NCBI GenBank assembly: GCA_965116565.1
Contig: OZ220699.1
Location: 2,442,858 to 2,506,857, forward strand
Length of the DNA stretch: 64,000 nucleotides
DNA from: Dehalococcoidia bacterium
GTDB lineage: Bacteria; Chloroflexota; Dehalococcoidia; Lucifugimonadales; UBA3495
Reading direction: 5' to 3'
In this document: in pieces, positions 1 through 64,000 of the stretch
Numbering within the stretch: position 1 is the stretch's first letter
Layout of the letters: every line of letters begins with the position of its first letter
The notes under the pieces: model-generated
What the model saw: only the letters and a program-made list of their open reading frames with translations
Databases searched by the model: none
Told to the model about the DNA's origin: nothing
Translations under genes and position numbers: made by a program

Positions 1-2
1 AA

Positions 3-167
3 TTCGAGGGACACCGACCCGGAACCATCCACATCGCCATCTCCCATGGCGAGGATGTCCACGAGTTCCCGTTGCGCACGCCTCCGCGCCGCCTGGTCAT
101 CAAGCGCCGCTCCTGCAACACCGCCCTCACCGAGTTGCGCAAGTTGATCACAACCGCGGCCTCCTGA
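3..167 (+). CDS. 3' end of an unidentified protein gene that starts upstream of the window
   Basis: Frame 3 is open from the window edge to TGA 165-167 with GC-rich third positions (...GTIHIAISHGEDVHEFPLRTPPRRLVIKRRSCNTALTELRKLITTAAS*). A strong hairpin terminator follows 30 nt later. It is absent from the ORF track only because it has no start in the window. No family recognised. Confidence 0.35.
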   Translation, partial: FEGHRPGTIHIAISHGEDVHEFPLRTPPRRLVIKRRSCNTALTELRKLITTAAS

Positions 168-196
168 CCGGTCGCAACCATCCTGAACAGCAAAAA

Positions 197-229
197 GGGC
201 GGGTCATTGAGACCCGCCCTGATTTTTCT
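197..229. terminator. Bidirectional rho-independent terminator between convergent genes
   Basis: GGGCGGGTC (197-205) / loop ATTGA / GACCCGCCC (211-219). An A-run lies on the 5' side (T-run for the minus-strand VWA gene ending at 246) and TGATTTTTCT on the 3' side. Confidence 0.75.
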
Positions 230-245
230 GCGTTGGCGCTTGCCG

Positions 246-3200
246 TTACCGCACCATCGTCAGTGACCGGTACAGCATGGGCAGCCTTTCCGGCAACGCC
301 CAGATGTCGTCCAGCACCTCGTAGTTCAGGTCCCCGCACATGGTCTTGAGATAGTCGTGACCGGCCTTGTCCACCGTAAGGCAGAACGGGACGATCTCCT
401 TACGCTTGGCCTCCACCAGCGCCTGGTGGGTGTCGTGGACCGCGTACTCTTTCTCGACGCCCTCGCGACTGTAGCCCCGGTCCTGCGGTCGCCCGTCGCT
501 GATCAGGAACATGATCTTGGTCGCCGCGTCCTGGTTCTCCAGCTTGGTGATGGCGTGGCGGATCGCCGACCCCATTCGCGTGGCGTGCAGCGGCGTAACC
601 TTGTCGATCCGCCTCTTAATCTTGTCGTTGAACTGCTCCTCGATGTCCTTGATGACGTAGAACTCAACGTTCTCCCGACCGTAGCCCGAGAAGCCGTATA
701 TTCCGTACGTGTCGCCGATGGACTCGAGTGCGTTGATCAGCAGCGCGCAGCTTTCCCGTTCCAGGTCGATGATGCGCTTGTAGTGTCGGCGCACCAGGCC
801 TTCCCGCCTCCGGCGCAGCCATACCATGTATTCCACCGGGTCGTCCGGAGCGTCCCGGTCGTCCACGGAGTGGCGGCCTTCGTCGATTGCCTCAGCCGTC
901 GACGCTGACATGTCCAGCAGGAACACCACGGCAACGTCGCGCTCCACGCGGTTGCGCCGCCAGTAGATCTTCTCGTCCGGTGGCACGTTCATGCGTAGGT
1001 CGGCCCACGCCTCCAGGGCGGAGTTGAGGTCGATATCCTCACCGTCGATCAGGCGGTACGTCTTGCGCCAGGTCTCAGGCATGATCAGCTCGAACTGCCG
1101 CTTGATGTGCGCCAGCAGCGACGAGTAGTTGCGCAGCGAGTCGTTGTAGAAGTTGACGTCCCCTTCGTCGAGGATCTTCTCCTTGACAATGCACCAGCGC
1201 GGTTTGTAGTCGTTGGCTCGGAAGTCCCATTCGTCGTAAACGAACGTCTTGGGTTCCAGCGCTTCCAGCTCTCCGCCCGCGTCGTCATCGTGCAGGATCG
1301 GCCCATACCCGCGCCCGGGATCATTGGACGGCGGCGGGACGCCCGCCTCTTTCATGATGTTCTGGGCAAACATCGCCATGCTTTGATCAACGTCCCCTTC
1401 CTGGGCGTCGAGTTCCAGCTCGGCGCTGTCCTGGAGCAACTGCTCCAGTTCCTCCTGGGTCATGGGCTCTGCGTCGCCCATCTGGCTCTGGTCCATCTGC
1501 AGTTTCGTCAGCAGTTGCACCATCTCCGGCTTGAAGTCGCCCCGGTACTCAACGGGTTCCGGTGACTCGTACGGGTCTCCTTCGCCCTGTTCGCCTTGCT
1601 GTTCGTCCATTTGGGCCTGGAGCTTGTCCAGCAGGGCCTCGTATTCCTCTTCGGAGAACTCGCCCGGATCATCCAGGTCTTCCGGCTGGTATTCGTCCTC
1701 CGGTTGCTGCTCGTTCCGCAGCCGCGAAATGATCTCGTACGCGCGCAGCGACGCTTCGGAGGTGTCCTCGATCGAAGCCCGCACCGTGCGCAGCCGGTGC
1801 ATGATGCGCGCCAGCATGTGCGCCTCTTCCCGGTACTCTTGCGGGACGGGCAGGCCCTCGAACCGGTCCAGACTCATGTGGACCATCAGCTCGATCAGCG
1901 CCTCCTGCAACGGCAGGTCTTCCACGCGAGGGCGCTGCAGCAGCGCGTCGCCCTGCACGTCCAGCGCCGGCCGCCTGATCCCGGGATAGTCCGTCTTGAT
2001 CAGGTAGTCCAGTCGGCAGTCCTCCAGCACGCTGAACAGATCGAACGCCATACGCCGGTCTTCGAACAACGCCAGGAACCGGCCGATGTCCGTATAGACT
2101 CTCATCGTGCCGCCCTGGGCATCTTCCATCTCCGGGGCGGATATCACGCTGGCATCCTGCAGTTGGAAGTGCTCGGCGGCGGCGGTGCGGATGGCCTCCA
2201 TCCTCGCCTTCGTCGCTTCTTCCATGCGGATGCGGCGGTCCTCGAAAATATTGGCCGCCCGCTCGAACACAAACTCGAAGCTTCCGAATTCGAGGTGCGA
2301 CACCTGGTGCGTCGCGACCACCTTGAACCAGGCGAAGTTCTGGGACTTGTCGTTGTAGTTGTCGATCATCGGCGGCAGATAAACCTTGGTGCCGTCCGTT
2401 GATGCCGTGTCCTGGTCGACCCAGCCGATCTGCCGGCGAACCAGCTCCTCGGTGCTTAGCACTTCGATGTTGATTCCCGAAAGCGCACGCGTGTAGAGCC
2501 GCATGATTCCCTTGACCCGTTCCAGCTCCAGGCTGGACGACAGGGTCTCCAGCATCGCTTCCGACGTGTTGGATTCGATCTTGAAGAATGCGATCCCGCT
2601 TTCCGGATTATCGTTCAGCAGGTCAACTCCCTGCTGGTACCACTGGTCCAACTGGGGCAGCGTGATGCGGTTCAACACCGGGTCCAGGCTCTTCAGGAAC
2701 GGTGGCACCGCGTCTGGCGAGGTCGCCAGCAGCCCTTCGCAAAGGTCCAGGATGTGCCCCTGCGAGCCGGCCGACACGTGCGACAGCGCCTGGGCTCCAT
2801 CGTACAGGAATCGCGAGGTGTCCCGCATGCCCATCTTCGCCAGTTTCTCGCCCAGCCTCAGGAATCGCCCGGTTTGGCCTTCTTCCACGTGCTGCATCGC
2901 CCGGGGCGCCATCTCCAGGCACGCCTTGACCTCTCGCCAACTGGTGTCGGTAAGAGCGCGCGACATCGACAGGAAGGCCTCGCGTTCGCGGCCCATGCCG
3001 GGCAAGACATCGCGACCCAGCACCAGGCACTCGGCAGCCACGTCGTACGACTTGTACGACAGGGCTTCGATCAGCGAGGCAAACACCTCCACGTCCCAGA
3101 ACGGTAGGTTCCGTACCAGATCGGGGCTAACCTCGAAGAACCGCGCCGCCAGGGTGCTGGATTTCCAGGTGCCCTTGTATAGTGAGCGGCCCAGTCCTGC

Positions 3201-3560
3201 CCACCGCGGGATGTACTGCGGCCGCAGGTTGGTAACGATCGTCGGGCTCGCCTTGAAGAACGCAACTGCCAGCGTCGGTGAGTCCTGCGAAAGATAGGTC
3301 CCGCAACGGGCCCACTGCATGAACGACGCGAACGCCAGCGAGCGCGCCACTTCGGGACTAACCTTGTAGTACTCAACGGCCGATTCCCAGGATCGCACGG
3401 TCTGGGTGCCGATGGCGGCGCCTTCCTTCGCCCACAACGCAAGCTCCTCGTCGCTGAAGGACTCGCCCATCGCGTCGGCGACGGCTTCGTAGGCTTCGGT
3501 TACTGCCGGTGGTAGTTTGGCCAGTTCAGCTAGAAGCTCGCCACTTGCGGAATTAGTCAA
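246..3560 (-). CDS. CbbO/NorD-like von Willebrand factor A (VWA) protein, 1104 aa
   Basis: C-terminal VWA domain with MIDAS-type motif (VVFLLDMSASTAE ... FLISDGRPQD). It carries the CbbO/NorD-type central motifs (HQVSHLEFGSFEF; YDEWDFRANDYKPRWCIVKE). It lies downstream of a CbbQ/NorQ AAA+ gene. TTG start at 3560 overlaps the stop of the NUDIX gene by 8 nt. Confidence 0.8.
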   Translation of the reverse strand: MTNSASGELLAELAKLPPAVTEAYEAVADAMGESFSDEELALWAKEGAAIGTQTVRSWESAVEYYKVSPEVARSLAFASFMQWARCGTYLSQDSPTLAVAFFKASPTIVTNLRPQYIPRWAGLGRSLYKGTWKSSTLAARFFEVSPDLVRNLPFWDVEVFASLIEALSYKSYDVAAECLVLGRDVLPGMGREREAFLSMSRALTDTSWREVKACLEMAPRAMQHVEEGQTGRFLRLGEKLAKMGMRDTSRFLYDGAQALSHVSAGSQGHILDLCEGLLATSPDAVPPFLKSLDPVLNRITLPQLDQWYQQGVDLLNDNPESGIAFFKIESNTSEAMLETLSSSLELERVKGIMRLYTRALSGINIEVLSTEELVRRQIGWVDQDTASTDGTKVYLPPMIDNYNDKSQNFAWFKVVATHQVSHLEFGSFEFVFERAANIFEDRRIRMEEATKARMEAIRTAAAEHFQLQDASVISAPEMEDAQGGTMRVYTDIGRFLALFEDRRMAFDLFSVLEDCRLDYLIKTDYPGIRRPALDVQGDALLQRPRVEDLPLQEALIELMVHMSLDRFEGLPVPQEYREEAHMLARIMHRLRTVRASIEDTSEASLRAYEIISRLRNEQQPEDEYQPEDLDDPGEFSEEEYEALLDKLQAQMDEQQGEQGEGDPYESPEPVEYRGDFKPEMVQLLTKLQMDQSQMGDAEPMTQEELEQLLQDSAELELDAQEGDVDQSMAMFAQNIMKEAGVPPPSNDPGRGYGPILHDDDAGGELEALEPKTFVYDEWDFRANDYKPRWCIVKEKILDEGDVNFYNDSLRNYSSLLAHIKRQFELIMPETWRKTYRLIDGEDIDLNSALEAWADLRMNVPPDEKIYWRRNRVERDVAVVFLLDMSASTAEAIDEGRHSVDDRDAPDDPVEYMVWLRRRREGLVRRHYKRIIDLERESCALLINALESIGDTYGIYGFSGYGRENVEFYVIKDIEEQFNDKIKRRIDKVTPLHATRMGSAIRHAITKLENQDAATKIMFLISDGRPQDRGYSREGVEKEYAVHDTHQALVEAKRKEIVPFCLTVDKAGHDYLKTMCGDLNYEVLDDIWALPERLPMLYRSLTMVR

Positions 3561-4149
3561 GGCTAATGTCCTCCTTGTTCAAACCATCCTCTACTGTCTC
3601 AAGGAATTGGTCGAGGATTTTAGCGGTCGCGCCGTACACCAGGTGCTCTTGGTAACCGTATGAACGCACCGCCACGCGTTCGCCGTCTTCAATGCGGGAA
3701 TCCCATCTCCAACTGGAGGGATTTCGCAGAACGTTCAGGGGAATCTCAACGACTTCCGCTATCTCTATCGAACTTGGCCGGAACTCGTAGGGGTAGGGTA
3801 TCGTCCCCACGAACACCTTCACCAGGAAGTTTGACCGTGTAACATTGTCGTCCAGTCGCCCCAGGATTGTTATGTCGTCCCGGGCGATTCCCATCTCTTC
3901 GTGCGTTTCCCGCCGCGCCGTGGCCTCATAGTCCACGTCTTCCGGATCCTTGGCGCCCCCGGGGAACGACATTTCACCCTTGTGGTGCTCGACCGTCATC
4001 GACCGCTTGTTCAGCAGTACGCAGTAGTCGTCGTCCTTGCGGTACAGCAATAGCATTACTGCCGCCGGCATCAGGCCATCCGGGGCGGCAGTAACAACTT
4101 CGCGTCGCGCCAGTGCGTCGCGTATCAGGTCGAGGGTGTTTTCACCCAT
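3553..4149 (-). CDS. NUDIX hydrolase, CoA pyrophosphatase-like
   Basis: Nudix box GGAKDPEDVDYEATARRETHEEMGI is preceded by the CoA-type signature LLNKRSMTVEHHKGEMSFPGG. ATG at 4147-4149 (MGENTLDL...). The longer 326-aa track ORF overlaps the CbbQ-like gene and is rejected. Confidence 0.8.
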   Translation of the reverse strand: MGENTLDLIRDALARREVVTAAPDGLMPAAVMLLLYRKDDDYCVLLNKRSMTVEHHKGEMSFPGGAKDPEDVDYEATARRETHEEMGIARDDITILGRLDDNVTRSNFLVKVFVGTIPYPYEFRPSSIEIAEVVEIPLNVLRNPSSWRWDSRIEDGERVAVRSYGYQEHLVYGATAKILDQFLETVEDGLNKEDISLD

Positions 4150-4163
4150 GCAGCCTCCAGTGG

Positions 4164-5075
4164 CTACTCGAAGATGGAGTAGACCACCTCTTCGATGCTC
4201 CGCTGCAATTCTTCCTCGTCCGTCAACGTCCAGACGATCGCGACCTGGCAGGCCCGGCGTGCCGGAATGCCCTGGCGCATCAAGCGGCCCGCGTAAATCA
4301 GCAAGCGTGTGCTGGCGCCTTCGGCGAGGCCGTGTTCCCGCAGGTTCCGGATTTTCTCGCCAAGGCGGGCCAGAGCATGCGCGTCCACATCGGAGCAGCC
4401 GCTCTCTTTCTCCACGATCTCCGCTTCGATGTCCACCGGCGGATAGTCGAACTCGATGGAGATGAACCGCTGCCTGGTGCTGTGCTTCAGGTCCTTCAGC
4501 GCGCTCTGGTAGTGCGGGTTGTAGGAGATGCACAGCAGGAACCGGTCGTCCGCCTCGATGATGTTGCCCGTCTTCTCCACTGGCAGGATGCGGCGGTGGT
4601 CCGTCAACGGGTGAATCAGCACGGTCGTGTCTTTCCGCGCTTCAACCACCTCGTCCAGGTACAGAATCGCCCCGGCTTTGACCGCCCTGGTCATCGGGCC
4701 GTCAATCCAGCGCGTCCCGTTGGCGTCCAGCAGGTAGCGCCCAACCAGGTCGCTTGCGGTCAGGTCTTCGTGGCACGCAATGGTTACCAGCGGTACCCGA
4801 ACCTCTCCCTCGCGCATGTCCTGCGACGCCTGGTTCCTCACCGCCGTGATCGGCCGACCCAGCTTCCATGCCATGTATTCGACGAATCGCGTCTTGCCGC
4901 AGCCCGTCGGTCCTTTCAGCAGGACCGGGATGTGCTGCTCGTAAGCAGCCTCAAACAGCTCCAGCTCGTCGCCAATCGCTCGGTAATACGGTTCGCTCCG
5001 AACCAGGAATTCCTCGATGGCAAATTCCTTGAAACTGGGTTCGTCTTCAAGCAGTTCGATGTTCGCTTCAACCAT
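4164..5075 (-). CDS. CbbQ/NirQ/NorQ/GpvN-family MoxR-type AAA+ ATPase
   Basis: Walker [14 protein letters not shown], then [17 protein letters not shown]...[51 protein letters not shown], near-diagnostic for the CbbQ/NorQ family. Its ATG overlaps the coaE stop by 8 nt. Confidence 0.9.
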
Positions 5076-5685
5076 TGCTTTGATTTACCTTTCCTTCCAC
5101 TCGGGTCTGCCACAGATTTTTGACCCCGTGTTCCAACGCGGCCAAGTCGGCCGAGTTGTCGACCACCACGTCGGAACGCCGGTTGCGCTCTTCGACAGAC
5201 ATCTGTGAGTTGATTCGTTTCCTGGCTTCCTCTTCGCTCAGACCATTGCGCGCATGCAGGCGTTCGACCACAGTTTCCACCGGGGCATAGGTGGTCCAAA
5301 CTTCATCAACCAGGGAGTCCCATCCGGCTTCAAACAGCACCGCGGCTTCCACCACGGCTACGGATTCACCGGCGGCGGCGAGGTCGGCCTTCCGTTCCTC
5401 GACCATGCCCGCCATCAACGGGTGCATGATGCCGTTCAGTCGAGCTAGTTCCTCTGGGTCCGCAAATACGATGGATCCCAATTTGCGTCGGTCGATTTCG
5501 CCCTCGGCAGTCAGTATCTCCTGTCCAAACGCCGCCACAACTTGTTGCCATGCTTCCGAATTCGGGGTATAGGCTTCGTGCCCCAGCCGGTCCGCGTCAA
5601 TCACCGACGCTCCTAGCTTCTGCAATAGGTCCGCGACCGCGCTTTTGCCGCTGCCTATCCCTCCCGTTAATCCAATGGTAAGCAT
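5068..5685 (-). CDS. coaE: Dephospho-CoA kinase
   Basis: [21 protein letters not shown]...[12 protein letters not shown] is the typical CoaE N-terminus and P-loop. ATG at 5683-5685 is chosen over the longer track ORF. Confidence 0.88.
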
Positions 5686-5921
5686 GACCACCCAGACGGT
5701 AAGACTGGCGGAAATTCTAACAAGGCGTACGGAATCGGTCAACCGACGCCCCTTTCCCGTCCCAACTGCGCCAGCATCCCTACCGAACCCAACCCGGTTG
5801 CGCCTGAGCTGTGGATGCGCATGTCCCGGACGCATCGACGCGGGACCGCAGGGGCGAAGCAGCGTCCCACCGACGGAATTACGTTGCTGCCCAAATGCCC
5901 AGTTTTATGGATCACGATATC

Positions 5922-5949
5922 TTGACAAATCCCCTCCCTGGTGTAGATT
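5922..5949 (+). promoter_or_regulatory. Candidate sigma-70-type promoter for the ABC importer operon
   Basis: TTGACA (5922-5927), 16-nt spacer, TAGATT (5944-5949), about 120 nt upstream of the binding-protein start in an AT-richer leader. Confidence 0.4.
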
Positions 5950-6068
5950 AGCGTCGATAATCCACAGTTATCCTAACGAACTGCGTAATACACTAATGCG
6001 CCGTATATTATGTGACGTAATTCGTCGTCGGTTGCTCCAGGTTGCGTGTCATCAAAAGGAGGTACCGG

Positions 6069-7919
6069 ATGTCCGGCATCTTTAGCGTTAAATCAGTCGT
6101 TTCCCTGGCCGTTGCTTTGCTGTTGGTGTTGGCGCTCGCGTGTGGCGGAACGGCCCCTGCGGAACCCCAGCAACCCGCTCCCGCCGCGCCGCAGTCTCAG
6201 GCCCAGCCCGCCGCCGCCACCGCGGCGCCCGCAGCCCAGCCTGCTCCCACAGCCATGCCCGGTGAGGAGCCCACAGCTACCCCGTTCGCCACTGCCGTTC
6301 CCACGGTGCCACCCAAAGTTCAGGCGGAGACCCCGCGCCTGATGCTCAAAGCGCCTGAGGACAACCCGAAGCGCGGCGGCATCATGCAGTGGGCCGGCCT
6401 CTCCGACTCTCCCCACTTCGACATGCACCAGTGCAACACCGCCGCTTGTGCACAGCCCCAGGGTGTTTACTTCGACAACCTGTTGCGTTACAGCCCGTTC
6501 GACGGCGGCAAGGAAGTCATCCCCGACCTGGCCTACGCTTGGGAAGTCTCCGATGATGGCCTCATCTACACCTTCCATCTCCGTGAGGGCGTCCTGTTCC
6601 ACGACGGCGCCGAGCTCACTTCAGAGGACGTCAAGGCCACTTTCGACCGCATCATCTTCCCGCCGGTTGGCATGATCTCGCCCCGACAGAGCGTTTTCCT
6701 GGCGGTCGAAGAACTTCGCGCCGTGGACCCCTATACCGTGGAATTCGTCCTCAGCGCTCCACGGGGCTTCATGCCCGCGGCCATCGCCAACGGCTGGAAC
6801 GTCATCGAACGGAAGAAAACGCTGGATGACAACAACCTCGACCTGAAAAAGCTCAAGCCGGGCACCACGGTCCACCCGGGAACCGGCCCCTTTATCCTCG
6901 AGGATCACCAGGCCGGCGAATTCTGGAAGGCTTCGCGCAACCCCAACTACTGGAACCCCGAACTCCCCTATCTGGACGGCATCCAGCACAGCCATTTGGC
7001 CTACGGGCCCGCCACCGGAGCGGCTCTGATCACCGGACGCGTTGACTACGTGTACGGCGCCGGCGCCGACCTGCGCGACGATATTCGTCAGAACTACAAC
7101 GACACCCACACCGTTGTCGTGTACCCCATCCCGTCCATCGGCGGTATGTTCGTGAACCACGAAAGCGACGGTTTGTCCGACGCCAGGGTGCGCCGGGCCA
7201 TCTCCATCGTGCAGGACCGCTGCGCGATCAAGGTTGCGGTGGCCGCCATCCGCGAAATCGAGGTGGGCACCTGGATCGTGCCCAACGATCCTGACTTTGG
7301 CGCCTCATACCGCGAGGACACCCTCAACAAGAAGTCCGGTTACAACTGTCCCGCCTCCACCGATGACATCGCCACGGCGCAGCAGTTGCTGGCCGACGCC
7401 GGTTATCCCAACGGTGATGGTTTCCCGACGCTGGACCTCATGGTGCGCGACATCAACTTCCTGGTCTCGCCAATGGCGCCCATGATGCAGGCCTTTATGA
7501 AGCAGAACCTCAACATCAACAGTGAAATTCGGGTCGTCCACACCTCGGTGTGGCAGGAAGACCGCGATCAGGGCAACTACGACCTTGCCGTCAACGGCAC
7601 TCCGACCCCGCTCGCGTCGACTCCCGCCTACTGGGGTTCCTGGTTCGGCACCGGCAGTGGCAGTAACTGGAACCGCGGCTCATCCAACCCCGAGTTCGAC
7701 TCCGTGGTCGCGGAGTTGATCGAAACGACCGATCCGGCGCTCAAGGAGGAACTGACGCTGAAGGGCGCCGAGATCCTGGAAGAATGGACCCCGATGATCC
7801 TGATCAACCACTTCACCATCATCGACGGGTTCGCCAAGTACCTCAAAGGACACGGACGCGCCAACCGCGTAACCCTGTTCAACGACATCCGTTTCGACAC
7901 CGCCTGGCTGGACAAATAA
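6069..7919 (+). CDS. ABC transporter substrate-binding lipoprotein, family 5 (peptide/nickel-type)
   Basis: AAAGGAGG RBS lies before ATG 6069. Signal peptide with lipobox (LVLALAC-GG), a Pro/Ala-rich linker, then the family-5 SBP fold (…YTFHLREGVLFHDG…). Followed by two permease genes. Confidence 0.85.
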   Translation: MSGIFSVKSVVSLAVALLLVLALACGGTAPAEPQQPAPAAPQSQAQPAAATAAPAAQPAPTAMPGEEPTATPFATAVPTVPPKVQAETPRLMLKAPEDNPKRGGIMQWAGLSDSPHFDMHQCNTAACAQPQGVYFDNLLRYSPFDGGKEVIPDLAYAWEVSDDGLIYTFHLREGVLFHDGAELTSEDVKATFDRIIFPPVGMISPRQSVFLAVEELRAVDPYTVEFVLSAPRGFMPAAIANGWNVIERKKTLDDNNLDLKKLKPGTTVHPGTGPFILEDHQAGEFWKASRNPNYWNPELPYLDGIQHSHLAYGPATGAALITGRVDYVYGAGADLRDDIRQNYNDTHTVVVYPIPSIGGMFVNHESDGLSDARVRRAISIVQDRCAIKVAVAAIREIEVGTWIVPNDPDFGASYREDTLNKKSGYNCPASTDDIATAQQLLADAGYPNGDGFPTLDLMVRDINFLVSPMAPMMQAFMKQNLNINSEIRVVHTSVWQEDRDQGNYDLAVNGTPTPLASTPAYWGSWFGTGSGSNWNRGSSNPEFDSVVAELIETTDPALKEELTLKGAEILEEWTPMILINHFTIIDGFAKYLKGHGRANRVTLFNDIRFDTAWLDK

Positions 7920-7922
7920 GCC

Positions 7923-8882
7923 ATGTTGTTGAAGTACATCGGCCGCCGGCTTCTGTACTCGTTGCCCGGCCTGATCGGCATCACCATTATCATATTTCTG
8001 GCGTTGCGGATCCTGCCGGGTGACCCTCTCGCCATCCTGTATGGCGAGGGCGGTCGCGAAAACCTGACCGCGGCTGACATCGCTGAGATCAAGCGGCAGC
8101 TGGGGATAGACCGGCCACTCTACATTCAGTACGCCGACTGGATGAAGGACGTGTTCACCGGCAAGATGGGCGAGTCATTCTGGCGCGGCGACTCCGTGTC
8201 GGAGTTGATCATCCGTCGCGGCCCGCTCACCGCCGAAATCGCCATCGTTGCGGTTCTGGTGTCCTGGATCATCGGGTTGCCCGTGGGAATTCTGGGCGCG
8301 ATCAAGCAGAACAGCTTGGCCGACTATGTATCCAGATTTCTGACCATCATATTCCTAGCAGTGCCCAGCTTCTGGGTCGCTATCCTCGTGGTGGTGGTAT
8401 CCCTGCTTGCGTTCAACTACCGACCGCCGCTTGGGATCATTCAAATCTGGGAGGACCCGATTACGAACCTGCAAATCGTGATCGCACCCGGAATCGTCCT
8501 GGGCCTAGCCACCTCCGCGTACATCGCTCGCATGGCTCGCACCACGCTGCTTGAGGTGATACGCGATGATTACGTTCGCACCGCCCGAGCGAAGGGTCTG
8601 CCGGAGCGTTTGGTCGTGCTGCGCCACGCCCTCCGCAACGCCCTCCTTCCGGTGTTGACTCTGTCCGGCGTTCTGTTCGGCCTGCTGTTGGGCGGTTCCG
8701 TGGCCGTGGAGACCGCCTTCACGGTCCCCGGACTTGGCACCGCCCTGGTGCAGGCGTTCACGGAGCGCGATTTCGTCGTCGTCCAGAACCTGGTGCTCCT
8801 CTACGGGATCATCTTCGTACTGGTCAACCTGTCCATCGACGTGATGTACGCGGTCCTCGACCCCAGGATACGCTACGACTGA
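7923..8882 (+). CDS. ABC transporter permease (DppB/OppB-like)
   Basis: N-terminus MLLKYIGRRLLYSLPGLIGITIIIFLALRILPGDP and the EAA-type loop (IRDDYVRTARAKGL) are typical of the BPD inner-membrane component. Confidence 0.9.
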   Translation: MLLKYIGRRLLYSLPGLIGITIIIFLALRILPGDPLAILYGEGGRENLTAADIAEIKRQLGIDRPLYIQYADWMKDVFTGKMGESFWRGDSVSELIIRRGPLTAEIAIVAVLVSWIIGLPVGILGAIKQNSLADYVSRFLTIIFLAVPSFWVAILVVVVSLLAFNYRPPLGIIQIWEDPITNLQIVIAPGIVLGLATSAYIARMARTTLLEVIRDDYVRTARAKGLPERLVVLRHALRNALLPVLTLSGVLFGLLLGGSVAVETAFTVPGLGTALVQAFTERDFVVVQNLVLLYGIIFVLVNLSIDVMYAVLDPRIRYD

Positions 8883-8937
8883 TCGCAGATAAACCATTAA
8901 TCCACTGCCCTCCCGGGCCGCTCAAAGGGAACAACCT

Positions 8938-9849
8938 ATGGCCGGTCAAGCAGATTTACAAGCACAGTTGGCGACTCCTCCCGCCAGCCTATTGGAGCGA
9001 TCCCAAGGCGCATTGGTCGCGGTCGGCACTTTCGGCCGGCGCTATCCGGTCGGGGCGGTGGGTGGAGTCCTCCTGGTGGTCATATCCGTGCTTGCGGCCT
9101 TCGCCGGTCTGTTCTCCCCCCACGACCCGCTGTTCGTCGACTTCTTGAAACTCGGCGCCGCCCCCTCTTCCCAGTACCTGTTGGGCACCGACTATGAAGG
9201 CCGCGATATCCTCAGCCGGATCATCTACGGCGGACGTGTCTCCTTGCAGGTTTCGGTGTTGTCCGTGCTGTTGGGCTCCACCCTGGGCGCGCTCTGGGGG
9301 GTGGCCAGCGCATTCCTCGGGGGCCGGTTCGACATCATCAGCCAGCGGATCGTCGAAATCGTTATGTCGTTCCCGGCCCTGGTGCTGGCGATGGTTCTGT
9401 TGGTCGCGCTGGGCGGCGGCATCTGGACCGTCATCATCGCCATCGCGGTAACGCGTCTGCCTTACGGAGTGCGCGTGATCCGCTCGGTGGCCCTGTCCGT
9501 CAAAGAGCTTTCCTACGTGGACGCGGCCCGCGCCATGGGGGCCTCCAATTTCCGCATCATGGCCAAGCACATCGCGCCTCAGTGTTTCGCTGCCTATCTG
9601 GTTCTGGCTACGGCCCACCTCGGCGCGGCCATCGTCATCGAAGCATCCCTGGGTTTCCTCGGCGTGGGCATCACGCCGCCCACCCCAAGCTGGGGCAACA
9701 TGCTCGGCGGGGTGATCGCCAACACCTACAAGCCGATCTGGTGGCTGGTGGTGTTCCCCGGCCTGGCGATCTCGATCACGGTGCTGTCGTTCAATCTGCT
9801 CGGCGACGCTCTGCGCGACGCTCTGGACCCCAAACTACGCGGCCGGTAA
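8938..9849 (+). CDS. ABC transporter permease (DppC/OppC-like)
   Basis: Motifs HLLGTD-like (YLLGTDYEGRDILSRIIYG) and SYVDAARAMGAS. Six predicted TM segments. Confidence 0.9.
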   Translation: MAGQADLQAQLATPPASLLERSQGALVAVGTFGRRYPVGAVGGVLLVVISVLAAFAGLFSPHDPLFVDFLKLGAAPSSQYLLGTDYEGRDILSRIIYGGRVSLQVSVLSVLLGSTLGALWGVASAFLGGRFDIISQRIVEIVMSFPALVLAMVLLVALGGGIWTVIIAIAVTRLPYGVRVIRSVALSVKELSYVDAARAMGASNFRIMAKHIAPQCFAAYLVLATAHLGAAIVIEASLGFLGVGITPPTPSWGNMLGGVIANTYKPIWWLVVFPGLAISITVLSFNLLGDALRDALDPKLRGR

Positions 9850-9925
9850 CTTGCTCAACCGCTAGCCGGCGCACCTTGGGGAGTGGTCAACTCGGCGGTG
9901 TGATCCGACGATCCACCGAGCCGGA

Positions 9926-10591
9926 CTAAACTTCGATCTCCACGTCTCCGTACCGGTCGAAGAATCGGTCCTGCAGCCCCGAGAACTTCTCACGATACGC
10001 GTTGGTGTGGATGCGGTCCGTGGTCATGATAACCGCGTCCTCCCGGTTGTCGGCGTAGTAGTTCTTGCGGATCCCAACCTCGTTGAATCCGTATTTGTCG
10101 TACAGGCGCTGGGCAATGAAATTGGAGACCCGGGCCTCCAGCGTCACTTCCTCCAATCCCTGCTCGTAGGCCGCCCGCAGCGTCCCGATCAACAGGAGTT
10201 CGCCGATTCCCCGTCCCCTCAGGGACTCCCGCACCGCGATTTCGGTAATGTGCGCTTGGTCCCCCTGGAACCATATCCCCACGTAGCCCGCGATGGCGTC
10301 GTCTCCGTCGTCGTTCCGAGACCCGAAAACCGACGTGACCCCGCGTATCATCCGGGCCCACATCGACGAGTCGGGTGGCTCCTCCCCTTTTGGGATCCCG
10401 ACGGCTGTCGGCGTTTCGTCTTCGTTGATGAGGTATGCGACCAGGAAGCGGCAGTGCCGGCTGTTCAACTCCCTGCGGAACTGCGTGCCCACCCATCCGG
10501 TTGAAAAAGCCTCGTGCTCAATCTCTATTACCTGCGAGATATCCTCTGCTCGCATCCGACGCAACGCGACGTCCATAGCATCCTGTCCCAT
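9926..10591 (-). CDS. rimI: Ribosomal-protein-alanine N-acetyltransferase-like GNAT
   Basis: AGYVGIWFQGDQAHITEIAVRESLRGRGIGELLL...LEARVSNFIAQRLYDKYGFNEVGIRKNYYADNREDAVIM matches the RimI pattern. It carries an extra roughly 40-aa insert. The start ATG shares one nucleotide with the upstream stop (TAATG). Confidence 0.7.
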   Translation of the reverse strand: MGQDAMDVALRRMRAEDISQVIEIEHEAFSTGWVGTQFRRELNSRHCRFLVAYLINEDETPTAVGIPKGEEPPDSSMWARMIRGVTSVFGSRNDDGDDAIAGYVGIWFQGDQAHITEIAVRESLRGRGIGELLLIGTLRAAYEQGLEEVTLEARVSNFIAQRLYDKYGFNEVGIRKNYYADNREDAVIMTTDRIHTNAYREKFSGLQDRFFDRYGDVEIEV

Positions 10592-11859
10592 TATCGGGTC
10601 TGCGATCCCTCGATATCGTCGGTCATCAGCTTGACCGACCCGTACACCCCGTCGTAGCCGGGTTCTACGTAAACCTCGCCTGATCGCGCGGCCAGTACCG
10701 CCCGCGCCAGCGACTCGCCCGCCGCCGGAATCAGGTCCCTCTCCGAGGTGTACAGCAGCGTGGCAAGTTCGCTGCCGAAATGATCGGTCAGCCTATTGTA
10801 CTCCCTGACCACCCGGCGTGCGTTCACTCCCACGTTCATCGTGCCTGCGATAATTTCCTGTAGCGGCGCCAGCCGCGTGAACGGCGGATGCCAGCCATCT
10901 GATCGGATCCATCCGTCCGCGCCAACCTCCGGGTCGGTGCTGATCACCCGGCTCGACAATTCCGACACCCGGTGCAGCACCCCCAGCGTGAGCTCGCGAC
11001 CGCACACCGGACACGACGTCCCATGCGCCGCCTCGTCAGCCGGCCCGTACACCACTCCGCATTTCCGGTGCCCGCTGTAGTGGTATTTGCCTCCCTCCGG
11101 ATAAAACTCCACCGTGAAATCCGCGCCCGCATTCCGCAGCGCCTCCGACAATGCAGGCCAGGACAATTCCCCCCTCATAGCCGTCATTTCACGCCCCAAC
11201 CGCGCCGGCGAGTGCGCGTCGGAGAACGACACGATACTGCGTCCGTCCAATTCGCTCACCCACCGGTTCATCGCCGGATCCGACGACAGGCCGCTCTCCA
11301 CCGCCGTCACCAACGGCGCCAGGTCGCCGAAGCACTCCTCCAGGCTGTCGAACCCGCCCTTCGATCCGTAAACCCCGTACCACGGCGTCCAGGCGTGTGC
11401 CGGAATCACGATCGACTCTGGATGACAGTCCAAAGCCAGCTCCATGAGGTCCCGGGCCGAAAGGCTGACCGTCGGTCGTCCGTCGTTGGTCAGTTTGCCG
11501 TGCTCGCTCAGCCCGTACGTCAGGTCATCCGCCGCATCCAGTGTGGGCATCAGTACCAGCACGTGAATACGCCGCGTCCGCCCACCCTGCTTGTACACGC
11601 AGCTGATCTCCGTGCCGGGCACGAACCTCACGCCGTTGTAACTGTGCAGCCCGTCGTCATCGACCCGCAGACCCGCACGAAGCTCTTTGGCCCAAAGGGG
11701 ATGGGTGAAGTCGCCGGTCGCCAGGAGGTCAATCCCTTTGCGGCCCGCCCAGCTACTGAGCGAATCCAGCGACAGCGCCTTGCTGCAGGCGAACGCATAC
11801 CGCGAATGGATGTGCAGATCAGCGATGAACGACGCCGACCCGTCCGGATGGCCGGGCAT
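10591..11859 (-). CDS. Endonuclease Q-like PHP-domain nuclease with zinc finger
   Basis: ADLHIHSRYA, ATGDFTHPLW, PAHAWTPW, ESGLSSDPAM, SFSDAHSPARLGRE, GGKYH, CPVCGRELTLGVLHRV, PPFTRLAPLQEII, HFGSE and the C-terminal GYDGVYG all parallel archaeal EndoQ as I recall it. ATG 11857-11859 overlaps the upstream TGA (TGATG). Confidence 0.75.
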   Translation of the reverse strand: MPGHPDGSASFIADLHIHSRYAFACSKALSLDSLSSWAGRKGIDLLATGDFTHPLWAKELRAGLRVDDDGLHSYNGVRFVPGTEISCVYKQGGRTRRIHVLVLMPTLDAADDLTYGLSEHGKLTNDGRPTVSLSARDLMELALDCHPESIVIPAHAWTPWYGVYGSKGGFDSLEECFGDLAPLVTAVESGLSSDPAMNRWVSELDGRSIVSFSDAHSPARLGREMTAMRGELSWPALSEALRNAGADFTVEFYPEGGKYHYSGHRKCGVVYGPADEAAHGTSCPVCGRELTLGVLHRVSELSSRVISTDPEVGADGWIRSDGWHPPFTRLAPLQEIIAGTMNVGVNARRVVREYNRLTDHFGSELATLLYTSERDLIPAAGESLARAVLAARSGEVYVEPGYDGVYGSVKLMTDDIEGSQTR

Positions 11860-12614
11860 CAAACGGCAAGTAGCAGATCAGCCAGCTCTCGCGGTTTTTG
11901 AGTGGCCGCCTGGTGACCTGCCTCCAGCTCCACTACGTTCGCCCCCGGTATTCGCGCCGCCATCGCTCGCTGTTGGGACGGCGCGATCAAGCCGTCCTCC
12001 CCAAGAACCACATAGGTGACCGGACACGGCAACTCATCGAGGTCCAGGGACACCGGTTGAGTCAGCATGCGCAGCGGCAACGGCCCCAGGTGCCCCACCG
12101 TCTCCACTTGCTGCATCGGCTCCAGGCCTTTGCACGTGTAGTTGCTCACCAGGCTGCGGGGAACCTGGATATCCTTGCCGGTGAGTGTACTCACGATCTT
12201 GCACATCGAAATGGCCGCCCGCAGCGGCGTTGGATACGCGGAGACCGGTGCGCCCCGGTTCGAGGGCACCAGGCCGGCCACCAGCACCAGGCGTTTGGGC
12301 TTCGGCTGAAGTTCGCCCAGGGCCTGCAACGCCACCGTGCCCCCCAATTCGTGCGCGGCGATTATGTAATCCGAAAATCCTTCCCGCTCCACCAGGTTGG
12401 TGATCGCGAGCACTCCCTCCGACATGTCCACCAGCCCGGCGTCGAGGGCCGCGTCCGACCCTTGACCGGGCAGGTCCACCGCGCGCACCCGGACTGCTTG
12501 TCGCTGGCGATATAGGCTGGGCGGGTGCTCCACCGGGGCGGTCATTTGGCCCCAGACCTTGCCCCAACTCCACGCGCCTTGTCCGGCTCCGTGCACCAAC
12601 AAATAGTCCGTCAC
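11859..12614 (-). CDS. Alpha/beta-fold hydrolase
   Basis: YLLVHGAGQGAWSWGKVW N-terminus and a nucleophile-elbow-like AHELGG. Similar in layout to the hydrolase at 35315-36052. Confidence 0.7.
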   Translation of the reverse strand: MTDYLLVHGAGQGAWSWGKVWGQMTAPVEHPPSLYRQRQAVRVRAVDLPGQGSDAALDAGLVDMSEGVLAITNLVEREGFSDYIIAAHELGGTVALQALGELQPKPKRLVLVAGLVPSNRGAPVSAYPTPLRAAISMCKIVSTLTGKDIQVPRSLVSNYTCKGLEPMQQVETVGHLGPLPLRMLTQPVSLDLDELPCPVTYVVLGEDGLIAPSQQRAMAARIPGANVVELEAGHQAATQKPRELADLLLAV

Positions 12615-12656
12615 GATTTCACCCGTTGTCTCCCAGAGCGTGTTTGTGGCGCGTTT

Positions 12657-14117
12657 TTACGCCAATATCTCTTTCAAGGCTCGCAGCGCATCATCATCCT
12701 GCTCGGGCAGCACCGTTCTTGGGTCCAGCCGCACCGCATCGTCCTCGATCCGCGCGATCACCGGCGTCGATCTGCCGCGCAGCCCTGCCAGCAGCGACTC
12801 CGGGCTCATACCGCCGCCATTGGCCGAGATCGAAAGCGCCCACGACTCCAGCGTCTCTCCCGGCAGGCTGCCGCCCCCGACAGCCGACCTCGCGGGTTCG
12901 ACGGTTATCTCGCATCCCGGCGATCCTCCAACCATTACGCGCCATCGTTCCGCCCTGGCCTTGATGTCGCCCGGTTTCGCGGCAATCATACGCCACACCG
13001 GCACCTCGGACTCCGCGGTTCCGCTCAGGTAGTGCGTCAGCGTCGCGGTCAGGCTGGCGAGGCTCATCTTGTCGATGCGCACCGCCCGCGCCAGCGGGTG
13101 CCGCTCCAGCGTCTGCACCAGTTCCCGCGTGCCCACCACGATGCCGGCCTGCGGGCCGCCCAGCAGCTTGTCCCCGGAAAAGAACACCAGCCCGGTACCG
13201 GCCGCGATTGCCTCCTGCGGCATTGGCTCGTGCGCCAGGCCGTACCTGTCCGTCGGCAGCAAAGCGCCGGATCCCACGTCGTGCAACACCGGAATCCCCG
13301 CGTGTTCCCCAAGTTGCACTAACTCCCGCTCGTCCACAGCGGCGGTGAACCCTTCCACGCGAAAGTTGCTGGCGTGAGCTTTCAGGAAGGCGGCCGTGTC
13401 ATCCGTCACGGCGTCCGCGTAGTCGCGCACGTAAGTCCGGTTGGTCGTGCCGACGTCCACCAGCGTGCATCCGCTCTGGCGCAGCACGTCGGGGATGCGG
13501 AACCCGCCGCCGATCTCCACAGCCTCGCCCCGCGCCACTATGACCTCGCGCCCGGCCGCCAGCGCCGCCAGTCCCAGCAGCAGCGCCGACGCGTTGTTGT
13601 TCACCACCAACGCGGCCTCCGCGCCCGTGATCTGCCGCAGCAGAGATTGCAGGTGCGCCTGCCTAGACCCCCGTCGACCCGTAGAGAGATCTATCTCCAG
13701 GTCCGAGTACCCACGCGCCACGGCATCGGCGGCGGCCAATGCGGCCTTGCTCAACGGCGCCCGACCCAGGTTCGTATGGATCACCACTCCCGTCGCGTTG
13801 ATCAGCGGTCTCGGCGACGGCGCCACCAGGTCGTCGATGGTGCGGCGCACCGTCTCGGCGATCTCATCCAGGGACCCGGATTCGCCCCCGGCAAGTATGC
13901 TCCGCCGCGCTTCGTCAACCGCGTCCCGCGTCAAGTCCACCACCCAGTCGCGGCCGTAGGTCGAAACCGCGTCCGCCAGCGTGTCGCTGCTGACGACGCG
14001 CTCGACGCTCGGGAGGTTGCGTAGTAGTTGACTGGTCACGGATCTCTTCGGCGCGCCCATTGGGTTAAACGACGGGTTGGGCCGCTGTATTCTATCATCC
14101 GATCTGCTTCTCGCCAT
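12657..14117 (-). CDS. selA: L-seryl-tRNA(Sec) selenium transferase
   Basis: LINATGVVIHTNLGRAPL and the PLP-lysine motif FFSGDKLLGGPQAGIVVG are SelA signatures. The start is uncertain (ATG candidates at 14117, 14060 and 14138; the track ORF begins at 14159). Confidence 0.88.
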   Translation of the reverse strand: MARSRSDDRIQRPNPSFNPMGAPKRSVTSQLLRNLPSVERVVSSDTLADAVSTYGRDWVVDLTRDAVDEARRSILAGGESGSLDEIAETVRRTIDDLVAPSPRPLINATGVVIHTNLGRAPLSKAALAAADAVARGYSDLEIDLSTGRRGSRQAHLQSLLRQITGAEAALVVNNNASALLLGLAALAAGREVIVARGEAVEIGGGFRIPDVLRQSGCTLVDVGTTNRTYVRDYADAVTDDTAAFLKAHASNFRVEGFTAAVDERELVQLGEHAGIPVLHDVGSGALLPTDRYGLAHEPMPQEAIAAGTGLVFFSGDKLLGGPQAGIVVGTRELVQTLERHPLARAVRIDKMSLASLTATLTHYLSGTAESEVPVWRMIAAKPGDIKARAERWRVMVGGSPGCEITVEPARSAVGGGSLPGETLESWALSISANGGGMSPESLLAGLRGRSTPVIARIEDDAVRLDPRTVLPEQDDDALRALKEILA

Positions 14118-14242
14118 GCCCTCCATCGAGAGCGACATGCCTGACAACACAACCCGCAAGCCCGGCTGCTATCGACTATAATTGAGCCCCGCATTTCCCG
14201 GCGCGCACCGCCAACCCTACGGTTTCAGTAGGAGGTCACAGC

Positions 14243-14449
14243 ATGAATCCGAAAATCATTGGCCTCTGCATCGTCATCGTATTCGCGGTCGCAATCGTGT
14301 TCGGAGGAATCCATTACTCCTTGGCAATCATCGAGGCGTCATCGGCTTCTGCCGGCCCGGCCGAGGGCGAGTACGTCGCCCGCCTTGCGCCGGACGCTCA
14401 GGAGGACCCGGCAATCTCCGCCCTGAAGTACGTCTGCCTGTTCCACTGA
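14243..14449 (+). CDS. Small hypothetical membrane protein (68 aa)
   Basis: AGGAGG lies 7 nt before the ATG. One hydrophobic helix (IIGLCIVIVFAVAIVFGGI). GC3-rich codons. No family recognised. Confidence 0.5.
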   Translation: MNPKIIGLCIVIVFAVAIVFGGIHYSLAIIEASSASAGPAEGEYVARLAPDAQEDPAISALKYVCLFH

Positions 14450-14500
14450 ATCGCGCCGAATTTCACCACCCCGACAATCCTGAACCTACCCGGAGTAACG

Positions 14501-15739
14501 ATGACCACAGAGACCGGTTTGCCCCCTGCGCTCGATGCCCTCAAGAGCACCGTCCGCCGGATTATCCGCGACGAGTGCGTTCCCCTTGAGCCCGGATACC
14601 TCGCCCATCCGCCTCAGGAAGGCGAACCGGAAAACGGCGCTCCTCGCGGGGTGCTGGAAACCGTTCCGGGCGTGCTGGGCACGTTGACTGAAGACCAGTG
14701 GGCGCGCCTGCACAACCTCTCCAAACAGACCGGAATCTACACCTCGTTCGTCCCCGAGGACTACGGCGGCGGCGGCATGGGAGCGCTGGGCCATCTGGTT
14801 CTCGAAGAGGAAATCCACCAGAGCATCGTCCACCTGCCCACGTCGCCCGTTCCCATGTTCATGATCGGCGCCTGCACCCCGGAGCAGGAGCAGAAATACC
14901 TCTACCCCGCCATCAACGGCGACCTGTACTACTCGTTCGGCCAGACCGAGCCCGAGGCCGGCTCCGACCCGGGCGGGATGATGCAGACCCGCGCCGTCCG
15001 CGACGGCGACGACTGGATCATCAACGGCACCAAGATGTTCATCTCCGGCGCCGCCTCCGCCGATTTCCTCCTCGTCCAGGCCGTCACCGACCCCGATAAG
15101 CGTCAGCGTGGCGGCATCACCATGTTCATCATTGACAACCCCACGCCCGGCGTCACCTTCGAGCCCATCCGCGTCTGGATCGTCCCCACCAAGGCCCAGC
15201 AGCACTACATCCATCTGGACAACGTCCGCGTCCCCCAGACCCAGGTCCTCGGCGAGGTCGGAGAGGGCTTCAACCTCGGCCAGCAGTGGCTCGTCCACCA
15301 CGACCGCCTCCTGCGCGGCGCCATGGCCCTGGGTATCCTCACCCGCGCCCTCCAGATGGCAATCGACTGGTCCCAGGAGCGCGTCACCTACGGCCGCCCC
15401 ATCGCCGACCGTCAGGCCATCCAGTGGATGCTCACCGACGTATATATGGACATCATCGCCCTCCGCGCCGTCGCCCGCGAGACCGCCGCCCGCGCCGACG
15501 CCGGCGAGGATGTGCGCGTCGAAGCCTCCATGGTCAAATACGCCGCCGGCGAGTGGGGTTGGCGCAGCATCGACAAGATCATGCAGATATTCGGCGGCAT
15601 GGGCGAAACCCTCGACATGCCCATCCCCCACTGGTACCACATGCTCCGCCACGCCCGCATCGGCGGCGGCACCTCCGAGATCCATAAATTCGTGATGGCC
15701 CGCGCCCTGTTGGGTGGCCGGGTCAACTTCCAGGGATAG
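14501..15739 (+). CDS. Acyl-CoA dehydrogenase family protein
   Basis: YSFGQTEPEAGSDPGGMMQTRAVRDGDDWIINGTKMFISGA and C-terminal IFGGMG...RIGGGTSEIHK motifs. Confidence 0.9.
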   Translation: MTTETGLPPALDALKSTVRRIIRDECVPLEPGYLAHPPQEGEPENGAPRGVLETVPGVLGTLTEDQWARLHNLSKQTGIYTSFVPEDYGGGGMGALGHLVLEEEIHQSIVHLPTSPVPMFMIGACTPEQEQKYLYPAINGDLYYSFGQTEPEAGSDPGGMMQTRAVRDGDDWIINGTKMFISGAASADFLLVQAVTDPDKRQRGGITMFIIDNPTPGVTFEPIRVWIVPTKAQQHYIHLDNVRVPQTQVLGEVGEGFNLGQQWLVHHDRLLRGAMALGILTRALQMAIDWSQERVTYGRPIADRQAIQWMLTDVYMDIIALRAVARETAARADAGEDVRVEASMVKYAAGEWGWRSIDKIMQIFGGMGETLDMPIPHWYHMLRHARIGGGTSEIHKFVMARALLGGRVNFQG

Positions 15740-15824
15740 GCGCCTGGCTAGGACCAGTTCAGCGATGCGTCAACAACTCAATCGCGACCGCATATAAATG
15801 AACCGGAAATAAACGGAGGATTCA

Positions 15825-16625
15825 ATGCCCTATCAGAACGTGCTCAAATACACCCTGCCCGTGCTCGCCGTGGCCCTGGTAATGCTCATCGCCGCCTGGG
15901 CGTTCAACCTGCCCCCGGTGTCCGCCATCGCCGACCGCGACCAAAACCCTGCCGAATCCTCGACAACCGTTCCCGGCCTGCTGACCGACGACCAGATCGA
16001 CGTCGCCCAGGTCTCCGGACGCGGAACCGCCACCGGGTCGCCCGACCTGGCCGAGCTGTCCCTGGCTGTTTCCGTCACCGCCGATACCGTCGTCTCAGCC
16101 CGCGACACCGCCGCAACCACCATGGACGACGTTCAGGAAGCCCTCACCGACGAGGACATCGACGAGGACGACATCGCCACCACATACTTCCGGATCCATC
16201 CCAATTACGAATACGGCCCCGACGGTCGTGAACAGGATGGCTACACCGTCGAAAACGGCCTGGCCGTTACCGTTCGCGACACCGACGAGGTCGGCGCGGT
16301 GATCGACGCGGCGGTTACCGCCGGCGGCGACCACATCCAGTTCAACAACCTGAATTTTGCGATTTCGGATACCTCGGAGTTGGAAGAGGAAGCCAGAGAG
16401 GCCGCCATCGACAACATGCAGGAAAAGGCCGAGCAGATCGCCGAATTCTCCGGCCGCGAACTGGGCGACCTCAAAGTCGTCAGCGAATACCCCATCGGCG
16501 GCCACGGCGGGCCCACGCTTGAACGCGGCTTCGCCCTTGCCGCCGCTGCCTCCGCAGACACACCCATCACCGCGGGCGACAGCACGATCACCGTCGTGGT
16601 CTACGGCATCTACGAGCTCGAGTGA
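15825..16625 (+). CDS. SIMPL/DUF541-domain secreted protein
   Basis: N-terminal TM/signal segment, then a GRGTATGSPDLAELSLAVSV...ARDTAATTM pattern typical of the SIMPL (26 kDa periplasmic immunogenic protein) family. Confidence 0.6.
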   Translation: MPYQNVLKYTLPVLAVALVMLIAAWAFNLPPVSAIADRDQNPAESSTTVPGLLTDDQIDVAQVSGRGTATGSPDLAELSLAVSVTADTVVSARDTAATTMDDVQEALTDEDIDEDDIATTYFRIHPNYEYGPDGREQDGYTVENGLAVTVRDTDEVGAVIDAAVTAGGDHIQFNNLNFAISDTSELEEEAREAAIDNMQEKAEQIAEFSGRELGDLKVVSEYPIGGHGGPTLERGFALAAAASADTPITAGDSTITVVVYGIYELE

Positions 16626-16631
16626 TCTCCG

Positions 16632-17198
16632 ATGGTACTCAGCGACCGCACCATCCGCCGCGAACTCGACGAGGGTCGAATAGTCGTCGACCCCATCAAT
16701 CCCGACGACATCCAGCCGGCCAGCATCGACCTCCACCTCGACAATCGTTTCCTCGTATTCTCCAACTCCCGTCGCCCGTACATCGACGTCCGCGAATCCC
16801 AGGCTGATCTCACCGAGGAAGTCGAAATCCAGGGCGAAGATCAATTCATCCTGCACCCCGGGGAGTTCGTCCTCGGCAGTACCCTTGAGCACATCGAACT
16901 CCCCGACGACCTCGTCGCCCGCCTGGAGGGCAAGAGCAGCCTGGGCCGCATCGGTCTGCTGATCCACAGCACGGCCGGCTTCGTCGATCCCGGCTGGCGC
17001 GGCCGCCTGACCCTGGAGCTCAGCAACGTCGCCCGCCTGCCCATCGCCCTCTACCACGGAATGAAAATCGGCCAGATCTCCTTCCTGCGCCTCACCGAAC
17101 CCGCCGAGCGTTTGTATGGCTCTCCGGAGTTGGGCAGCAAGTATCAGGGCCAGTCCGGGCCCACCGCCAGCCGGTTCCACCAGGACTTCGCTCCATGA
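16632..17198 (+). CDS. dcd: dCTP deaminase
   Basis: [21 protein letters not shown]...[12 protein letters not shown]...[10 protein letters not shown]...[14 protein letters not shown]. Confidence 0.92.
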
Positions 17199-18358
17199 CA
17201 CAACCGGATCGTGCCGGGACCGGCGACCCAATGACGGCAACCGTCGATCCCATGCGACGGGCCCTCGATCTCGCCCGCTCGGCCCTGGGTACCACCAGTC
17301 CCAACCCCGCGGTCGGCGCTGTGATCGTGCGCGATTCAACCGTGGTCGGCGAGGGACACACCCTCCCGGCGGGTCAGCACCACGCGGAAATCGGCGCGTT
17401 GCAACAGGCCGGGCCCGCCGCCCGCGGCGCCACCCTCTACTGCACCCTCGAACCCTGCTGCCACTACGGCCGCACCCCTCCGTGCACAGACGCCGTGATC
17501 AACGCCGGCATCGCCCGTGTCATCTACGCCGTCCGCGATCCCAACCCTCGCGTCGCCGGCGGTGGAGAGACCGCCCTGCGCGCCGCCGGCATCGCCGTCC
17601 AACACCAGCCCGATCCGGCCGCCGACGAACTCTACGAGGCATTCGCCAAACACATCACCACCGGCCTGCCCTTCGTGGTCGCCAAGTTCGCCATGAGTCT
17701 GGACGGCAAGATCGCCACCCGCACCGGCGCGTCCCAGTGGATCACCGGCCCCGACGCCCGCGCCCGCGTCCAGCAGATGCGCAAAGAGCTTGACGGCATC
17801 ATGGTCGGCATCGGCACCACCCTCACTGACGACCCTCAGTTGACCGCCCGCGACCCCAGCGGCAACGCGCTCCCGTCCAACCTCCAACCCGTGCGCATCG
17901 TGGTCGACAGCCACGCCCGCACTCCTCCCGACGCCCGCATGCTCCGCCAGCCCGGCCGCACCATCATCGCGACGTGCGGCGGCATCGACCACGCCCGTAT
18001 CGCCGCGCTCGAGGACGCCGGCGCCGAGGTGCGCGATTTCCCCGGCCCGAATGGCCGCGTCAATCTGCCCGCCATGCTCGAATCCCTGGGCGCCGACGGC
18101 ATGATGAGCGTGCTCGTCGAGGGCGGCGGCGAGGTGCTGGGCGCGATGCTCGACGCCGGGCTCATCGACAAGGTCTGCGCGTTCGTAGCCCCCAAGCTCA
18201 TCGGAGGCGCCGCCGCCAGTTCGCCCATTGGGGGCAACGGCGCTACCGTCATGGCCGACGTCTGGAATCTCGAGCGCGCCTGCTTCGAACCGATCGGCCC
18301 CGACTGGCTCATCACCGGCTACCCCGCTCCCAGCCACCCCGTCCAAGGAGGCTCCTGA
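17195..18358 (+). CDS. ribD: Bifunctional riboflavin biosynthesis protein RibD (deaminase/reductase)
   Basis: Deaminase zinc motifs HAEIGAL ... [14 protein letters not shown], then the reductase half ([11 protein letters not shown]...). ATGA overlap with dcd. Confidence 0.92.
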
Positions 18359-18943
18359 ATGTTTACCGGAATCGTTGAGGAGGTCGGCCGGGTTTCCAGC
18401 CTGACCGACTACCGCCTGGTCCTGAACGCCGAAAAGGTTCTCTCGGACGCCAAAGTCGGCGACAGTATTTCCGTCAACGGCGCGTGCCTCACCGTGGTGG
18501 AGTTTGACGCCGCCGGCTTTTCCGTCGACCTTGCTCCAGAGACCCTCCGTCGCACCTCGTTGGGCCAGGCCGGAAACGGCTCAGCCGTCAACTTGGAGCG
18601 CGCGCTGTCCGCCAACGACCGCATGGGCGGCCACATCGTGCAGGGGCATGTCGATGGCGCCGGTACCATCACCGCCCTCACTCCCGAGGCCGACTGCTAC
18701 ATCATGGAGATCGAAGCGCCGGAATCCCTGCTCCCTTACATCGTAGATAAGGGGTTCATCGCGGTTGACGGAATCAGTCTTACGGTGGTACAAAGAATCG
18801 ACTCCCGTTTCACGATCTCGGTCATTCCGTTCACGATGCAGAACACCAACTTGCACGAACGAACGGTGGGGGACCGGGTTAATCTTGAAGCGGATATTTT
18901 GGCTAAATACGTGGAAAGCCTCCTCCAATCCAGGTTGGATTGA
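18359..18943 (+). CDS. ribE: Riboflavin synthase (alpha chain)
   Basis: MFTGIVEEVG...GDSISVNGACLTV...NLERAL...GGHIVQGHVDG...SLTV repeat structure. Confidence 0.92.
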   Translation: MFTGIVEEVGRVSSLTDYRLVLNAEKVLSDAKVGDSISVNGACLTVVEFDAAGFSVDLAPETLRRTSLGQAGNGSAVNLERALSANDRMGGHIVQGHVDGAGTITALTPEADCYIMEIEAPESLLPYIVDKGFIAVDGISLTVVQRIDSRFTISVIPFTMQNTNLHERTVGDRVNLEADILAKYVESLLQSRLD

Positions 18944-18975
18944 CTTTCCGGGCCGGTATTGGAAATCGCTGACGG

Positions 18976-19617
18976 ATGCGCTTGGCCAGCATCGAACAGG
19001 GTCTCTCTGACCTGAGAATCGGCAAGTTCCTCATCGTGGTCGATGACGAAGATCGCGAAAATGAGGGCGATCTGGTCATGCCGGCTGAACATGTTACCGC
19101 CGAGTCCGTCAATTTCATGGTCACCCACGCCCGCGGGCAACTGTGCATGCCCATGACGGCCGAGCGTCTGGACGAATTGGATATCCCGCTTTTGCCCAGC
19201 CGCAATTCCGATTCTGATCTGCCCACCGCCTTCACCATGCCGGTGGACTACGCCATCGATACCTCCACCGGCATCTCCGCCGGGGACCGGGCTGCGACCA
19301 TCCGCGCCCTCATCGATCCGGCATCCCGCCCCCAGGACTTCATTCAGCCCGGCCACCTGTTTCCGTTGCGCTACCACGCGGGTGGCGTCCTCGTCCGCCC
19401 CGGCCACACTGAAGCCATCATCGACCTGTGCCGCCTGGCCGGCCTGTACCCCGCCGGCGTGGTCTGCGAGATCATGAAAGAAGACGGCAGCATGGCACGC
19501 CTCCCGGATCTGATCCCCATGGCGAGGGATTTCTCGCTCAATATCCTCTCCATCGCGGACCTCATCGCTTACCGTCGAATACACGACCCCGCCGCAGCGG
19601 ACTCGCCGGCCAATTGA
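18976..19617 (+). CDS. ribB: 3,4-dihydroxy-2-butanone-4-phosphate synthase (stand-alone)
   Basis: FLIVVDDEDRENEGDLVMPAE...FMVTHARG...STGISAGDRA...PGHLFPL...RPGHTEA. No GTP cyclohydrolase II domain. Confidence 0.88.
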   Translation: MRLASIEQGLSDLRIGKFLIVVDDEDRENEGDLVMPAEHVTAESVNFMVTHARGQLCMPMTAERLDELDIPLLPSRNSDSDLPTAFTMPVDYAIDTSTGISAGDRAATIRALIDPASRPQDFIQPGHLFPLRYHAGGVLVRPGHTEAIIDLCRLAGLYPAGVVCEIMKEDGSMARLPDLIPMARDFSLNILSIADLIAYRRIHDPAAADSPAN

Positions 19618-19711
19618 CCGGCTGTCAGGGCGGCCCGCCTCGTACCGACCCCGTCAACCGATGCTGAAGAGCCCACTTACGCCGCAAACCTGATCAAATT
19701 CCGGAGGAACG

Positions 19712-20944
19712 ATGCCCCTGTGTAGCCTCGAAGAGGCGCTGGAAGACCTTTCTTCTGGAAAGCTCATCATCGTCGTCGATGACGAAAATCGGGAAAATGA
19801 AGGCGACCTGTTCCTTTTCGCAGAGCACGCCACCCCTGCCGCCGTCAACTTCATGGTCACCCATGCCCGCGGTCTGGTCTGCGTGCCAATGTCGGGAGAG
19901 CGCCTGGAGGAACTCCGCATCCCCCTCCTCCGCAGCCGCAACTCCAATTCCTCCCAACCCACGGCTTTCACAACCTCCGTGGACTACAAGCCCGGCACGT
20001 CAACCGGCGTCTCCGCGTACGACCGCAGCGCGACCATCCGGGCCTTGATCGATCCCGATTCCCAACCCGGGGATTTCATACACCCGGGCCATCTGTTCCC
20101 GTTGCGCGCCAACCCCGGGGGCGTTCTTCGACGGCCCGGCCACACCGAGGCCATGATTGACCTGTGCCGGAGGGCCGGCGCGTACCCGGCCGGGGTCATC
20201 TGCGAGATCATGAACCCGGACGGAACCATGTCCCGTCTGCCCGAGCTTGAAAAATTCGCCGCCAGGCACGACCTCAAGATATTCAGCATCGCCCAACTGA
20301 TCGCCCACCGGCGCATGAACGAATCCCTGGTAACCCGCGTGGCCGAGGCCAACCTGCCCACCCAATACGGTATCGCGCGCATCATCGGCTACAACAGCAC
20401 GATCGACAGCGGTGAACACGCCGCTCTGGTGGTCGGTGAGTGGCAGCCTGGCGATGAAGTTCTGGTCAGGGTCCATAGCGAATGTCTCACCGGCGACGCG
20501 TTCGGAAGCCTGAAGTGCGACTGCGGTGAACAGCTGGATATGGCGATCCGCATGATGTTCGAAGACGGTTGCGGCGCCCTTATCTACCTCCGTCAGGAGG
20601 GCCGTGGCATCGGCCTCCATAACAAGATCCGGGCCTACGCCCTGCAGGACCACGGCTTGGACACCATCGAGGCGAACGTTGCTCTGGGGTTCCAGCCCGA
20701 CGAACGCAAATACGACCTGGCCGTCCAGATCATGCACGATTTGAACATCAACCGCGCCCGCCTGGTGACTAACAATCCCCACAAGATGGCTGGCATCAGT
20801 GGATTGGGCGTCGAGGTCACCGACCGCGTCAGCCTCACCGTGCCCACCAACGAGCTCAACGAAGGCTACATGCGGACCAAGCGCGAGCACATGGGGCACC
20901 TGATCTCGCCCCTCCAGGCCAGCCCGCCTGACGCAACCGACTAG
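19712..20944 (+). CDS. ribBA: Bifunctional DHBP synthase / GTP cyclohydrolase II
   Basis: N-terminal DHBP synthase domain paralogous to the preceding gene. C-terminal GCH II domain with VRVHSECLTGDAFGSLKCDCGEQL and YLRQEGRGIGL. Confidence 0.92.
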   Translation: MPLCSLEEALEDLSSGKLIIVVDDENRENEGDLFLFAEHATPAAVNFMVTHARGLVCVPMSGERLEELRIPLLRSRNSNSSQPTAFTTSVDYKPGTSTGVSAYDRSATIRALIDPDSQPGDFIHPGHLFPLRANPGGVLRRPGHTEAMIDLCRRAGAYPAGVICEIMNPDGTMSRLPELEKFAARHDLKIFSIAQLIAHRRMNESLVTRVAEANLPTQYGIARIIGYNSTIDSGEHAALVVGEWQPGDEVLVRVHSECLTGDAFGSLKCDCGEQLDMAIRMMFEDGCGALIYLRQEGRGIGLHNKIRAYALQDHGLDTIEANVALGFQPDERKYDLAVQIMHDLNINRARLVTNNPHKMAGISGLGVEVTDRVSLTVPTNELNEGYMRTKREHMGHLISPLQASPPDATD

Positions 20945-21067
20945 ATCATTACCCGGACGCCGTCCAAAACCGTGTAGGGGCAGGTTGCGTACCTGCCCCC
21001 GCGTTTTGATGCGCGAGCATTCCTTGGAACGGGATACTCGTCAGAACGGGATACTCGTCAGAACCGG

Positions 21068-22172
21068 TTACTCGCCACCCAGCTTGCTCACCAAGTACGC
21101 CTCGATGAAACCGTCGATCCCGCCGGCCAGCACCGCGTCCGTATTCCCTGATTGGTAATCCGTCCGGTGGTCCTTCACCGACTTGTACGGATGCAAAACG
21201 TAGCTGCGTATCTGGTTGCCCCATTCGGCCGACACCCGCTCGCCCCGTATGCTCGAAAGTTCCTGCTCTCGTTCCGCCTCCCTCAACGCCAGCAGCTTCG
21301 CCCGCAGGATCCGCATCGCGTAGTCCCGGTTCTGGTGCTGCGATCGCTCGGTCTGACACGAAACGACGATGCCCGAGGGCGTGTGCGTCAACCGAACCGC
21401 CGACGCCACCTTTTGCACGTTCTGTCCGCCGGGCCCGCTGGAGCGGAAAAAGTCCATCTTGAGGTCTTCCGGCCTGATCTCCACCTCCGCGTCGTCATCC
21501 ACCACCGCGGGCAGGACCTCCACCCGCGCGAACGATGTTTGTCGTCGCCGCGCCGGGTCGAACGGCGACATCCTCACCAGCCGGTGTACCCCCACCTCCG
21601 CGTTCAGGAAACCGAAAGCGTGTTGCCCGCCTATCTCCATCGTGCTCGTGCGCAGGCCGGCTTCGTCGCCGTACGCCGTGTCCAGCACCTGCACCGGTCG
21701 GCCGTCGGTGGAAGCCCAGCCGGCGTACATCCCTGTCAGCATCTCCACCCAGTCGTGTGAGTCAGTGCCCCCGGCGCCTGAATGTATCGTGAGGATGGCC
21801 GGTCGGTCGTCGTAGGGCCCCGACAGCGTCAACTCCATCTCGGCTCGCGCCAGGCGGTTGCCCACGTCGTCGGCCTCGGCGGTCAGCTCATCTTCCAGGC
21901 TGTCGTCGTCGTTCTCGATGGCAAGCTCGGTCAGTTCCGCCAGGTCGGCAACTTGCGATTGCAGCCCCCTCCACAACTCCACCGACTGCTGGAGCCGGCC
22001 CAGTTCCTGCATCTTGCGTTGCGCCGATCCAGGGTCATCCCAGAATCCGGCAGCGGCAGCCTCAGTCTCCAGTTCGGAAATGGATTTCTCCCTGCCGGCG
22101 AGGTCAAAGCCGCTCCACGACCGCGTCCAACTTGACGGCCATTTCGGCAAGTCGCTGGCTGAGTTCATCCAT
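21068..22172 (-). CDS. prfB: Peptide chain release factor 2, requires programmed +1 frameshift (22172..22107 joined to 22105..21068)
   Basis: Frame 0 reads MDELSQRLAEMAVKLDAVVERL then CTT TGA C. The +1 frame continues DLAGREKSISELE... to the RF2 body with the SPF and GGQ motifs. The track ORF (21068-22168) is the +1 frame only. Confidence 0.9.
22103..22109 (-). promoter_or_regulatory. RF2 autoregulatory +1 frameshift site CUU UGA C
   Basis: Sense sequence GTGGAGCGG CTT TGA C. The SD-like GGAG lies 3 nt upstream of CTT, the same layout as the E. coli prfB shift site. Confidence 0.85.
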
Positions 22173-22353
22173 TTCTACCACTCCACTGTGTCGCAGCGGG
22201 TTTGCGCTGCTGAATTGCGGGAACAATTATACATCCACGCCCGGCTGACGAATCCTGCCCGGCATCGCCCGAACCGCCCGGTCAAACACGATGGGCTATA
22301 ATGATTTCGTGCTTATTTGTAACCCCTAATCGTTCGCAGGCAGGTAGCTTTCC

Positions 22354-24120
22354 ATGCTCGACCACGGAACCCCCGAACACGCCGTCGACAACCCCATCGA
22401 ATCGTTGCGCCATCGGATGCGCCACTCGGCCGCCCACGTCATGGCCGACGCCGTCCTGCAACTGTTCCCAGAGGCCAAGGTCGCCATCGGCCCGCCCACT
22501 GCCGACGGTTTCTACTACGATTTCGAGGTCGAGCGCCCCTTCACGCCTGAGGATCTGGAGCGCATCGAAGCCTTGATGCTCGAGACCATCAAGTCTGACA
22601 CGCCGTTCTTGCGCGAAGAACTCAACCGCGAATCCGCCCAGAGCATGTTCTCAACGCAGCCATTCAAGCAGGAGATCATCGACGACCTCCCCGACGAGAC
22701 CACGCTCAGCATCTACCGCCATGGCGAGTTCACCGACCTCTGCCAGGGGCCTCACGTTGCCAGCACCGGCGAAATCACCGCCGTCAAGCTCCTGCACACC
22801 GCCGGAGCCTACTGGCGTGGTGACGAAAACCGCCCCATGCTCCAGCGAATCTATGGCACCGCCTTCGAATCCCAGTCCGAACTTGAGGCCCACCTTGAGC
22901 GCCTCGCCGAGGCCGAACGCCGCGACCACCGCACCCTCGGACGCCAACTGAACCTGTTCACCGTTCACGACGAGATCGGCCCCGGCCTCATCGTCTGGCA
23001 CCCCAGGGGTGGTGTCATGCGCTCCCTCATCGAGGACTACTGGCGTGACATCCACTACCGCCGCGGCTACAACATCGTTTACTCCCCCCACATCGGGCGC
23101 GCCCGCCTCTGGCAGACCAGCGGCCACCTCGATTTCTACCGCGACAGCATGTATGCCCCCATGGAAATCGACGGACAGGAATACTTCCTCAAGCCGATGA
23201 ACTGCCCGTTCCACATCCAGATTTATCGCTCCGCCCTGCGCAGCTACCGCGAGTTACCCCTCCGCATCGCCGAGCTTGGCACCGTCTATCGCTACGAGCG
23301 CAGCGGCGTCCTCCACGGTCTCATGCGCGTCCGCGGATTCACCCAGGACGACGCCCACATCTTCTGCCTGCCGGACCAGGTCGCCGCAGAGGTGGGGGAC
23401 GTCCTCGACCTCACCTTCGAAATAATGGCGGCGTTCGGGTTCGACGAGTATGACATTATGTTGTCCACTCGACCCGAGAAATACGTAGGCGAACCCGAAA
23501 TGTGGGACCACGCCACCGAGTCGCTGCGCCAGGCGCTGGTCGAGCGCGGCCTCGACTACGGCATCGACGAGGGCGGCGGGGCCTTCTACGGCCCCAAGAT
23601 CGACATCAAGATCAAGGATGCCCTCGGCCGCGACTGGCAGTGCACTACCGTCCAGTTCGACTTCAACCTCCCCGAGCGGTTCGGCCTGGTCTACCAGGAC
23701 GAGCAGGGCAACCGCGTGCAGCCCTACATGGTCCACCGCGCCATCCTGGGCTCCCTGGAGCGTTTCTTCGGCGTACTCGTCGAGCACTACGCCGGGGCTT
23801 TCCCCCTGTGGCTGTCCCCCGTTCAGGCCGTCGTCATCCCCATCGCCGACCGTCACAACGAGTACGCCGAACAGGTCGCCAGCCAACTCCGCGACGCCGG
23901 CTTCCGGATCGAGGTCGACGACCGCAGCGAGCGCATGAACCAGAAGATCCGCCAGGCTCAACTCCAGAAAACCCCCTACATGCTCGTCGTCGGAGATCGC
24001 GAGGCCGACGCCAACGCCGCCGCCGTCCGCACCCGCGACGGCGACAACCACGGCGCAATGCCCCTCAGCGACGTTCAAGCCATGCTCACCGCCGACCTCA
24101 AAGGCACCCCGGCAGGTTAA
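22354..24120 (+). CDS. thrS: Threonine--tRNA ligase (lacks the N-terminal TGS domain)
   Basis: Editing-domain HSAAHVMA, class II catalytic motifs (FLKPMNCPFH, YRYERSGVLHGLMRVRGFTQDDAHIF) and an anticodon-binding C-terminus. Confidence 0.92.
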   Translation: MLDHGTPEHAVDNPIESLRHRMRHSAAHVMADAVLQLFPEAKVAIGPPTADGFYYDFEVERPFTPEDLERIEALMLETIKSDTPFLREELNRESAQSMFSTQPFKQEIIDDLPDETTLSIYRHGEFTDLCQGPHVASTGEITAVKLLHTAGAYWRGDENRPMLQRIYGTAFESQSELEAHLERLAEAERRDHRTLGRQLNLFTVHDEIGPGLIVWHPRGGVMRSLIEDYWRDIHYRRGYNIVYSPHIGRARLWQTSGHLDFYRDSMYAPMEIDGQEYFLKPMNCPFHIQIYRSALRSYRELPLRIAELGTVYRYERSGVLHGLMRVRGFTQDDAHIFCLPDQVAAEVGDVLDLTFEIMAAFGFDEYDIMLSTRPEKYVGEPEMWDHATESLRQALVERGLDYGIDEGGGAFYGPKIDIKIKDALGRDWQCTTVQFDFNLPERFGLVYQDEQGNRVQPYMVHRAILGSLERFFGVLVEHYAGAFPLWLSPVQAVVIPIADRHNEYAEQVASQLRDAGFRIEVDDRSERMNQKIRQAQLQKTPYMLVVGDREADANAAAVRTRDGDNHGAMPLSDVQAMLTADLKGTPAG

Positions 24121-24150
24121 GAGAGCCAATAGTTTCAGAGGAGCCAAAAT

Positions 24151-24453
24151 ATGGCCATATTCAGAACCGACGGCCAGAGGCCCAAAGCAACGGTTACGAC
24201 GCACCAGGCTACTCCGGAAGAGCTCGCTCATTGGCGAGACTCCGTTGCCCGCTCCGAACGCCTCCGGGCAATGCGCCCCGAGCTGATCAAGAAATACCCC
24301 GATAAGTGGGTTGCGCTGACTGAGAACTGGGTGCTTGTGGTTGCAGACTCAGTGGAAGAGCGGAGAAAAAAGATCGAGGAACTTGGCGAACATCCGGGCT
24401 TCGCTGCGCGGGAGTTTTTGAACACCAAGCCACGCCCTCGAATAATTCTATGA
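24151..24453 (+). CDS. Small DUF5678-like protein (100 aa)
   Basis: GAGGAG RBS. The core YPDKWVALTENWVLVVADSVEE resembles the DUF5678 family as I recall it. ATGA overlap with the next gene. Confidence 0.5.
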   Translation: MAIFRTDGQRPKATVTTHQATPEELAHWRDSVARSERLRAMRPELIKKYPDKWVALTENWVLVVADSVEERRKKIEELGEHPGFAAREFLNTKPRPRIIL

Positions 24454-24863
24454 TTACCGGCTATTTCGCTCCGGATGGCAGCCCTCGCATGATGGTGCGG
24501 GTGCATCTACCGAGGCTTGGCATACTCGGGGGCGTTGATTTTCTGATTGACACCGGAACCGATACTACTGTCCTTCATCCAACTGACGCGGATGACTTGC
24601 ACTGCCCCTTTGACGAACTGTCCAACCCGTCAGTCTCCACCAGCGTGGGCGGGCCACACACTTACTACGCCGAAAGCGCAGTAGTATCGCTTTACGATGG
24701 CGAAACCCGCCATGACCTCCGTGTGGACATCCACATCGGCAAGCCACACCCCGTGACCAACGGCCTGGACTCACTGCTCGGGCGCGACGTGCTGAACGAG
24801 TTGGATATGCAATATGCTCCACGGCGCGGCCAGTTGGTCTTCTCGCTGGATGGAGAACCGTAG
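24450..24863 (+). CDS. Retropepsin-like (clan AA) aspartic protease, 137 aa
   Basis: Catalytic FLIDTGTDTTVL (D-T-G) and a late SLLGRDVL motif. Single-domain size implies a homodimer. Confidence 0.7.
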   Translation: MITGYFAPDGSPRMMVRVHLPRLGILGGVDFLIDTGTDTTVLHPTDADDLHCPFDELSNPSVSTSVGGPHTYYAESAVVSLYDGETRHDLRVDIHIGKPHPVTNGLDSLLGRDVLNELDMQYAPRRGQLVFSLDGEP

Positions 24864-24880
24864 CCGCGCCGCCTAACTCC

Positions 24881-25744
24881 CTACTGCGCCAACTCCCTCA
24901 GCGCCCCCACGTAGTCCCCGCCTCCGCCGTATCCCTTGCGGAACGTGATGACCCCATGCGAATCCATGGCGATCATCGACGATTGGCTGGTGATCCTCAG
25001 GTCCGCCAGCATCGAACCTAGCGGCTGCGTGGAGATCATGTCGGAGTAACCGTTTTCTACGACGTACTGTTCCAGGCGGCTCGCGCTTTCGCTGAACGAC
25101 ACCAGGTAGAAATCGACCTTATCTGCGTTTTCGGTAACAACTGGGGCAAGCGACCGTAACTCGGCGCGGCAGGTTGGTCACCAGGTCGCGAAGTACATCA
25201 TGAACGCCGGTTTACCCGCAGCGGTCAGGTCCGCCAGCGCCACCGGTGTCCCGTCCGTCCGCTCCATCGTGAACGCCGGCGGAATCTCCCCAACGTTCGT
25301 CCCCTCCGGCGCGGCCGGCACGGATTCGGTGGGAGGTGGAGCCATCGTAGCCGCTTCAGTTGGAGGCGCCGCGGCCGCCGTGGGTGCGGCTGTTGGTGCC
25401 GAGGGTGCCTCGGTAGCCACTGCTGGTGGTGGCGGCGCCTGCGATTGGCCCCCGGCCGGCGCTGTCGTGTTGGTCGGCGCCGGCGCGGCAACGGCAGCGG
25501 TCGTCTCAGTGGGAACCGCCGGCGCTTCTGTCGCCGAGGCCGCCGGCGGAGCCGATTCCGTCGCCGACTCCATCATGGCCGTCGGAGCGTCGGTGGGCAA
25601 CGCGACCTCGGTTGCCTGCGACGCTGCGGGTTGCTCCGGTGCCGCCGGCGGAGGTGGCGGAGACGGTTCTGACCCGCACGCCGATAGAAACGCGACCATT
25701 CCGGCCGCGATTGTGACAGCGAATATTCCGTGAATCTTTCTCAT
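24881..25744 (-). CDS. TlpA/thioredoxin-like lipoprotein, predicted selenoprotein (Sec codon TGA at 25178-25180)
   Basis: Track fragments 25178-25744 and 24881-25102 are in one frame across a TGA. Read-through gives FMMYFATW-U-PTC-RAELRSLAPVV...FYLVSF...ITFRKGYG, a thioredoxin fold. Lipobox AFLSAC, and a long Ala/Pro/Thr linker. Confidence 0.8.
25150..25167 (-). promoter_or_regulatory. Candidate bacterial SECIS hairpin for the 24881-25744 gene
   Basis: It starts 10 nt after the TGA: GCGCCG-AGUUA-CGG(U)CGC. A hairpin of the same geometry follows the paralog's TGA. Confidence 0.65.
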
Positions 25745-25787
25745 TTCGTCAGGCCTTCGGCGTCAACGACGCCGCACACTATCCTCA

Positions 25788-26393
25788 TCAACTTGGCAGT
25801 TGCAAGTCTTGCTGTCTCTGGTCTTTTTGCCGTTGAATTTCAACCTCCGGCGGTATGGCCATCGGGTCGGCGGTCAGCGCTCCGAAGTACGGCTCCCAGG
25901 TCGCCGCGCTGCCCATCACCTGCCGGTGGTAGATCATCCCGTTCCCGTTCACCGCCATCATCGCCATTTGCCGGGTGACCTGCAGGTCCGCCAGCATTGT
26001 GCCGACGGGTTCGGCGGGTATTACGTCGGTGTAACCATGCTCCTCAATATATTCGGCAATCTCGTCGACTGACTCGTTGTACGAAACAACGTAGAAGTCA
26101 AGGCCGGGGTATTTCGATGCGATGGGATCCAGCGTCTGCAACTCAGCGCGGCACTCGGGTCACCAGGTTGCGAACCAGAAAAGGTGCGCCGCCTGGTTGT
26201 CGTCCACTATGTCCTTGAGCGATACCTCGGTGCCGTCCTCCAGCGTCATCGCAAACGGCGGCGACGTGTTCCCAACCTCTATGCCCGCAACCCCGACGGC
26301 CGGGCCGTCCGAGGCCGGCGCGCAGGCCAGCGCCACCAGCAACATCAGCGTTGCCAACGCTCCGGCCCACACATGTCGCGGCATTGTCGCCAT
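25788..26393 (-). CDS. TlpA/thioredoxin-like lipoprotein, predicted selenoprotein (Sec codon TGA at 26160-26162)
   Basis: Track fragments 26160-26393 and 25788-26141 are in one frame across a TGA. Read-through gives HLFWFATW-U-PEC-RAELQTLDPIASKYPGLDFYVVSY...MIYHRQ. Lipobox LLVALAC. Confidence 0.8.
26132..26149 (-). promoter_or_regulatory. Candidate bacterial SECIS hairpin for the 25788-26393 gene
   Basis: It starts 10 nt after the TGA: GCGCUG-AGUUG-CAG(A)CGC. Relative to the paralog, the inner stem C-G pair is replaced by U-A. Confidence 0.65.
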
Positions 26394-26523
26394 TCGGTGT
26401 TTTACCTTCAGCCTCCAGCGTATCTGTTATGCTGGCTGGCGTCCTAGCGCGATTCTAGCAGACCCGCCGTCAACATAGAATACGCGCACGTCGCCCGCTC
26501 GGATCTCTCGAGGAGTCTCCCCG

Positions 26524-28575
26524 ATGCCTAACCGCCTTGCCAACGAGACCAGTCCCTACCTTCTCCAGCACGCCGAAAATCCGGTGGACTGGTATCCCTG
26601 GGGCGAAGAGGCCCTCAACCGCGCCCGCGACGAGGACCGTCCCATCCTCCTCAGCATCGGCTACTCCGCCTGCCACTGGTGCCACGTCATGGAACGCGAG
26701 TCCTTCGAGAACGATGACATCGCTGCCGTCATGAACCAGCATTTCGTCAACATCAAGGTTGACCGCGAGGAGCGCCCCGACCTCGACGCCGTGTACATGG
26801 AAGCCATCCAGATGCTCACCGGCAGCGGCGGCTGGCCCATGACCGTGTTCTTGACCCCTGAAGGCCGGCCCTTCTACGGCGGCACCTACTTCCCCCCCGA
26901 GGATCGCCAGGGCATGCCCGGTTTCCCTCGCCTGTTGGAGGCCGCCAGCCAGGCTTACCAGACCAACAAGAGCGAAATCGAGCGTGTAACCCGCCAGCTT
27001 TCCGAGCAGATGGGCCGCTCCGGCCAGATGCCGCGCGGCTTCACGCCCCTCACCACCGAGGTGATGCACAACGCCTACTCCCAGCTTGCCACCCAGTTTG
27101 ACCACCTCAACGGCGGCTTCGGCAACGCTCCCAAGTTCCCCCAGCCCATGACCCCGGAGTTCCTGCTGCGCTACTACCGCCACGGATTCAACATCCGCGC
27201 GCTGGAAATGGTCGAGCACACGTTGCAGAAAATGGCCTACGGCGGCATGTACGACCAGGTCGGCGGCGGTTTCCACCGCTACTCCACCGATGCCTACTGG
27301 CTCGTCCCCCACTTCGAAAAGATGCTTTATGACAACGCCCTCCTGGCCCGCCTCTATCTCCACGCGTGGCAGATCACCCGCAACCCCCTGTACCGGCGTA
27401 TCACCGAGGAAACCCTGGATTACGTCCTGCGCGAGATGACCGACTCCGCCGGCGGCTTCTACTCAGCCCAGGACGCCGACAGCGAGGGCGTGGAGGGCAA
27501 GTTCTTCGTGTGGACGCCCGACGAGTTGCGGCCCCTGCTTGGCGACGACGCCGACCTCATCATGGCCTACTACGGTGTCTCCGAGCGAGGTAACTTCGAA
27601 GGTTCCAACATCCTCAACGTCGCCCGCCCGCCGGACGAATTCGCCGATCAACGCGGCGTTTCCGAGGAAACGTTGCTCGGCGCCATCGCCCGCGCTCGCG
27701 CTACCCTCCTCGATGTCCGCGAGCAGCGTATCCACCCGCTCCTCGACGACAAGGTGCTCACGTCGTGGAACGGCCTCATGCTCCGCGCTTTCGCCGAGGC
27801 CGGCGCCGCCCTCGATCGCGCTGACTACCTGGACGCCGCCAGGGCCAACGCGGCGTTCCTCCTCGAAAACATGCGCGACGCCAGCGGCCGCGTCCTACGA
27901 ACCTGGCGCAACGGCGAGGCCAAGCTCCTCGGTTACCTCGAAGACTACTCCTGCCTCGCCGACGGCCTGACCGCCCTCCACGAAGCGACCCTCGAACCCC
28001 GCTGGCTTCAGGAAGCCGTTGCCACTGCGGACGGCATGATCAACCTTTTCTGGGACGACGTCGTTGGGGGCTTCTACGACACCGGCAATGACCACGAACA
28101 GCTTGTCATCCGCCCCCGCGACGTGTTCGACAACGCGCAGCCCTGCGGCGGCTCCGTCGCCACCGACGTGCTCCTCCGGCTCGGCGTAATCACCGGCAAC
28201 GACGACTACTCATCCAAGGGCGCAACCCCTCTCCGTGCGTTGCAACAGCTTTTGGGCCGCGCGCCCAGCGCCACCGGGCACTGGCTGGGCGCCCTGGACT
28301 TCTACGTCTCCCTGCCTCGCGAAATCGTCATCGTCGGCCCCGCCGGCGCTGATTCCACCCGCTCAATGCTCCGCGAGGTCAACTCACGCTTCATGCCCAA
28401 CAAGGTCGCCGTGGGCATGGCCGATCCCGCCAACCCGCCGTTGAAAGACTCCCCGCTGCTGGAACAACGCGCCATGCAGGACGGCCAACCCACCGCCTAC
28501 GTCTGCGAAAACTACGCCTGCCAACTCCCAGTGACCGACGCAGCCGCCCTCGCCGCCCAACTCGACCGCCAGTAA
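26524..28575 (+). CDS. Thioredoxin-domain protein of the YyaL/DUF255 (SSP411-like) family
   Basis: [29 protein letters not shown]...[22 protein letters not shown], followed by an alpha/alpha-toroid-like C-terminal region. Confidence 0.88.
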
Positions 28576-28614
28576 ATCCCCTCTACCCCGATCGGAGAGG
28601 GTCGGTACGGCACA

Positions 28615-28634
28615 CCCTCCCCTGGCGGGGAGGG
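28615..28634. terminator. GC-rich hairpin between convergent genes (terminator-like, no U-tract)
   Basis: CCCTCCCC-TGGC-GGGGAGGG, a perfect 8-bp stem. A second weaker hairpin lies at about 28579-28600. Confidence 0.35.
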
Positions 28635-28667
28635 CGACACTGGGCCGGCCCGCGAGCGCAGAAACGG

Positions 28668-29843
28668 CTAGAGAGTTTCCAGCGCGCGCGCTATGCGTTC
28701 CACTCCCTCGACAACGCGGTCGGCGGGAGATCGCATCAGCGCGATACGGAAGTGGCCCTCTCCGCTCGCCCCAAAGCCGATGCCAGGGGTCACCACCACC
28801 CCCTCCCTTTCAACCAACAGTTCGGCCATCTCCGTGGATGACATATCCGCCGAGTAGCGAGGGAAAAGGAAAGTCGCCCCTTCGGGCAGCGGACAGTGTA
28901 CGCCGGGTACCTGTGACAGCCGGCCGACGCAGCGCACGCGCAGTTCATCGCAGTCATCGCGCCACTCCGCCACGTGATCCTGCGGGCCTTGCAGGGCGGC
29001 CACCCCGGCCATCTGCACGAAAGGAGACACAAAACTGGCCGTTTGCTCCTGTATCTTCAGCAGTGGCTCCAGCAGGTTTGACTGGGCCACGATGCAGCCC
29101 AACCGCCAGCCGGACATGGAATAGGCCTTGGTGAAGGTGTAGCTGGTCAGGGTCCGTTCCGCCATGCCCTCCAGAGTCGCGACGGTAACGTGGCGGTTGG
29201 AATCGTAGAGGAAATACTCGTAGGTCTCATCGCAAAGGACCAGCAGATCCTGCTCCTGGGCCAAACGCGCTACGACCGCCAGCTCTTCCTCCGTGTAAAC
29301 CCGGCCCGTGGGATTGTTCGGGTTATTGATGACGATCATCTTGGTGCGCGAGGTCACGTACTGCTTCAGCCGCTCGTAGCTGATGTGGTATTCCTCCTCC
29401 TCGCTGAGCGGCACGCCGACGGGCACCCCCTCGGCCATCTCCACCTGCTGGGCGAAGCTGACCCACGTGGGCTCGAGGACCAGCACCTCATCTCCCGCCT
29501 CTATGTACGCGTTGATGGCCTCATACAGCCCCATCTTGCTGCCTGGAGTGACCAGGATATCTCCGTCGGGATCGATGGTGCGGCCGTTGTGGGCCGCCAG
29601 CTTCGCGGTCATGGCCTGGCGCAGTTCGGGCAGCCCTCGGGAGGAGCTGATGTTGGTAAGTCCCGCGTTCAACGCCTGAATGCCAGCGTCGATGATGTGC
29701 TGCGGGGTTACGTGGTGCGGGCTGGATTGGCCCAGGTCAATCACGTCGCGGCCCTGCCGGGCCAATTGTCGGGCTTTTTCTCCGGCGGCCAGGGTGGCCG
29801 GAGGCTGTACTCGTTGGATGCGCGTGGCGGGGGCTCTGGTCAT
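28668..29843 (-). CDS. Class I/II PLP-dependent aminotransferase
   Basis: NPNNPTG, and a PLP-lysine context SYTFTKAYSMSGWRLG. About 390 aa. Confidence 0.88.
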   Translation of the reverse strand: MTRAPATRIQRVQPPATLAAGEKARQLARQGRDVIDLGQSSPHHVTPQHIIDAGIQALNAGLTNISSSRGLPELRQAMTAKLAAHNGRTIDPDGDILVTPGSKMGLYEAINAYIEAGDEVLVLEPTWVSFAQQVEMAEGVPVGVPLSEEEEYHISYERLKQYVTSRTKMIVINNPNNPTGRVYTEEELAVVARLAQEQDLLVLCDETYEYFLYDSNRHVTVATLEGMAERTLTSYTFTKAYSMSGWRLGCIVAQSNLLEPLLKIQEQTASFVSPFVQMAGVAALQGPQDHVAEWRDDCDELRVRCVGRLSQVPGVHCPLPEGATFLFPRYSADMSSTEMAELLVEREGVVVTPGIGFGASGEGHFRIALMRSPADRVVEGVERIARALETL

Positions 29844-30166
29844 GGTTCACCTCTTTCCTGTCCTGGCTGCGTAGTTTAGCAACCCCGTTGCCGACGGGCC
29901 ACACGCCCCGCGATACCGGACGGTTTCCCTTGGCGACTGCTCACCGGCGCGGGAACGGCAGTCAGACGACTGTGCCGCCGGGGAATCCCATCACAATCTC
30001 ACCCGTTGCTCAAGAGTTTCGGCCGGCTTTTGGACACCCCTCAATCGCCATGAAATTACCTCTCCCGTAAATTGGAGCGGTTTGATGCGCGGGATGTCAG
30101 CCTTTGATTGGTGGAATCATATTCTCCGCCAAAACTCCGGCCTCGCGCGATAATCCTCACCACCCC

Positions 30167-31561
30167 CTACCGCGCCGGAATCAACCCCGCCGCCGAAACG
30201 GTCTCCCGGTTCACCGTATCCGGCAGCCGGTACCTGTGCCATAAGGCGGCGCCCAGCAGCACCAACACCCCGGCCATCACCGGCGCCAGCCGTATCCCCA
30301 GCGGATTCTCCGGTGAATCCCCCAGCAGGCGGATGAGGCTCAGCATCAACGGCGGCAGGGCGTACGTAACCTTCTCGAAGAAGTTCTGCGTCGAGTAGAA
30401 CAGCGCTTCCCGCCGTTCGCCCCGCAGGACCGCGTCATAGTCGGCGATGTCCGCCGTCAATCCCTTGGGCAGCAGGAACACCGCCGCCATCGGCATCCCC
30501 GCGATGAACGCGAAAATCAATCCCTGCGCCACCAGGTGCTCCGACGACACGATACCAACCAGGCTGAACAGCGGGAACACCAGCCCGCTCGCGATCAGGC
30601 ACACACCGTACAGCCGCCGCTTGGTCACCCTGCCCGTCAGGAACATCACCCAGATGATGATGCCGGCCAGCACCACGCCGCCAATCACGCTCGTTGACAG
30701 GAAACTCGACGTCGCTCCTTCCTTGTCCTGCAGCAGCACCGCCACCGCGAAAAACGGGATCCAACCCTGCATCACCCCCGCTCCCGTCGTGAACATCACG
30801 AACGTGGGGACGAATGACACAAACTGCGTATTCCGGAGTGTTTCGCGCAAACCGCGCCAGAACTGCACCCTGGCTGGCGGCACGTCCCTCCGGGCGTGAT
30901 TCCACACCGCCGCCAGCGAGCCGGAACGGAACACCAGGGCCACCGCCGCGAAAATTATCCCCGTAATCTTGAACCCGTAGGCGTCCTTGATGAACCCACC
31001 GGCCACCAGGCCCAGCCCGGCGCCGAATACCGCAAACAGGAAGATCAGGCTGATCAGGTTCATGCGGTCGCCCGCCGTTGGCGTCACCTCCGGAACCAGC
31101 GCCTCCAGCGCCCCGCTCGACATCGTCGTCGCAATGAAAAACAGCTCCAGCATCAACACGAAATAGATCGCGTTCCACCAACTGCTGCCGTCCATCGGCA
31201 GGAACCAGATCAACGCGCCGAACAGCGCGTAAAACGGCGTCGCGAACAGGATGAACGGGATCCGGCGTCCCCATCGGCTGTGTGTCCGGTCGCTCCACCA
31301 CCCGATCAGCGGGTCGGTGAACGCATCCACGAAACGCCCCAGGAATATCAGCGCGCCCGCCACCACCACCGCGTCGATCGGAAACCCCAACACGTTCACG
31401 TCGGGAACTCGCGTAACCCCCTCGATAGCCGGCGGAGCCAGGAAAAACAGCACCCATTGCTGCCGGAAATAGGACAACGCCTGCAGCCCAACATGGTCGG
31501 CCGTGAAGAAAAACTTGTTGACCAGCGGCAGCGGCGCTGTCTGGCGTCCTGGGTCAGTCAT
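30167..31561 (-). CDS. MFS-type transporter (GPH/MFS_2-like)
   Basis: About 12 hydrophobic segments. DPLIGWWSDRTHSRWGRRIPF is the loop 2-3 motif typical of glycoside-pentoside-hexuronide-type carriers. Confidence 0.72.
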   Translation of the reverse strand: MTDPGRQTAPLPLVNKFFFTADHVGLQALSYFRQQWVLFFLAPPAIEGVTRVPDVNVLGFPIDAVVVAGALIFLGRFVDAFTDPLIGWWSDRTHSRWGRRIPFILFATPFYALFGALIWFLPMDGSSWWNAIYFVLMLELFFIATTMSSGALEALVPEVTPTAGDRMNLISLIFLFAVFGAGLGLVAGGFIKDAYGFKITGIIFAAVALVFRSGSLAAVWNHARRDVPPARVQFWRGLRETLRNTQFVSFVPTFVMFTTGAGVMQGWIPFFAVAVLLQDKEGATSSFLSTSVIGGVVLAGIIIWVMFLTGRVTKRRLYGVCLIASGLVFPLFSLVGIVSSEHLVAQGLIFAFIAGMPMAAVFLLPKGLTADIADYDAVLRGERREALFYSTQNFFEKVTYALPPLMLSLIRLLGDSPENPLGIRLAPVMAGVLVLLGAALWHRYRLPDTVNRETVSAAGLIPAR

Positions 31562-31880
31562 CGTATCCCGTGATTAGTCATCAATGTTATGTACGCGCCG
31601 CAATGTATCACATCCGCCCTGTTCCGCCCCATCTCTCGCCCGTGCATCGTCCCGGCGCAACTGGCCGAAAACATCGACTGCACTCGCTGGGCCGTAGATT
31701 TTCCAATCTAATGCCACCGCCCGAGGTAAAATTTGTCACCCATCCCATCCTGTTTATCCCGTTCATCATTTTCATACCGGCAAAAAATCATCGTCGGCCG
31801 TTGTTATGCGTACTAGTCCCAACAATGCCAATTGGGACGTGCTTCTCCGGGCAATCGCATTTGGAATTGACAGGCTCGTC

Positions 31881-31900
31881 ACTCCGGCGAAAGCCGGAGT
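31881..31900. repeat. GNRA-tetraloop hairpin repeat unit (copy A)
   Basis: ACTCCGGC-GAAA-GCCGGAGT with flanks CGTC/CCA. Copy B at 37918-37937 is ATTCCGGC-GAAA-GCCGGAAT with the same flanks. Confidence 0.7.
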
Positions 31901-32151
31901 CCAGAGGCCTCAGACGGAGGAAACGGTAACGAAACTGCCGGGTTCGGGCAACGGACGCCGGCTTCAGTGAGTATGACGGCAGCAGGGAGCGCCGGGCCAA
32001 AGTGCCAAACGTTCAAATGCGATCGTCCTGGTGATTTCCAGCCCCACGCCCTGACCGTTGACATCCGTGTGGTAACATATCGACCGTCGTGCCAAAGTGC
32101 GTACGACCGCTTTCCAACCCCCGCATTCAGCACCCATTCAGAGGTTTCAAC

Positions 32152-32625
32152 ATGGCCATTACCGTAGGACAGTCCGCCCCCGATTTCACCCTCCACGAGA
32201 ACCCCGCCACCCAGCATAGCCTCAGCGACTACCGCGGCAAGAACGTCGTCCTGGCGTTCTTCCCCGGTGCCTTCACCGGCGTCTGCACCACCGAAATGTG
32301 CGCCTTCCGCGACCGCATCGACGATTTCAACGGCCTGAACGCCGTCGTCCTCGGCATCACCGTCGACCCGCCTTTCGCCCAGGCCGCCTGGAAAGTCGCC
32401 AACAACGTCGAGTACACCTTCCTCAGCGACTACAACCGCGAGGTCGTCAACGCCTACGACGTCGCACTACCCGGCCTGGCCGGCATGCAGGGCTACGTTG
32501 CCGCCAAGCGCGCCGTCACCATCGTCGACGGTGAGGGCATCGTCCGCTACCACTGGGTGTCCGAATCACCCGCCAACGAACCCAACTACGACGAGGTTCG
32601 CGCCGCGGTGGCCGCCCTCAGCTAG
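32152..32625 (+). CDS. Peroxiredoxin (Bcp/PrxQ-like, Cys form)
   Basis: APDFTL...GKNVVLAFFPGAFTGVCTTEMC. ATG 32152 is chosen over the longer track ORF. Confidence 0.88.
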   Translation: MAITVGQSAPDFTLHENPATQHSLSDYRGKNVVLAFFPGAFTGVCTTEMCAFRDRIDDFNGLNAVVLGITVDPPFAQAAWKVANNVEYTFLSDYNREVVNAYDVALPGLAGMQGYVAAKRAVTIVDGEGIVRYHWVSESPANEPNYDEVRAAVAALS

Positions 32626-32650
32626 ACCACCCGCAATCAGCCAACTTCGT

Positions 32651-32684
32651 GGAACCCCTCTCTGTTTGAGAGGGGTTCCTTTTT
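32651..32684 (+). terminator. Rho-independent terminator of the peroxiredoxin gene
   Basis: GGAACCCCTCTC-TGTTT-GAGAGGGGTTCC followed by TTTTT. Confidence 0.85.
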
Positions 32685-32991
32685 CGTATCGTCCCCACTT
32701 GATCGGCGGGTGGAGTTTAACCCGCTCAACCGGCCAGTGGACGTTCCCGCCGTGCTATCCCAACGCGTCGATCGTGGGTTTCGGATACCCATAAGGATAC
32801 TCTTATGCCATGAATCGCTGGATTTCTAGCCCGTACCACGACGGCCGCACCGCTGATGGACCCATTGCTTCCGGTTTTGTTCCTAGTCATGGCCGGCATG
32901 TGCCTCTTCGTGGGTACACGGCAGGATCGACCTCGGGCGAATTCCTCGCCAACGCGTTGGCCTAAGTGATCAGGTATCGGGTCCCACGCAC

Positions 32992-33966
32992 TCACTCCGG
33001 CCACGGGTATCCGACCAACCGGTCCACCACCATCTCCGTCAATCGCTCGGCGTCCACGCCCAGGCACACGTCAACCGTCGCCGGACGCCCCGTCATCCCG
33101 TACCAGTCCACCACCGTCTGACCCCGCGTCAACTCGCTTCCTGTAACAACCGCCACCGGCAAACGCTCCGCCTCGAACAACGTCGGATCAATCGCGTACG
33201 CCACCGCAGGCACGTCGTTGTACCGCACCGCCTCGCCCTCCGCCAGCCGGCCCAGCCGTCGGTAAGCCGCCCGCGTGTACTCCGACGCCGACACCAGCAG
33301 CCGCACCGCCGGCGCGGAGCACCCTTCCAGCCTGCGGAATTGCTCGTCCGACAGCCCGCAGTGGTCGCAAACGTCCAGCCCTACCTGGGCAATCGCCGCG
33401 CCCGAATCGTACAGAATCGCCGCCGACTCCGGGTCCTCGTGGATGTTTGCCGTCGCCACCGGCGATACGTTCCCCGGCACCCGCACCGCGCCGCCCATCA
33501 CCACCACTCCCGCCAACGCGGCCGCGATCCCGGGCTCCAGCCGCAACGCCAACGCGACGTTCGTCATGCGCCCCAGCGCCAGCACGGTGATATCCCCCGG
33601 CGCCGCCATCACCCGCCGCGCGATCTCCACCGCCGCATGCTCCATCGGCCGGCCGCGCGCGCTGGTACCAACCGCGTCATCCGGCGCAGCGCCTCCCAGC
33701 GCGTCTCCTCCGTGGATGTGCGCCGCCCACCCTTCGTTCGCCGTCCTGAGCAGGGGCCCCTGCGCGCCCGGGTACACCGCGATATCCGACCGACCCGCCG
33801 CCGCCAGTATGCGCCGCGCGTTGGTTTCGCACTGCTCCATCGAACCGTTCCCGTAGCTGATCGTCAGCGCGTCCACCTGCAGTTCCGTGCTCGCCAGCGC
33901 CAGCAGGATCGCTGCCGTATCGTCCACTCCGGGGTCTGTATCGACTATCACGCGCTTGGCCATCAT
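32992..33966 (-). CDS. Nucleoside hydrolase (IUNH family)
   Basis: N-terminal [19 protein letters not shown] aspartate cluster. About 320 aa. Confidence 0.88.
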
Positions 33967-34054
33967 GTCCTGCCTTTTTGACGATGCTGACGGGTTGAGG
34001 CATTATAGCCGCTGCATTTCGCCCTCTCAGGCGGGCGAATCGGAGGGAATTTCA

Positions 34055-35143
34055 ATGGCGGTCAACGAAGTTAAGGCTGTAATTTCTCGGGCCAAAGGAG
34101 CGCCCGTCGAACTCGTGACGATCCACGTGCCCGACCCCGGCGAGGGCGAAGCCCTTGTGCGCGTCCAGGCCTGCGGCGTATGCCACACCGACCTTCACTA
34201 CCGTGAGGGCGCGATCAACGACGAGTTCCCGTTCCTGTTGGGCCATGAGGCTGCGGGTATCGTCGAAAAAGTCGGCGACGGCGTCACCAACGTTCAGCCC
34301 GGCGATTTCGTGATTCTGGCCTGGCGGGCCCCCTGCGGCAACTGTCGCTCCTGCCAGCGCGGCCGCCCGTGGTACTGCTTCGCCAGCCGCAACGCCCAGC
34401 AGAAAATGACCCTGCCCGACGGCTCGCACCTGTCCCCGGCCCTGGGCATCGGCGCTTTCTGCGAGTTGACCCTCGTCGACGCTCTCCAGGCCGTCAAAGT
34501 CGATCCGGCCGCCAGCCCCCTCGCCGCCGGACTCATCGGTTGCGGCGTCATGGCCGGCATCGGCTCGGCCATCAACACCGGCGGCGTCAGCCGCGGCGAT
34601 TCCGTCGCCGTCATCGGATGCGGCGGCGTCGGCAACGCCGCCATCGCCGGCTCCCGCCTCGCCGGCGCCAACACCATCATCGCCGTCGACATCGACGACC
34701 GGAAACTCGAATGGGCTAAGGGATTGGGCGCGACCCACACCATCAACTCCACGCAGACCGACGCCGTCGAGGCCATCCGCGCGCTCACCGACGGCAACGG
34801 CGTCAACGTCGCCATCGAGGCCGTCGGCAATCCGGCCACCTACGAGCAGGCTTTCTACGCCCGCGACCTCGCCGGCACCGTCGTCCTCGTCGGCGTACCC
34901 GACCCGACCATGAAGATCGAACTCCCCCTCATCGAGGTTTTCGGACGTGGCGGCACCCTCAAGTCCTCGTGGTACGGCGACTGCCTGCCCACCCGCGATT
35001 TCCCCATGCTCATCGACCTCTACCTCCAGGGCCGCCTTGACCTCGACGCCTTCGTCAGCGAGCGCATCCGCATCGGCGACGTGGAGGAAGCCTTCGCCAG
35101 CATGGGCCGCGGCGAAGTCCTCCGCTCCGTGGTCGTCATGTAA
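34055..35143 (+). CDS. Zinc-dependent class III alcohol dehydrogenase (S-(hydroxymethyl)thiol dehydrogenase-like)
   Basis: [10 protein letters not shown]...[15 protein letters not shown], plus the structural-zinc Cys cluster [15 protein letters not shown] and a GxGxxG motif (VIGCGGVG). GGAGGG RBS before ATG 34055. Confidence 0.88.
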
Positions 35144-35314
35144 CCACCCGATCCAATGAGTGCCCTCTCCCTCTCTGGGTAGCACATTTGAAGGCTCATC
35201 CGCCGTTGGGAGCAGAGATCGAAATCTGGAGTGAGCGTGGAACCGCAAGCGCACCCCCTCTCCCCTGACGGCAGAGAGCCGGGGTGAGAGCGAGACCCTC
35301 CCAAGGAACAGGAT

Positions 35315-36052
35315 ATGGCAACTTTCGTCCTCGTCCACGGCGCATGGCACGGCGGTTGGTGCTGGTGGAAAACCGCTCCAATCCTGCGCGAAAACGGCCA
35401 CCGCGTCCTGACCCCCAGCCTCACCGGCCTCGGCGACCGTGAGCACCTGGCGCGTCTCATCCCGCCCGCCGTCCTCAACCTCGATCTCCACATCCGCGAC
35501 ATCGTGCAGCTCTTGGACTCAGACGACCTCTCCGACGTCATCCTCGTCGGCCACGCCTACGCCGGCATGGTCATCACCGGCGTCGCCGAGCTGCGCCCCG
35601 ACCGCGTAGCCACGCTGGTTTATGTCAATGGCGTCGCCCCCGAAAACGGCGAGGCCATGATCGACCAGCTGGCCGCCGTCCGAGGCCCGGAATTCGTCGC
35701 CCGGATCCAGCAGCACATCGCCGATGGCGAGCCCTTCATGGCCCAACCCACCACGCCCGACGAAGTCGCCCAGCGTTGGGCCGTCGACGACCCTGACGAC
35801 CAGGCCTTCGTCCTGCCCCGCCTCTCGCCGCAGCCAACCTTGACCTTCTCTCAGCCCGTCCGAACCGGCCGTCCAGAGCCCGCCAACCTCCGCCGCGAGT
35901 TCATCCTGTGCAGCGAGTCGGGATTCGAACCCGTCGCCGAGCGCGCCGCCGCCAACGGTTGGGGCGTCCACCACATCGACACCGGCCACGACCCCATGAT
36001 CACCGAGCCAGCCCAACTCGCCCAAATCCTCCTCGCCATCGCCGCCACCTGA
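35315..36052 (+). CDS. Alpha/beta-fold hydrolase (methylesterase/SABP2-like layout)
   Basis: FVLVHGAWHGGWCWWK...LVGHAYAG...HHIDTGHDPM. Confidence 0.75.
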   Translation: MATFVLVHGAWHGGWCWWKTAPILRENGHRVLTPSLTGLGDREHLARLIPPAVLNLDLHIRDIVQLLDSDDLSDVILVGHAYAGMVITGVAELRPDRVATLVYVNGVAPENGEAMIDQLAAVRGPEFVARIQQHIADGEPFMAQPTTPDEVAQRWAVDDPDDQAFVLPRLSPQPTLTFSQPVRTGRPEPANLRREFILCSESGFEPVAERAAANGWGVHHIDTGHDPMITEPAQLAQILLAIAAT

Positions 36053-36055
36053 TCG

Positions 36056-36168
36056 CCCGGCCCGCATCCGGACCTCCCGGACTCGCATCCAGACCTCCGC
36101 CGGACCTCGCATCCGGCCACCGAACCCCCGCCGGACCTCGCATCCGGCCACCGAACCCCCGCCGGACC
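36056..36168. repeat. Tandem repeat array: two perfect 31-bp units plus degenerate flanking units
   Basis: CCGGACCTCGCATCCGGCCACCGAACCCCCG occurs at 36100-36130 and 36131-36161. A partial third unit lies at 36162-36168, and degenerate units (CCGGACTCGCATCCAGACCTCCG etc.) lie upstream. Confidence 0.85.
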
Positions 36169-37052
36169 ATGCCCAATCGCTCATGGTGAGCCTGTCGAAA
36201 CATGAGCATTCCCGCCGGTCCATCGTAATTGCGAGGGCACCGCCAGGAGTGGATGGCGGTTCCGTCTCGTTTCCGCCCCCCACCGCAGCGTGTCGGTGCG
36301 TACAAGCCGTCGCGAAATCCGCGCCGTACCGCCACGTGCAACGTTGGTGGCGCCGGGCATGCCTGGCCCCACACCCTCCATCCACTCCATTGTGAGATCA
36401 ACATCCCACAATCCCGCCAAACTAGCCCGCCACTGGCGGATTCATGCAAATCAAAAACTGGTGTGACACCCGCCCGTTGCCCGTAGTCGCACCCACGTTC
36501 TATCCTACATATGTCAGGTTCCCCGCAACGTACTCGAGAACCGCGCGGGGTCGCCGCATCGCATGCAGCGGCGTTTTCACCAAACCATGGAAACATAGCG
36601 AGGTGTCAAAAGGTTCGGGTCGCATAACGGCCTGTCGGTTACCAAAAGCAGAATACGGTTCCTCTGGAGCCTAGAGTCGCTCTATTACCCGACCAAGCTC
36701 CCGGAACCCGGTGGGTGTCACCACCGCCCCGTGCCGCAAAGCTACGGCTCGTTGAGTCGGAGAACTGCGGGACACGGAAACCTAGGACGATATCTTTCTG
36801 CGCAAGCAAAAAAACAGTGTTGGCCGTGCTCCGACACGCAACCCGAACCATCAACCTGACGCCTTCATCAATCAGCAAACTCAACCGCAACGACTGGAGG
36901 AACTGTAAACCTCGAACATATCGAAAGGGCCGCGCCAACCGGCCCTCCCAACAACCGAATATCGCTCCTCTCACGACTCTGACCCGGCCGCCCGGTGTGC
37001 TACGATACCCGGCGCTAACTCGGGCAATCCAACCTAGAAGGAGATTTCCAAC

Positions 37053-37778
37053 ATGGCCGACTCAGCTCTGGGCCTCGACGTCAGGGCCTGCATCTTCGAC
37101 GTGTTCGGTACCGTCGTCGATTGGCGCTCCAGCATCATCGAACAGTGCGCCAACATGGGCCGCATCAAGGGCATCGAGCGCGACTGGGGCGCGTTTGCCG
37201 ACGCTTGGCGCGGCAAGTACCGCCCCTACATGGACAAGGTCCGCAATGGTGAACTTCCGTGGACCAACCTCGATGCGCTCCACCGCATGTCCCTCGACGA
37301 CGTCCTGGCCGAATTCGAAATCAGCGGTTTCAGCGACGAGGAGAAGATGGAGGTGACTTATTTCTGGCACAACCTCCGTCCCTGGGCCGACAGCGTCCCC
37401 GGGCTCTACCGTCTCAAGAACAAATTCATCATCTCACCCATGTCCAACGGCAATATCGCCCTGATGACCAACATGGCCAAGAACGGCGGCATGCCCTGGG
37501 ACTGCATCCTCGGAGCGGAGGTTGCCCACCACTATAAGCCCGACCCGGAAAGCTACGGCACCGCCGTCAAACTTCTCGGCCTCAAAGCCGAGCAGGTGAT
37601 GATGGTCGCCGCCCACCAGGGCGACCTGCTGGCCTCTGCCAAGGTCGGCCTCCGCACCGCCTTCGTACCGCGCCCCCGCGAACACGGCCCGGATCGCACG
37701 CCCGATCCCACTCCCGACCCGTCGTTCAACGTGGTCGCCGAAAACTTCGTCGACCTCGCCGCCAAACTCGGCGCCTGA
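37053..37778 (+). CDS. Haloacid dehalogenase type II (HAD superfamily)
   Basis: ACIFDVFGTVVDW nucleophile motif, ...SPMSNGN..., KPDPESY and the C-terminal aspartates. AAGGAG RBS. Confidence 0.85.
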   Translation: MADSALGLDVRACIFDVFGTVVDWRSSIIEQCANMGRIKGIERDWGAFADAWRGKYRPYMDKVRNGELPWTNLDALHRMSLDDVLAEFEISGFSDEEKMEVTYFWHNLRPWADSVPGLYRLKNKFIISPMSNGNIALMTNMAKNGGMPWDCILGAEVAHHYKPDPESYGTAVKLLGLKAEQVMMVAAHQGDLLASAKVGLRTAFVPRPREHGPDRTPDPTPDPSFNVVAENFVDLAAKLGA

Positions 37779-37800
37779 GCCGGACCGGATGCAGCCTGCA

Positions 37801-37822
37801 GGGGCGAATAATCATTCGCCCC
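37801..37822. repeat. GC-rich hairpin element
   Basis: GGGGCGAAT-AATC-ATTCGCCCC, a perfect 9-bp stem, 23 nt after the HAD stop. Confidence 0.6.
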
Positions 37823-37917
37823 AATTCACCACGGATAGGCCGACGACACCGGGTAGCATTCGTAGCGACGCGGGGCATTTTCAAAGTTGCGAATAGTGGT
37901 CCTTGACCTCGAACCGT

Positions 37918-37937
37918 CATTCCGGCGAAAGCCGGAA
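37918..37937. repeat. GNRA-tetraloop hairpin repeat unit (copy B)
   Basis: ATTCCGGC-GAAA-GCCGGAAT, a second copy of the 31881-31900 element with a compensatory C:G to T:A change in the stem. Confidence 0.7.
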
Positions 37938-38081
37938 TCCAATCGGTCTTGAGCGCAACGAACCTCTGGATTCCCACCTGCGCGGGACTAACGGGTTGAC
38001 TTTGCATAGGCCCCGGTGGGGGCCGGCATACCTTGCCTTCGGCGGTTCGCCAACCGGAACACCGTCCGTAGCCATTTGGTA

Positions 38082-38104
38082 GGGGCGGGTTTCAGACCCG
38101 CCCC
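38082..38104. repeat. GC-rich hairpin element
   Basis: GGGGCGGGT-TTCAG-ACCCGCCCC, a 9-bp stem. The stem sequence is nearly the same as the terminator at 197-219. It lies 30 nt beyond the LLM gene stop. Confidence 0.6.
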
Positions 38105-38133
38105 GTCGCGTTTCCCGCCCGCGCGAACTCCGC

Positions 38134-39171
38134 CTAATCCTCCGCCAACGGCTCCAGCCCGCACACCTCCGCCACCAACTCATACGACCGCACCCGGTCC
38201 TCAAAGTGGTAGCAGATGGTCACCACGCTCAGGTCCCGGGTCTGGTAGTCCTCCGCCACCTGTTCCAGCCCGGCTTTCACCTGTTCCGGGTTTCCGTCCA
38301 CGCAATTCCGCATGTACTGCTGGATGAATTGCCACTCGTTCACCAGGTACTTGTAGTTCGCCGCCAACTCCGGCGACGGAATGCCCTTGGCCCTGCCGGT
38401 CACCGAACGTAACCTCCCAAGGTTGCGGCTGGACGCTATCCTTTGCGCCTCCTCCTCGGTCTCGGCGCACAACACCTGCACCCCAACGTTCACCAAGGGC
38501 TCTTCCAGGTGCTCCGACGCCTCGAAGTTCTGCCGGTACGACTCCACTATCTGCGGGCCGTCGGTCGCCCCCATCCCGAAAAAGTGTGCATACGCAAACG
38601 GCAGCCCCATCTTCGCCGCCATGAACGCCGATTCGTACCGCGACCCCAGCAGCCACACCTGCGGAGCCGTCTCCGGCTCGTCCGGAGAGGCCACCACCTC
38701 GTGAAATGGATGGTCATCCGGCTGCGTGTCACCCAGGTAGTTGACTACATCCCTCACCTGCTGCGGAAAGTGCCGTATGTCCTTGGGCATGCTCGGATAC
38801 GCCAGCGCCGCCGCCGTGATCTGGTCGCTCCCCGGGGCCCGGCCAATGCCCAGATCAATCCGGTCCGGGTACAGCGAGTCCAGGATTCGAAACGTCTCCG
38901 CCACCTTCAGCGCGCTGTAGTGCGGCAGCATCACCCCGCCCGAACCCACCCGGATACTCTTGGTCTGCGCCGCAATCTGCCCCACCATCACTTCCGGGGC
39001 CGTGCCCGCAAAGTTGGGCAGGTTATGGTGCTCCGCCACCCAGTACCGTTGGTAGCCCAGCTTCTCCGTCGCCTTCGCCAGTTCGATGGTCTCCCGCAGG
39101 GCCGTCCCGGCGTTGCTGCCTTCCCTCATCGGAGACTGGTCCACCACGCTCAATTGCAGTTTCTCGCTCAA
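38134..39171 (-). CDS. LLM-class (luciferase-like) flavin-dependent oxidoreductase
   Basis: LSVVDQSPM...LGYQRYWVAEHHN...GSGGVMLPHYSALKVAE. Confidence 0.88.
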   Translation of the reverse strand: MSEKLQLSVVDQSPMREGSNAGTALRETIELAKATEKLGYQRYWVAEHHNLPNFAGTAPEVMVGQIAAQTKSIRVGSGGVMLPHYSALKVAETFRILDSLYPDRIDLGIGRAPGSDQITAAALAYPSMPKDIRHFPQQVRDVVNYLGDTQPDDHPFHEVVASPDEPETAPQVWLLGSRYESAFMAAKMGLPFAYAHFFGMGATDGPQIVESYRQNFEASEHLEEPLVNVGVQVLCAETEEEAQRIASSRNLGRLRSVTGRAKGIPSPELAANYKYLVNEWQFIQQYMRNCVDGNPEQVKAGLEQVAEDYQTRDLSVVTICYHFEDRVRSYELVAEVCGLEPLAED

Positions 39172-39363
39172 CTCGCTCTCCCGCCCTTCGTGACCGGAAC
39201 GTCGGCGCGGCCGTTATCCGGTCATAGGATTTAATGTATCCGCTGATCTCGGGTTGCCGTCATTGGTCGCCCGAATTATTATAGTCACGTCAAACGGCAA
39301 AAGCAGTGGCCCGATCCGCGGTCGAAGTCGTAAGCTGAGGGCCACTCCGGAAGGTGACCAACC

Positions 39364-40701
39364 TTGCTTTTCGATAAGTTACTGGGCCCAAAACCGGGGG
39401 TGAAGCAAATCCCGGTTGCAGGAACACCGTTGACCGCCAGCGGTAACAAGTACCTACTTGAACGAATCGTCAAGTGGGTGCTTTTTCTTTTGGCCAGCGT
39501 TTCGGTTTTGACCACCGTCGGCATCGTCTCCGTCCTCCTTTTCGAGGGCATCCAGTTCTTCACCTCAGATTTCTATCAGGAAAAGCATAGCGAACTCACC
39601 GTCACCGGTGAGGCGGTTGGCCCGGCCGACGCAGACTCCTCTCCCACGACCCTCGCGCCCGGAATCATCCCCAGCCTCTCAGTCCGGTCCACGACGGATG
39701 CCCTCATCTTCGTGGATTGGGACAAACCAACGTTGGGGCAAACCCCCACGTCATACGACGTGGCCATCGTCCCGAACCTCGGCCTCGACCTGAGCGACTG
39801 CGCCAACCTTTCCGGAGAACGCACCTCCTGCGTGATATCCGACGCTGGACTCGGACGTTCTTACCGGGTCTCCGTCGCCGCCGTAGCTGGCTCGGGCAAG
39901 GGAGTCTCCCTGGAGACCGAGTCCTTCCAGGTGCCCGAAAAGGTCCGCTGGCACCGCTACTTTACCGATACCAAGTGGCGCACCCTGCTCGTGCCCAGGT
40001 CCTACGGAATCTGGCCCCTGCTGGTCGGCACACTCATGATCGCCGTCCTCGCAATGCTCGTGGCCGTTCCCATCGGGCTCCTCAGCGCCATCTTCCTCAG
40101 CGAATACGCCCACCCCAGGTTGCGCGCCATCACCAAGCCCATCTTGGAAGTCCTGGCCGGCGTCCCCACTGTGGTTTACGGATTCTTCGCCCTGTTCTTC
40201 ATCACTCCCCTCCTCCGCGGGGTCAGCGACGACGTGGGCATATTCAACGCCTTGTCCGCAGCCATCGTCATGGGCGTCATGATCGTCCCCATGGTCTCCA
40301 GCCTCAGCGAGGACGCCATGCGCGCCGTTCCCGTGTCCCTGCGCGAAGGCGCCTATGCGCTGGGCGCGACAAAGCTCGAGGTCGCCACCAAGGTCGTTGT
40401 CCCCGCCGCCCTCTCTGGCATCGTCGCCGCATTCATCCTCGGAATGTCCCGGGCGGTCGGCGAGACCATGATTGTTTTTATCGCCGCCGGCCAGAACGAA
40501 AAGCTCACCTTTAACCCGCTCGACCCGGTCAACACCATGACCGGTTTCATGGCAACCACCAACTTCAGCGACAACGCCATCCCGGGAACTGCCCAGTTCC
40601 AGGCCTTGTTCGCCGTCGGTTTCACCCTGTTCGTCCTCACTTTGTCGATGAACTTGCTCAGCCAGTTTCTGGTCGGCCGGTTCCGTGAGGTGTACGAATA
40701 A
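39364..40701 (+). CDS. pstC: Phosphate ABC transporter permease PstC with a roughly 128-aa insertion (FN3-like) in the first external loop
   Basis: C-terminal two thirds is canonical PstC (IFLSEYA...EVLAGVPTVVYG...SLREGAYALGATK...). TTG start, so the start is uncertain. The insertion spans about residues 70-197. Confidence 0.85.
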   Translation: MLFDKLLGPKPGVKQIPVAGTPLTASGNKYLLERIVKWVLFLLASVSVLTTVGIVSVLLFEGIQFFTSDFYQEKHSELTVTGEAVGPADADSSPTTLAPGIIPSLSVRSTTDALIFVDWDKPTLGQTPTSYDVAIVPNLGLDLSDCANLSGERTSCVISDAGLGRSYRVSVAAVAGSGKGVSLETESFQVPEKVRWHRYFTDTKWRTLLVPRSYGIWPLLVGTLMIAVLAMLVAVPIGLLSAIFLSEYAHPRLRAITKPILEVLAGVPTVVYGFFALFFITPLLRGVSDDVGIFNALSAAIVMGVMIVPMVSSLSEDAMRAVPVSLREGAYALGATKLEVATKVVVPAALSGIVAAFILGMSRAVGETMIVFIAAGQNEKLTFNPLDPVNTMTGFMATTNFSDNAIPGTAQFQALFAVGFTLFVLTLSMNLLSQFLVGRFREVYE

Positions 40702-41603
40702 TGGCAGCCGGGTCTCAACAGAGTTACAGTCGCCGCCTGGCGGCCCGCAGGCGCAACGCGCGGATCTTTTACGGCGTCTGCATCGCCGCCGTGGTTGTGG
40801 CGCTCATCATGCTTGTCGCGCTGCTCTACAGCGTGATTTCCGAGGCCCTGGCTTGGTACAACCTGGATGGCGCCTCGTTGGGCACTCTCTTTACCGAGGG
40901 CCCGTCCAGCAAGGCAATCAAATCCGGCCTCTTCCCCTCCATCATCGGTACTCTTTGGGTGATGGCGATCTGCGTGTTCGTCTCGTTCACCGTCGGAGTC
41001 TCCGCCGCACTCTATCTTGAGGAGTATTCAAGCGGCAGCCGCGTCGCCGAACTGATTCAGACCAACATCCAGAACCTCGCCGCCGTGCCATCCATCGTTT
41101 ACGGTATCCTCGGCCTGAGCATATTCGTCGCCCTGTTCTCCCTCGGCAAGAGCACCCTCGCCGCCGGCCTGACGCTGGCCCTCCTCATCATGCCCGTCGT
41201 GATCGTGTCGTCCCAGGAAGCCATCCGCGCTGTGCCGTCGTCCATCCGCGAGGGTGGTTACGCCCTCGGTGGCACCAAGTGGCAGGTCATCTGGCGCCTC
41301 GTGCTGCCCCAGGCCATGCCCGGCATCCTCACCGGAATCATCCTCGCTGTGAGCCGCGCCATGGGCGAGGCCGCGCCCCTTGTCATCATGGGCGCCCTCT
41401 CCTTCGTCTCATTCGCTCCGGCCCACCCGCTCGACCGCTTCACCGTCCTTCCGATTCAGATCTACGTCTGGATCTCCAAACCACAGGAGGAGTTCCACCA
41501 ACTCGCCGCCGCCGGCATCATCGTGCTCCTCATCATGCTCCTCGGCATGAATGCTTTCGCCATCTTCCTGCGCAACCGCCTGCAAAAGAACCAACGGGGG
41601 TAG
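40701..41603 (+). CDS. pstA: Phosphate ABC transporter permease PstA
   Basis: LYLEEY...NLAAVPSIVYG...SIREGGYALGGTKWQ. TAATG overlap with pstC. Confidence 0.9.
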   Translation: MAAGSQQSYSRRLAARRRNARIFYGVCIAAVVVALIMLVALLYSVISEALAWYNLDGASLGTLFTEGPSSKAIKSGLFPSIIGTLWVMAICVFVSFTVGVSAALYLEEYSSGSRVAELIQTNIQNLAAVPSIVYGILGLSIFVALFSLGKSTLAAGLTLALLIMPVVIVSSQEAIRAVPSSIREGGYALGGTKWQVIWRLVLPQAMPGILTGIILAVSRAMGEAAPLVIMGALSFVSFAPAHPLDRFTVLPIQIYVWISKPQEEFHQLAAAGIIVLLIMLLGMNAFAIFLRNRLQKNQRG

Positions 41604-41609
41604 TCCACC

Positions 41610-42395
41610 ATGGCCGCAACTCCAGTTGCAACTCGTCCCGCCATCCGCGCTATCGACGTCGGCGTCTACTATGGCTCCAACAAGGTCATCGAGGGCGTAA
41701 CGATGGACATGCCCGAGAACGAAATCACCGCCATCATCGGCCCCAGTGGCGCCGGCAAAAGCACCCTGCTCCGCTGCATCAACCGCATGAACGACCTCAT
41801 CGAAATATTCCGGATGGAAGGCGAAATGTGGTTCGGCAATTTCAACCTCTACGCGCCGGAGTCCGATCCCACCCAGATCCGGTACCGCATCGGGATGGTG
41901 TTCCAGCGCCCCAACCCGTTCCCCAAGTCCATCTACGAGAACGTGGCTTTCGGCCCCAAGATCAACGGATTCTCGGGCAGCATGGGCGACATCGTGGAGC
42001 AGTCCCTCCGGGACGCTGCCCTCTGGGATGAGGTCAAAGACCGACTCAAGGAATCTGCCCTCGCTTTGTCCGGCGGTCAGCAACAGCGCCTGTGCATCGC
42101 GCGCGCCCTGGCCGTCGAACCCAGTGTTATCCTCATGGACGAGCCCTGCTCCGCTCTCGACCCCATCGCCACCCTCGCCATCGAAGAACTGATGCAGGAG
42201 CTCAAACAGCGCTACAGTATCGTCATCGTGACCCACAACATGCAGCAGGCCGGCCGCGTCTCTGACAAGACCGCCTTCCTCATGCCCGACGAAAACCGGG
42301 TCGCGCACCTCATCGAGTTCGGCGATACGCGTACACTGTTCACCAACCCTAACGACGAGCGCACCGAAGCGTATATCACCGGCCGGTTTGGCTGA
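41610..42395 (+). CDS. pstB: Phosphate ABC transporter ATP-binding protein PstB
   Basis: [36 protein letters not shown] and the PstB-specific YITGRFG C-terminus. Confidence 0.93.
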
Positions 42396-42448
42396 TCGGT
42401 CGCAACGGGCCGGCCTCACACAACAGGGAGCACCGGGGAGAAACTATC

Positions 42449-43123
42449 ATGCTACGCTCAGATTACGACCGCTCTCTGGCCGACTTGCAGATCCGTCTCG
42501 CTGAAATGGGCGAGCGCGTGGCATCAGCTACCCGTAGCGCGCTGGACGCTCTGGAGCATCAGAACATCCAACTGGCCCGGCAGGTCATCGACGATGACGA
42601 CGAAATCGATCGGTTGCAAGACTCATTGGAAAACGATTGCGTGACCATTCTCGCTACCCAACAACCGGCAGCCAGGGATCTGAGGTCGGTGTTGTCTGCC
42701 GTCCATATCGCCGTGGAGCTGGAACGCATGGGCGACTACGCCGAAGGCATTGCCAAAATCTGTATTCGCATCGGCGACCAGCCGCTCCTGAAACCCCTTA
42801 TCGACATTCCTCGAATGGCAGACCTCGCCCTGAAAATGCTCGACGAGAGCCTGCAATCCTACGTCGAGCAGGACGAATGGTTGGCCCGCAAGGTGTGCGC
42901 CGACGACGACACCATCGACGACCTCTACAACCAGATCTACCGAGAGTTACTCACCTACATGCTCTCCGATCCCAGAACCATCGAACGCGCCACCTATCTC
43001 CTTTGGGTCGCCCATAACCTCGAACGGATCGCTGACCGGGCCACGAACATCGGAGAGCGAACTTTGTGGCTCGTCACCGGCAACACCGTGGGCAATCGCC
43101 CCGAAAATCGGTCCCTCCGCTAG
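42449..43123 (+). CDS. phoU: Phosphate signalling complex protein PhoU
   Basis: Two PhoU repeats (…ELERMGDYAEGI… and …NLERIADRATNI…). Confidence 0.9.
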   Translation: MLRSDYDRSLADLQIRLAEMGERVASATRSALDALEHQNIQLARQVIDDDDEIDRLQDSLENDCVTILATQQPAARDLRSVLSAVHIAVELERMGDYAEGIAKICIRIGDQPLLKPLIDIPRMADLALKMLDESLQSYVEQDEWLARKVCADDDTIDDLYNQIYRELLTYMLSDPRTIERATYLLWVAHNLERIADRATNIGERTLWLVTGNTVGNRPENRSLR

Positions 43124-43149
43124 ATCGGGAAACCCGGTTCCGCGCGTCG

Positions 43150-43178
43150 TTGACAATTCCCGACCCCGGCAGTATAGT
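43150..43178 (+). promoter_or_regulatory. Near-consensus sigma-70-type promoter
   Basis: TTGACA (43150-43155), 17-nt spacer, TATAGT (43173-43178), 27 nt after the phoU stop. Confidence 0.55.
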
Positions 43179-43287
43179 TTTCGCATATGCAAGGTAACTG
43201 CAAAAGCGCTCGCGTCAGCACCTGTTCTTGTCCGCGTACATCGGGGGCAGGATTAACCTGATTTAACCCACACAGGCGCCGCCCGCT

Positions 43288-43324
43288 CCCACCGATTTCG
43301 CCATTTGGCGCGGTGGGTTTTTTT
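43288..43324 (+). terminator. Intrinsic terminator hairpin within the sulfite-reductase leader (attenuator, or the pst operon terminator)
   Basis: CCCACCG...CGCC-ATTT-GGCG...CGGTGGG followed by seven T (43318-43324). It ends 9 nt before the GAGGAGG RBS of the next gene. Confidence 0.7.
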
Positions 43325-43346
43325 GTGCCACACCGAGGAGGTCACC

Positions 43347-45182
43347 TTGACCAGCCAAGCTCAATCTCCAAGCCTGGAAGAAATCCACTCCTCCAGCCTG
43401 AAGCTCGCGGAGAACTCTCAGACCATCATCCCCTTTATGGAGGATGAGATTCAGCGCTTTGACGCCCAGGTGGACCGCTTCCGCACCGGCGATCTGGACA
43501 ACACCGTATTCACGCCCTTCCGTCTGCGGCAAGGCGTGTACGGGCAGCGACAAGCCGACGTCCAGATGATCCGCGTCAAGCTTCCTGGCGGCATCATCTC
43601 CGCTGAAATGCTTGACTGCTTCGGCGAAATTGCCGAAAAATACGCCCCGCTGCAGAAGGGCCACATCACCACCCGCGAAAACATTCAACTGCACCACATA
43701 CCCCTCGAGCAGACCTCCGAGGTGTTGCGGCTGCTGGGCGCCGTAGGATTGTCCACCCGCGAAGCTTGCGGCAACACCGTCCGCAACGTTGTCGGCCCGG
43801 CCACGGCAGGCGTCAGCCCCGAAGAGGTGTTCGACCCTACTCCCTACCTCACCGCTTACGTGCGGTTCGGCGTTCGGCATCCCATCACCCAGAACTTCCC
43901 CCGCAAGTTCAAGTCCGCTTTCACCGGCAACGACAAGCGGGATGAGGTCGCTGCCGCTATCCAGGACCTCACCTTCGTGTCCCAGTACAACGAAGTTGAT
44001 GGCGAGCAGCGCAAGGGATTCAAGGTCTACTGCGGCGGCGGCACCTCCATCATGCCCCGCCTGGCCAAGCCGCTCTACGAGTGGGTCTCAGAGGACGATT
44101 ACCTCCGCGTGGCTCTCGCAGTGTGGACCGTGTTCAACAATGCAGACATCCTGCGCAAGAACCGCATGATGGCGCGCCTCAAGGTCCTGATCGACAAGAT
44201 CGGCCTGGACGAGTTCCGCACGATGGTCGACGCCGAACTCGCCAACATCGGACCCATCGACTTCCGTCCCCTCATGGACGCTGAGGAGATCCAGACCGAG
44301 CATCCTCCGGCCCAGCCCGCGTCCGCCAACGGCGCCGACGGCGATCCCGCGTACCAGGCTTGGCTGGACAGCAACGTCGAGGCCCAACGTCAGGACGGCT
44401 ACCACGTCGTTTATGTCAAGGCAATTCGCGGCGACCTGGACCCTGCGCAGTTCCGCGGCTTGGCCGACATAGTCCGCAAGTACACCGGCGGCAAGGCGCG
44501 CACGACCCAGGAACAGAACATAGTCCTGCGGTGGGTCCCCACCGGCTACCTGCACGATGTCTGGCAAGCGTTGCGCGCGCTGGAACTCGGCGAGGCCGGC
44601 CACAATCACATCACCAACGTGGTCTCCTGCCCCGGTACCGATAGCTGCAAGCTCGGCATAACCGCTTCCATGGGTTTGGCCAAAGCCCTCGGCGATGAGA
44701 TGTCCAATTGGAACGGCCTCGCGGATGATGCCGGAGTTGGTGATATTCGCGTCAAGATGAGCGGCTGCCCCAACGGTTGCGGGCTCCACCACATCGCCAA
44801 CATCGGGTTCCACGGCGCCGCGGTCAAGGGCGTTGAGGGCCAGCAGATCCCGTCCTACGAGTTGTTCCTGGGCGGTAACTATGGCGACAACCAGGTCGAG
44901 GATTCACGCATCGGCACCCGCGTCCCCAAGGTCAAGGTGCCGGCCAAGCTGGTCCCCTCGGTCCTCAAGGAAATCGTCACCCACTACAAGGACAATCGCA
45001 GCAACGATTCCGAACGGTTTAACGATTTCCTCGACCGGGTGGGCTTGGAGGAAATCACCTCCGTGGCCGCTCGCGCCCAGGAAGTGGGACACGAAGCGGA
45101 AGGCGGCGGCGAGATGTACTTCGATTGGGAACGCACCAATCAATACGTGCTGGAACGCGGCGAAGGTGAGTGCGCCGTCTAG
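43347..45182 (+). CDS. Ferredoxin-dependent sulfite/nitrite reductase hemoprotein (siroheme/4Fe-4S)
   Basis: Two nitrite/sulfite reductase repeats. Cluster ligands VVSCPGTDSCKLG and MSGCPNGCG. TTG 43347 is preferred (GAGGAGG 6 nt upstream) over the track start at 43305. Confidence 0.85.
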   Translation: MTSQAQSPSLEEIHSSSLKLAENSQTIIPFMEDEIQRFDAQVDRFRTGDLDNTVFTPFRLRQGVYGQRQADVQMIRVKLPGGIISAEMLDCFGEIAEKYAPLQKGHITTRENIQLHHIPLEQTSEVLRLLGAVGLSTREACGNTVRNVVGPATAGVSPEEVFDPTPYLTAYVRFGVRHPITQNFPRKFKSAFTGNDKRDEVAAAIQDLTFVSQYNEVDGEQRKGFKVYCGGGTSIMPRLAKPLYEWVSEDDYLRVALAVWTVFNNADILRKNRMMARLKVLIDKIGLDEFRTMVDAELANIGPIDFRPLMDAEEIQTEHPPAQPASANGADGDPAYQAWLDSNVEAQRQDGYHVVYVKAIRGDLDPAQFRGLADIVRKYTGGKARTTQEQNIVLRWVPTGYLHDVWQALRALELGEAGHNHITNVVSCPGTDSCKLGITASMGLAKALGDEMSNWNGLADDAGVGDIRVKMSGCPNGCGLHHIANIGFHGAAVKGVEGQQIPSYELFLGGNYGDNQVEDSRIGTRVPKVKVPAKLVPSVLKEIVTHYKDNRSNDSERFNDFLDRVGLEEITSVAARAQEVGHEAEGGGEMYFDWERTNQYVLERGEGECAV

Positions 45183-45200
45183 CGGCCCTGCTTACAGGCC

Positions 45201-46025
45201 ATGGCTTCAGCGTCCCTGAATGGAAGAGTGCTGGCCTTTGTCGAGGCTCGAATGCCCGACGAAATGGCCAGCCTCATTCGTAGGCACGGCGGTGTGCCCG
45301 CGGGTGCCCCGGTTCTCCAGGAACACTACCTGACGGACAGCCCGGAAGTGCAGCAGGCCATCACGGATGCCTGCGAGGGCAATGTGCACACGGCGATCTT
45401 CCTCACTGGCGTCGGCGCCAACGCCATGATGGGCATCGCCGAATCCATGGGTCGGCTCTCGGAATTCGAGGACGCCCTCCGCGATATCACCGTGGTCGCC
45501 CGAAGCCCCAAACCCGGAAGAATTCTCCGGCGCCACAAAATCCCCATCGACATCATGCCGCCCGAACCCTACACTTCGTCGGACCTGACTGCCGCCATGC
45601 GTGAACTGGATCTCGACGGCAAACGCGTGATATTCCAACGGTACGGCGGTCCCGACTCCGAGTTGCCCACCTATCTCCGTGAGCAACGCGCGGATTACCA
45701 GGAACTTACCTTGTATGATTGGGGTCTTCCAGACGACGCCGAGCCTGTGCTCCAACTGATCGATCGTATGGAGCGTGGCGATGTCGACGCCTTGGCGTTC
45801 ACCAGCCGCCCTCAGGTGCCCAACCTGCTGGCAATAGCCGATGCCGGCGGTCGGGAGGAATCACTGCGGCGAAGTCTGGCGGGACCCGTCGCGGTGGCGT
45901 CCGTCGGGCCGGTGTGCACCCGGAAACTCGTGGAGTCCGGTATAGAGGTCAACGTCGAACCGGAACATCCGCACATGGGCAACTTGGTCATGGCGGTCGC
46001 CGAGTATTTCGACGACCAATCCTAG
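45201..46025 (+). CDS. Uroporphyrinogen-III synthase (HemD/HEM4) family protein
   Basis: Two-lobed pattern with ...ALAFTSRPQV... and ...ASVGPVCTRKLVESGIEV.... It is adjacent to a siroheme enzyme gene. Confidence 0.6.
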   Translation: MASASLNGRVLAFVEARMPDEMASLIRRHGGVPAGAPVLQEHYLTDSPEVQQAITDACEGNVHTAIFLTGVGANAMMGIAESMGRLSEFEDALRDITVVARSPKPGRILRRHKIPIDIMPPEPYTSSDLTAAMRELDLDGKRVIFQRYGGPDSELPTYLREQRADYQELTLYDWGLPDDAEPVLQLIDRMERGDVDALAFTSRPQVPNLLAIADAGGREESLRRSLAGPVAVASVGPVCTRKLVESGIEVNVEPEHPHMGNLVMAVAEYFDDQS

Positions 46026-46354
46026 TATTTGAACTCCTCGCGCACCGGACTGAATATGTCCAGCGCGACCGCCTTGGTGTCCTGACCTTTGGCGTAATGC
46101 TCAACATCGCCCGGGATGATGTACATGTCGCCGGGCTTCAGCACCTTTACTTCGCCTCCGATCCCCATCTCCAGTTCGCCTTCGACTATTATTCCGCCCT
46201 GTTCGTGAGGGTGGGTATGCAGTGGAACGGTCGCGCCCGCCTCCACCTCCACTAACGAAAAGAGCATCTGCTCACCCCAAAAGGTTCGGGTCCTCGCGCC
46301 TTCCGCCAACTCTTTGTAACCTCGGCCGTCCTTTTCGATGAAGTAATCGCTCAT
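46022..46354 (-). CDS. Cupin-domain protein (110 aa)
   Basis: GATVPLHTHPHEQGGIIVEGE and PGDMYIIPGDVEHYA cupin motifs. Confidence 0.8.
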   Translation of the reverse strand: MSDYFIEKDGRGYKELAEGARTRTFWGEQMLFSLVEVEAGATVPLHTHPHEQGGIIVEGELEMGIGGEVKVLKPGDMYIIPGDVEHYAKGQDTKAVALDIFSPVREEFKY

Positions 46355-46375
46355 CGGTCCAAATCTCCTTTTCGG

Positions 46376-47257
46376 TCAGGGCTGGTCAAATCCCAGCTCT
46401 CTTTCTTTCAGGCTCACAAAACGCCCACCCTGTCCTATCACCAAATGGTCCAATAGTTCAATGTCCAGCAGTTTTCCCGCGTTCAACAGATCTCTGGTCA
46501 CGGCCACGTCCTCCGCACTCGGCATGGGGTCGCCGGACGGGTGATTGTGCGCCACGATGATCGACGGAGCATTTTCCCGGACGGCTGGCCTCAGCACCTC
46601 CGCCGGCCGGACCGCGCTGCTGTTCACCGTGCCTATGTAAATCTGCCGTTTCCCCACGACTTGGTTGCGCGTATTCAATAGCAGAACCACCAGGTGCTCC
46701 TGTGGCAAGATCGACATCTCGGCCACCAGGAGGTTGGCCGCATCCTGCGGGCACGTGATCTGCGTTCTCTCCTCCGGAGCCAATGACGCGACACGCCGGC
46801 CCAATTCCAACGCCGCCAGTATTTCGCACGTTTTGGCGTGGCTCAATCCACGTTGCCCGAACAGTTCCCCGTATCCGGCCCGAGCCAGCCCTGCCAACCC
46901 CTCAAATTCCGCCAGAATCCGCGTCGCTACGTTGATCGCGTTCTCGCCGGCGATCCCAGAACGCAGCAGGATGGCAACCAGTTCCGCGTTGTTCAGATAT
47001 CGAGGCCCATGTTCCCGCAGCCGCTCCCGCGGACGCTCTCCCGAGGGCAAATCCCGAATCGTGGGCTGGTACGTGATTCTCTTCCCGTTTGCAGTGTCAG
47101 GACAGTGTGATCGGTCATCACCGGAGCGAGTCTCCGGCTGCTCGATTGTGGCGGGCTGAACCTGGAGTTCTACGGCATCGCCACACAGGATCCGCTCCAA
47201 CTCAGCTCTGAACGCTTCGACCGTTTCTGATTGCTCCGGGGGACTGGTTGTGACCAT
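46376..47257 (-). CDS. radC: RadC-family JAB-domain protein with N-terminal extension
   Basis: IRDLPSGERPRERL...NAELVAILLRSG...VAHNHPSGDPMPSAEDVAVT. ATG 47257 with GGAG 6 nt upstream. Confidence 0.85.
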   Translation of the reverse strand: MVTTSPPEQSETVEAFRAELERILCGDAVELQVQPATIEQPETRSGDDRSHCPDTANGKRITYQPTIRDLPSGERPRERLREHGPRYLNNAELVAILLRSGIAGENAINVATRILAEFEGLAGLARAGYGELFGQRGLSHAKTCEILAALELGRRVASLAPEERTQITCPQDAANLLVAEMSILPQEHLVVLLLNTRNQVVGKRQIYIGTVNSSAVRPAEVLRPAVRENAPSIIVAHNHPSGDPMPSAEDVAVTRDLLNAGKLLDIELLDHLVIGQGGRFVSLKERELGFDQP

Positions 47258-47365
47258 TTCGCACTCCAACTAAATTGAGTCGGCGCACAGTGTAAAACGG
47301 CCCCCGAAATCCGTGCGATGGTCAATTGTCACCAATTTTCGCGTCCGTGGAACGTCCAATTAACA

Positions 47366-48472
47366 TCAGTCTGCCGGAAGGAATTCGGCAACTTCAAGAT
47401 CGTCCATCGCAGCCAGGGTGCGGTTCAGTATCGTATCTGCCAGTCGCCGGCCTCTGGCGTTGTTGAAATCCAGCTGGGCGCCGGCAATCACCGGCACGCG
47501 GAAGCAGGTGAGCATGTTCTCGCGGTACGCTCGCCAGCAATCTGCGAGCGTGAAGTGCTCGCCCGTCTCGCTGGCAATAATTTTATGGTAGCTCTCGATT
47601 GCTAGGGTTTCGATCTCGCGTCGAATATCGGTTGACACGCAGGACGAAAGAAAATAGGCGATGTCGTACAGGCCGTTGCCCACGGTGGTCAGCTGCCAAT
47701 CGACCAGCGCGACCTCCGGGTATTCGCCATCGTCGAAGAACATATTGTCCAACCTGAAATCGCCGTGAATCAGTGTCTGAGGCCATGCGGCTACGACGGC
47801 AGAATGTTCCACGAGATGCCCACCATACGATTCCGCGAGTCGACGCATGGGGCCTGTGAACTGCTCGCTGAAGAGATCGAAAACCCGGGGCAGACTGGCT
47901 TGGTACACGCCTTGAACCATGGCGTGCCTTTCCGGGGTGGGTGGTGAATGAATTTCGGACACCCGGAGTTGGTCAACTCGACCCCAAAACTTCGCATGTA
48001 AACCGGCGGCGGCCTCAACCGCCAGGAGCGCTCGGTCCGGCGTAGCGCCTTCCACCTGATCTACGGTTACCATGTGGCCCAGGTCTTCCAGCAGCAGGAC
48101 GAAGTCGTGGGTGCTGGGGTCTAAGTCTCCGTACAGCAGCGTCGGCGACCGGAGCGGTACCGATCCGGCAAGCGTCCGATAGAATTCGAACTCGCGCTCG
48201 TAAAGATGCAATTGCAGGGCGGTTCGGCGGGTGTTCTCGTCTGTGCTGGGAAGCTTGACTACGATGGTTTCAGGAGCCGGATTCCGCGCAGAAATATAGG
48301 CAATGTGGCAACGCAGAATCCTCCCGACCATGCCGACCCCTGCGCCGATTTCCTCGAACGAAACGGACCTGATTGCCGGGATATTCGAACCGCCTCCCGC
48401 GACCAAAGCCTGTTGTAGCCAGTCTATGGTCACGGCGTCTTCATTTTCCGGGATGTGCAGCCTCTGTACCAA
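47366..48472 (-). CDS. Phosphotransferase-family (APH/ecdysteroid-kinase-like) protein
   Basis: Brenner-type LIHGDFRLDNMFF and VALVDWQ motifs. About 370 aa. Confidence 0.7.
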   Translation of the reverse strand: MVQRLHIPENEDAVTIDWLQQALVAGGGSNIPAIRSVSFEEIGAGVGMVGRILRCHIAYISARNPAPETIVVKLPSTDENTRRTALQLHLYEREFEFYRTLAGSVPLRSPTLLYGDLDPSTHDFVLLLEDLGHMVTVDQVEGATPDRALLAVEAAAGLHAKFWGRVDQLRVSEIHSPPTPERHAMVQGVYQASLPRVFDLFSEQFTGPMRRLAESYGGHLVEHSAVVAAWPQTLIHGDFRLDNMFFDDGEYPEVALVDWQLTTVGNGLYDIAYFLSSCVSTDIRREIETLAIESYHKIIASETGEHFTLADCWRAYRENMLTCFRVPVIAGAQLDFNNARGRRLADTILNRTLAAMDDLEVAEFLPAD

Positions 48473-48582
48473 TTTCGTGTGTCGCCTCGTTGGTCATGTA
48501 TTTGGATGGTCAATCAGCGATAAAGGGGCGAACCTGGATTCGCCCCACATCATTTGCCGTTATCTTCTTCTGCCTATTGGCG

Positions 48583-50229
48583 CTAGTCGAACCGGAATTT
48601 GGAGAAAGTCCCCTCCTCCTTGGTGATGAACTCTAGCAGCGCGGGGCGCCCGTCGGCATTCGCCTGCATCGCCCTCTGCATCGCCGGCTTGATTTCGTCC
48701 GGCGTGTGAATCTGCTCCGCATAGGCGCCCAACGCCAACGCGACCTGGTAGAAATCCCCGCTCAGGTCCTTGATCCCGTATCGCTCAACTGCCGTAGGAA
48801 TGCGGCTATCGGGGTAAATGGCCATCGTCGAGTTGTTCATCACCACGGTGGTGATCGGAATATTGGCGCGCACTGCCGTTTCCACGTCCAGACCCACCAT
48901 GCCAAACGCCGCGTCGCCCATGAAGTTGATCACCATCTTCTCGGGCACGGCCATCTTGGCTCCCATCGCCAAACCGAGGCTGTAACCCAACTGCGTGGAT
49001 TTTCCCCATCCGATAAAGCTCCGGGGAGCCCGAGCTTCCCAGAACGGCGACACCTGCTCCCGCGGGCTCCCCGACTCATGGGTAACGATCGTGTTGTCCA
49101 GGTCAACGGTGTGCATTATGTCCCATACCACGCGGTACGGGTTCAACGGCACCTCGTCGCTGGTCAGCCTCGGGAGCCATTCGGCCATCCACGCCTCCCG
49201 GATCGCCGCGATCTCATCGGCCAATTCCTGGTTCGTTGCTCGCTGTTGCGCCCCTTGCGCTTTCAACTCGTCGATGAACTGGCGGAGCGCCAACTTGGCG
49301 TCGCCGAGCACGGGATATTCCGTTCGATAGTCTTTGTTGATGTCGCTGTCGCCATTGGTCAGGTGGATCAGCGTTTTCCCTGGAGGAATCGGCACGGTGA
49401 AACTGCTCTTGGTGAAACTCACCCCAACGCCAAACACCACGTCCGCATTGGTCAGGAACCGGTGCACAGGCCCCGTTTGGCTTGACCCTCCCACGCCTAA
49501 CGACAGCGGATGATTCTCAGGGAACGCGCTTTTGCCTTCCAACGTCGTCAACACCGGAATCTGCAGGAACTCAGCCAATTCCTGCAACTCCTCCGTGGCC
49601 TCCGCGTAAAGCACGCCTTGCCCCGCCATGATCACCGGCCTCTGGGCCGACATGAAACCTCGCGCCGCCCGGGTAACCGCCGCCGGGTCCGCGGCGACCC
49701 TCATGTGTACCGGCGGCACGTAGTCGAAATCTTCCTCGCTGATCTGGTCTGCCGACAGGTCCGATGGGATCTCCAGCAGCACCGGGCCGGGCTTGCCCGA
49801 CCGTAGCTTGGTGAACGCTTGTCGCATCAGTTCCGGCACCCGGTCGGCGAAGTTCACGTGAGCGGCCCATTTGGTAATCGATTCGTAGGCCCGAACCGGA
49901 TGAAAGTTGGGTTCGACGCCGATGCGATTGCGCGCCACTCCCGCCGGCAGTACCAGGATGGGCACAGAGTCCGCGTACGCCTGAGCAACGCCGCCAAACG
50001 CATTCTCTGCGCCGGGCCCGTTCTGCGCCAGGAATATCCCGGTCTTCTTGCCGTTGGTGATTCTGGAAAACCCGTCCGCCATGTGCACGCCGGTACGCTC
50101 CTGCCGGCATACCACCGGTCGGATACCTGCGATGGCGGCCGCCTCGATCAGCGGGTTGGATGGCATGACGGCAATCCAGTCCACACCTTCCATTTTCAGT
50201 ACGTTCGCTACAGCGGTAACTCCATCCAC
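48583..50229 (-). CDS. Thiamine-pyrophosphate-dependent enzyme (acetolactate-synthase-like superfamily)
   Basis: N-terminal PYR domain (…RQERTGVHMADGFSR…GPGAENAFGG…) and the C-terminal TPP motif FMGDAAFGM...NN. Confidence 0.8.
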   Translation of the reverse strand: MDGVTAVANVLKMEGVDWIAVMPSNPLIEAAAIAGIRPVVCRQERTGVHMADGFSRITNGKKTGIFLAQNGPGAENAFGGVAQAYADSVPILVLPAGVARNRIGVEPNFHPVRAYESITKWAAHVNFADRVPELMRQAFTKLRSGKPGPVLLEIPSDLSADQISEEDFDYVPPVHMRVAADPAAVTRAARGFMSAQRPVIMAGQGVLYAEATEELQELAEFLQIPVLTTLEGKSAFPENHPLSLGVGGSSQTGPVHRFLTNADVVFGVGVSFTKSSFTVPIPPGKTLIHLTNGDSDINKDYRTEYPVLGDAKLALRQFIDELKAQGAQQRATNQELADEIAAIREAWMAEWLPRLTSDEVPLNPYRVVWDIMHTVDLDNTIVTHESGSPREQVSPFWEARAPRSFIGWGKSTQLGYSLGLAMGAKMAVPEKMVINFMGDAAFGMVGLDVETAVRANIPITTVVMNNSTMAIYPDSRIPTAVERYGIKDLSGDFYQVALALGAYAEQIHTPDEIKPAMQRAMQANADGRPALLEFITKEEGTFSKFRFD

Positions 50230-50320
50230 GGTTTGGTTCCTCCAAGCTTGTTTGGGGTAACGGCGTGCGCCCCCGATAGTTTCGAGCGCGAATCTACACC
50301 GTTATGTAACGTCCGGCCGG

Positions 50321-51034
50321 TTAGGCGATCTCCGACAGGAAAGCGTCCAGCTCTCTGTTGAATTCATCGGGCTTTTCGACCATCGGGAAGTGGCCGGCCT
50401 CTTTCATCTTGATGAGTTTTGACCCCGGTACGGCGCGATGAATCTCCTCTTCATAGTTGCCCGTGGCCAATGGGTCATCGACGCCTTGGATCAACAGCAA
50501 CGGCGCCTTCAAACTGTGGATCCGGTCGCGCACGTCGAACCGGTCGATCACCACCAGGTCCGAATGCTGTGCCGACGGCCCGACCTCTCGGTGTCTTTGC
50601 AACAACCTGGCACGCAAGTCGGGTTCGATGAAGTGCATGACGCCGTCCATCATCGCCAGCCATTTCTCGTACGTTTCTGCGTTTTCAGCAGCCTCAAGTC
50701 GAAACTGCAAGTCGCCGGCTCTCCGCTGCTTTGGCCGCATGGCGATGGTCATCAACGCCAATCCCTTGATTTCCTCAGGGTAATCGAGCGCGTATTGCAG
50801 GGCGATGCACGCGCCGAGCGTAAACCCGCTGAGCACGAGATCTTGGTCGTGCCCCTTGGCGTGAAGCCACCCTCTTAGCCAGTCTGTGTACCTCTCTACG
50901 CTGCTGCAGGGTGCCCCGTCCAAGTGTCCGGGCAGGTGTGGGGCCAGGCTCCCTTGATAATGCCGCAACTGGTGCGCGTAAGAATCGGCGCAACCGCCCG
51001 CGCCCGGGCCGTGAATAAAAACCAGTTGCGTCAT
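50321..51034 (-). CDS. Alpha/beta-fold hydrolase
   Basis: LVFIHGPGAGG..., nucleophile elbow LSGFTLGA, C-terminal AGHFPMVE. ATG 51034 is preferred over the track start. Confidence 0.75.
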   Translation of the reverse strand: MTQLVFIHGPGAGGCADSYAHQLRHYQGSLAPHLPGHLDGAPCSSVERYTDWLRGWLHAKGHDQDLVLSGFTLGACIALQYALDYPEEIKGLALMTIAMRPKQRRAGDLQFRLEAAENAETYEKWLAMMDGVMHFIEPDLRARLLQRHREVGPSAQHSDLVVIDRFDVRDRIHSLKAPLLLIQGVDDPLATGNYEEEIHRAVPGSKLIKMKEAGHFPMVEKPDEFNRELDAFLSEIA

Positions 51035-51142
51035 CGAGTCCTCGTTGGTGCCTTCTCGTCGGTGCGTCCTCGTCAACTTATGAGGCTGCGGGCATTCTAT
51101 GGGCGGCGTCGAATCGGGTCAAGGCGGAACCAGCCCCGCGTT

Positions 51143-51565
51143 TCAACCTCCGTCCCAACCCGTAGCCCGTTCCGCGGTGATCTTGATCATCGGATTATCG
51201 TCCAGGTCCATCCGCTGGTATTGAGGATACTTGGACCGCAATCGCGCCAGCGCCGCAACGTGTTCGGGGCTGGACTCCAACAACTCAGCGGTTCCCTGCA
51301 CCAGCAGAAACCACAGCTTTGACCAGTCCTCTTCATAGTGGTCGATCACCAGCGAAACCCGCGGGTTATCCAGGATATTGCGGACTCGCCGCAAGCGGCG
51401 CAACTCGGAACTCTTCGGCTTCGCGTCCAGTATCGAATAGATGCTGCTGCCGTCGCACACAAAACAAAACGGGACAACATAGGGCCGCCCCTCCGCATCT
51501 GCAGTAGCCAGGTGACCAACCGGGATTAGGTTTAGCAGCTCAATTTGTGCTTCGCTCAGTGCCAT
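51143..51565 (-). CDS. PPOX-class (pyridoxamine-5'-phosphate-oxidase-like) probable F420/FMN-binding protein
   Basis: GHLATADAEGRPYVVPFCF...RNILDNPRVSLVIDHYEEDWSKLWFLLVQGTAELL. Confidence 0.6.
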   Translation of the reverse strand: MALSEAQIELLNLIPVGHLATADAEGRPYVVPFCFVCDGSSIYSILDAKPKSSELRRLRRVRNILDNPRVSLVIDHYEEDWSKLWFLLVQGTAELLESSPEHVAALARLRSKYPQYQRMDLDDNPMIKITAERATGWDGG

Positions 51566-51580
51566 CAATTCCGCCCGCGT

Positions 51581-53203
51581 TCAGTACCACAGCTTTCGCA
51601 GACCTTCCATCAAAGGAGGAATCCGCGGCACCAGGTCGCTGGCCACCACGCCGGACGTGCCCATCTCCGCCCTGGCCTCTTCCCCCGCGGTGCCGTGCAG
51701 AAATCCACCTAACCGGGCCGCCGAATACGTCGGCAACCCCTGGGCAAGAAGTCCCCCGATCAATCCCGTCAATACATCGCCCGTTCCCCCGGCCGCCAGA
51801 GCCGGGTTCGCAAAAGGCAATATGCTCAGGCGAGAATCCGGCGCAGCAACGATACTGTAAGCGCCCTTCAATAGCACCGTCTGCCCTCGCTCGCTCGCGA
51901 ACTCCCCCGCCATGGATAACCTGTTCGACTGGATCTGAGCAGTGGGTTTCCCGGATAGGGTCGACATCTCGCCAGGATGCGGCGTTAATACTGCATCCGC
52001 ACACAGGCGATTGGACCAGTCTTCGCAACGGGATAGGCAGTTCAATCCGTCAGCGTCTATCACGCTCGGCAGATCGCTCCCGTCGCCGCCTCCTAGCAAA
52101 AGTCGGTCGACGAACTCCGTCGTGCCGGCCGACCATCCCAATCCGCAGCCCACGGCCAACGCCGAGTAACCGCCAATCCGCTCTCTGATCAACTCGGCCG
52201 CAGACGCATCGACTCTGCCATCGGAGTCCTCGGGTAAAGGCAGGTGTATGGTTTCGGTGAGCTTGGCTGCCACCATCGGATACACCGATTCAGGTGTAGC
52301 CAGGGTGACCAACCCCGTTCCAACGCGATGGGCCGCTGATGCTGCCAGCGCCGCGGCCCCCACGAAATTCCGGGACCCAGCCACAATCAGCAGATGCCCG
52401 TAGGTACCCTTATGTGAATCTATCGGGCGGCCGGGCAGCAAATCCGCTGCCGTTGAGCGAGACATCCATTCCACCGGAAGGTCCATTCCGTCGGTCGCCT
52501 GCGGATGCAACCCGATTTTCAAAACCGCGATTCGCCCCGCGCGACCGGCGCCCGGCAAGTTCGCGATTCCAAACTTCGGATAACACAGCGCCAGCGTCAC
52601 ATCGGCGTCCAATGCGTCGTCGTCCACCTCACCCGTGTCCGGATGTACCCCCGTTGGTAAGTCGATGCTGACCACGTTGCACGCGGGATTCGTTGATCTG
52701 TGGTGGTTGGTTGCCGCGACCACTGCCCGCACCGTACCCTCGAGAGGTCGGTACCGTCCCGCTCCCAACATCGCGTCGACCACGACCGATGCATTTGCCA
52801 ACAAACCACGCAGACTGTCGAGTCCGGCATCGTCTTCTGCGTCGACGACACTCACGCCATACTCCAGCGCGTTGAGCATTTTTGGATCGTTGGTCGGCCG
52901 GCCCCGGACCACGTAGCAGCAGGCGTCCGCTCCCCATCGCCGCAGGTGTCGCGCAATCACCAACCCGTCGGCGCCGTTGTTGCCTGGTCCGATCAGCAGC
53001 AGCACTCTACGGCCGGCGGACCCACCCATTTGTTTACGGATGAACTCCGCGCAAGCCAGTCCCGCGTTTTCCATCAGGGTATCGGTGCTGATGCCCAGCC
53101 GCTCCGACGCCGCCTCCAGGGCCTGCATCTGGGCAACGGTGACCACTTTTGTCGGGCTCGTCGCCACGACTAAATCCCTCGCACCGCGCCGGAAGGCGGG
53201 CAT
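51581..53203 (-). CDS. nnr: Bifunctional NAD(P)H-hydrate repair enzyme (epimerase/dehydratase)
   Basis: N-terminal YjeF_N (GPGNNGADG) and a C-terminal carbohydrate-kinase-like domain (…GTGDVLTGLIGGLLAQG…). Confidence 0.9.
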   Translation of the reverse strand: MPAFRRGARDLVVATSPTKVVTVAQMQALEAASERLGISTDTLMENAGLACAEFIRKQMGGSAGRRVLLLIGPGNNGADGLVIARHLRRWGADACCYVVRGRPTNDPKMLNALEYGVSVVDAEDDAGLDSLRGLLANASVVVDAMLGAGRYRPLEGTVRAVVAATNHHRSTNPACNVVSIDLPTGVHPDTGEVDDDALDADVTLALCYPKFGIANLPGAGRAGRIAVLKIGLHPQATDGMDLPVEWMSRSTAADLLPGRPIDSHKGTYGHLLIVAGSRNFVGAAALAASAAHRVGTGLVTLATPESVYPMVAAKLTETIHLPLPEDSDGRVDASAAELIRERIGGYSALAVGCGLGWSAGTTEFVDRLLLGGGDGSDLPSVIDADGLNCLSRCEDWSNRLCADAVLTPHPGEMSTLSGKPTAQIQSNRLSMAGEFASERGQTVLLKGAYSIVAAPDSRLSILPFANPALAAGGTGDVLTGLIGGLLAQGLPTYSAARLGGFLHGTAGEEARAEMGTSGVVASDLVPRIPPLMEGLRKLWY

Positions 53204-53210
53204 TCCGACG

Positions 53211-53645
53211 CTAGTCGGTGCTTGGGGCCACCGGTTCGCCCCAAAGGGTGGCCTCGGCGGCCCCGCGCGTTTCGTCGGTATCCGGACGCGATGCCACGGC
53301 TACCACCATGGCGAACCCCCGTGAGTGCGACAGGCTGATTGCAATCTCGGTCACACCCAATCGTTCCGCTCGCCGCCGCGCTCGTCCGTGCAGCCGGGGG
53401 CTCGGAGCCCCGCTGGGAGCCCTGACCACTTCGACGTCCCGCCAACCCACACCGCGGAAACCCGTGCCCAGCGATTTCATAACCGCCTCTTTGGCTGCAA
53501 ATCGGGCCGCGAGATTGGGCGCCCGTCCCCTGCAGTACGCAATCTCGGCCGGCGTGAAAATCCTGCGCAGGAAGCGCTCACCATAGCGTTCCAGCACGCC
53601 GGCCACTCGGTCGATTTCTATGAAGTCCACTCCGGTGGTCAGCAT
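53211..53645 (-). CDS. acpS: Holo-[acyl-carrier-protein] synthase
   Basis: GVDFIEIDRV...FTPAEIAYC...RFAAKEAVMKSLG...ISLSHS. ATG 53645 is preferred over the longer track ORF. Confidence 0.88.
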   Translation of the reverse strand: MLTTGVDFIEIDRVAGVLERYGERFLRRIFTPAEIAYCRGRAPNLAARFAAKEAVMKSLGTGFRGVGWRDVEVVRAPSGAPSPRLHGRARRRAERLGVTEIAISLSHSRGFAMVVAVASRPDTDETRGAAEATLWGEPVAPSTD

Positions 53646-53686
53646 GTCGGTACGCTCGGTTTGGCTACGGGCACCCGGCCAGTAAT

Positions 53687-54565
53687 CTAATCGCCGGTGT
53701 GATCCCCGATGTTCAGGTTGCTCAGGATGTGCGATACCGAATAGCGCCGATTCAGCACATAGAAATGTATGCCCGGCACCCCATGCGCCCAAAGCTCTTC
53801 AGCCTGTTTCGTTGCGTGTTCGATTCCAATTTCGCGGATGGCCCGGTTGTCCTCAGCGTACCGCTCTAACTTGTCGTCGAGGTCCGCCGGTATGGTCGCG
53901 CCGCAGAGGGAGGTAAACCTGCGAATCTGCGGAGTGCTGAGGATCGGGAGCACCCCCGGTATTACCGGCACTGTGATCCCGGCGGCGGCGGCGCGTTCCT
54001 GGAAATCAAAGAAATAGTCGTTGTCATAGAACAGTTGCGTTATGAGGAAATCGGCTCCCAGTTCCTGTTTCAACCGAGCGTATCCGACGTCGTTTTCCAG
54101 GCTATCCGATTCGGTGTGCCCTTCCGGGTAACACGCGCCCGCAATCCCGAAATCGAAGCTATCTCGTATGTGGGTTATCAAATCTGTTGCATGGGCGAAT
54201 TCGTCGGGTCCCGGTCCGGACGATTCATCTCCGGCCGGTCGGTCGCCTCGCAGCGCAATGATGTTCTCTATCCCCGCTGATTGCAATCTCTCCAGAACCT
54301 CGTGCACCTCGGTTCGGGTTTGGGCCACGCAGGTGAGGTGTGCCATCACCTCTGGAGATGTTTCGGCTTTCAGCCGCATCGTGATTTCTTCGGTGAACGC
54401 CCGCGTCCCGCCGCCCGCACCGTAGGTCACCGATACGAAATCAGGATTGAATCGCTGCAGGTCCTTGATTACCTCTATGACGCCTGGAATTCCGTCCGCT
54501 TCCCTCGGTGGGAAGAATTCGAATGATATTGTGCGTCTTTCTTTTAGGATGTCTCTAATCTTCAA
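53687..54565 (-). CDS. metF: Methylenetetrahydrofolate reductase
   Basis: (M)KIRDILKERRTISFEFFPPR...VSVTYGAGG...ALRGD...ITQLFYD. Probable TTG start at 54565. The track ORF's N-terminal extension is Arg-rich and implausible. Confidence 0.85.
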   Translation of the reverse strand: MKIRDILKERRTISFEFFPPREADGIPGVIEVIKDLQRFNPDFVSVTYGAGGGTRAFTEEITMRLKAETSPEVMAHLTCVAQTRTEVHEVLERLQSAGIENIIALRGDRPAGDESSGPGPDEFAHATDLITHIRDSFDFGIAGACYPEGHTESDSLENDVGYARLKQELGADFLITQLFYDNDYFFDFQERAAAAGITVPVIPGVLPILSTPQIRRFTSLCGATIPADLDDKLERYAEDNRAIREIGIEHATKQAEELWAHGVPGIHFYVLNRRYSVSHILSNLNIGDHTGD

Positions 54566-54593
54566 ATCGTTGTCCTGTGTCGTGTCATTCGAT

Positions 54594-55373
54594 CTAAAAT
54601 TCTGGTTGGCGCTTCTCCTTGAACGCCGTGATCCCTTCCCTGGGATGCGGCGACGTCCCAAACAGGCGGGCAAACGTCGCACTCTCCAATGCGACCCCGT
54701 CGCGGAGCGGCACGTCCTGGCTGGCCCGGGCGAGAGATTTCATCAAAGCCAACCCGGTCCGGCTTTTCGTCCGCAATCCCGCCAGTAACGATTCAAGCTC
54801 GTCCTCCATGCAGTCGGACGGCGCCGACCTGATCGCGAGGCCCCAGTCAACCGCCTCAGCGCCTGACAGCCACCGGCCAGTGGTGAGAAGCTCCATCGCC
54901 CTCGGCATTCCCACGCGACGCGGTAACCTCTGCGTCGATCCGCCGCCCGGAATCAGGCCAAAATTCGCGTGCTGGTCCCCGATGCGAGCATCGTTGGCCA
55001 CGATCGCCATGTCGCAGGCCATCATCAACTCCATCCCACCGGCCAGCGCATATCCGTGCACCAATGCCACGGTGGGAACCGGTAACTCCTCCAGGCCGCA
55101 CAGCGCGTCGTTAAGGTCCCTGATGTAACCGGGCAGCAGCGACAATTCGTCCAACGCCCTGTCGAAAAACATTAGGTCAGCACCGGCGCAAAAGCCCCGG
55201 CCTTCGCCTCGGATTACCAGCGCTTTCAGGTTGCTATCCTTGGCTACCTCATCGGTGGCGTGTACGAATTCGCGGAGTAATTCGGGACTCAACGCGTTGA
55301 GAGCGTCGGGACGATTCAATCGAATCGTGGCAACTTGGTCGTCTCTCGAGAGGGTAATGTTGCTATACTGCAT
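54594..55373 (-). CDS. Enoyl-CoA hydratase/isomerase (crotonase) family protein
   Basis: ITLNRPDALNAL...FCAGADL...ALVHGYALAGGMEL. Confidence 0.88.
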   Translation of the reverse strand: MQYSNITLSRDDQVATIRLNRPDALNALSPELLREFVHATDEVAKDSNLKALVIRGEGRGFCAGADLMFFDRALDELSLLPGYIRDLNDALCGLEELPVPTVALVHGYALAGGMELMMACDMAIVANDARIGDQHANFGLIPGGGSTQRLPRRVGMPRAMELLTTGRWLSGAEAVDWGLAIRSAPSDCMEDELESLLAGLRTKSRTGLALMKSLARASQDVPLRDGVALESATFARLFGTSPHPREGITAFKEKRQPEF

Positions 55374-55450
55374 CCGGTTCTCCGATCAGCTTGGGAACGG
55401 CGTCCACCTGCCCCGCGCACTTACTATACCAGACCATCCTCCGACGTTTG

Positions 55451-55756
55451 ATGTCCAATCCGGGCCACGCCATTCTGAAACTCCGGGTGAGTCCCGACGC
55501 CGCCCGGACCGAGGTCGTCGGATGGCATGGCGACGCGCTCAGGGTTCGGGTCGCGGCCTCGCCAGTGAACGGGAAGGCTAACTCCGCGGCTATTGCCGTT
55601 CTTGCGGCGCATCTCGGAATCGGGTCGAGAGAGATCGAAATCGTGCGGGGACACCGTTCCCGTGATAAGTTGGTGCGTGTGTCGGGCATCAATCCGCATG
55701 AGTTGATCGGGCGACTCGGAAGCCCTTACGGATATCCTTGTGTAGACTATGCCTAG
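55451..55756 (+). CDS. DUF167 (YggU-like) protein
   Basis: LKLRVSPDAARTEVVGWHGDALRVRVAASPVNGKANSAAIAVLA...VRG. ATG 55451 is preferred. Confidence 0.75.
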   Translation: MSNPGHAILKLRVSPDAARTEVVGWHGDALRVRVAASPVNGKANSAAIAVLAAHLGIGSREIEIVRGHRSRDKLVRVSGINPHELIGRLGSPYGYPCVDYA

Positions 55757-55797
55757 CCGCCGAAACGCCGTCGGGCCAAAATTTTTCGGAGACGCCA

Positions 55798-56277
55798 ATG
55801 CAAGATAATTTTCGTAACTTCAGTTGGATCCTGCACGGTTCGCTCGCCGGTGCGATGGGACCAACCGAGCGTAGGCATCTGATCTACTTCGAGCGCCTGG
55901 ACATTACCGCTCTGGTTCGTATGGAAGAGAATACCATCTCGTCTGAACCCTGGGGGTTCACTGAATTGTTCGAGCCAGTGCCGGATTTCGAAGCTCCTAC
56001 CGTCGAACAGGTTGACCGGATCGTCAATTTCGTCGAACAACAGATAGAAACTTGGGAACGCCCCACCGTCGTGACCTGTGCCGCCGGAATTGGTCGCACC
56101 GGAACCATTTTGGCGTCCTATCTGGTGAATACCGGCTACGACCCAGACGAGGCCATAGCATTCATTCGACAGCTGCGTCCCGGTTCCATCCAGACCGCCT
56201 CCCAGGAGCAGGTGATTCACGAGTACGCCAAATTCGTCCAGGAACGCAACACCAACCGGCCCCGGCGCTACCGCTAA
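55798..56277 (+). CDS. Dual-specificity/tyrosine protein phosphatase
   Basis: CX5R active site VVTCAAGIGRTGT. About 160 aa. ATG 55798. Confidence 0.8.
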   Translation: MQDNFRNFSWILHGSLAGAMGPTERRHLIYFERLDITALVRMEENTISSEPWGFTELFEPVPDFEAPTVEQVDRIVNFVEQQIETWERPTVVTCAAGIGRTGTILASYLVNTGYDPDEAIAFIRQLRPGSIQTASQEQVIHEYAKFVQERNTNRPRRYR

Positions 56278-56284
56278 AGAGTTG

Positions 56285-56315
56285 CGGGGTTGACTCGTCT
56301 GAACGGTCAACCCCG
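56285..56315. terminator. 10-bp hairpin between convergent genes (terminator-like, no U-tract)
   Basis: CGGGGTTGAC-(11 nt)-GTCAACCCCG. Confidence 0.4.
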
Positions 56316-56340
56316 ACGGACTCTAACCGTTAAGCTGAGA

Positions 56341-56580
56341 TTAGGCGACCTTGCGCTCGTCGACCTGTGGGTTCCCGGTCAATACCCTGGCTGTTTCGTG
56401 ATTGGGGGCAACCAGGGCCGCCGGATCGATCTCCCTGCTGCACTGCAAGCACTGGTGGTAAGCGCCGTACACGTCCCGTATCAGGCGCACGTTGCCCCCG
56501 CAATGAGGACAGGACCCAAGTCCCATCCGCTGGCGAGCGCCCCCGCCAAGCGGCCGATTGCTGACTAAACTTTCCATCAT
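56341..56580 (-). CDS. Small zinc-ribbon protein (79 aa), paralog 1
   Basis: AAGGAG RBS 5 nt before ATGATG. CPHCGGNV...17 aa...CLQCSRE. Paralogous to 56735-56992. Confidence 0.6.
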   Translation of the reverse strand: MMESLVSNRPLGGGARQRMGLGSCPHCGGNVRLIRDVYGAYHQCLQCSREIDPAALVAPNHETARVLTGNPQVDERKVA

Positions 56581-56659
56581 CGTTGCTCCTTATCAGACGG
56601 TGGTTGCCAACATCGCTCGTTATCGTGTCTTTTTCTTTTTTCGTCGTAATGCTTGCTTG

Positions 56660-56703
56660 GGGTTAAAAATTGAAAGCGGCCTCGGAGACAATTCCGAGGC
56701 CGC
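56660..56703 (-). terminator. Rho-independent terminator after zinc-ribbon paralog 2
   Basis: GCGGCCTCGGA-(6 nt)-TCCGAGGCCGC, a perfect 11-bp stem (56676-56703). It is followed in the minus sense by TTTCAATTTTT. Confidence 0.8.
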
Positions 56704-56734
56704 TGCCTGCGGGTTGTCTGTCAGCGTTCGATGG

Positions 56735-56992
56735 TCAGACCATCAGCGGTTCTTTGTGTTCGGTATGCGTGGCTGAAGCACTAATCGTGGTCGGTGGGAT
56801 GTTTATGCCGGGCTGTCGGCGGAATTCGCGCCCGCACTGAGCGCATTGGTGATACACTCCAAAAGTGTCTCTCATGCGGCAAACGTCGCCGCCGCATCGG
56901 GGGCACGCCTTACGCATCAATGACTTGCGGGACTTGGTCTGCGTCTGCATTTTTTTCAATCCTGACTGGTGGGCGAGGCCTGTGTTTCGCAT
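56735..56992 (-). CDS. Small zinc-ribbon protein (85 aa or 71 aa from ATG 56950), paralog 2
   Basis: CPRCGGDV...17 aa...CAQCGRE, with the shared core RD.(F/Y)G.YHQC.QC.RE. Basic N-terminus. Own terminator. Confidence 0.55.
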   Translation of the reverse strand: MRNTGLAHQSGLKKMQTQTKSRKSLMRKACPRCGGDVCRMRDTFGVYHQCAQCGREFRRQPGINIPPTTISASATHTEHKEPLMV

Positions 56993-57110
56993 CGTCGCGG
57001 GCTATGTGGTTCCATTTTACCGCCACTCAATTACCGGAGTATTACGGCGATCCCGCAAAATGCGCGGAAAACAGCATATCACCTTACGGTTTTCGTAACA
57101 AGGGGGTTGG

Positions 57111-57599
57111 ATGACCAATTTCACGGATCCGATCGAAATCCCGGACGATATCCTCGCGCGTGTTTATCGGGAAGCCCGTGGGGCGTTTCCTGCTGAGTGC
57201 TGCGGTTGGCTCACCGGTCCCGCCGACGGAAGCAACGTTGACTCTATTCGCCCGGCCGAAAACGATCAGGCCAGCGGATCTCATCCTACGGCATCGGAGC
57301 GAACGGCGGAGTCCGCTTACGTGTTCAACTCCTCTGACCTGATGGCTCTCAACCGCAGCCTGGATTCGGACACCCCGGCCCGCATCATCTATCACTCCCA
57401 CCCGAACGGCCGGGCATACCTCTCTGACACCGACCGCGCTGTCGCCACCAGCCCTTGGGGCGACGGTCCCGCGTACCCCGTGCAGCAGTTGGTTGTAGGG
57501 ATTGACGGAGCGCGCGTGGTTGAGTCCGCCTTGTTCGCCTGGGACGACGATTCCTGCGGATTCGTGGAATTGACGCGCTTCCCGGGGGCTGAAATCTAA
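57111..57599 (+). CDS. JAB1/MPN/Mov34 (JAMM) metalloprotease-family protein
   Basis: Upstream Glu (PAECCGWL) and the JAMM motif HSHPNGRAYLSDTD. About 160 aa. Confidence 0.78.
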   Translation: MTNFTDPIEIPDDILARVYREARGAFPAECCGWLTGPADGSNVDSIRPAENDQASGSHPTASERTAESAYVFNSSDLMALNRSLDSDTPARIIYHSHPNGRAYLSDTDRAVATSPWGDGPAYPVQQLVVGIDGARVVESALFAWDDDSCGFVELTRFPGAEI

Positions 57600-58153
57600 A
57601 CCTGGGGAACCACCGGATGCAGTTTCAAGCGTAAGTGCATCGGGTTCAGTTCCGGGTACGAACCCTCAGTTGAGCGGTTCGTTTCCGCGAACCCTATCTT
57701 CCGGTAAAAACTCACCGCGGCCTGCATGTGGTCTCGCGTCCACAGCTCCAAGAATCGACTGTGCCAGCGATCTAGGGCGTAGTCGATGCAGTGCTGCATC
57801 AGTTTTTTCGCTGTCCCGCCGCCTTGCTGCAACGGGTCCACTGCGACCCGCTGCAACTCCGCCCTGTCTTCGTCAAGCCTCATCACCGCGGCCATCCCGT
57901 ATGGCATGTTCTCCGCCGTTACCGCAACGAACAACGCACGGTCTGACCGGTCGATGAAAGACGGTGATATGTCCTTGAAATCGCCCAGGGCTCCCGCGTC
58001 GAGCATTCTGACCAACTGCTTCATCTGAGGGAGGCTCAGATCCGCCTTCAACGCGGCGTCCAGGTTGGCAAAGTAGTAGATCTTTTCTAATTCGTCCGCG
58101 TCTGCGGGTACGGCTGGTCTGATTATCTGTGTCTCTGGTGTCTCATACAACAT
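57596..58153 (-). CDS. GNAT-family N-acetyltransferase
   Basis: LQRVAVDPLQQGGGTAKKLM (acetyl-CoA motif A) and a C-terminal FYRKIGF. Confidence 0.75.
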   Translation of the reverse strand: MLYETPETQIIRPAVPADADELEKIYYFANLDAALKADLSLPQMKQLVRMLDAGALGDFKDISPSFIDRSDRALFVAVTAENMPYGMAAVMRLDEDRAELQRVAVDPLQQGGGTAKKLMQHCIDYALDRWHSRFLELWTRDHMQAAVSFYRKIGFAETNRSTEGSYPELNPMHLRLKLHPVVPQV

Positions 58154-58200
58154 GGAAAGTTATCGCATCCTCGTTTGTATGTTGATAGGTTGATCTTATG

Positions 58201-59217
58201 TCACGTGGTTGGCGCTCCCAGGGACGCGACCCAAACCGCGCCCACGACGTACGCGGACGCCATGATCGCCAGCCCGGCTACGAGCAACGGCTGCGGGAAT
58301 CTATTGCGACCCCAAAGCATCAGGCCGCCGAACAGTATCAGGCCGGCCGCGAAAAGGCCTGCTACGAAGTGCTCGGGTTCCGGGTTGTTCAGCACAATTC
58401 CTTTTCTATAGAACGGATCGGCATACGACAGGATCGTTATATTGAACACGCAGCTTCCGTATAGTCCGGCCACTCCCAGGTCTGCGGCCCCCATTCTTGC
58501 CGCTGCGACGGTGGCTGAAGCTTCCGGCATGGTGGTCACGATTGAGACCGCCAGGATTCCAAGCACGCCGGATGAGATTCCTGTGAGATCCGCCACTCGG
58601 TCCACGCTTTGCGCGAGGAAAACGCCGGCGACGATGACGCCAAGCGACACCAGGCCGAACATGATCCAGGCCTTGCTGAGTGTTATGCCCGTGTCTTCTT
58701 CCTCATCCTCATCTGCGCCCGCCGGGCGACGCTGGTACACGAACCACATCCCGATCAGGTAAACGATCAAAAGAATTATGGACGACAGGCCGATCTGCCA
58801 GACGTTGATTCCGTTCTTCAAGCCCGCAAATAGCACAGCCAAACCGGTCAACACTGCGGCTAAGACGATCAGGTAGCCCTGCTCCGGGGCCACTCGCTGG
58901 AGGAACCTCTTGCCTCCGAAAACCAGGGCCACCATGGCCAGGGTGAACATGTTGACCATGTTGGCCCCGACTACGTTGCCCAGAGCGAGCTGCGGGTTGT
59001 CGATCTGCACCGCTGTGATGTTGTTGGAAAGTTCGGGTAGCGAGGTCGCCAGCGCGACCAGGATGCTTCCCACGAACAGGCGACCCCAGCCCGTCAAAGT
59101 GGCTAGCGCATCGCCATATTTCGCAAGCTGCACGCCGAGAAATACGACGGCCACCGCGCTGGCAAGGAAAACGATGATGGCAACGGTGAGGCCAACGCTG
59201 CCCAGCAAGTTGAACAC
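58201..59217 (-). CDS. Sodium/calcium exchanger (CaCA/YrbG-like) membrane protein
   Basis: Two alpha-repeats: ATSLPELSNN...GNVVGANMVN and TTMPEASATV...GSCVFN. GTG start. Confidence 0.78.
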   Translation of the reverse strand: MFNLLGSVGLTVAIIVFLASAVAVVFLGVQLAKYGDALATLTGWGRLFVGSILVALATSLPELSNNITAVQIDNPQLALGNVVGANMVNMFTLAMVALVFGGKRFLQRVAPEQGYLIVLAAVLTGLAVLFAGLKNGINVWQIGLSSIILLIVYLIGMWFVYQRRPAGADEDEEEDTGITLSKAWIMFGLVSLGVIVAGVFLAQSVDRVADLTGISSGVLGILAVSIVTTMPEASATVAAARMGAADLGVAGLYGSCVFNITILSYADPFYRKGIVLNNPEPEHFVAGLFAAGLILFGGLMLWGRNRFPQPLLVAGLAIMASAYVVGAVWVASLGAPTT

Positions 59218-59236
59218 GGGGTCGGTCTCCGCGGAT

Positions 59237-60328
59237 CTACCCGATGGCCTGGGCGATGAGGTCGCCCATCGCGACCGTGCTCGTTACGGTATCGTCGGCG
59301 GTAGCGATATCCGCGGTCCGGTAGCCGTTCTCCAGGGTTGTCTGCACCGCCCGCTCAATCGCAGCAGCCTCCTCCGTCAGACCCAGCGAATACCGGAGCA
59401 TCATCGCTGCGCTCAGGATCGACCCGCACGGGTTGGCAATGCCCTTGCCCGCAATGTCGGGCGCGGTGCCGTGTATCGGTTCGTAGAATCCGGAAGTGCG
59501 AGCGCCGTCTTGCGGAACACCCGATAGACTCGCCGATGGCAGGAGGCCCATCGATGCGGCCAGTATCGCAGCTTCGTCCGTGAGAATGTCCCCGAAGGTG
59601 TTCTCCGCGACAATCACGTCATAAGACGCCGGCCTCAGCACGATCTGCATCGCGCAGGCGTCGACCAAGGCGTGCTCCAGCTCGATGTCAGGATACTCTG
59701 AGGCTAACCGCGTCGCCGTCGCTCGCCAGAGGCGCGAAGTCTCCAGCACGTTGGCTTTGTCCACGGAAGTCAGCTTCTTTCGCCGACCCCGGGCGAGTTC
59801 GAACCCCACGCGGAGGACCCGCTCAATCTCTGACTCCGAATACCGCATCGTATCCACGCCTACGATGCCTTGAGGGGTCTCGGTCCGCCCCTTGGGTTGG
59901 GCGTAGTAGAGGCCGCCCGTGAGTTCCCTCACCACCACCATGTCCACGTTCTCGAGCACATGCGGCTTGAGCACGCTGGATCCCGTGAGTTCCGGATATA
60001 CCTTTACCGGCCGTATGTTGGCGAACACGTTCAGGTGCGCTCGCAACGCCAGCAGCCCATCCTCGGGACGTGTGGGCGCGGAGGGGTCGTCCCATTTCGG
60101 ACCACCGACCGCTCCGAACAGCACCGCGTCCGCCGACGTTGCCAGGTCACGAACCTCGTCTGTCAGCGGAGTTCCATGCCTATCGATCGAAATGCCGCCC
60201 ACGTCGCCGTGCTCCAGTGCGAACGTGTGGCCAAACGCCCGCGCCACCGCTTCCAGGGCCTTGACACCCTCTGCGGTCACCTCGGGACCGATACCGTCGC
60301 CACCGAGTACGGCCAAATTGAAATCCAT
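59237..60328 (-). CDS. leuB: 3-isopropylmalate dehydrogenase
   Basis: LAVLGGDGIGPEV..., VRELTGGLYY, NTFGDILTDEAA, GSAPDIAG-like HGTAPDIAGKGIANP. ATG 60328 is preferred. Confidence 0.9.
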   Translation of the reverse strand: MDFNLAVLGGDGIGPEVTAEGVKALEAVARAFGHTFALEHGDVGGISIDRHGTPLTDEVRDLATSADAVLFGAVGGPKWDDPSAPTRPEDGLLALRAHLNVFANIRPVKVYPELTGSSVLKPHVLENVDMVVVRELTGGLYYAQPKGRTETPQGIVGVDTMRYSESEIERVLRVGFELARGRRKKLTSVDKANVLETSRLWRATATRLASEYPDIELEHALVDACAMQIVLRPASYDVIVAENTFGDILTDEAAILAASMGLLPSASLSGVPQDGARTSGFYEPIHGTAPDIAGKGIANPCGSILSAAMMLRYSLGLTEEAAAIERAVQTTLENGYRTADIATADDTVTSTVAMGDLIAQAIG

Positions 60329-60642
60329 GAGAGTCTGCTCCCGGACCGAGCCGTTTTCCAAAAAGAGGCTCAAACGAGCCGACGGGTAGTATAGCCTACG
60401 AACTCACGACCATCAAACGAAACTTCCGACCACCATCCCAGGCTACCGCTGGAACAACGACGCCTCTCACGCCTCCAAACTGGGCACCGCCGTCGTTGGG
60501 CCAGCGGCTCCGCCGTGCGCACCGCTCTCCCTTGTGCCTCCAGGCGTTCAGGCATTGAACCTCTCTCGGGATGGTGTAACCCGGTGTCTATACATTCCAA
60601 CTCCCGTGGATATGGGCAATAAGTGCCACAGGGTTGCCATGG

Positions 60643-61823
60643 CTATCGCGCATGGATGTTGGAAAATTGGGACAGGATGCTAATGAGGAAGCTATCGTCC
60701 CAACCGGCCCGTTTCAGTGTGCCTCGCATGGACCCTTTGCTGGGCTCCAAACGCGCCAGGTTCAGCGATAGTTTCCGCAGCAACGCCACGTTCTCAGCGC
60801 AATGTCCCGTCCGGTTGTGCGCCTGACCCTCGTTGCAGGTTGCGTCCAGCGCCCAATGCAGTCCGTTCTCGATCCTCCAATGGCCCCGCACGACGGCGTT
60901 GAACCGGGCCGGTTCCAGCGCCGTGCTGAGCAGGTAGTAGCGGGTTTGCTCGCTCGCCTGGTCGTCCTTGCGCCGAATCGCCCTGACCTTGCCCACCGCC
61001 TGTAAGCCGGGCCAGTCGTACCATTGCTGCAACCAGGACACATCTGCGCTGTTGTTGGCGATGCGGGTGTCGATACGGCCGTGCCCCTTGCTCACCTGAG
61101 TGTCTTGCTGCGTCGGCGTGGCGCCGTCGTCCGGAAACAGCGCCGCATCTTCATGCAGACTGCCCTGGTTTCCCTTGAGGGCCAGCACGTAATCCCCACC
61201 CTGTTCAACCACCTGCTCCGCAATTTGGCGCTGGCAATGCATGGCGCGATTGGTCAAAAATCGGGGTAACCACCTTGCCCCGTAGAGCAAGCATCTCCAG
61301 CAGCTTGGGCACGGCGATAATCTCATTGGACTTGTCGTCGACGGACAGCCGCCCAAAGCCAGCCGCTGCTCGGCGGCCCACGCGCTCACCAGATGCAACG
61401 GCGAACGTTCCTCTGCTCGGTCATTGGAACGACGCAAGGTCTTGCCGTCCACGACGATCAGGCCCTCGCCATCCGCGGTAAAGCTCGCCGTGAATCCCAC
61501 GAACCATTGCTCAAAGGCCACCGGGTCCAGCATGCCCAGCGTCCTGGAGAAGGTGTCATGGCTGGGAACTCCGTGCTGGGAATTCCGTGGTCCAACGACA
61601 GAAAGGACTCCAGCAGTTCCCGCTTGGCGTGGCCCAAGAGTTCCATGTCAGCGCAGGTCTCACCACCGCTGAACATGGTGCAAAAGGCGATGTCCGGAAT
61701 GTCGTGCCGGGAATGGAGCCAAGCATTGGGTGCCCGGGGGTCTTCCAACCCTCCGAAAACGCCTTTCCCAACGTCGATCATGCTCATCAGCCCACCTTCC
61801 CCGCTCAGGAATTCCATCGCCAA
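60643..61823 (-). mobile_element. ISAs1-family (H-repeat-associated) transposase gene, disrupted by frameshifts (pseudogene)
   Basis: The N-terminal part (61458-61823) reads FGGLEDPRAPNAWLHSRHDIPDIAFCTMFSGGETCADMELLGHAKRELLESFLSLDHGIPS. The C-terminal part (60643-61533) reads LDPVAFEQWF...LVSAWAAEQRLALG...DYVLALKGNQ...RGHWRIENGLHW. The two are in different frames, and an internal segment is also out of frame. Confidence 0.8.
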
Positions 61824-61975
61824 ACATCCTATCCGAATCCGGCGATTTTCATATGCGATAACCCTGACAGCGTTGCGGTTTTCGTTGACAGGCCCGGCGG
61901 TAGTCTTTACAATTTTGCCATCAGCCAGTCTCGTGCTGGCACGTTTTTGTGCATATTAAAGGAGGCCCTCGCAAG

Positions 61976-63106
61976 ATGACCACCACCAACAAAAGCCGGT
62001 CCCTCGTGGTGATCCAGTTAGCTGGCGCCAATGACCCGTTGAATACCGTCATCCCCTATACGGATGGACTGTATTATGACTTTCGCCCCAACGTGGGCGT
62101 CCCCACCGACCAGGTTATACCCATCGACGGGCGGTTTGCTTTCAATCCCAATATGGCTCCCATCAAAGCCCTTTGGGATGAAGGCAAGGTCGCCATAGTC
62201 AATGGCATTGGATACCCGAATCCGACCCGCTCGCATTTCCGCAGCATGGACATCTGGCACACGTGCGAGCCGGAAAAGATAGCCACCGAAGGATGGTTGG
62301 GCAGGGTCATACGCGACCTTGACCCCCACGGTCAGAACGTCATCACCGGTGTGAATTTCGGACGCGGTTTGCCTCGCTCCATGGGCGCTCCCGGCGTCCC
62401 GGTCGCATCCGTTGGCAATCTCGAAACTTACGGACTATTCCCCGACGTTGAGGAAGAGCGCATCCGCGGCCTGTGCCTCGATGCGTTTGGAAAGATGTAC
62501 GGCGGCACCATCCAGGACGCGGTCATGGACTACCTTGGCCAAACTGGGCGTGATGCGCTCAAGGGCGCCGACATCCTGCGTACCGCTCCCGAAAGCTATT
62601 CGTCCTCCATCGAATACGCCGACAATCCGATCTCCCAGGCCCTCAAGAACGCCGCGCAAGTGATGTCCGCCGACCTCGGCACTCGCATCTATTACACCCA
62701 GCACGGCAGTTTTGACACCCACGGCGACGAGGTCAACGTGCACGGCGGTCTGTGGAGTCAGGTCGCCGGCGCCGTCAGCGATTTCATGGCCGACCTGGAG
62801 GAACACGGCAAGGCGGACGACGCCATCGTCCTCATCTGGACGGAATTCGGTCGACGCATCCGCGACAACGGTTCGGGGACCGACCACGGCTCCGGAGGCA
62901 CCGCGTTCATCATAGGTAACCAGATCGACGGCGGTTTCTACGGCGAATACCCGTCGCTGGCCGAAAAGGACCAGTTGGACGGTGACCTGCACTTTAACAA
63001 CGATTTCCGTTCCACCTATTCGACCATCGCTGACCGGTGGCTGGGGCTGGATCCCGTCCCCATCGTCAACGGGCAATTCGAGCAGTGGGACTTCGTCCGC
63101 AGCTAG
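61976..63106 (+). CDS. DUF1501-domain (sulfatase-fold) protein
   Basis: AAAGGAGG RBS before ATG 61976. ...VVIQLAGANDPLN...RSHFRSMDIW...GSFDTHGDE...GTDHGSGGTAFIIG. Confidence 0.85.
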   Translation: MTTTNKSRSLVVIQLAGANDPLNTVIPYTDGLYYDFRPNVGVPTDQVIPIDGRFAFNPNMAPIKALWDEGKVAIVNGIGYPNPTRSHFRSMDIWHTCEPEKIATEGWLGRVIRDLDPHGQNVITGVNFGRGLPRSMGAPGVPVASVGNLETYGLFPDVEEERIRGLCLDAFGKMYGGTIQDAVMDYLGQTGRDALKGADILRTAPESYSSSIEYADNPISQALKNAAQVMSADLGTRIYYTQHGSFDTHGDEVNVHGGLWSQVAGAVSDFMADLEEHGKADDAIVLIWTEFGRRIRDNGSGTDHGSGGTAFIIGNQIDGGFYGEYPSLAEKDQLDGDLHFNNDFRSTYSTIADRWLGLDPVPIVNGQFEQWDFVRS

Positions 63107-63157
63107 GTCGCATTGCGCGACGTTGAACCCATCTAAGTCATAACTGAGGAGGCAATT

Positions 63158-64000
63158 ATGAGTAGTGCCGACATTGCCTTGATGGCTCACCTGATGCGGC
63201 GAGCCGGATTCGGCGCAAGCCGAGACGAGCTGGAACAGAGGGTGGCCCAGGGCTATGAAGCCGCGGTGGAGGATCTGCTCCATCCCGGCGACGCCAACAC
63301 AATGCCCGACGACGTCATCCGTCGCTACCACTCCGAAATGGGCGAGATGCGCGAACTGAACAGCGCCGGAGCCTATTGGATGTACCGGATGGTCACCACC
63401 GACAACCAGTTGGAGGAGAAGCTTGCCCTGTTCTGGCATGGCCTGTTCGCCACCGGCTACTCCAAGCTGAACCAGGCGAGCGCGTTGACCAACCAAATCA
63501 GGACTTTCCGCAATCACGCCTTGGGTTCCTTCCGGACCATGCTGGTGGAATTGTCCAAGGATCCGGCCATGATCATCTGGCTGGACAACCACGACAACCA
63601 CAAGGATGACATCAACGAGAACTATGGCCGTGAGCTGCTTGAACTCTTCTCGATGGGCATCGGCAACTATACCGAAGACGACGTAAAAGAGTGTGCCCGC
63701 GCCTTTACCGGCTGGACACTGGGCAACGCCGAGTACATGTCCACCAGGGCCAGCAGGGACTCCATATGGCCGTACAGCCGCATCAACTGGCACTTCAACT
63801 ACCGCGAACACGATCACGACGACGGCGAGAAGACATTCCTCGGCCACACCGGCAACTTCAACGGCGATGACATCATCGACATCATCGTGCAACAGGAAGC
63901 AACGGCGCGCTTTATTAGCACCCGCCTGTTTCAATTCTTTGCCGCGGACGAGGTTGATGAAGCCGGAGAAGTAGTCATTGAAGAAATGGTGCGGTCCTAC
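63158..64000 (+). CDS. DUF1800-domain protein (5' partial, continues past the window end)
   Basis: GAGGAGG RBS before ATG 63158. The frame stays open to the window end: LMRRAGFGAS...EKLALFWHGLFAT...NENYGRELLELFSMGIGNYTEDDVKECARAFTGW. It is not in the ORF track because it has no stop in the window. Confidence 0.85.
   Translation, partial: MSSADIALMAHLMRRAGFGASRDELEQRVAQGYEAAVEDLLHPGDANTMPDDVIRRYHSEMGEMRELNSAGAYWMYRMVTTDNQLEEKLALFWHGLFATGYSKLNQASALTNQIRTFRNHALGSFRTMLVELSKDPAMIIWLDNHDNHKDDINENYGRELLELFSMGIGNYTEDDVKECARAFTGWTLGNAEYMSTRASRDSIWPYSRINWHFNYREHDHDDGEKTFLGHTGNFNGDDIIDIIVQQEATARFISTRLFQFFAADEVDEAGEVVIEEMVRSY

Follow-up and report, generated by a model that had tools for sequence, protein, structure and literature searches.

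Two redoxin-like genes interrupted at the active site

Two neighboring genes on the minus strand of the window (the whole 64-kb stretch of DNA that was analysed), here called gene A and gene B, each contain a single in-frame TGA within the motif FATW-TGA-PxC-RAEL. The locus thus raises the question of whether these genes are broken, or whether they encode complete selenoproteins, and where gene A ends. The best explanation, to which we assign a probability of roughly 0.8, is a two-gene operon for paralogous exported UxxC redoxins, including a Sec-Sec ending of gene A. As regards the UxxC sites, the selenoprotein reading of both genes is strongly supported by the comparative analysis. The evidence comprises conserved UGA codons, alignment of Sec with Cys, covarying hairpins, selection acting on either side of the UGA in each gene, a selA gene and lipoboxes; from it we infer that Sec is actually inserted, that the gene A tail is read and that both proteins are lipidated, as well as which way electrons flow and what the substrates are. 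The coding features are as follows.

25779 to 26393, minus strand: gene A including its tail, 204 codons on the assumption that the tail is translated; predicted redoxin/TlpA-like selenoprotein of lipoprotein type
26393 to 25788, minus strand: gene A up to the first tail TGA
26162 to 26160, minus strand: TGA of gene A, predicted Sec78 in the motif U78-P-E-C81
25790 to 25788 and 25787 to 25785, minus strand: the two tail TGAs of gene A, probable Sec202 and probable Sec203, followed by Gly204 and the TAG stop at 25781 to 25779
25744 to 24881, minus strand: gene B, 287 aa; predicted redoxin/TlpA-like selenoprotein of lipoprotein type; TAG stop at 24883 to 24881
25180 to 25178, minus strand: TGA of gene B, predicted Sec189 in the motif U189-P-T-C192

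The original prediction started from four minus-strand open reading frame fragments (25178-25744 and 24881-25102 for gene B, 26160-26393 and 25788-26141 for gene A), which were exactly reproduced from the sequence. The two fragments of each gene share one frame, and the distances from TGA to stop that it had given, 375 nt in gene A and 300 nt in gene B, were confirmed. Upon read-through in this frame, gene A continues from HLFWFATW across the TGA into PECRAELQTLDPIAS, and gene B from FMMYFATW across the TGA into PTCRAELRSLAPVV.

Both products pass the domain threshold for the redoxin/TlpA-like thioredoxin-fold class (PF00578, PF08534, cd02966). The Pfam AhpC-TSA domain (PF00578) matched gene A with an E value of 4e-10 (40 bits) and gene B with 4e-9 (36.9 bits; cut-off 26), and the Redoxin domain (PF08534) matched them with 3e-8 (34 bits) and 1.5e-8 (35 bits; cut-off 26.6), respectively. 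In the alignments, the W-U-P-x-C motif of A and B corresponds to the WCPxC motif of CcmG, ResA and DsbF, at the N-terminus of helix 1.

UGA replaces the catalytic Cys codon in all related loci

The comparison set consisted of 52 Dehalococcoidia/SAR202 loci from different species-level genomes, which together hold 100 UxxC sites. The codon at this site is TGA in all 100 cases, and never TGC, TGT, TAA or TAG, at a divergence of pS ~0.55 across the compared loci, a recurrence well outside what chance could produce. The residues in front of it show some variation, with FMHYFATW in gene B of ten loci and HLFGFATW in gene A of one.

Among solved structures, gene B is best matched by E. coli DsbE/CcmG (E 3e-8), and its U is aligned to the first Cys of CPTC. 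In structure 2g0f, WATWCPTCRAE is aligned to FATW-U-PTCRAE, and 2b1k likewise has Cys at the U position. A Cys-containing lipoprotein with 46% identity, P0068, reads FFFATWCPVCRSEL, and its Cys is aligned to the TGA. The TGA had been proposed to occupy the position of the attacking Cys in CxxC, with alignment to Cys homologues as the check, and both the invariance of the codon and the alignments with CcmG (2g0f, 2b1k) and P0068 bear this out.

The near-universal cis-Pro loop that faces the active site in this class was found in neither A nor B, as judged by alignment only, the references being CcmG, where the loop reads GAP/AETF, and M. tuberculosis DsbF, where it reads TQQPAY. In the HMM alignments, gene A has Met at the cis-Pro position (TRQM in 39 of the 43 copies in which this motif was located), and gene B has Ser there ([VT]SQS in 44 of 48 copies). 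Given these replacements, the chemistry of both proteins may differ from that of classic TlpA/CcmG.

Covarying hairpins follow the internal UGA codons

A search for a SECIS element after each internal TGA found, at both sites, a covarying hairpin 10 nt downstream.

26132 to 26149, minus strand: internal hairpin of gene A, GCGCUG-AGUUG-CAG(A)CGC, starting 10 nt after the UGA
25150 to 25167, minus strand: internal hairpin of gene B, GCGCCG-AGUUA-CGG(U)CGC, starting 10 nt after the UGA

Across the loci, these hairpins have a 6-bp stem and an A-GUU-R loop, with 99.6% of cells paired. The pair 21:29 covaries perfectly, being C-G in 52 cases and U-A in 48 with zero mismatch. Moreover, synonymous sites are frozen only within the hairpin, where the third positions of the Arg, Glu and Thr codons are invariant, whereas the flanking third positions vary. 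Rfam returned no SECIS or other family, either over the whole window at the gathering threshold or over 24700-26500 at E <= 10. Over the 73 nt that follow each UGA, the folding energy was no better than that of shuffled sequences (z = +1.05 and 0.0), and the case for the hairpins therefore comes from the comparison across loci and not from thermodynamics.

A probable Sec-Sec tail at the end of gene A

The spacer between the two genes contains a further hairpin.

25758 to 25774, minus strand: intergenic hairpin in the A-B spacer, CGGCGUC-GUU-GACGCCG, 7 bp, past the TAG stop and 10 nt after the second tail UGA

The original prediction had reported this 7-bp hairpin and had let gene A end at the first tail TGA. 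The hairpin was confirmed, but the ending was not: there are two further UGAs here, and the hairpin is probably a third SECIS. What had been taken as the stop of gene A reads TGA-TGA-(GGN or CAR)-(TAG, TAA or TGA) in 48 of 49 loci and TGA-TGA-TAA-TAG in the remaining one, so that the TGA-TGA doublet is found in all 49. The third codon is GGA, GGG or GGC in 24 loci, CAA or CAG in another 24, and TAA in one. The fourth is always a stop, which toggles among TAG (38 loci), TAA (8) and TGA (3), as does the stop codon of gene B.

The intergenic hairpin occurs in 49 of 49 loci, with 99.4% pairing and compensatory changes in three pairs. In its GUU loop, the G and the first U are invariant, and the third base is U in 46 of the 49 loci. 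The distance from the second tail UGA to the loop G equals that in the internal elements, and hairpins at this spacing were found 133 times at the known sites versus twice elsewhere (415 kb, both strands). A SECIS located just past the stop codon is functional in bacteria for C-terminal Sec, and the minimal element is a 17-nt stem-loop ~11 nt from the UGA (PMC11431864). In the E. coli expression constructs of that work, the SECIS right after the stop was engineered, whereas the 3' SECIS of gene A would be a natural one. On comparative grounds, the intergenic hairpin is probably the SECIS for the two terminal UGAs, and gene A probably ends in LQLPS-U-U-G with a vicinal Sec-Sec tail. We consider it fairly likely that gene A encodes a triple-Sec lipoprotein, in which a single SECIS past the stop serves a vicinal Sec-Sec C-terminus that acts as a diselenide arm or a soft-metal ligand.

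The principal alternative is that both genes encode UxxC selenoproteins, but that gene A ends at its first tail TGA. The doublet would then be a tandem stop, and the hairpin would be a spacer structure or regulator rather than a SECIS, acting in mRNA stability, processing or the control of gene B translation. All of the public gene calls for gene A do terminate at the first tail TGA. Genuine stops in this region, however, toggle among TAG, TAA and TGA, while both tail TGAs are fixed across the 49 species-level genomes. Apart from the one TAA, changes in the third tail codon are confined to synonymous ones, within Gly or within Gln, and a stop invariably comes next; such a constraint would be pointless if ribosomes never reached the tail, which argues against termination at the first TGA. 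The residues D-[LIM]-Q-L-P-[SA] before the TGAs also rank with the most highly conserved positions in gene A.

The position of the hairpin fits this alternative in part, as it lies 14-25 nt upstream of the gene B start in every locus with gene B; since it always precedes gene B, the comparison cannot separate a role in gene B expression. Nevertheless, it leaves the Shine-Dalgarno region of gene B uncovered, has no U tract and was not flagged as a terminator, and it matches the internal elements in its GUU loop, in stem length and, exactly, in the spacing between UGA and loop. Termination at the first TGA would also agree with the lack of a Cys variant of the tail. No Cys was found in place of either terminal UGA among the homologues retrieved, and a profile search with the C-terminal half of gene A against 1.84 billion representative proteins yielded 19 relatives, none of them Cys-tailed. 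Furthermore, we know of no characterised case in which a single hairpin serves two UGAs standing side by side. Taken together, we regard an end at the first TGA as unlikely, and favor the Sec-Sec ending.

Sec machinery and the meaning of UGA in this genome

One gene for Sec synthesis was identified near the A-B pair.

12657 to 14159, minus strand: selA, L-seryl-tRNA(Sec) selenium transferase (TIGR00474 equivalog, E 2e-164, 547.6 bits versus a cut-off of 267.9)

Its distance of 10.7 kb agrees with the ~11 kb of the original prediction, and no other part of the Sec machinery turned up in the 64 kb of the window. NCBIfam scans of ~30 window ORFs gave no selB or selD, and ARAGORN gave no tRNA at all in the window, tRNA-Sec included; these components are assumed to be encoded elsewhere in the genome. 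The window also encodes RF2 (prfB), and TGA terminates ribD, nnr, a rihA-like gene and a SIMPL gene. Scanning the window by motif for additional in-frame TGAs produced too much noise to reveal further selenoprotein genes; one extra match to a TGA followed by a GUU-loop hairpin, at 58769 on the minus strand, had a different spacing and a weak stem and was judged to be due to chance.

Two other explanations of the active-site TGAs deserve mention, and both are very improbable. The genes might be pseudogenes or truly split genes, with the downstream piece translated from an internal TTG or GTG. Gene callers do give these fragments in all public assemblies, and internal start codons exist, but the comparison already contradicts this reading. 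The same codon is TGA at every one of the 100 sites despite the divergence noted above, and the P-x-C-R-A-E-L segment that runs from the TGA to the supposed internal start codon is almost invariant. The second active-site Cys would be missing from the split product. In addition, the dN/dS values upstream and downstream of the UGA (0.29 and 0.19 in gene A), as well as those on its two sides in gene B (0.20 and 0.22), indicate purifying selection on both halves. We know of no precedent for splitting a thioredoxin fold into separate pieces at the active site.

In the other explanation, a reassigned code or a suppressor tRNA would place an ordinary residue (Trp, Cys or Gly) at the UGA. UGA reassignment occurs in some uncultured bacterial lineages, and no tRNA-Sec lies within the window, but this reading is at odds with the presence of prfB and the several well-supported genes that end with TGA, which together indicate no code reassignment, and with selA, whose sole role is making Sec-tRNA(Sec). 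It also conflicts with the UGA standing where CxxC has its catalytic Cys, with the covarying hairpin that follows at the distance of a SECIS, and with the reported richness of Dehalococcoidia in selenoproteins, 46-49 per MAG (PMC13326102).

Predicted lipoprotein N-termini and the gene B tether

Both proteins begin with a candidate lipoprotein signal peptide, and gene B contains a long linker.

26325 to 26393, minus strand: predicted gene A signal peptide, residues 1-23, MATMPRHVWAGALATLMLLVALA followed by C-APAS; lipobox Cys24 codon at 26324-26322
25679 to 25744, minus strand: predicted gene B signal peptide, residues 1-22, MRKIHGIFAVTIAAGMVAFLSA followed by C-GSEP; lipobox L-S-A-C23, Cys codon at 25678-25676
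25295 to 25675, minus strand: gene B tether, rich in Pro, Ala and Thr and of low complexity, ~125 residues linking the lipid anchor to the redoxin domain

A pattern check confirmed the lipobox-like N-termini that had been noticed earlier, LVALAC-AP in A and AFLSAC-GS in B. By the same kind of check, all full-length gene A orthologues have a hydrophobic run followed by [AS]-C-A-P, and the lipobox Cys of gene B, with the hydrophobic run before it, is kept in all of its full-length orthologues. A and B would thus be bacterial lipoproteins, with lipidation suggested by these patterns. The tether of gene B occurs in all of the orthologues, with a poorly conserved sequence. Antisense to the tether region, the window ORF list contains a 177-aa ORF at 25200-25733.

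Relation to known selenoproteins and thiol-disulfide oxidoreductases

As the original prediction had stated, UxxC redoxins were already known from surveys: UxxC redoxin/TlpA-like selenoprotein families are listed in Table 1 of PMC13188914, with first reports in PMC1088965 and PMC2398784. Compared with the listed representatives by description only, A and B are alike in having AhpC-TSA and Redoxin domains, Sec as the first residue of a thioredoxin-like UxxC, a bacterial SECIS with G in a small apical loop just downstream, and known Cys homologues. They differ in that the listed families have one Sec (one or two in the UxxU form), whereas gene A probably has three, two of which are adjacent at the C-terminus. 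In NCBIfam at E <= 10, searched with a Cys-substituted tail, no selenoprotein-specific model matched.

The Cys-containing proteins CcmG/DsbE, ResA and TlpA, which act in cytochrome c and CuA maturation, are membrane-anchored and extracytoplasmic, as proposed for A and B, and the active-site string of E. coli DsbE/CcmG (2g0f, 2b1k), the best solved-structure match, is nearly identical to that of gene B. In contrast, these proteins have Cys where A and B would have Sec, and their cis-Pro loop is replaced by TRQ-M in A and [VT]SQ-S in B. The NCBIfam cut-offs for DsbE/CcmG, ResA, TlpA and StoA were not reached, the best score being 44 versus 123.15 bits for dsbE (TIGR00385), with 29.5 versus 170 bits for ResA and 22.7 versus 230 bits for TlpA. 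In NCBIfam scans of the window ORFs, no ccdA/dsbD, ccm, res or other cytochrome c maturation genes were detected nearby.

As for the tail, the UXX-star families are reportedly defined by Haft and Tolstoy (2025) and Haft and Gwadz (2023). Among the entries consulted in Table 1 of PMC13188914, the X-star families, whose Sec is only a few residues away from the C-terminus, include UXX-star 1 and 2, GUXX-star, UXPK-star and KCU-star. The proposed U-U-G-stop tail of gene A would fit the literal UXX-star pattern, with Sec three residues before the stop, a position for which the SECIS must lie past the stop codon. UXX-star family 1, as described in those entries, has a thioredoxin fold with a second, internal Sec, as proposed for gene A. 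Unlike in the listed X-star families, the middle X would itself be Sec in gene A, giving adjacent UGAs. A UU motif is absent among the 119 prokaryotic families of this 2026 review table (PMC13188914), which suggests that the vicinal Sec-Sec tail would be a new element. The X-star models NF041114, NF041211 and NF041212 gave no match to gene A at E <= 10, a search in which the HMMER filters drop most matches above ~0.1.

Mammalian thioredoxin reductase has a C-terminal Gly-Cys-Sec-Gly redox arm. The tail of gene A would share with it a flexible X-(Cys/Sec)-Sec-Gly-stop ending, in which the adjacent chalcogens can close an eight-membered ring. However, fold and kingdom are unrelated, and the pair is Cys-Sec in the reductase, where gene A would have Sec-Sec; the likeness is one of mechanism only.

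Proposed mechanism

We propose that A and B form an operon for a pair of paralogous thioredoxin-fold oxidoreductases of the redoxin/TlpA/CcmG type, both anchored by lipid outside the cytoplasm, with Sec in place of the nucleophilic first Cys of CxxC (U-P-E-C in A and U-P-T-C in B). A hairpin with a 6-bp stem and a 5-nt N-GUU-R loop, 10 nt past the UGA, would recruit SelB and Sec-tRNA(Sec), and the UGA would be decoded as Sec rather than terminated by RF2. Gene A would end in D-L-Q-L-P-S-U-U-G-stop, and the hairpin past the TAG, in the A-B spacer, would serve both UGAs. After export and lipidation at Cys24 (A) and Cys23 (B), the Sec/Cys pair may cycle between the selenol/thiol and selenenylsulfide states and thereby reduce, or exchange with, extracytoplasmic substrates. 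A would be held close to the membrane, and B on its tether of ~125 residues.

By analogy with thioredoxin reductase, the Sec-Sec tail of A may function as a mobile second redox center with a vicinal diselenide, which would make it an equivalent of the Cys-Sec arm in a bacterial protein outside the cytoplasm; alternatively, it may bind a soft metal. Met-rich linkers were observed in 14 of 50 orthologues. The soft-metal option, for example Cu(I), would fit such linkers and the Met at the cis-Pro position.

While the UxxC part agrees with what selenoproteome surveys lead one to expect, a natural vicinal diselenide, if true, would add a new motif for redox chemistry or metal binding. Likewise, adjacent UGAs with one 3' hairpin, if true, would offer a probe of the spacing tolerance of SelB-dependent recoding, and a compact natural 17-nt SECIS after a stop codon would be a candidate for recombinant C-terminal Sec tagging.

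Tandem arrangement and annotation

Each testable element of the selenoprotein interpretation in the original prediction held, with a different outcome for its view that a tandem pair is unusual. Both genes are present in 48 of the 52 loci, and in more distant relatives two or three such domains follow one another, sometimes even as parts of a single polypeptide. Its expectation that such genes would normally be mis-annotated as fragments is matched by the public gene calls, for example 78 + 117 + 73 aa at locus L052, and one related public genome has a spurious gene annotated on the strand opposite the counterpart of the gene B tether. A conserved exported redox pair of Dehalococcoidia/SAR202 appears in public assemblies only as unnamed fragments, and its correct reading would add two selenoproteins, with up to four Sec residues, per genome.

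Upstream of gene A lies a divergent neighbor that is retained in many of the related loci.

26524 to 28575, plus strand: DUF255/DsbH-type thioredoxin-domain protein, 683 aa (PF03190, E 1e-78)

A DUF255/DsbH-type gene is found upstream of, and divergent from, gene A in 37 of 50 related loci. The SAR202/Dehalococcoidia MAGs include marine and sponge-derived bins.

Two consecutive reading frames with an in-frame TGA

The minus strand of the window carries two reading frames one after the other at 24881-26393, genes A and B. The four ORF fragments named in the original prediction are identical to those of the mechanical ORF list, and the predicted FATW-TGA-PxC-RAEL read-through is borne out by the frames of both genes: HLFWFATW-[TGA]-PEC-RAELQTL in gene A and FMMYFATW-[TGA]-PTC-RAELRSL in gene B. 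The 7-bp intergenic hairpin and a nearby selA were also located, confirming that the initial observation was right in every detail.

Features of the locus (window coordinates)
26393 to 25788, minus strand: gene A, from its ATG to the first TGA of its tail; in-frame TGA at 26162-26160
26393..25779, minus strand: gene A if the tail is read through, ending ...LQLPS-U202-U203-G204-stop
26149-26132, minus strand: internal hairpin of gene A, GCGCUG-AGUUG-CAG(A)CGC, starting 10 nt after the UGA
25774-25758, minus strand: intergenic hairpin, CGGCGUC-GUU-GACGCCG
25744 to 24881, minus strand: gene B, from its ATG to TAG 24883-24881; in-frame TGA at 25180-25178
25167-25150, minus strand: hairpin of gene B, GCGCCG-AGUUA-CGG(U)CGC, starting 10 nt after the UGA
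12657-14159: selA
21068-22168, minus strand: prfB (RF2)
26524-28575, plus strand: DUF255/DsbH-type thioredoxin-domain protein, 683 aa, divergent from gene A and ~130 bp away

With Cys substituted for the TGA, both genes pass the curated cut-offs of Pfam AhpC-TSA and Redoxin. Of the solved structures, those of E. coli DsbE/CcmG (2g0f, 2b1k) match best; in them the first, nucleophilic Cys aligns with the TGA and the active-site string (WATWCPTCRAE) is nearly that of gene B (FATW-U-PTCRAE). When 1.84 billion representative proteins were searched by profile, just 19 relatives came back. One of these, P0068, carries Cys and is full-length: it is a lipoprotein of 188 aa with FFFATWCPVCRSEL, shares 46% identity with the gene B domain and has its Cys aligned to the TGA; the expected alignment of U with Cys therefore holds for both CcmG and P0068. 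Most of the remaining relatives are ~95-aa fragments beginning just after the motif, and are further TGA-split relatives.

P0068 adjoins a DUF4395 (PF14340) gene on three separate contigs (L053, L054, L055; 7223-8567), and the transposases around the pair suggest a mobile two-gene unit. In another relative, P0064 (285 aa), the redoxin domain has CPLS (CxxS) where UxxC stands, and the ~140-residue N-terminal region opens in the manner of a TIR domain (…DVFISHAGEDKEPF…), so that P0064 may be a TIR-redoxin fusion.

Conservation of the TGA and constraint on both halves

A protein search with gene A yielded 59 clusters, with a lowest identity of 51%, almost all of exactly 117 aa and corresponding to the piece downstream of the TGA only. 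Thus the genes are indeed recorded as fragments in public data, as had been anticipated. Scanning one genome per species gave 51 loci, all from Dehalococcoidia, SAR202 or Chloroflexota MAGs, or 52 with the window. Genes A and B occur together in 48 of the 52; the exceptions are L029, L030, and L047 and L051, which are both contig ends. The motif F[AG]TW-x-xxC-[RK][AS]EL is present in 100 copies, and x is TGA in every one, with no TGC, TGT, TAA or TAG.

Orthologues differ from the window by a pS of ~0.53-0.61 and a pN of ~0.20-0.23 on either side of both TGAs, with a median dN/dS of 0.19-0.29. Both halves of A and B are therefore translated and constrained, which rules out pseudogenes as well as assembly errors as the source of the TGAs. 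TGA reassignment is absent in this organism, given that prfB is encoded and that TGA serves as an ordinary stop, terminating ribD, nnr, a rihA-like gene and a SIMPL-domain gene in the window. The match between prfB and its model starts only at residue 17, and the 3' end of the gene is overlapped by a short ORF.

One public gene call, P0056 (152 aa), reads ...FFISPPG-PECRAELQ... over the Sec site. Its N-terminal part is in a different frame, consistent with a 2-nt deletion in TGGTGACC, and its C-terminus is frameshifted too; these are probably indel errors of a long-read assembly, not a Gly variant.

SECIS-like hairpins within the coding sequences

The hairpins just downstream of the two UxxC UGAs are paired in 99.6% of cells (91 aligned sites). 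Over all 100 sites a single pair varies, being C-G (52 sites) or U-A (48) and never U-G or C-A; both states are found in the A lineage and in the B lineage. This pair ties the synonymous third base of an Ala codon (GCC/GCU) to the second base of an Arg/Gln codon (CGG/CAG). Within the hairpin, the third positions of CGC Arg, GAG Glu, CRG and ACG are invariant, the loop Leu is always UUR and the stem-closing Leu always CUN; directly outside it, third positions vary freely. The pattern is that expected of RNA structure superimposed on coding sequence. In geometry the hairpins agree with the textbook bacterial SECIS, whose minimal form is a 17-nt stem-loop placed ~11 nt from the UGA, its apical loop containing G(U) (PMC11431864; PMC1088965). 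Of the SECIS elements anticipated after each TGA, a covarying hairpin at SECIS distance was thus found, while no Rfam model matches the hairpins; by thermodynamics alone, those of A and B do not stand out.

Predicted export and anchoring

Both N-termini open with a few charged residues, after which come a hydrophobic run and a lipobox (VALA-C24 in A, FLSA-C23 in B). The lipobox Cys and its context are kept in all full-length orthologues (...[AS]-C-A-P-[AST] in A, ...[AS]-C-[GAS] in B), which at the pattern level supports the lipoprotein N-termini originally proposed and marks both products as putative lipoproteins. The anchor is separated from the domain by ~15 residues in gene A, and by a Pro/Ala/Thr-rich tether of ~125 residues in gene B.

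Combined with the invariant TGA (100/100), the selection on both halves, the Cys alignment and the covarying hairpins, the lipoboxes back the central claim of the original prediction, that A and B are two exported UxxC selenoproteins, to which we assign a probability of about 0.95.

Fourteen of 50 gene A orthologues, among L013-L035, L047 and L050, carry a Met-rich insert (e.g. GMAGMEMGSMAAP or MSMDMEGM) directly behind the lipobox Cys and ahead of the redoxin domain. The insert is similar to Met motifs that bind Cu(I) in the periplasm, and is absent from gene A of the window. Antisense to the Pro/Ala-rich linker of gene B lies a 177-aa ORF (25200-25733, plus strand), and a 137-aa gene has been called opposite the equivalent stretch of a related public chromosome (L052, 10502-10915, minus strand); the antisense call is most likely spurious, arising from GC-rich low-complexity sequence and the split gene B.

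The end of gene A

After ...D-L-Q-L-P-S, gene A of the window continues TGA TGA GGA TAG, followed by 4 nt and the intergenic hairpin. The first two codons of this tail are TGA TGA in 49 of 49 loci. Apart from one TAA, the third varies only synonymously, within Gly (GGA/GGG/GGC, 24) or within Gln (CAA/CAG, 24). The fourth is always a stop and toggles between TAG (38), TAA (8) and TGA (3), as does the genuine stop of gene B. True terminators therefore drift over the three stop codons, whereas the two tail TGAs never do, and the stop at codon 4 is retained in a frame that would be of consequence only to ribosomes that had read through both TGAs.

The intergenic hairpin is likewise present in 49/49 loci, 99.4% paired, and three of its pairs show compensatory double changes (e.g. 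U-A to C-G in 8 sequences). The first two bases of its GUU loop never vary, and the third is U in 46/49 loci. Opening the closing C-G pair gives a 6-bp stem with a C-GUU-G loop, the design of the internal A-GUU-R elements, and the loop G comes 18 nt after the A of the second UGA, precisely the distance seen in those elements. The hairpin lacks a U tract and leaves the ribosome-binding site of gene B uncovered. A scan of the 64-kb window for a TGA with a downstream 6-bp stem and N-GUU-R loop retrieved the two internal sites, both TGAs of the tail, one weak match at another spacing, and nothing else. In 415 kb of related loci, 133 matches with the spacing of the internal elements fell at known sites and 2 elsewhere. 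The weak match (58769, minus strand) lies inside a Ca/Na antiporter-like gene, with a spacing of 22 nt and an AU/GU-rich weak stem, and is probably due to chance.

From the codon pattern of the tail, the hairpin covariation, and the shared loop and spacing, we infer that gene A quite likely ends ...LQLPS-U202-U203-G204-stop and is followed, past this stop, by a third SECIS. This putative U-U-G tail, overlooked in the original prediction, is the surprising element of the finding. No Cys-tailed homologue was present among the 59 protein clusters, 49 loci and 19 profile-search relatives, and no characterised example is known to us in which a single hairpin serves two neighbouring UGAs.

Predicted function and gene neighbourhood

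Judged by sequence, A and B are probably redoxin/TlpA/CcmG-type selenol/thiol-disulfide oxidoreductases that work outside the cytoplasm and in which Sec is the attacking residue. Neither belongs to the curated DsbE, ResA, TlpA or StoA families, the scores being 22-44 bits against cut-offs of 123-230. The cis-proline in the loop of thioredoxin-fold oxidoreductases is near-universal; in the alignment, this position is Met in A (TRQ-M; 25970-25981, TRQM) and Ser in B ([VT]SQ-S; 24982-24993, TSQS), preceded by a conserved Thr/Val-x-Gln, and the Pro is absent from P0068 too (LQQ-S). Given the sub-cut-off scores and the replaced cis-proline, A and B form a distinct subfamily.

On the model of thioredoxin reductase, the putative Sec-Sec tail would give A a second redox centre, a mobile one. 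A metal-ligand role is also possible, because of the Met-rich stretch that the 14 orthologues carry after the lipobox.

No nearby gene points to a substrate or electron donor, and neither ccdA/dsbD nor cytochrome c maturation genes are among the window ORFs scanned. The conserved neighbours are thrS (49/50 loci) and the divergent DUF255/DsbH-type gene (37/50), with which gene A is possibly co-regulated. Convergent with gene B is a 137-aa retropepsin-like aspartyl protease (24450-24863, plus strand; PF13650, DTG motif), found in only 11 of the related loci.

Relation to known selenoproteins

A 2026 review lists 119 prokaryotic selenoprotein families, of which the closest, the thioredoxin-like UxxC families, have one Sec each, or one or two in the UxxU form (PMC13188914). 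The list also covers families whose Sec is C-terminal ("UXX-star", "KCU-star" and others), and a "UU" motif is absent from all 119 (PMC13188914). In BSepDB, Dehalococcoidia MAGs are among the most selenoprotein-rich genomes, with 46-49 genes (PMC13326102). The UxxC part is thus expected biology, badly annotated, since UxxC redoxin selenoproteins are of a known kind; it is the probable Sec-Sec tail with its 3' SECIS that sets gene A apart from the listed families.

The tandem pair, at first considered unusual, is not so, as tandem organisation is typical here. A more distant relative (L056, 5494-7600) encodes a single lipoprotein in which a PT-rich linker connects two UxxC redoxin domains (FFFATF-U-PTC and FFFASF-U-PAC); behind it stands a third UxxC gene (FFFGTT-U-TVC). 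The neighbouring genes are two for CCP_MauG cytochrome c peroxidases, one for a Rieske/molybdopterin oxidoreductase, and two of the UGSC family (PF24696), a known selenoprotein family.

Follow-up and report, generated by a model that had tools for sequence, protein, structure and literature searches.

Candidate SECIS hairpins following in-frame UGA codons in two tandem CcmG/TlpA-like redoxin genes of a Dehalococcoidia bacterium

A tandem pair of redoxin genes with in-frame UGA codons

The window, by which we mean the whole 64-kb stretch of DNA that was analysed, carries on its minus strand two paralogous redoxin genes. The two genes are arranged in tandem, 43 nt apart with gene 2 preceding gene 1, and are probably co-transcribed. 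Each contains an in-frame UGA codon, followed by a 10-nt spacer and a short candidate SECIS hairpin. The features are listed below, with the evidence for each in brackets.

25788..26393, minus strand: gene 2, a CcmG/DsbE/TlpA-like redoxin with an N-terminal signal sequence (translation, Pfam, NCBIfam and PDB relatives)
26160..26162, minus strand: in-frame UGA of gene 2, predicted Sec codon (TGA in every gene 2 homologue found; TGT, encoding Cys, in the homologues P0114 and P0124)
26150..26159, minus strand: 10-nt spacer of gene 2 (length constant in 55 sequences; third codon positions vary freely)
26132..26149, minus strand: candidate SECIS hairpin of gene 2, GCGCUG-AGUUG-CAG-A-CGC (folding, RNAalifold, covariation and frozen synonymous sites)
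24881..25744, minus strand: gene 1, a paralogous redoxin with a lipobox, LSAC (translation, Pfam and identity to gene 2)
25178..25180, minus strand: in-frame UGA of gene 1, predicted Sec codon (translation and homologues)
25168..25177, minus strand: 10-nt spacer of gene 1 (sequence and homologues)
25150..25167, minus strand: candidate SECIS hairpin of gene 1, GCGCCG-AGUUA-CGG-U-CGC (folding; comparative evidence as for gene 2)

Gene 2 comprises 201 codons, including the UGA, and ends in a TGA stop; gene 1 comprises 287 codons, likewise including the UGA, and ends in a TAG stop. Both begin with a signal or lipoprotein-like sequence that has a terminal Cys, and gene 1 also contains a Pro/Ala/Thr-rich linker of ~120 residues. 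The UGA of gene 2 lies within the motif FATW-TGA-PECRAELQTL, translated conventionally as FWFATW-stop-PECRAELQTL, which gives a predicted active site of W-U-P-E-C. Similarly, the UGA of gene 1 lies within FATW-TGA-PTCRAELRSL, translated as MYFATW-stop-PTCRAELRSL, for a predicted active site of W-U-P-T-C. When Cys was placed at the stop, both proteins scored above the Pfam gathering cut-offs for AhpC-TSA (PF00578) and Redoxin (PF08534); their redoxin domains are 42% identical to each other. The closest NCBIfam and PDB relatives of both proteins are DsbE/CcmG, ResA and TlpA. Neither protein reached the cut-offs of the DsbE models TIGR00385 (44 and 30 bits versus 123) and NF011941 (32-34 bits versus 359), and the DsbE/CcmG likeness, as read from sequence, is one of superfamily and active site (WxPxCRAE) only. 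From these comparisons we conclude that both products are predicted exported CcmG/DsbE/TlpA-like thiol-disulfide oxidoreductases with a predicted UxxC active site.

Alignment with the active site of E. coli DsbE places the TGA at the nucleophilic first Cys of the CxxC motif: the column reads W-TGA-P-x-C in the gene pair, W-TGT-P-T-C in P0114 and P0124, and WCPTC in E. coli DsbE. A genome-wide reassignment of UGA could be ruled out. TGA terminates 9 of the 29 confident genes of the window, and prfB, the gene for RF2 (Pfam PCRF/RF-1), carries at 22109-22103 (minus strand) the canonical CTT TGA C site for programmed frameshifting. Because a reassigned code is thus excluded, local recoding is needed at both in-frame UGAs.

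The remainder of the window was searched for related features. A TGA scan combined with codon-position G+C yielded, as further genes with in-frame TGA, only artefacts of adjacent genes. ARAGORN detected no tRNA in the 64 kb, and hence no tRNA-Sec, and none of selA, selB, selC and selD was found in the window, in which the nearby genes were annotated.

In public protein collections, the gene pair is present only as split fragments, namely 78-aa N-terminal pieces that end in FATW and C-terminal pieces of 92-117 aa; for gene 2, the public sets hold only the 78-aa and 117-aa fragments. These genes are therefore systematically mis-called. Correcting this annotation error turns the pair into two predicted full-length exported selenoenzymes that are conserved in a marine and sponge-associated clade of Dehalococcoidia.

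Structure and conservation of the hairpin

An earlier note on this DNA had proposed that the same hairpin lies exactly 10 nt 3' of each in-frame TGA, and the minus-strand sequence bears this out, with a hairpin of 18 nt at each site. The structure that it drew, a 5-nt AGUUR loop on a stem of 3+3 bp with a single base bulged from the 3' arm, is the one into which we found both isolated 18-mers to fold, with energies of -5.2 kcal/mol for gene 2 and -6.5 kcal/mol for gene 1. In the inner stem, the central pair is C-G in gene 1 and U-A in gene 2, so that pairing is kept between the paralogues, again as claimed. A pattern search of the window returned exact matches to the shared hairpin at these two sites only, and further copies sought with up to 3 mismatches were chance-level matches. 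Rfam models run at their gathering thresholds gave no match anywhere in the window; at E <= 10, the region around the genes gave chance matches only, none of them on the hairpins.

Folding of single sequences was equivocal. Relative to dinucleotide shuffles, the 18-mers had z-scores of -0.8 to -1.4, and contexts of 61-91 nt had z-scores near 0 (overall, -1.4 to +1). In this G+C-rich context, single-sequence folding therefore does not separate the hairpins from chance, and comparative tests were used instead. The gene 1 hairpin was part of the minimum free energy (MFE) structure at every context length tried. For gene 2 in a 61-nt context, the hairpin was absent from the MFE fold and present in the centroid. 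When 40-50 nt starting from the UGA were folded for each of the 55 gene copies described below, the full hairpin appeared in the MFE structure of 41, with a median pair probability of 0.91-0.95. The folding check that the earlier note had put forward was thus favourable for most copies in these shorter contexts and unfavourable for the MFE fold of gene 2 at 61 nt. Its suggestion that the stems may extend further was not supported: one to three additional GCC/GGC pairs below the stem are common but variable, and other sequences lack them. These facultative pairs supply in-context energy and are not conserved.

To obtain homologues, we searched GTDB species genomes with a protein seed that starts downstream of the hairpin, so that there was no selection on the hairpin itself. 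This search returned 25 loci, all of them in Dehalococcoidia/Chloroflexota MAGs and several in sponge bins; 24 of these loci retain both genes in tandem. A metagenome scan contributed only 3 further loci, with the same pattern, and viral contigs scanned for the motif gave 0 matches. A 152-aa match, P0050, was considered as a possible read-through or Cys form and was rejected; it is a frame-disrupted variant without the TGA, not a Cys homologue. The resulting set comprises 55 TGA-carrying gene copies, drawn from 27 Dehalococcoidia/Chloroflexota records and the window. In every one of the 55, the TGA occupies the first Cys position of CxxC with the reading frame intact on both sides, and in every one the hairpin begins 10 nt after the TGA. 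Among the orthologues, the offset is thus constant, and the hairpin has the consensus GCGCYGAGUURCRGWCGC.

Two homologues depart from the bulged form of the stem. In L016 (GGGCUGAGUUGCAGUCCA), the stem is a perfect 6-bp helix without a bulge, at -8.8 kcal/mol. In gene 1 of L012, a G-to-U change (Ala to Ser) introduces a U that pairs with the formerly bulged A, which shifts the bulge and keeps the 6-bp stem. These two cases indicate that the bulge is common but not obligatory.

Covariation and synonymous constraint within the hairpin

The alignment of homologues supports the structure at the level of base pairing. RNAalifold independently predicted the same six pairs. Of the pairing cells, 99.3% are paired in the named structure, as against 12-48% when the partners are slid by 1-3 columns. 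One pair covaries (alignment columns 33-41): it is C-G in 27 distinct sequences and U-A in 21, with no wobble or mismatch, and Fitch parsimony on a hairpin-free tree requires at least three independent switches between the two states. The compensatory change that the earlier note had seen between the two paralogues therefore recurs among the homologues as a C-G/U-A exchange without intermediates. This pair couples the silent third position of an Ala codon (GCC/GCU) to an Arg/Gln codon (CGG/CAG) three codons further on, a coupling without a protein-level reason. The support from covariation consists mainly of this one pair and about three events. We considered L016 as a source of a second compensatory pair (C-G to G-C) and set it aside as ambiguous, since loss of the bulge accounts for its sequence equally well.

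Synonymous sites in the hairpin are similarly constrained. Changes at third codon positions were counted as parsimony steps on a tree built from the protein sequence without the hairpin region. The hairpin codons, +4 to +9, gave 1, 3, 0, 8, 0 and 1 steps (mean 2.2), the value of 8 falling on the R position of the loop and the value of 3 on the covarying site. The flanking codons of the same genes, those of invariant residues included, gave a mean of 12.0 steps (range 5-17). Synonymous change is thus ~5-fold lower in the hairpin than in its flanks. The A, G, U and U of the loop never vary (zero steps), even though GAA and CTN codons would encode the same residues. In the 51 copies from the genome loci and the window, the Glu of the hairpin is always encoded by GAG and the Leu always by TTG or TTA; in the confident genes of the window, GAG accounts for 62% of Glu codons, TTR for about 11% of Leu codons and TTA for 0%. 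The invariance of GAG and TTR, even though TTR is rare in window genes, indicates that the AGUU loop is fixed at the nucleotide level and against codon preference.

A profile search also identified the two nearest full-length Cys homologues, P0114 and P0124, which are 35-37% identical to gene 2 and carry TGT (Cys) at the Sec position. Both encode the peptide WCPTCRAEL, with the codons CGA GCG/GCC GAA TTG ACG CGA, and have neither the hairpin nor the loop G. We conclude that the peptide alone does not create the structure. As P0114 and P0124 are closely related, this Cys control is effectively a single lineage.

Interpretation and alternative explanations

The comparative data indicate that the hairpins are more than a product of chance. 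The earlier note had read them as candidate SECIS elements, and the computational tests favour that reading: the hairpin is conserved in 55 of 55 copies, one of its pairs covaries, its synonymous sites are constrained, and it fits the consensus for bacterial SECIS elements. We consider it very probable that both hairpins are bacterial SECIS elements, lying in two tandem CcmG/TlpA-like UxxC selenoprotein genes.

By analogy with the E. coli paradigm, the hairpin would be bound by SelB and Sec would be inserted at the UGA. In such a scheme, a SelB that bears Sec-tRNA(Sec) and GTP would recognise the invariant A-G-U-U loop of the 18-nt hairpin through its C-terminal winged-helix domains. Owing to the fixed 10-nt spacer, the hairpin would sit where mRNA enters the ribosome once the UGA is in the A site, and delivery of Sec by SelB would then compete with release factor 2 to yield the U-x-x-C active site. 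The RNA signal may have been overlaid on the codons of an older conserved peptide, C-R-A-E-L-(R/Q)-(T/S)-L; such an overlay would explain the frozen codons and the coupling of a silent Ala position to Arg/Gln.

One alternative is a larger or different SECIS element of which the hairpin is only the apical portion and which requires a lower helix or a downstream structure. Many sequences do add one to three GCC/GGC pairs below the stem in 40-50 nt of context, the UGA region pairs with downstream bases in some of them, and in the RNAalifold prediction the UGA is part of a 4-bp helix; a lower helix is also a feature of natural E. coli SECIS elements (PMC13188914). The extra pairs, however, are variable, are absent in several sequences (L018 and gene 1 of L016, for example) and show no covariation, and the third positions that flank the 18-mer are free to change (5-17 parsimony steps). 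In addition, the upper stem-loop of the E. coli element is reported to be sufficient by itself (PMC11431864). We therefore regard a larger element as unlikely.

A conserved RNA element with some other role, such as pausing, mRNA stability or SelB-independent near-cognate read-through, with the UGA decoded as a residue other than Sec, seems to us less probable again. This explanation would accord with the finding of no sel genes in the window and with the lack of a match to any curated Rfam SECIS family. It does not account for the position of the UGA, which falls exactly at the redox-active Cys of CxxC, the classic site of Sec/Cys exchange, nor for a loop with G-U at positions 2-3 and a spacing that agree with the SECIS consensus as summarized in PMC13188914. 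Moreover, the established selenoprotein families include UxxC redoxin, TlpA-like and Prx-like proteins, and an abundance of selenoproteins has been documented for the lineage (PMC13326102).

The least probable explanation is that the hairpin has no RNA function, being a product of the CRAEL peptide together with codon bias or gene conversion, and that the TGAs are pseudogene lesions or sequencing errors; although C-R-A-E is also conserved in Cys relatives, E. coli DsbE included, and single-sequence folding statistics are not significant, this proposal is, at the level of sequence, already contradicted by the comparative data. In the Cys forms, other codons encode the same peptide and there is no hairpin; the TTR Leu codons run contrary to the codon bias of the window; synonymous sites are frozen inside the 18-mer only; and the silent Ala position covaries perfectly with the second position of the Arg/Gln codon. 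The covarying pair often differs between paralogues of the same genome, contrary to what homogenisation would produce, and all 55 copies have the TGA, with the reading frame intact on either side.

The reading that we favour, that the hairpins are SECIS elements, would make this locus an unusually clean natural case of a SECIS element lying over coding sequence, with an 18-nt signal in the codons of CRAEL and a silent site that covaries with an amino acid. It would also supply a very short candidate SECIS that is testable with the SelB of an uncultured lineage. The mechanism itself is a known one, of which this is an ordinary example in a selenium-heavy bacterial group, and our understanding of it is unchanged. 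More tentatively, and with the balance of our judgement against it, the hairpins might represent a compact, lineage-specific class of SECIS used by the SelB of Dehalococcoidia, defined by an 18-nt hairpin that suffices by itself and lacks a lower helix, an invariant AGUU, a bulge either dispensable or located on the 3' side, and a spacing at the minimum that the consensus allows. If such a class existed and were common to the 40-odd other selenoprotein genes, the recognition code of the lineage would be defined; its footprint would be among the smallest of natural SECIS elements, with six codons constrained, and of interest for selenoprotein engineering.

Comparison with known SECIS elements and selenoprotein families

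The consensus model for bacterial SECIS elements originates from bSECISearch (Zhang and Gladyshev 2005) and is used here in the form summarized in PMC13188914. That summary gives a loop of 3-9 nt, an upper stem of 4-16 bp, a distance from UGA to loop of 16-37 nt and an MFE of <= -7.5 kcal/mol, with G at position 1 or 2 of the loop, usually followed by G or U. Set against these values, the present element has a loop of 5 nt, a stem of 6 bp with a 1-nt bulge, and G at loop position 2 followed by U. As in that consensus, it is a coding-region stem-loop directly 3' of an in-frame UGA, here in two genes and 55 copies. Its distance from UGA to loop is 16 nt (a 10-nt spacer plus a 6-nt 5' arm), which is the extreme lower limit of the summarized range. 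The isolated 18-mers fall short of the energy threshold, whereas 53 of the 55 copies reach it in 40-50 nt of sequence, the summary leaving unspecified the fold length to which its threshold applies. The element differs from the commonest pattern in the summary in that an N1-N2 loop-closing pair is impossible here, where A and R flank G-U-U.

The element of E. coli fdhF lies 11 nt from its UGA, and both the bulged U of its 5' arm and the G-U of its loop contact SelB. The hairpins described here resemble it in having a stem with one bulged base, a small apical loop that starts A-G and contains G-U, and a location in the coding region. The 17-nt upper stem-loop of fdhF is reported to be the minimal functional SECIS and to be sufficient (PMC11431864). 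With its sequence taken from PMC10945757, this minimal element (GGUUGCAGGUCUGCACC) has 17 nt versus 18 nt here, at an offset of 11 versus 10 nt. Folded by the method used on the 18-mers, the fdhF 17-mer gives -4.2 kcal/mol, so that the predicted stability here is similar or higher (-5.2 to -6.7 kcal/mol). The two elements differ in the bulge, which is on the 3' arm here (A or U; absent in L016) and on the 5' arm in fdhF, and in the loop, which is AGUUR here and AGGUCU/GGUC in fdhF. The position of the bulge on the 3' arm, together with its dispensability in L016, suggests that recognition may differ from the E. coli paradigm. The hosts differ as well: the E. coli element resides in the gene for a formate dehydrogenase, whereas the element predicted here resides in redoxin genes and has no conserved lower helix.

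At the protein level, the best relative with a solved structure is E. coli DsbE/CcmG (PDB 2g0f and 2b1k), an extracytoplasmic thiol-disulfide oxidoreductase, as is predicted for the products here. Its active-site peptide, WATWCPTCRAEHQYL, aligns with FATW(U)PECRAELQTL of gene 2; it has Cys where the gene pair has the predicted Sec, and the similarity is weak (E about 2e-6).

Dehalococcoidia are reported to rank with the bacteria richest in selenoproteins, having 46-49 of them (PMC13326102), and UxxC redoxin, Prx-like and TlpA-like proteins are described as established selenoprotein families in the accounts of them in PMC1088965 and PMC13188914. The known thioredoxin-fold selenoproteins of the UxxC type include a Prx-like thiol:disulfide oxidoreductase (PF00578), the Redoxin family (PF08534) and the TlpA family (cd02966). 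The gene pair shares with them the domains PF00578 and PF08534, the predicted Sec at the first position of UxxC and the existence of Cys homologues. It is distinguished from these known families as a Dehalococcoidia-restricted subfamily of predicted exported proteins, closest in their active site to CcmG/DsbE, whose genes stand in tandem at 24 of 25 GTDB loci.

Annotation of the selenoprotein pair in public gene sets

We found that public gene sets systematically mis-call the predicted selenoprotein pair. Among the database relatives of genes 1 and 2 that were listed (P0001-P0161), all are fragments except two Cys-containing homologues, P0114 and P0124. The N-terminal fragments are mostly 78 aa long and end in FATW; the C-terminal fragments, of 92-117 aa, begin at internal TTG or ATG codons. 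The listed fragments are annotated only as 'hypothetical protein'.

One relative, P0050, is a 152-aa protein encoded on a 4.1-Mb contig and contains ...FISPPGPECRAELQTLD.... Its sequence is consistent with a 2-nt deletion that would have removed the TGA and shifted the upstream frame. The long-read MAG may contain a sequencing error here, or P0050 may be a genuine pseudogene.

A predicted helix at the UGA codon

RNAalifold, applied to A2, the nucleotide alignment around the TGA and hairpin, returned a helix in which the UGA itself is paired with the upstream Phe-Ala codons:

A2 columns 5-8 with 15-18 (gene 2, window 26173-26170 with 26163-26160), minus strand: 4-bp helix UCGC/GUGA; likewise at the equivalent position in gene 1

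Variation in this helix within A2 is one-sided (C/U only), and no compensatory change was found in that alignment.

Neighbouring genes

The following features lie around the pair in the window:

18976-19617, plus strand: DHBP synthase (RibB) domain gene
19712-20944, plus strand: adjacent RibB-domain gene
21068-22226, minus strand: prfB (release factor 2)
22103-22109, minus strand: site of programmed +1 frameshifting within prfB, with the canonical sequence CTT TGA C
24151-24453 and 24450-24863, plus strand: two small ORFs with a 4-nt overlap, convergent with gene 1
26524-28575, plus strand: gene for a thioredoxin-domain protein (DUF255/Thioredox_DsbH) of 683 aa that contains a CHWCH motif

The DUF255/Thioredox_DsbH gene is divergent from gene 2, so that three thioredoxin-fold genes adjoin one another. 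Of the products of the overlapping ORFs, one (100 aa) had no Pfam match and the other (137 aa) matched PF13650 (aspartyl-protease) weakly; the G+C content of these ORFs appears to be lower than that of their surroundings. In prfB, a short upstream ORF (22226..22104) terminates at the TGA of the frameshift site, and the main ORF resumes in the +1 frame. In the RibB-domain pair, one gene encodes the domain on its own, and the other encodes it in fusion with GTP cyclohydrolase II (RibBA).

The N-terminal linker of gene 1

Gene 1 encodes a long linker that separates the lipobox Cys from the redoxin domain:

about 25300-25670 (residues about 25-145), minus strand: low-complexity Pro/Ala/Thr-rich linker

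Judged by upstream in-frame lengths, the orthologous loci suggest that long N-terminal regions are common to gene 1 orthologues as well. This Pro/Ala/Thr-rich linker distinguishes gene 1 from gene 2, which is without it.
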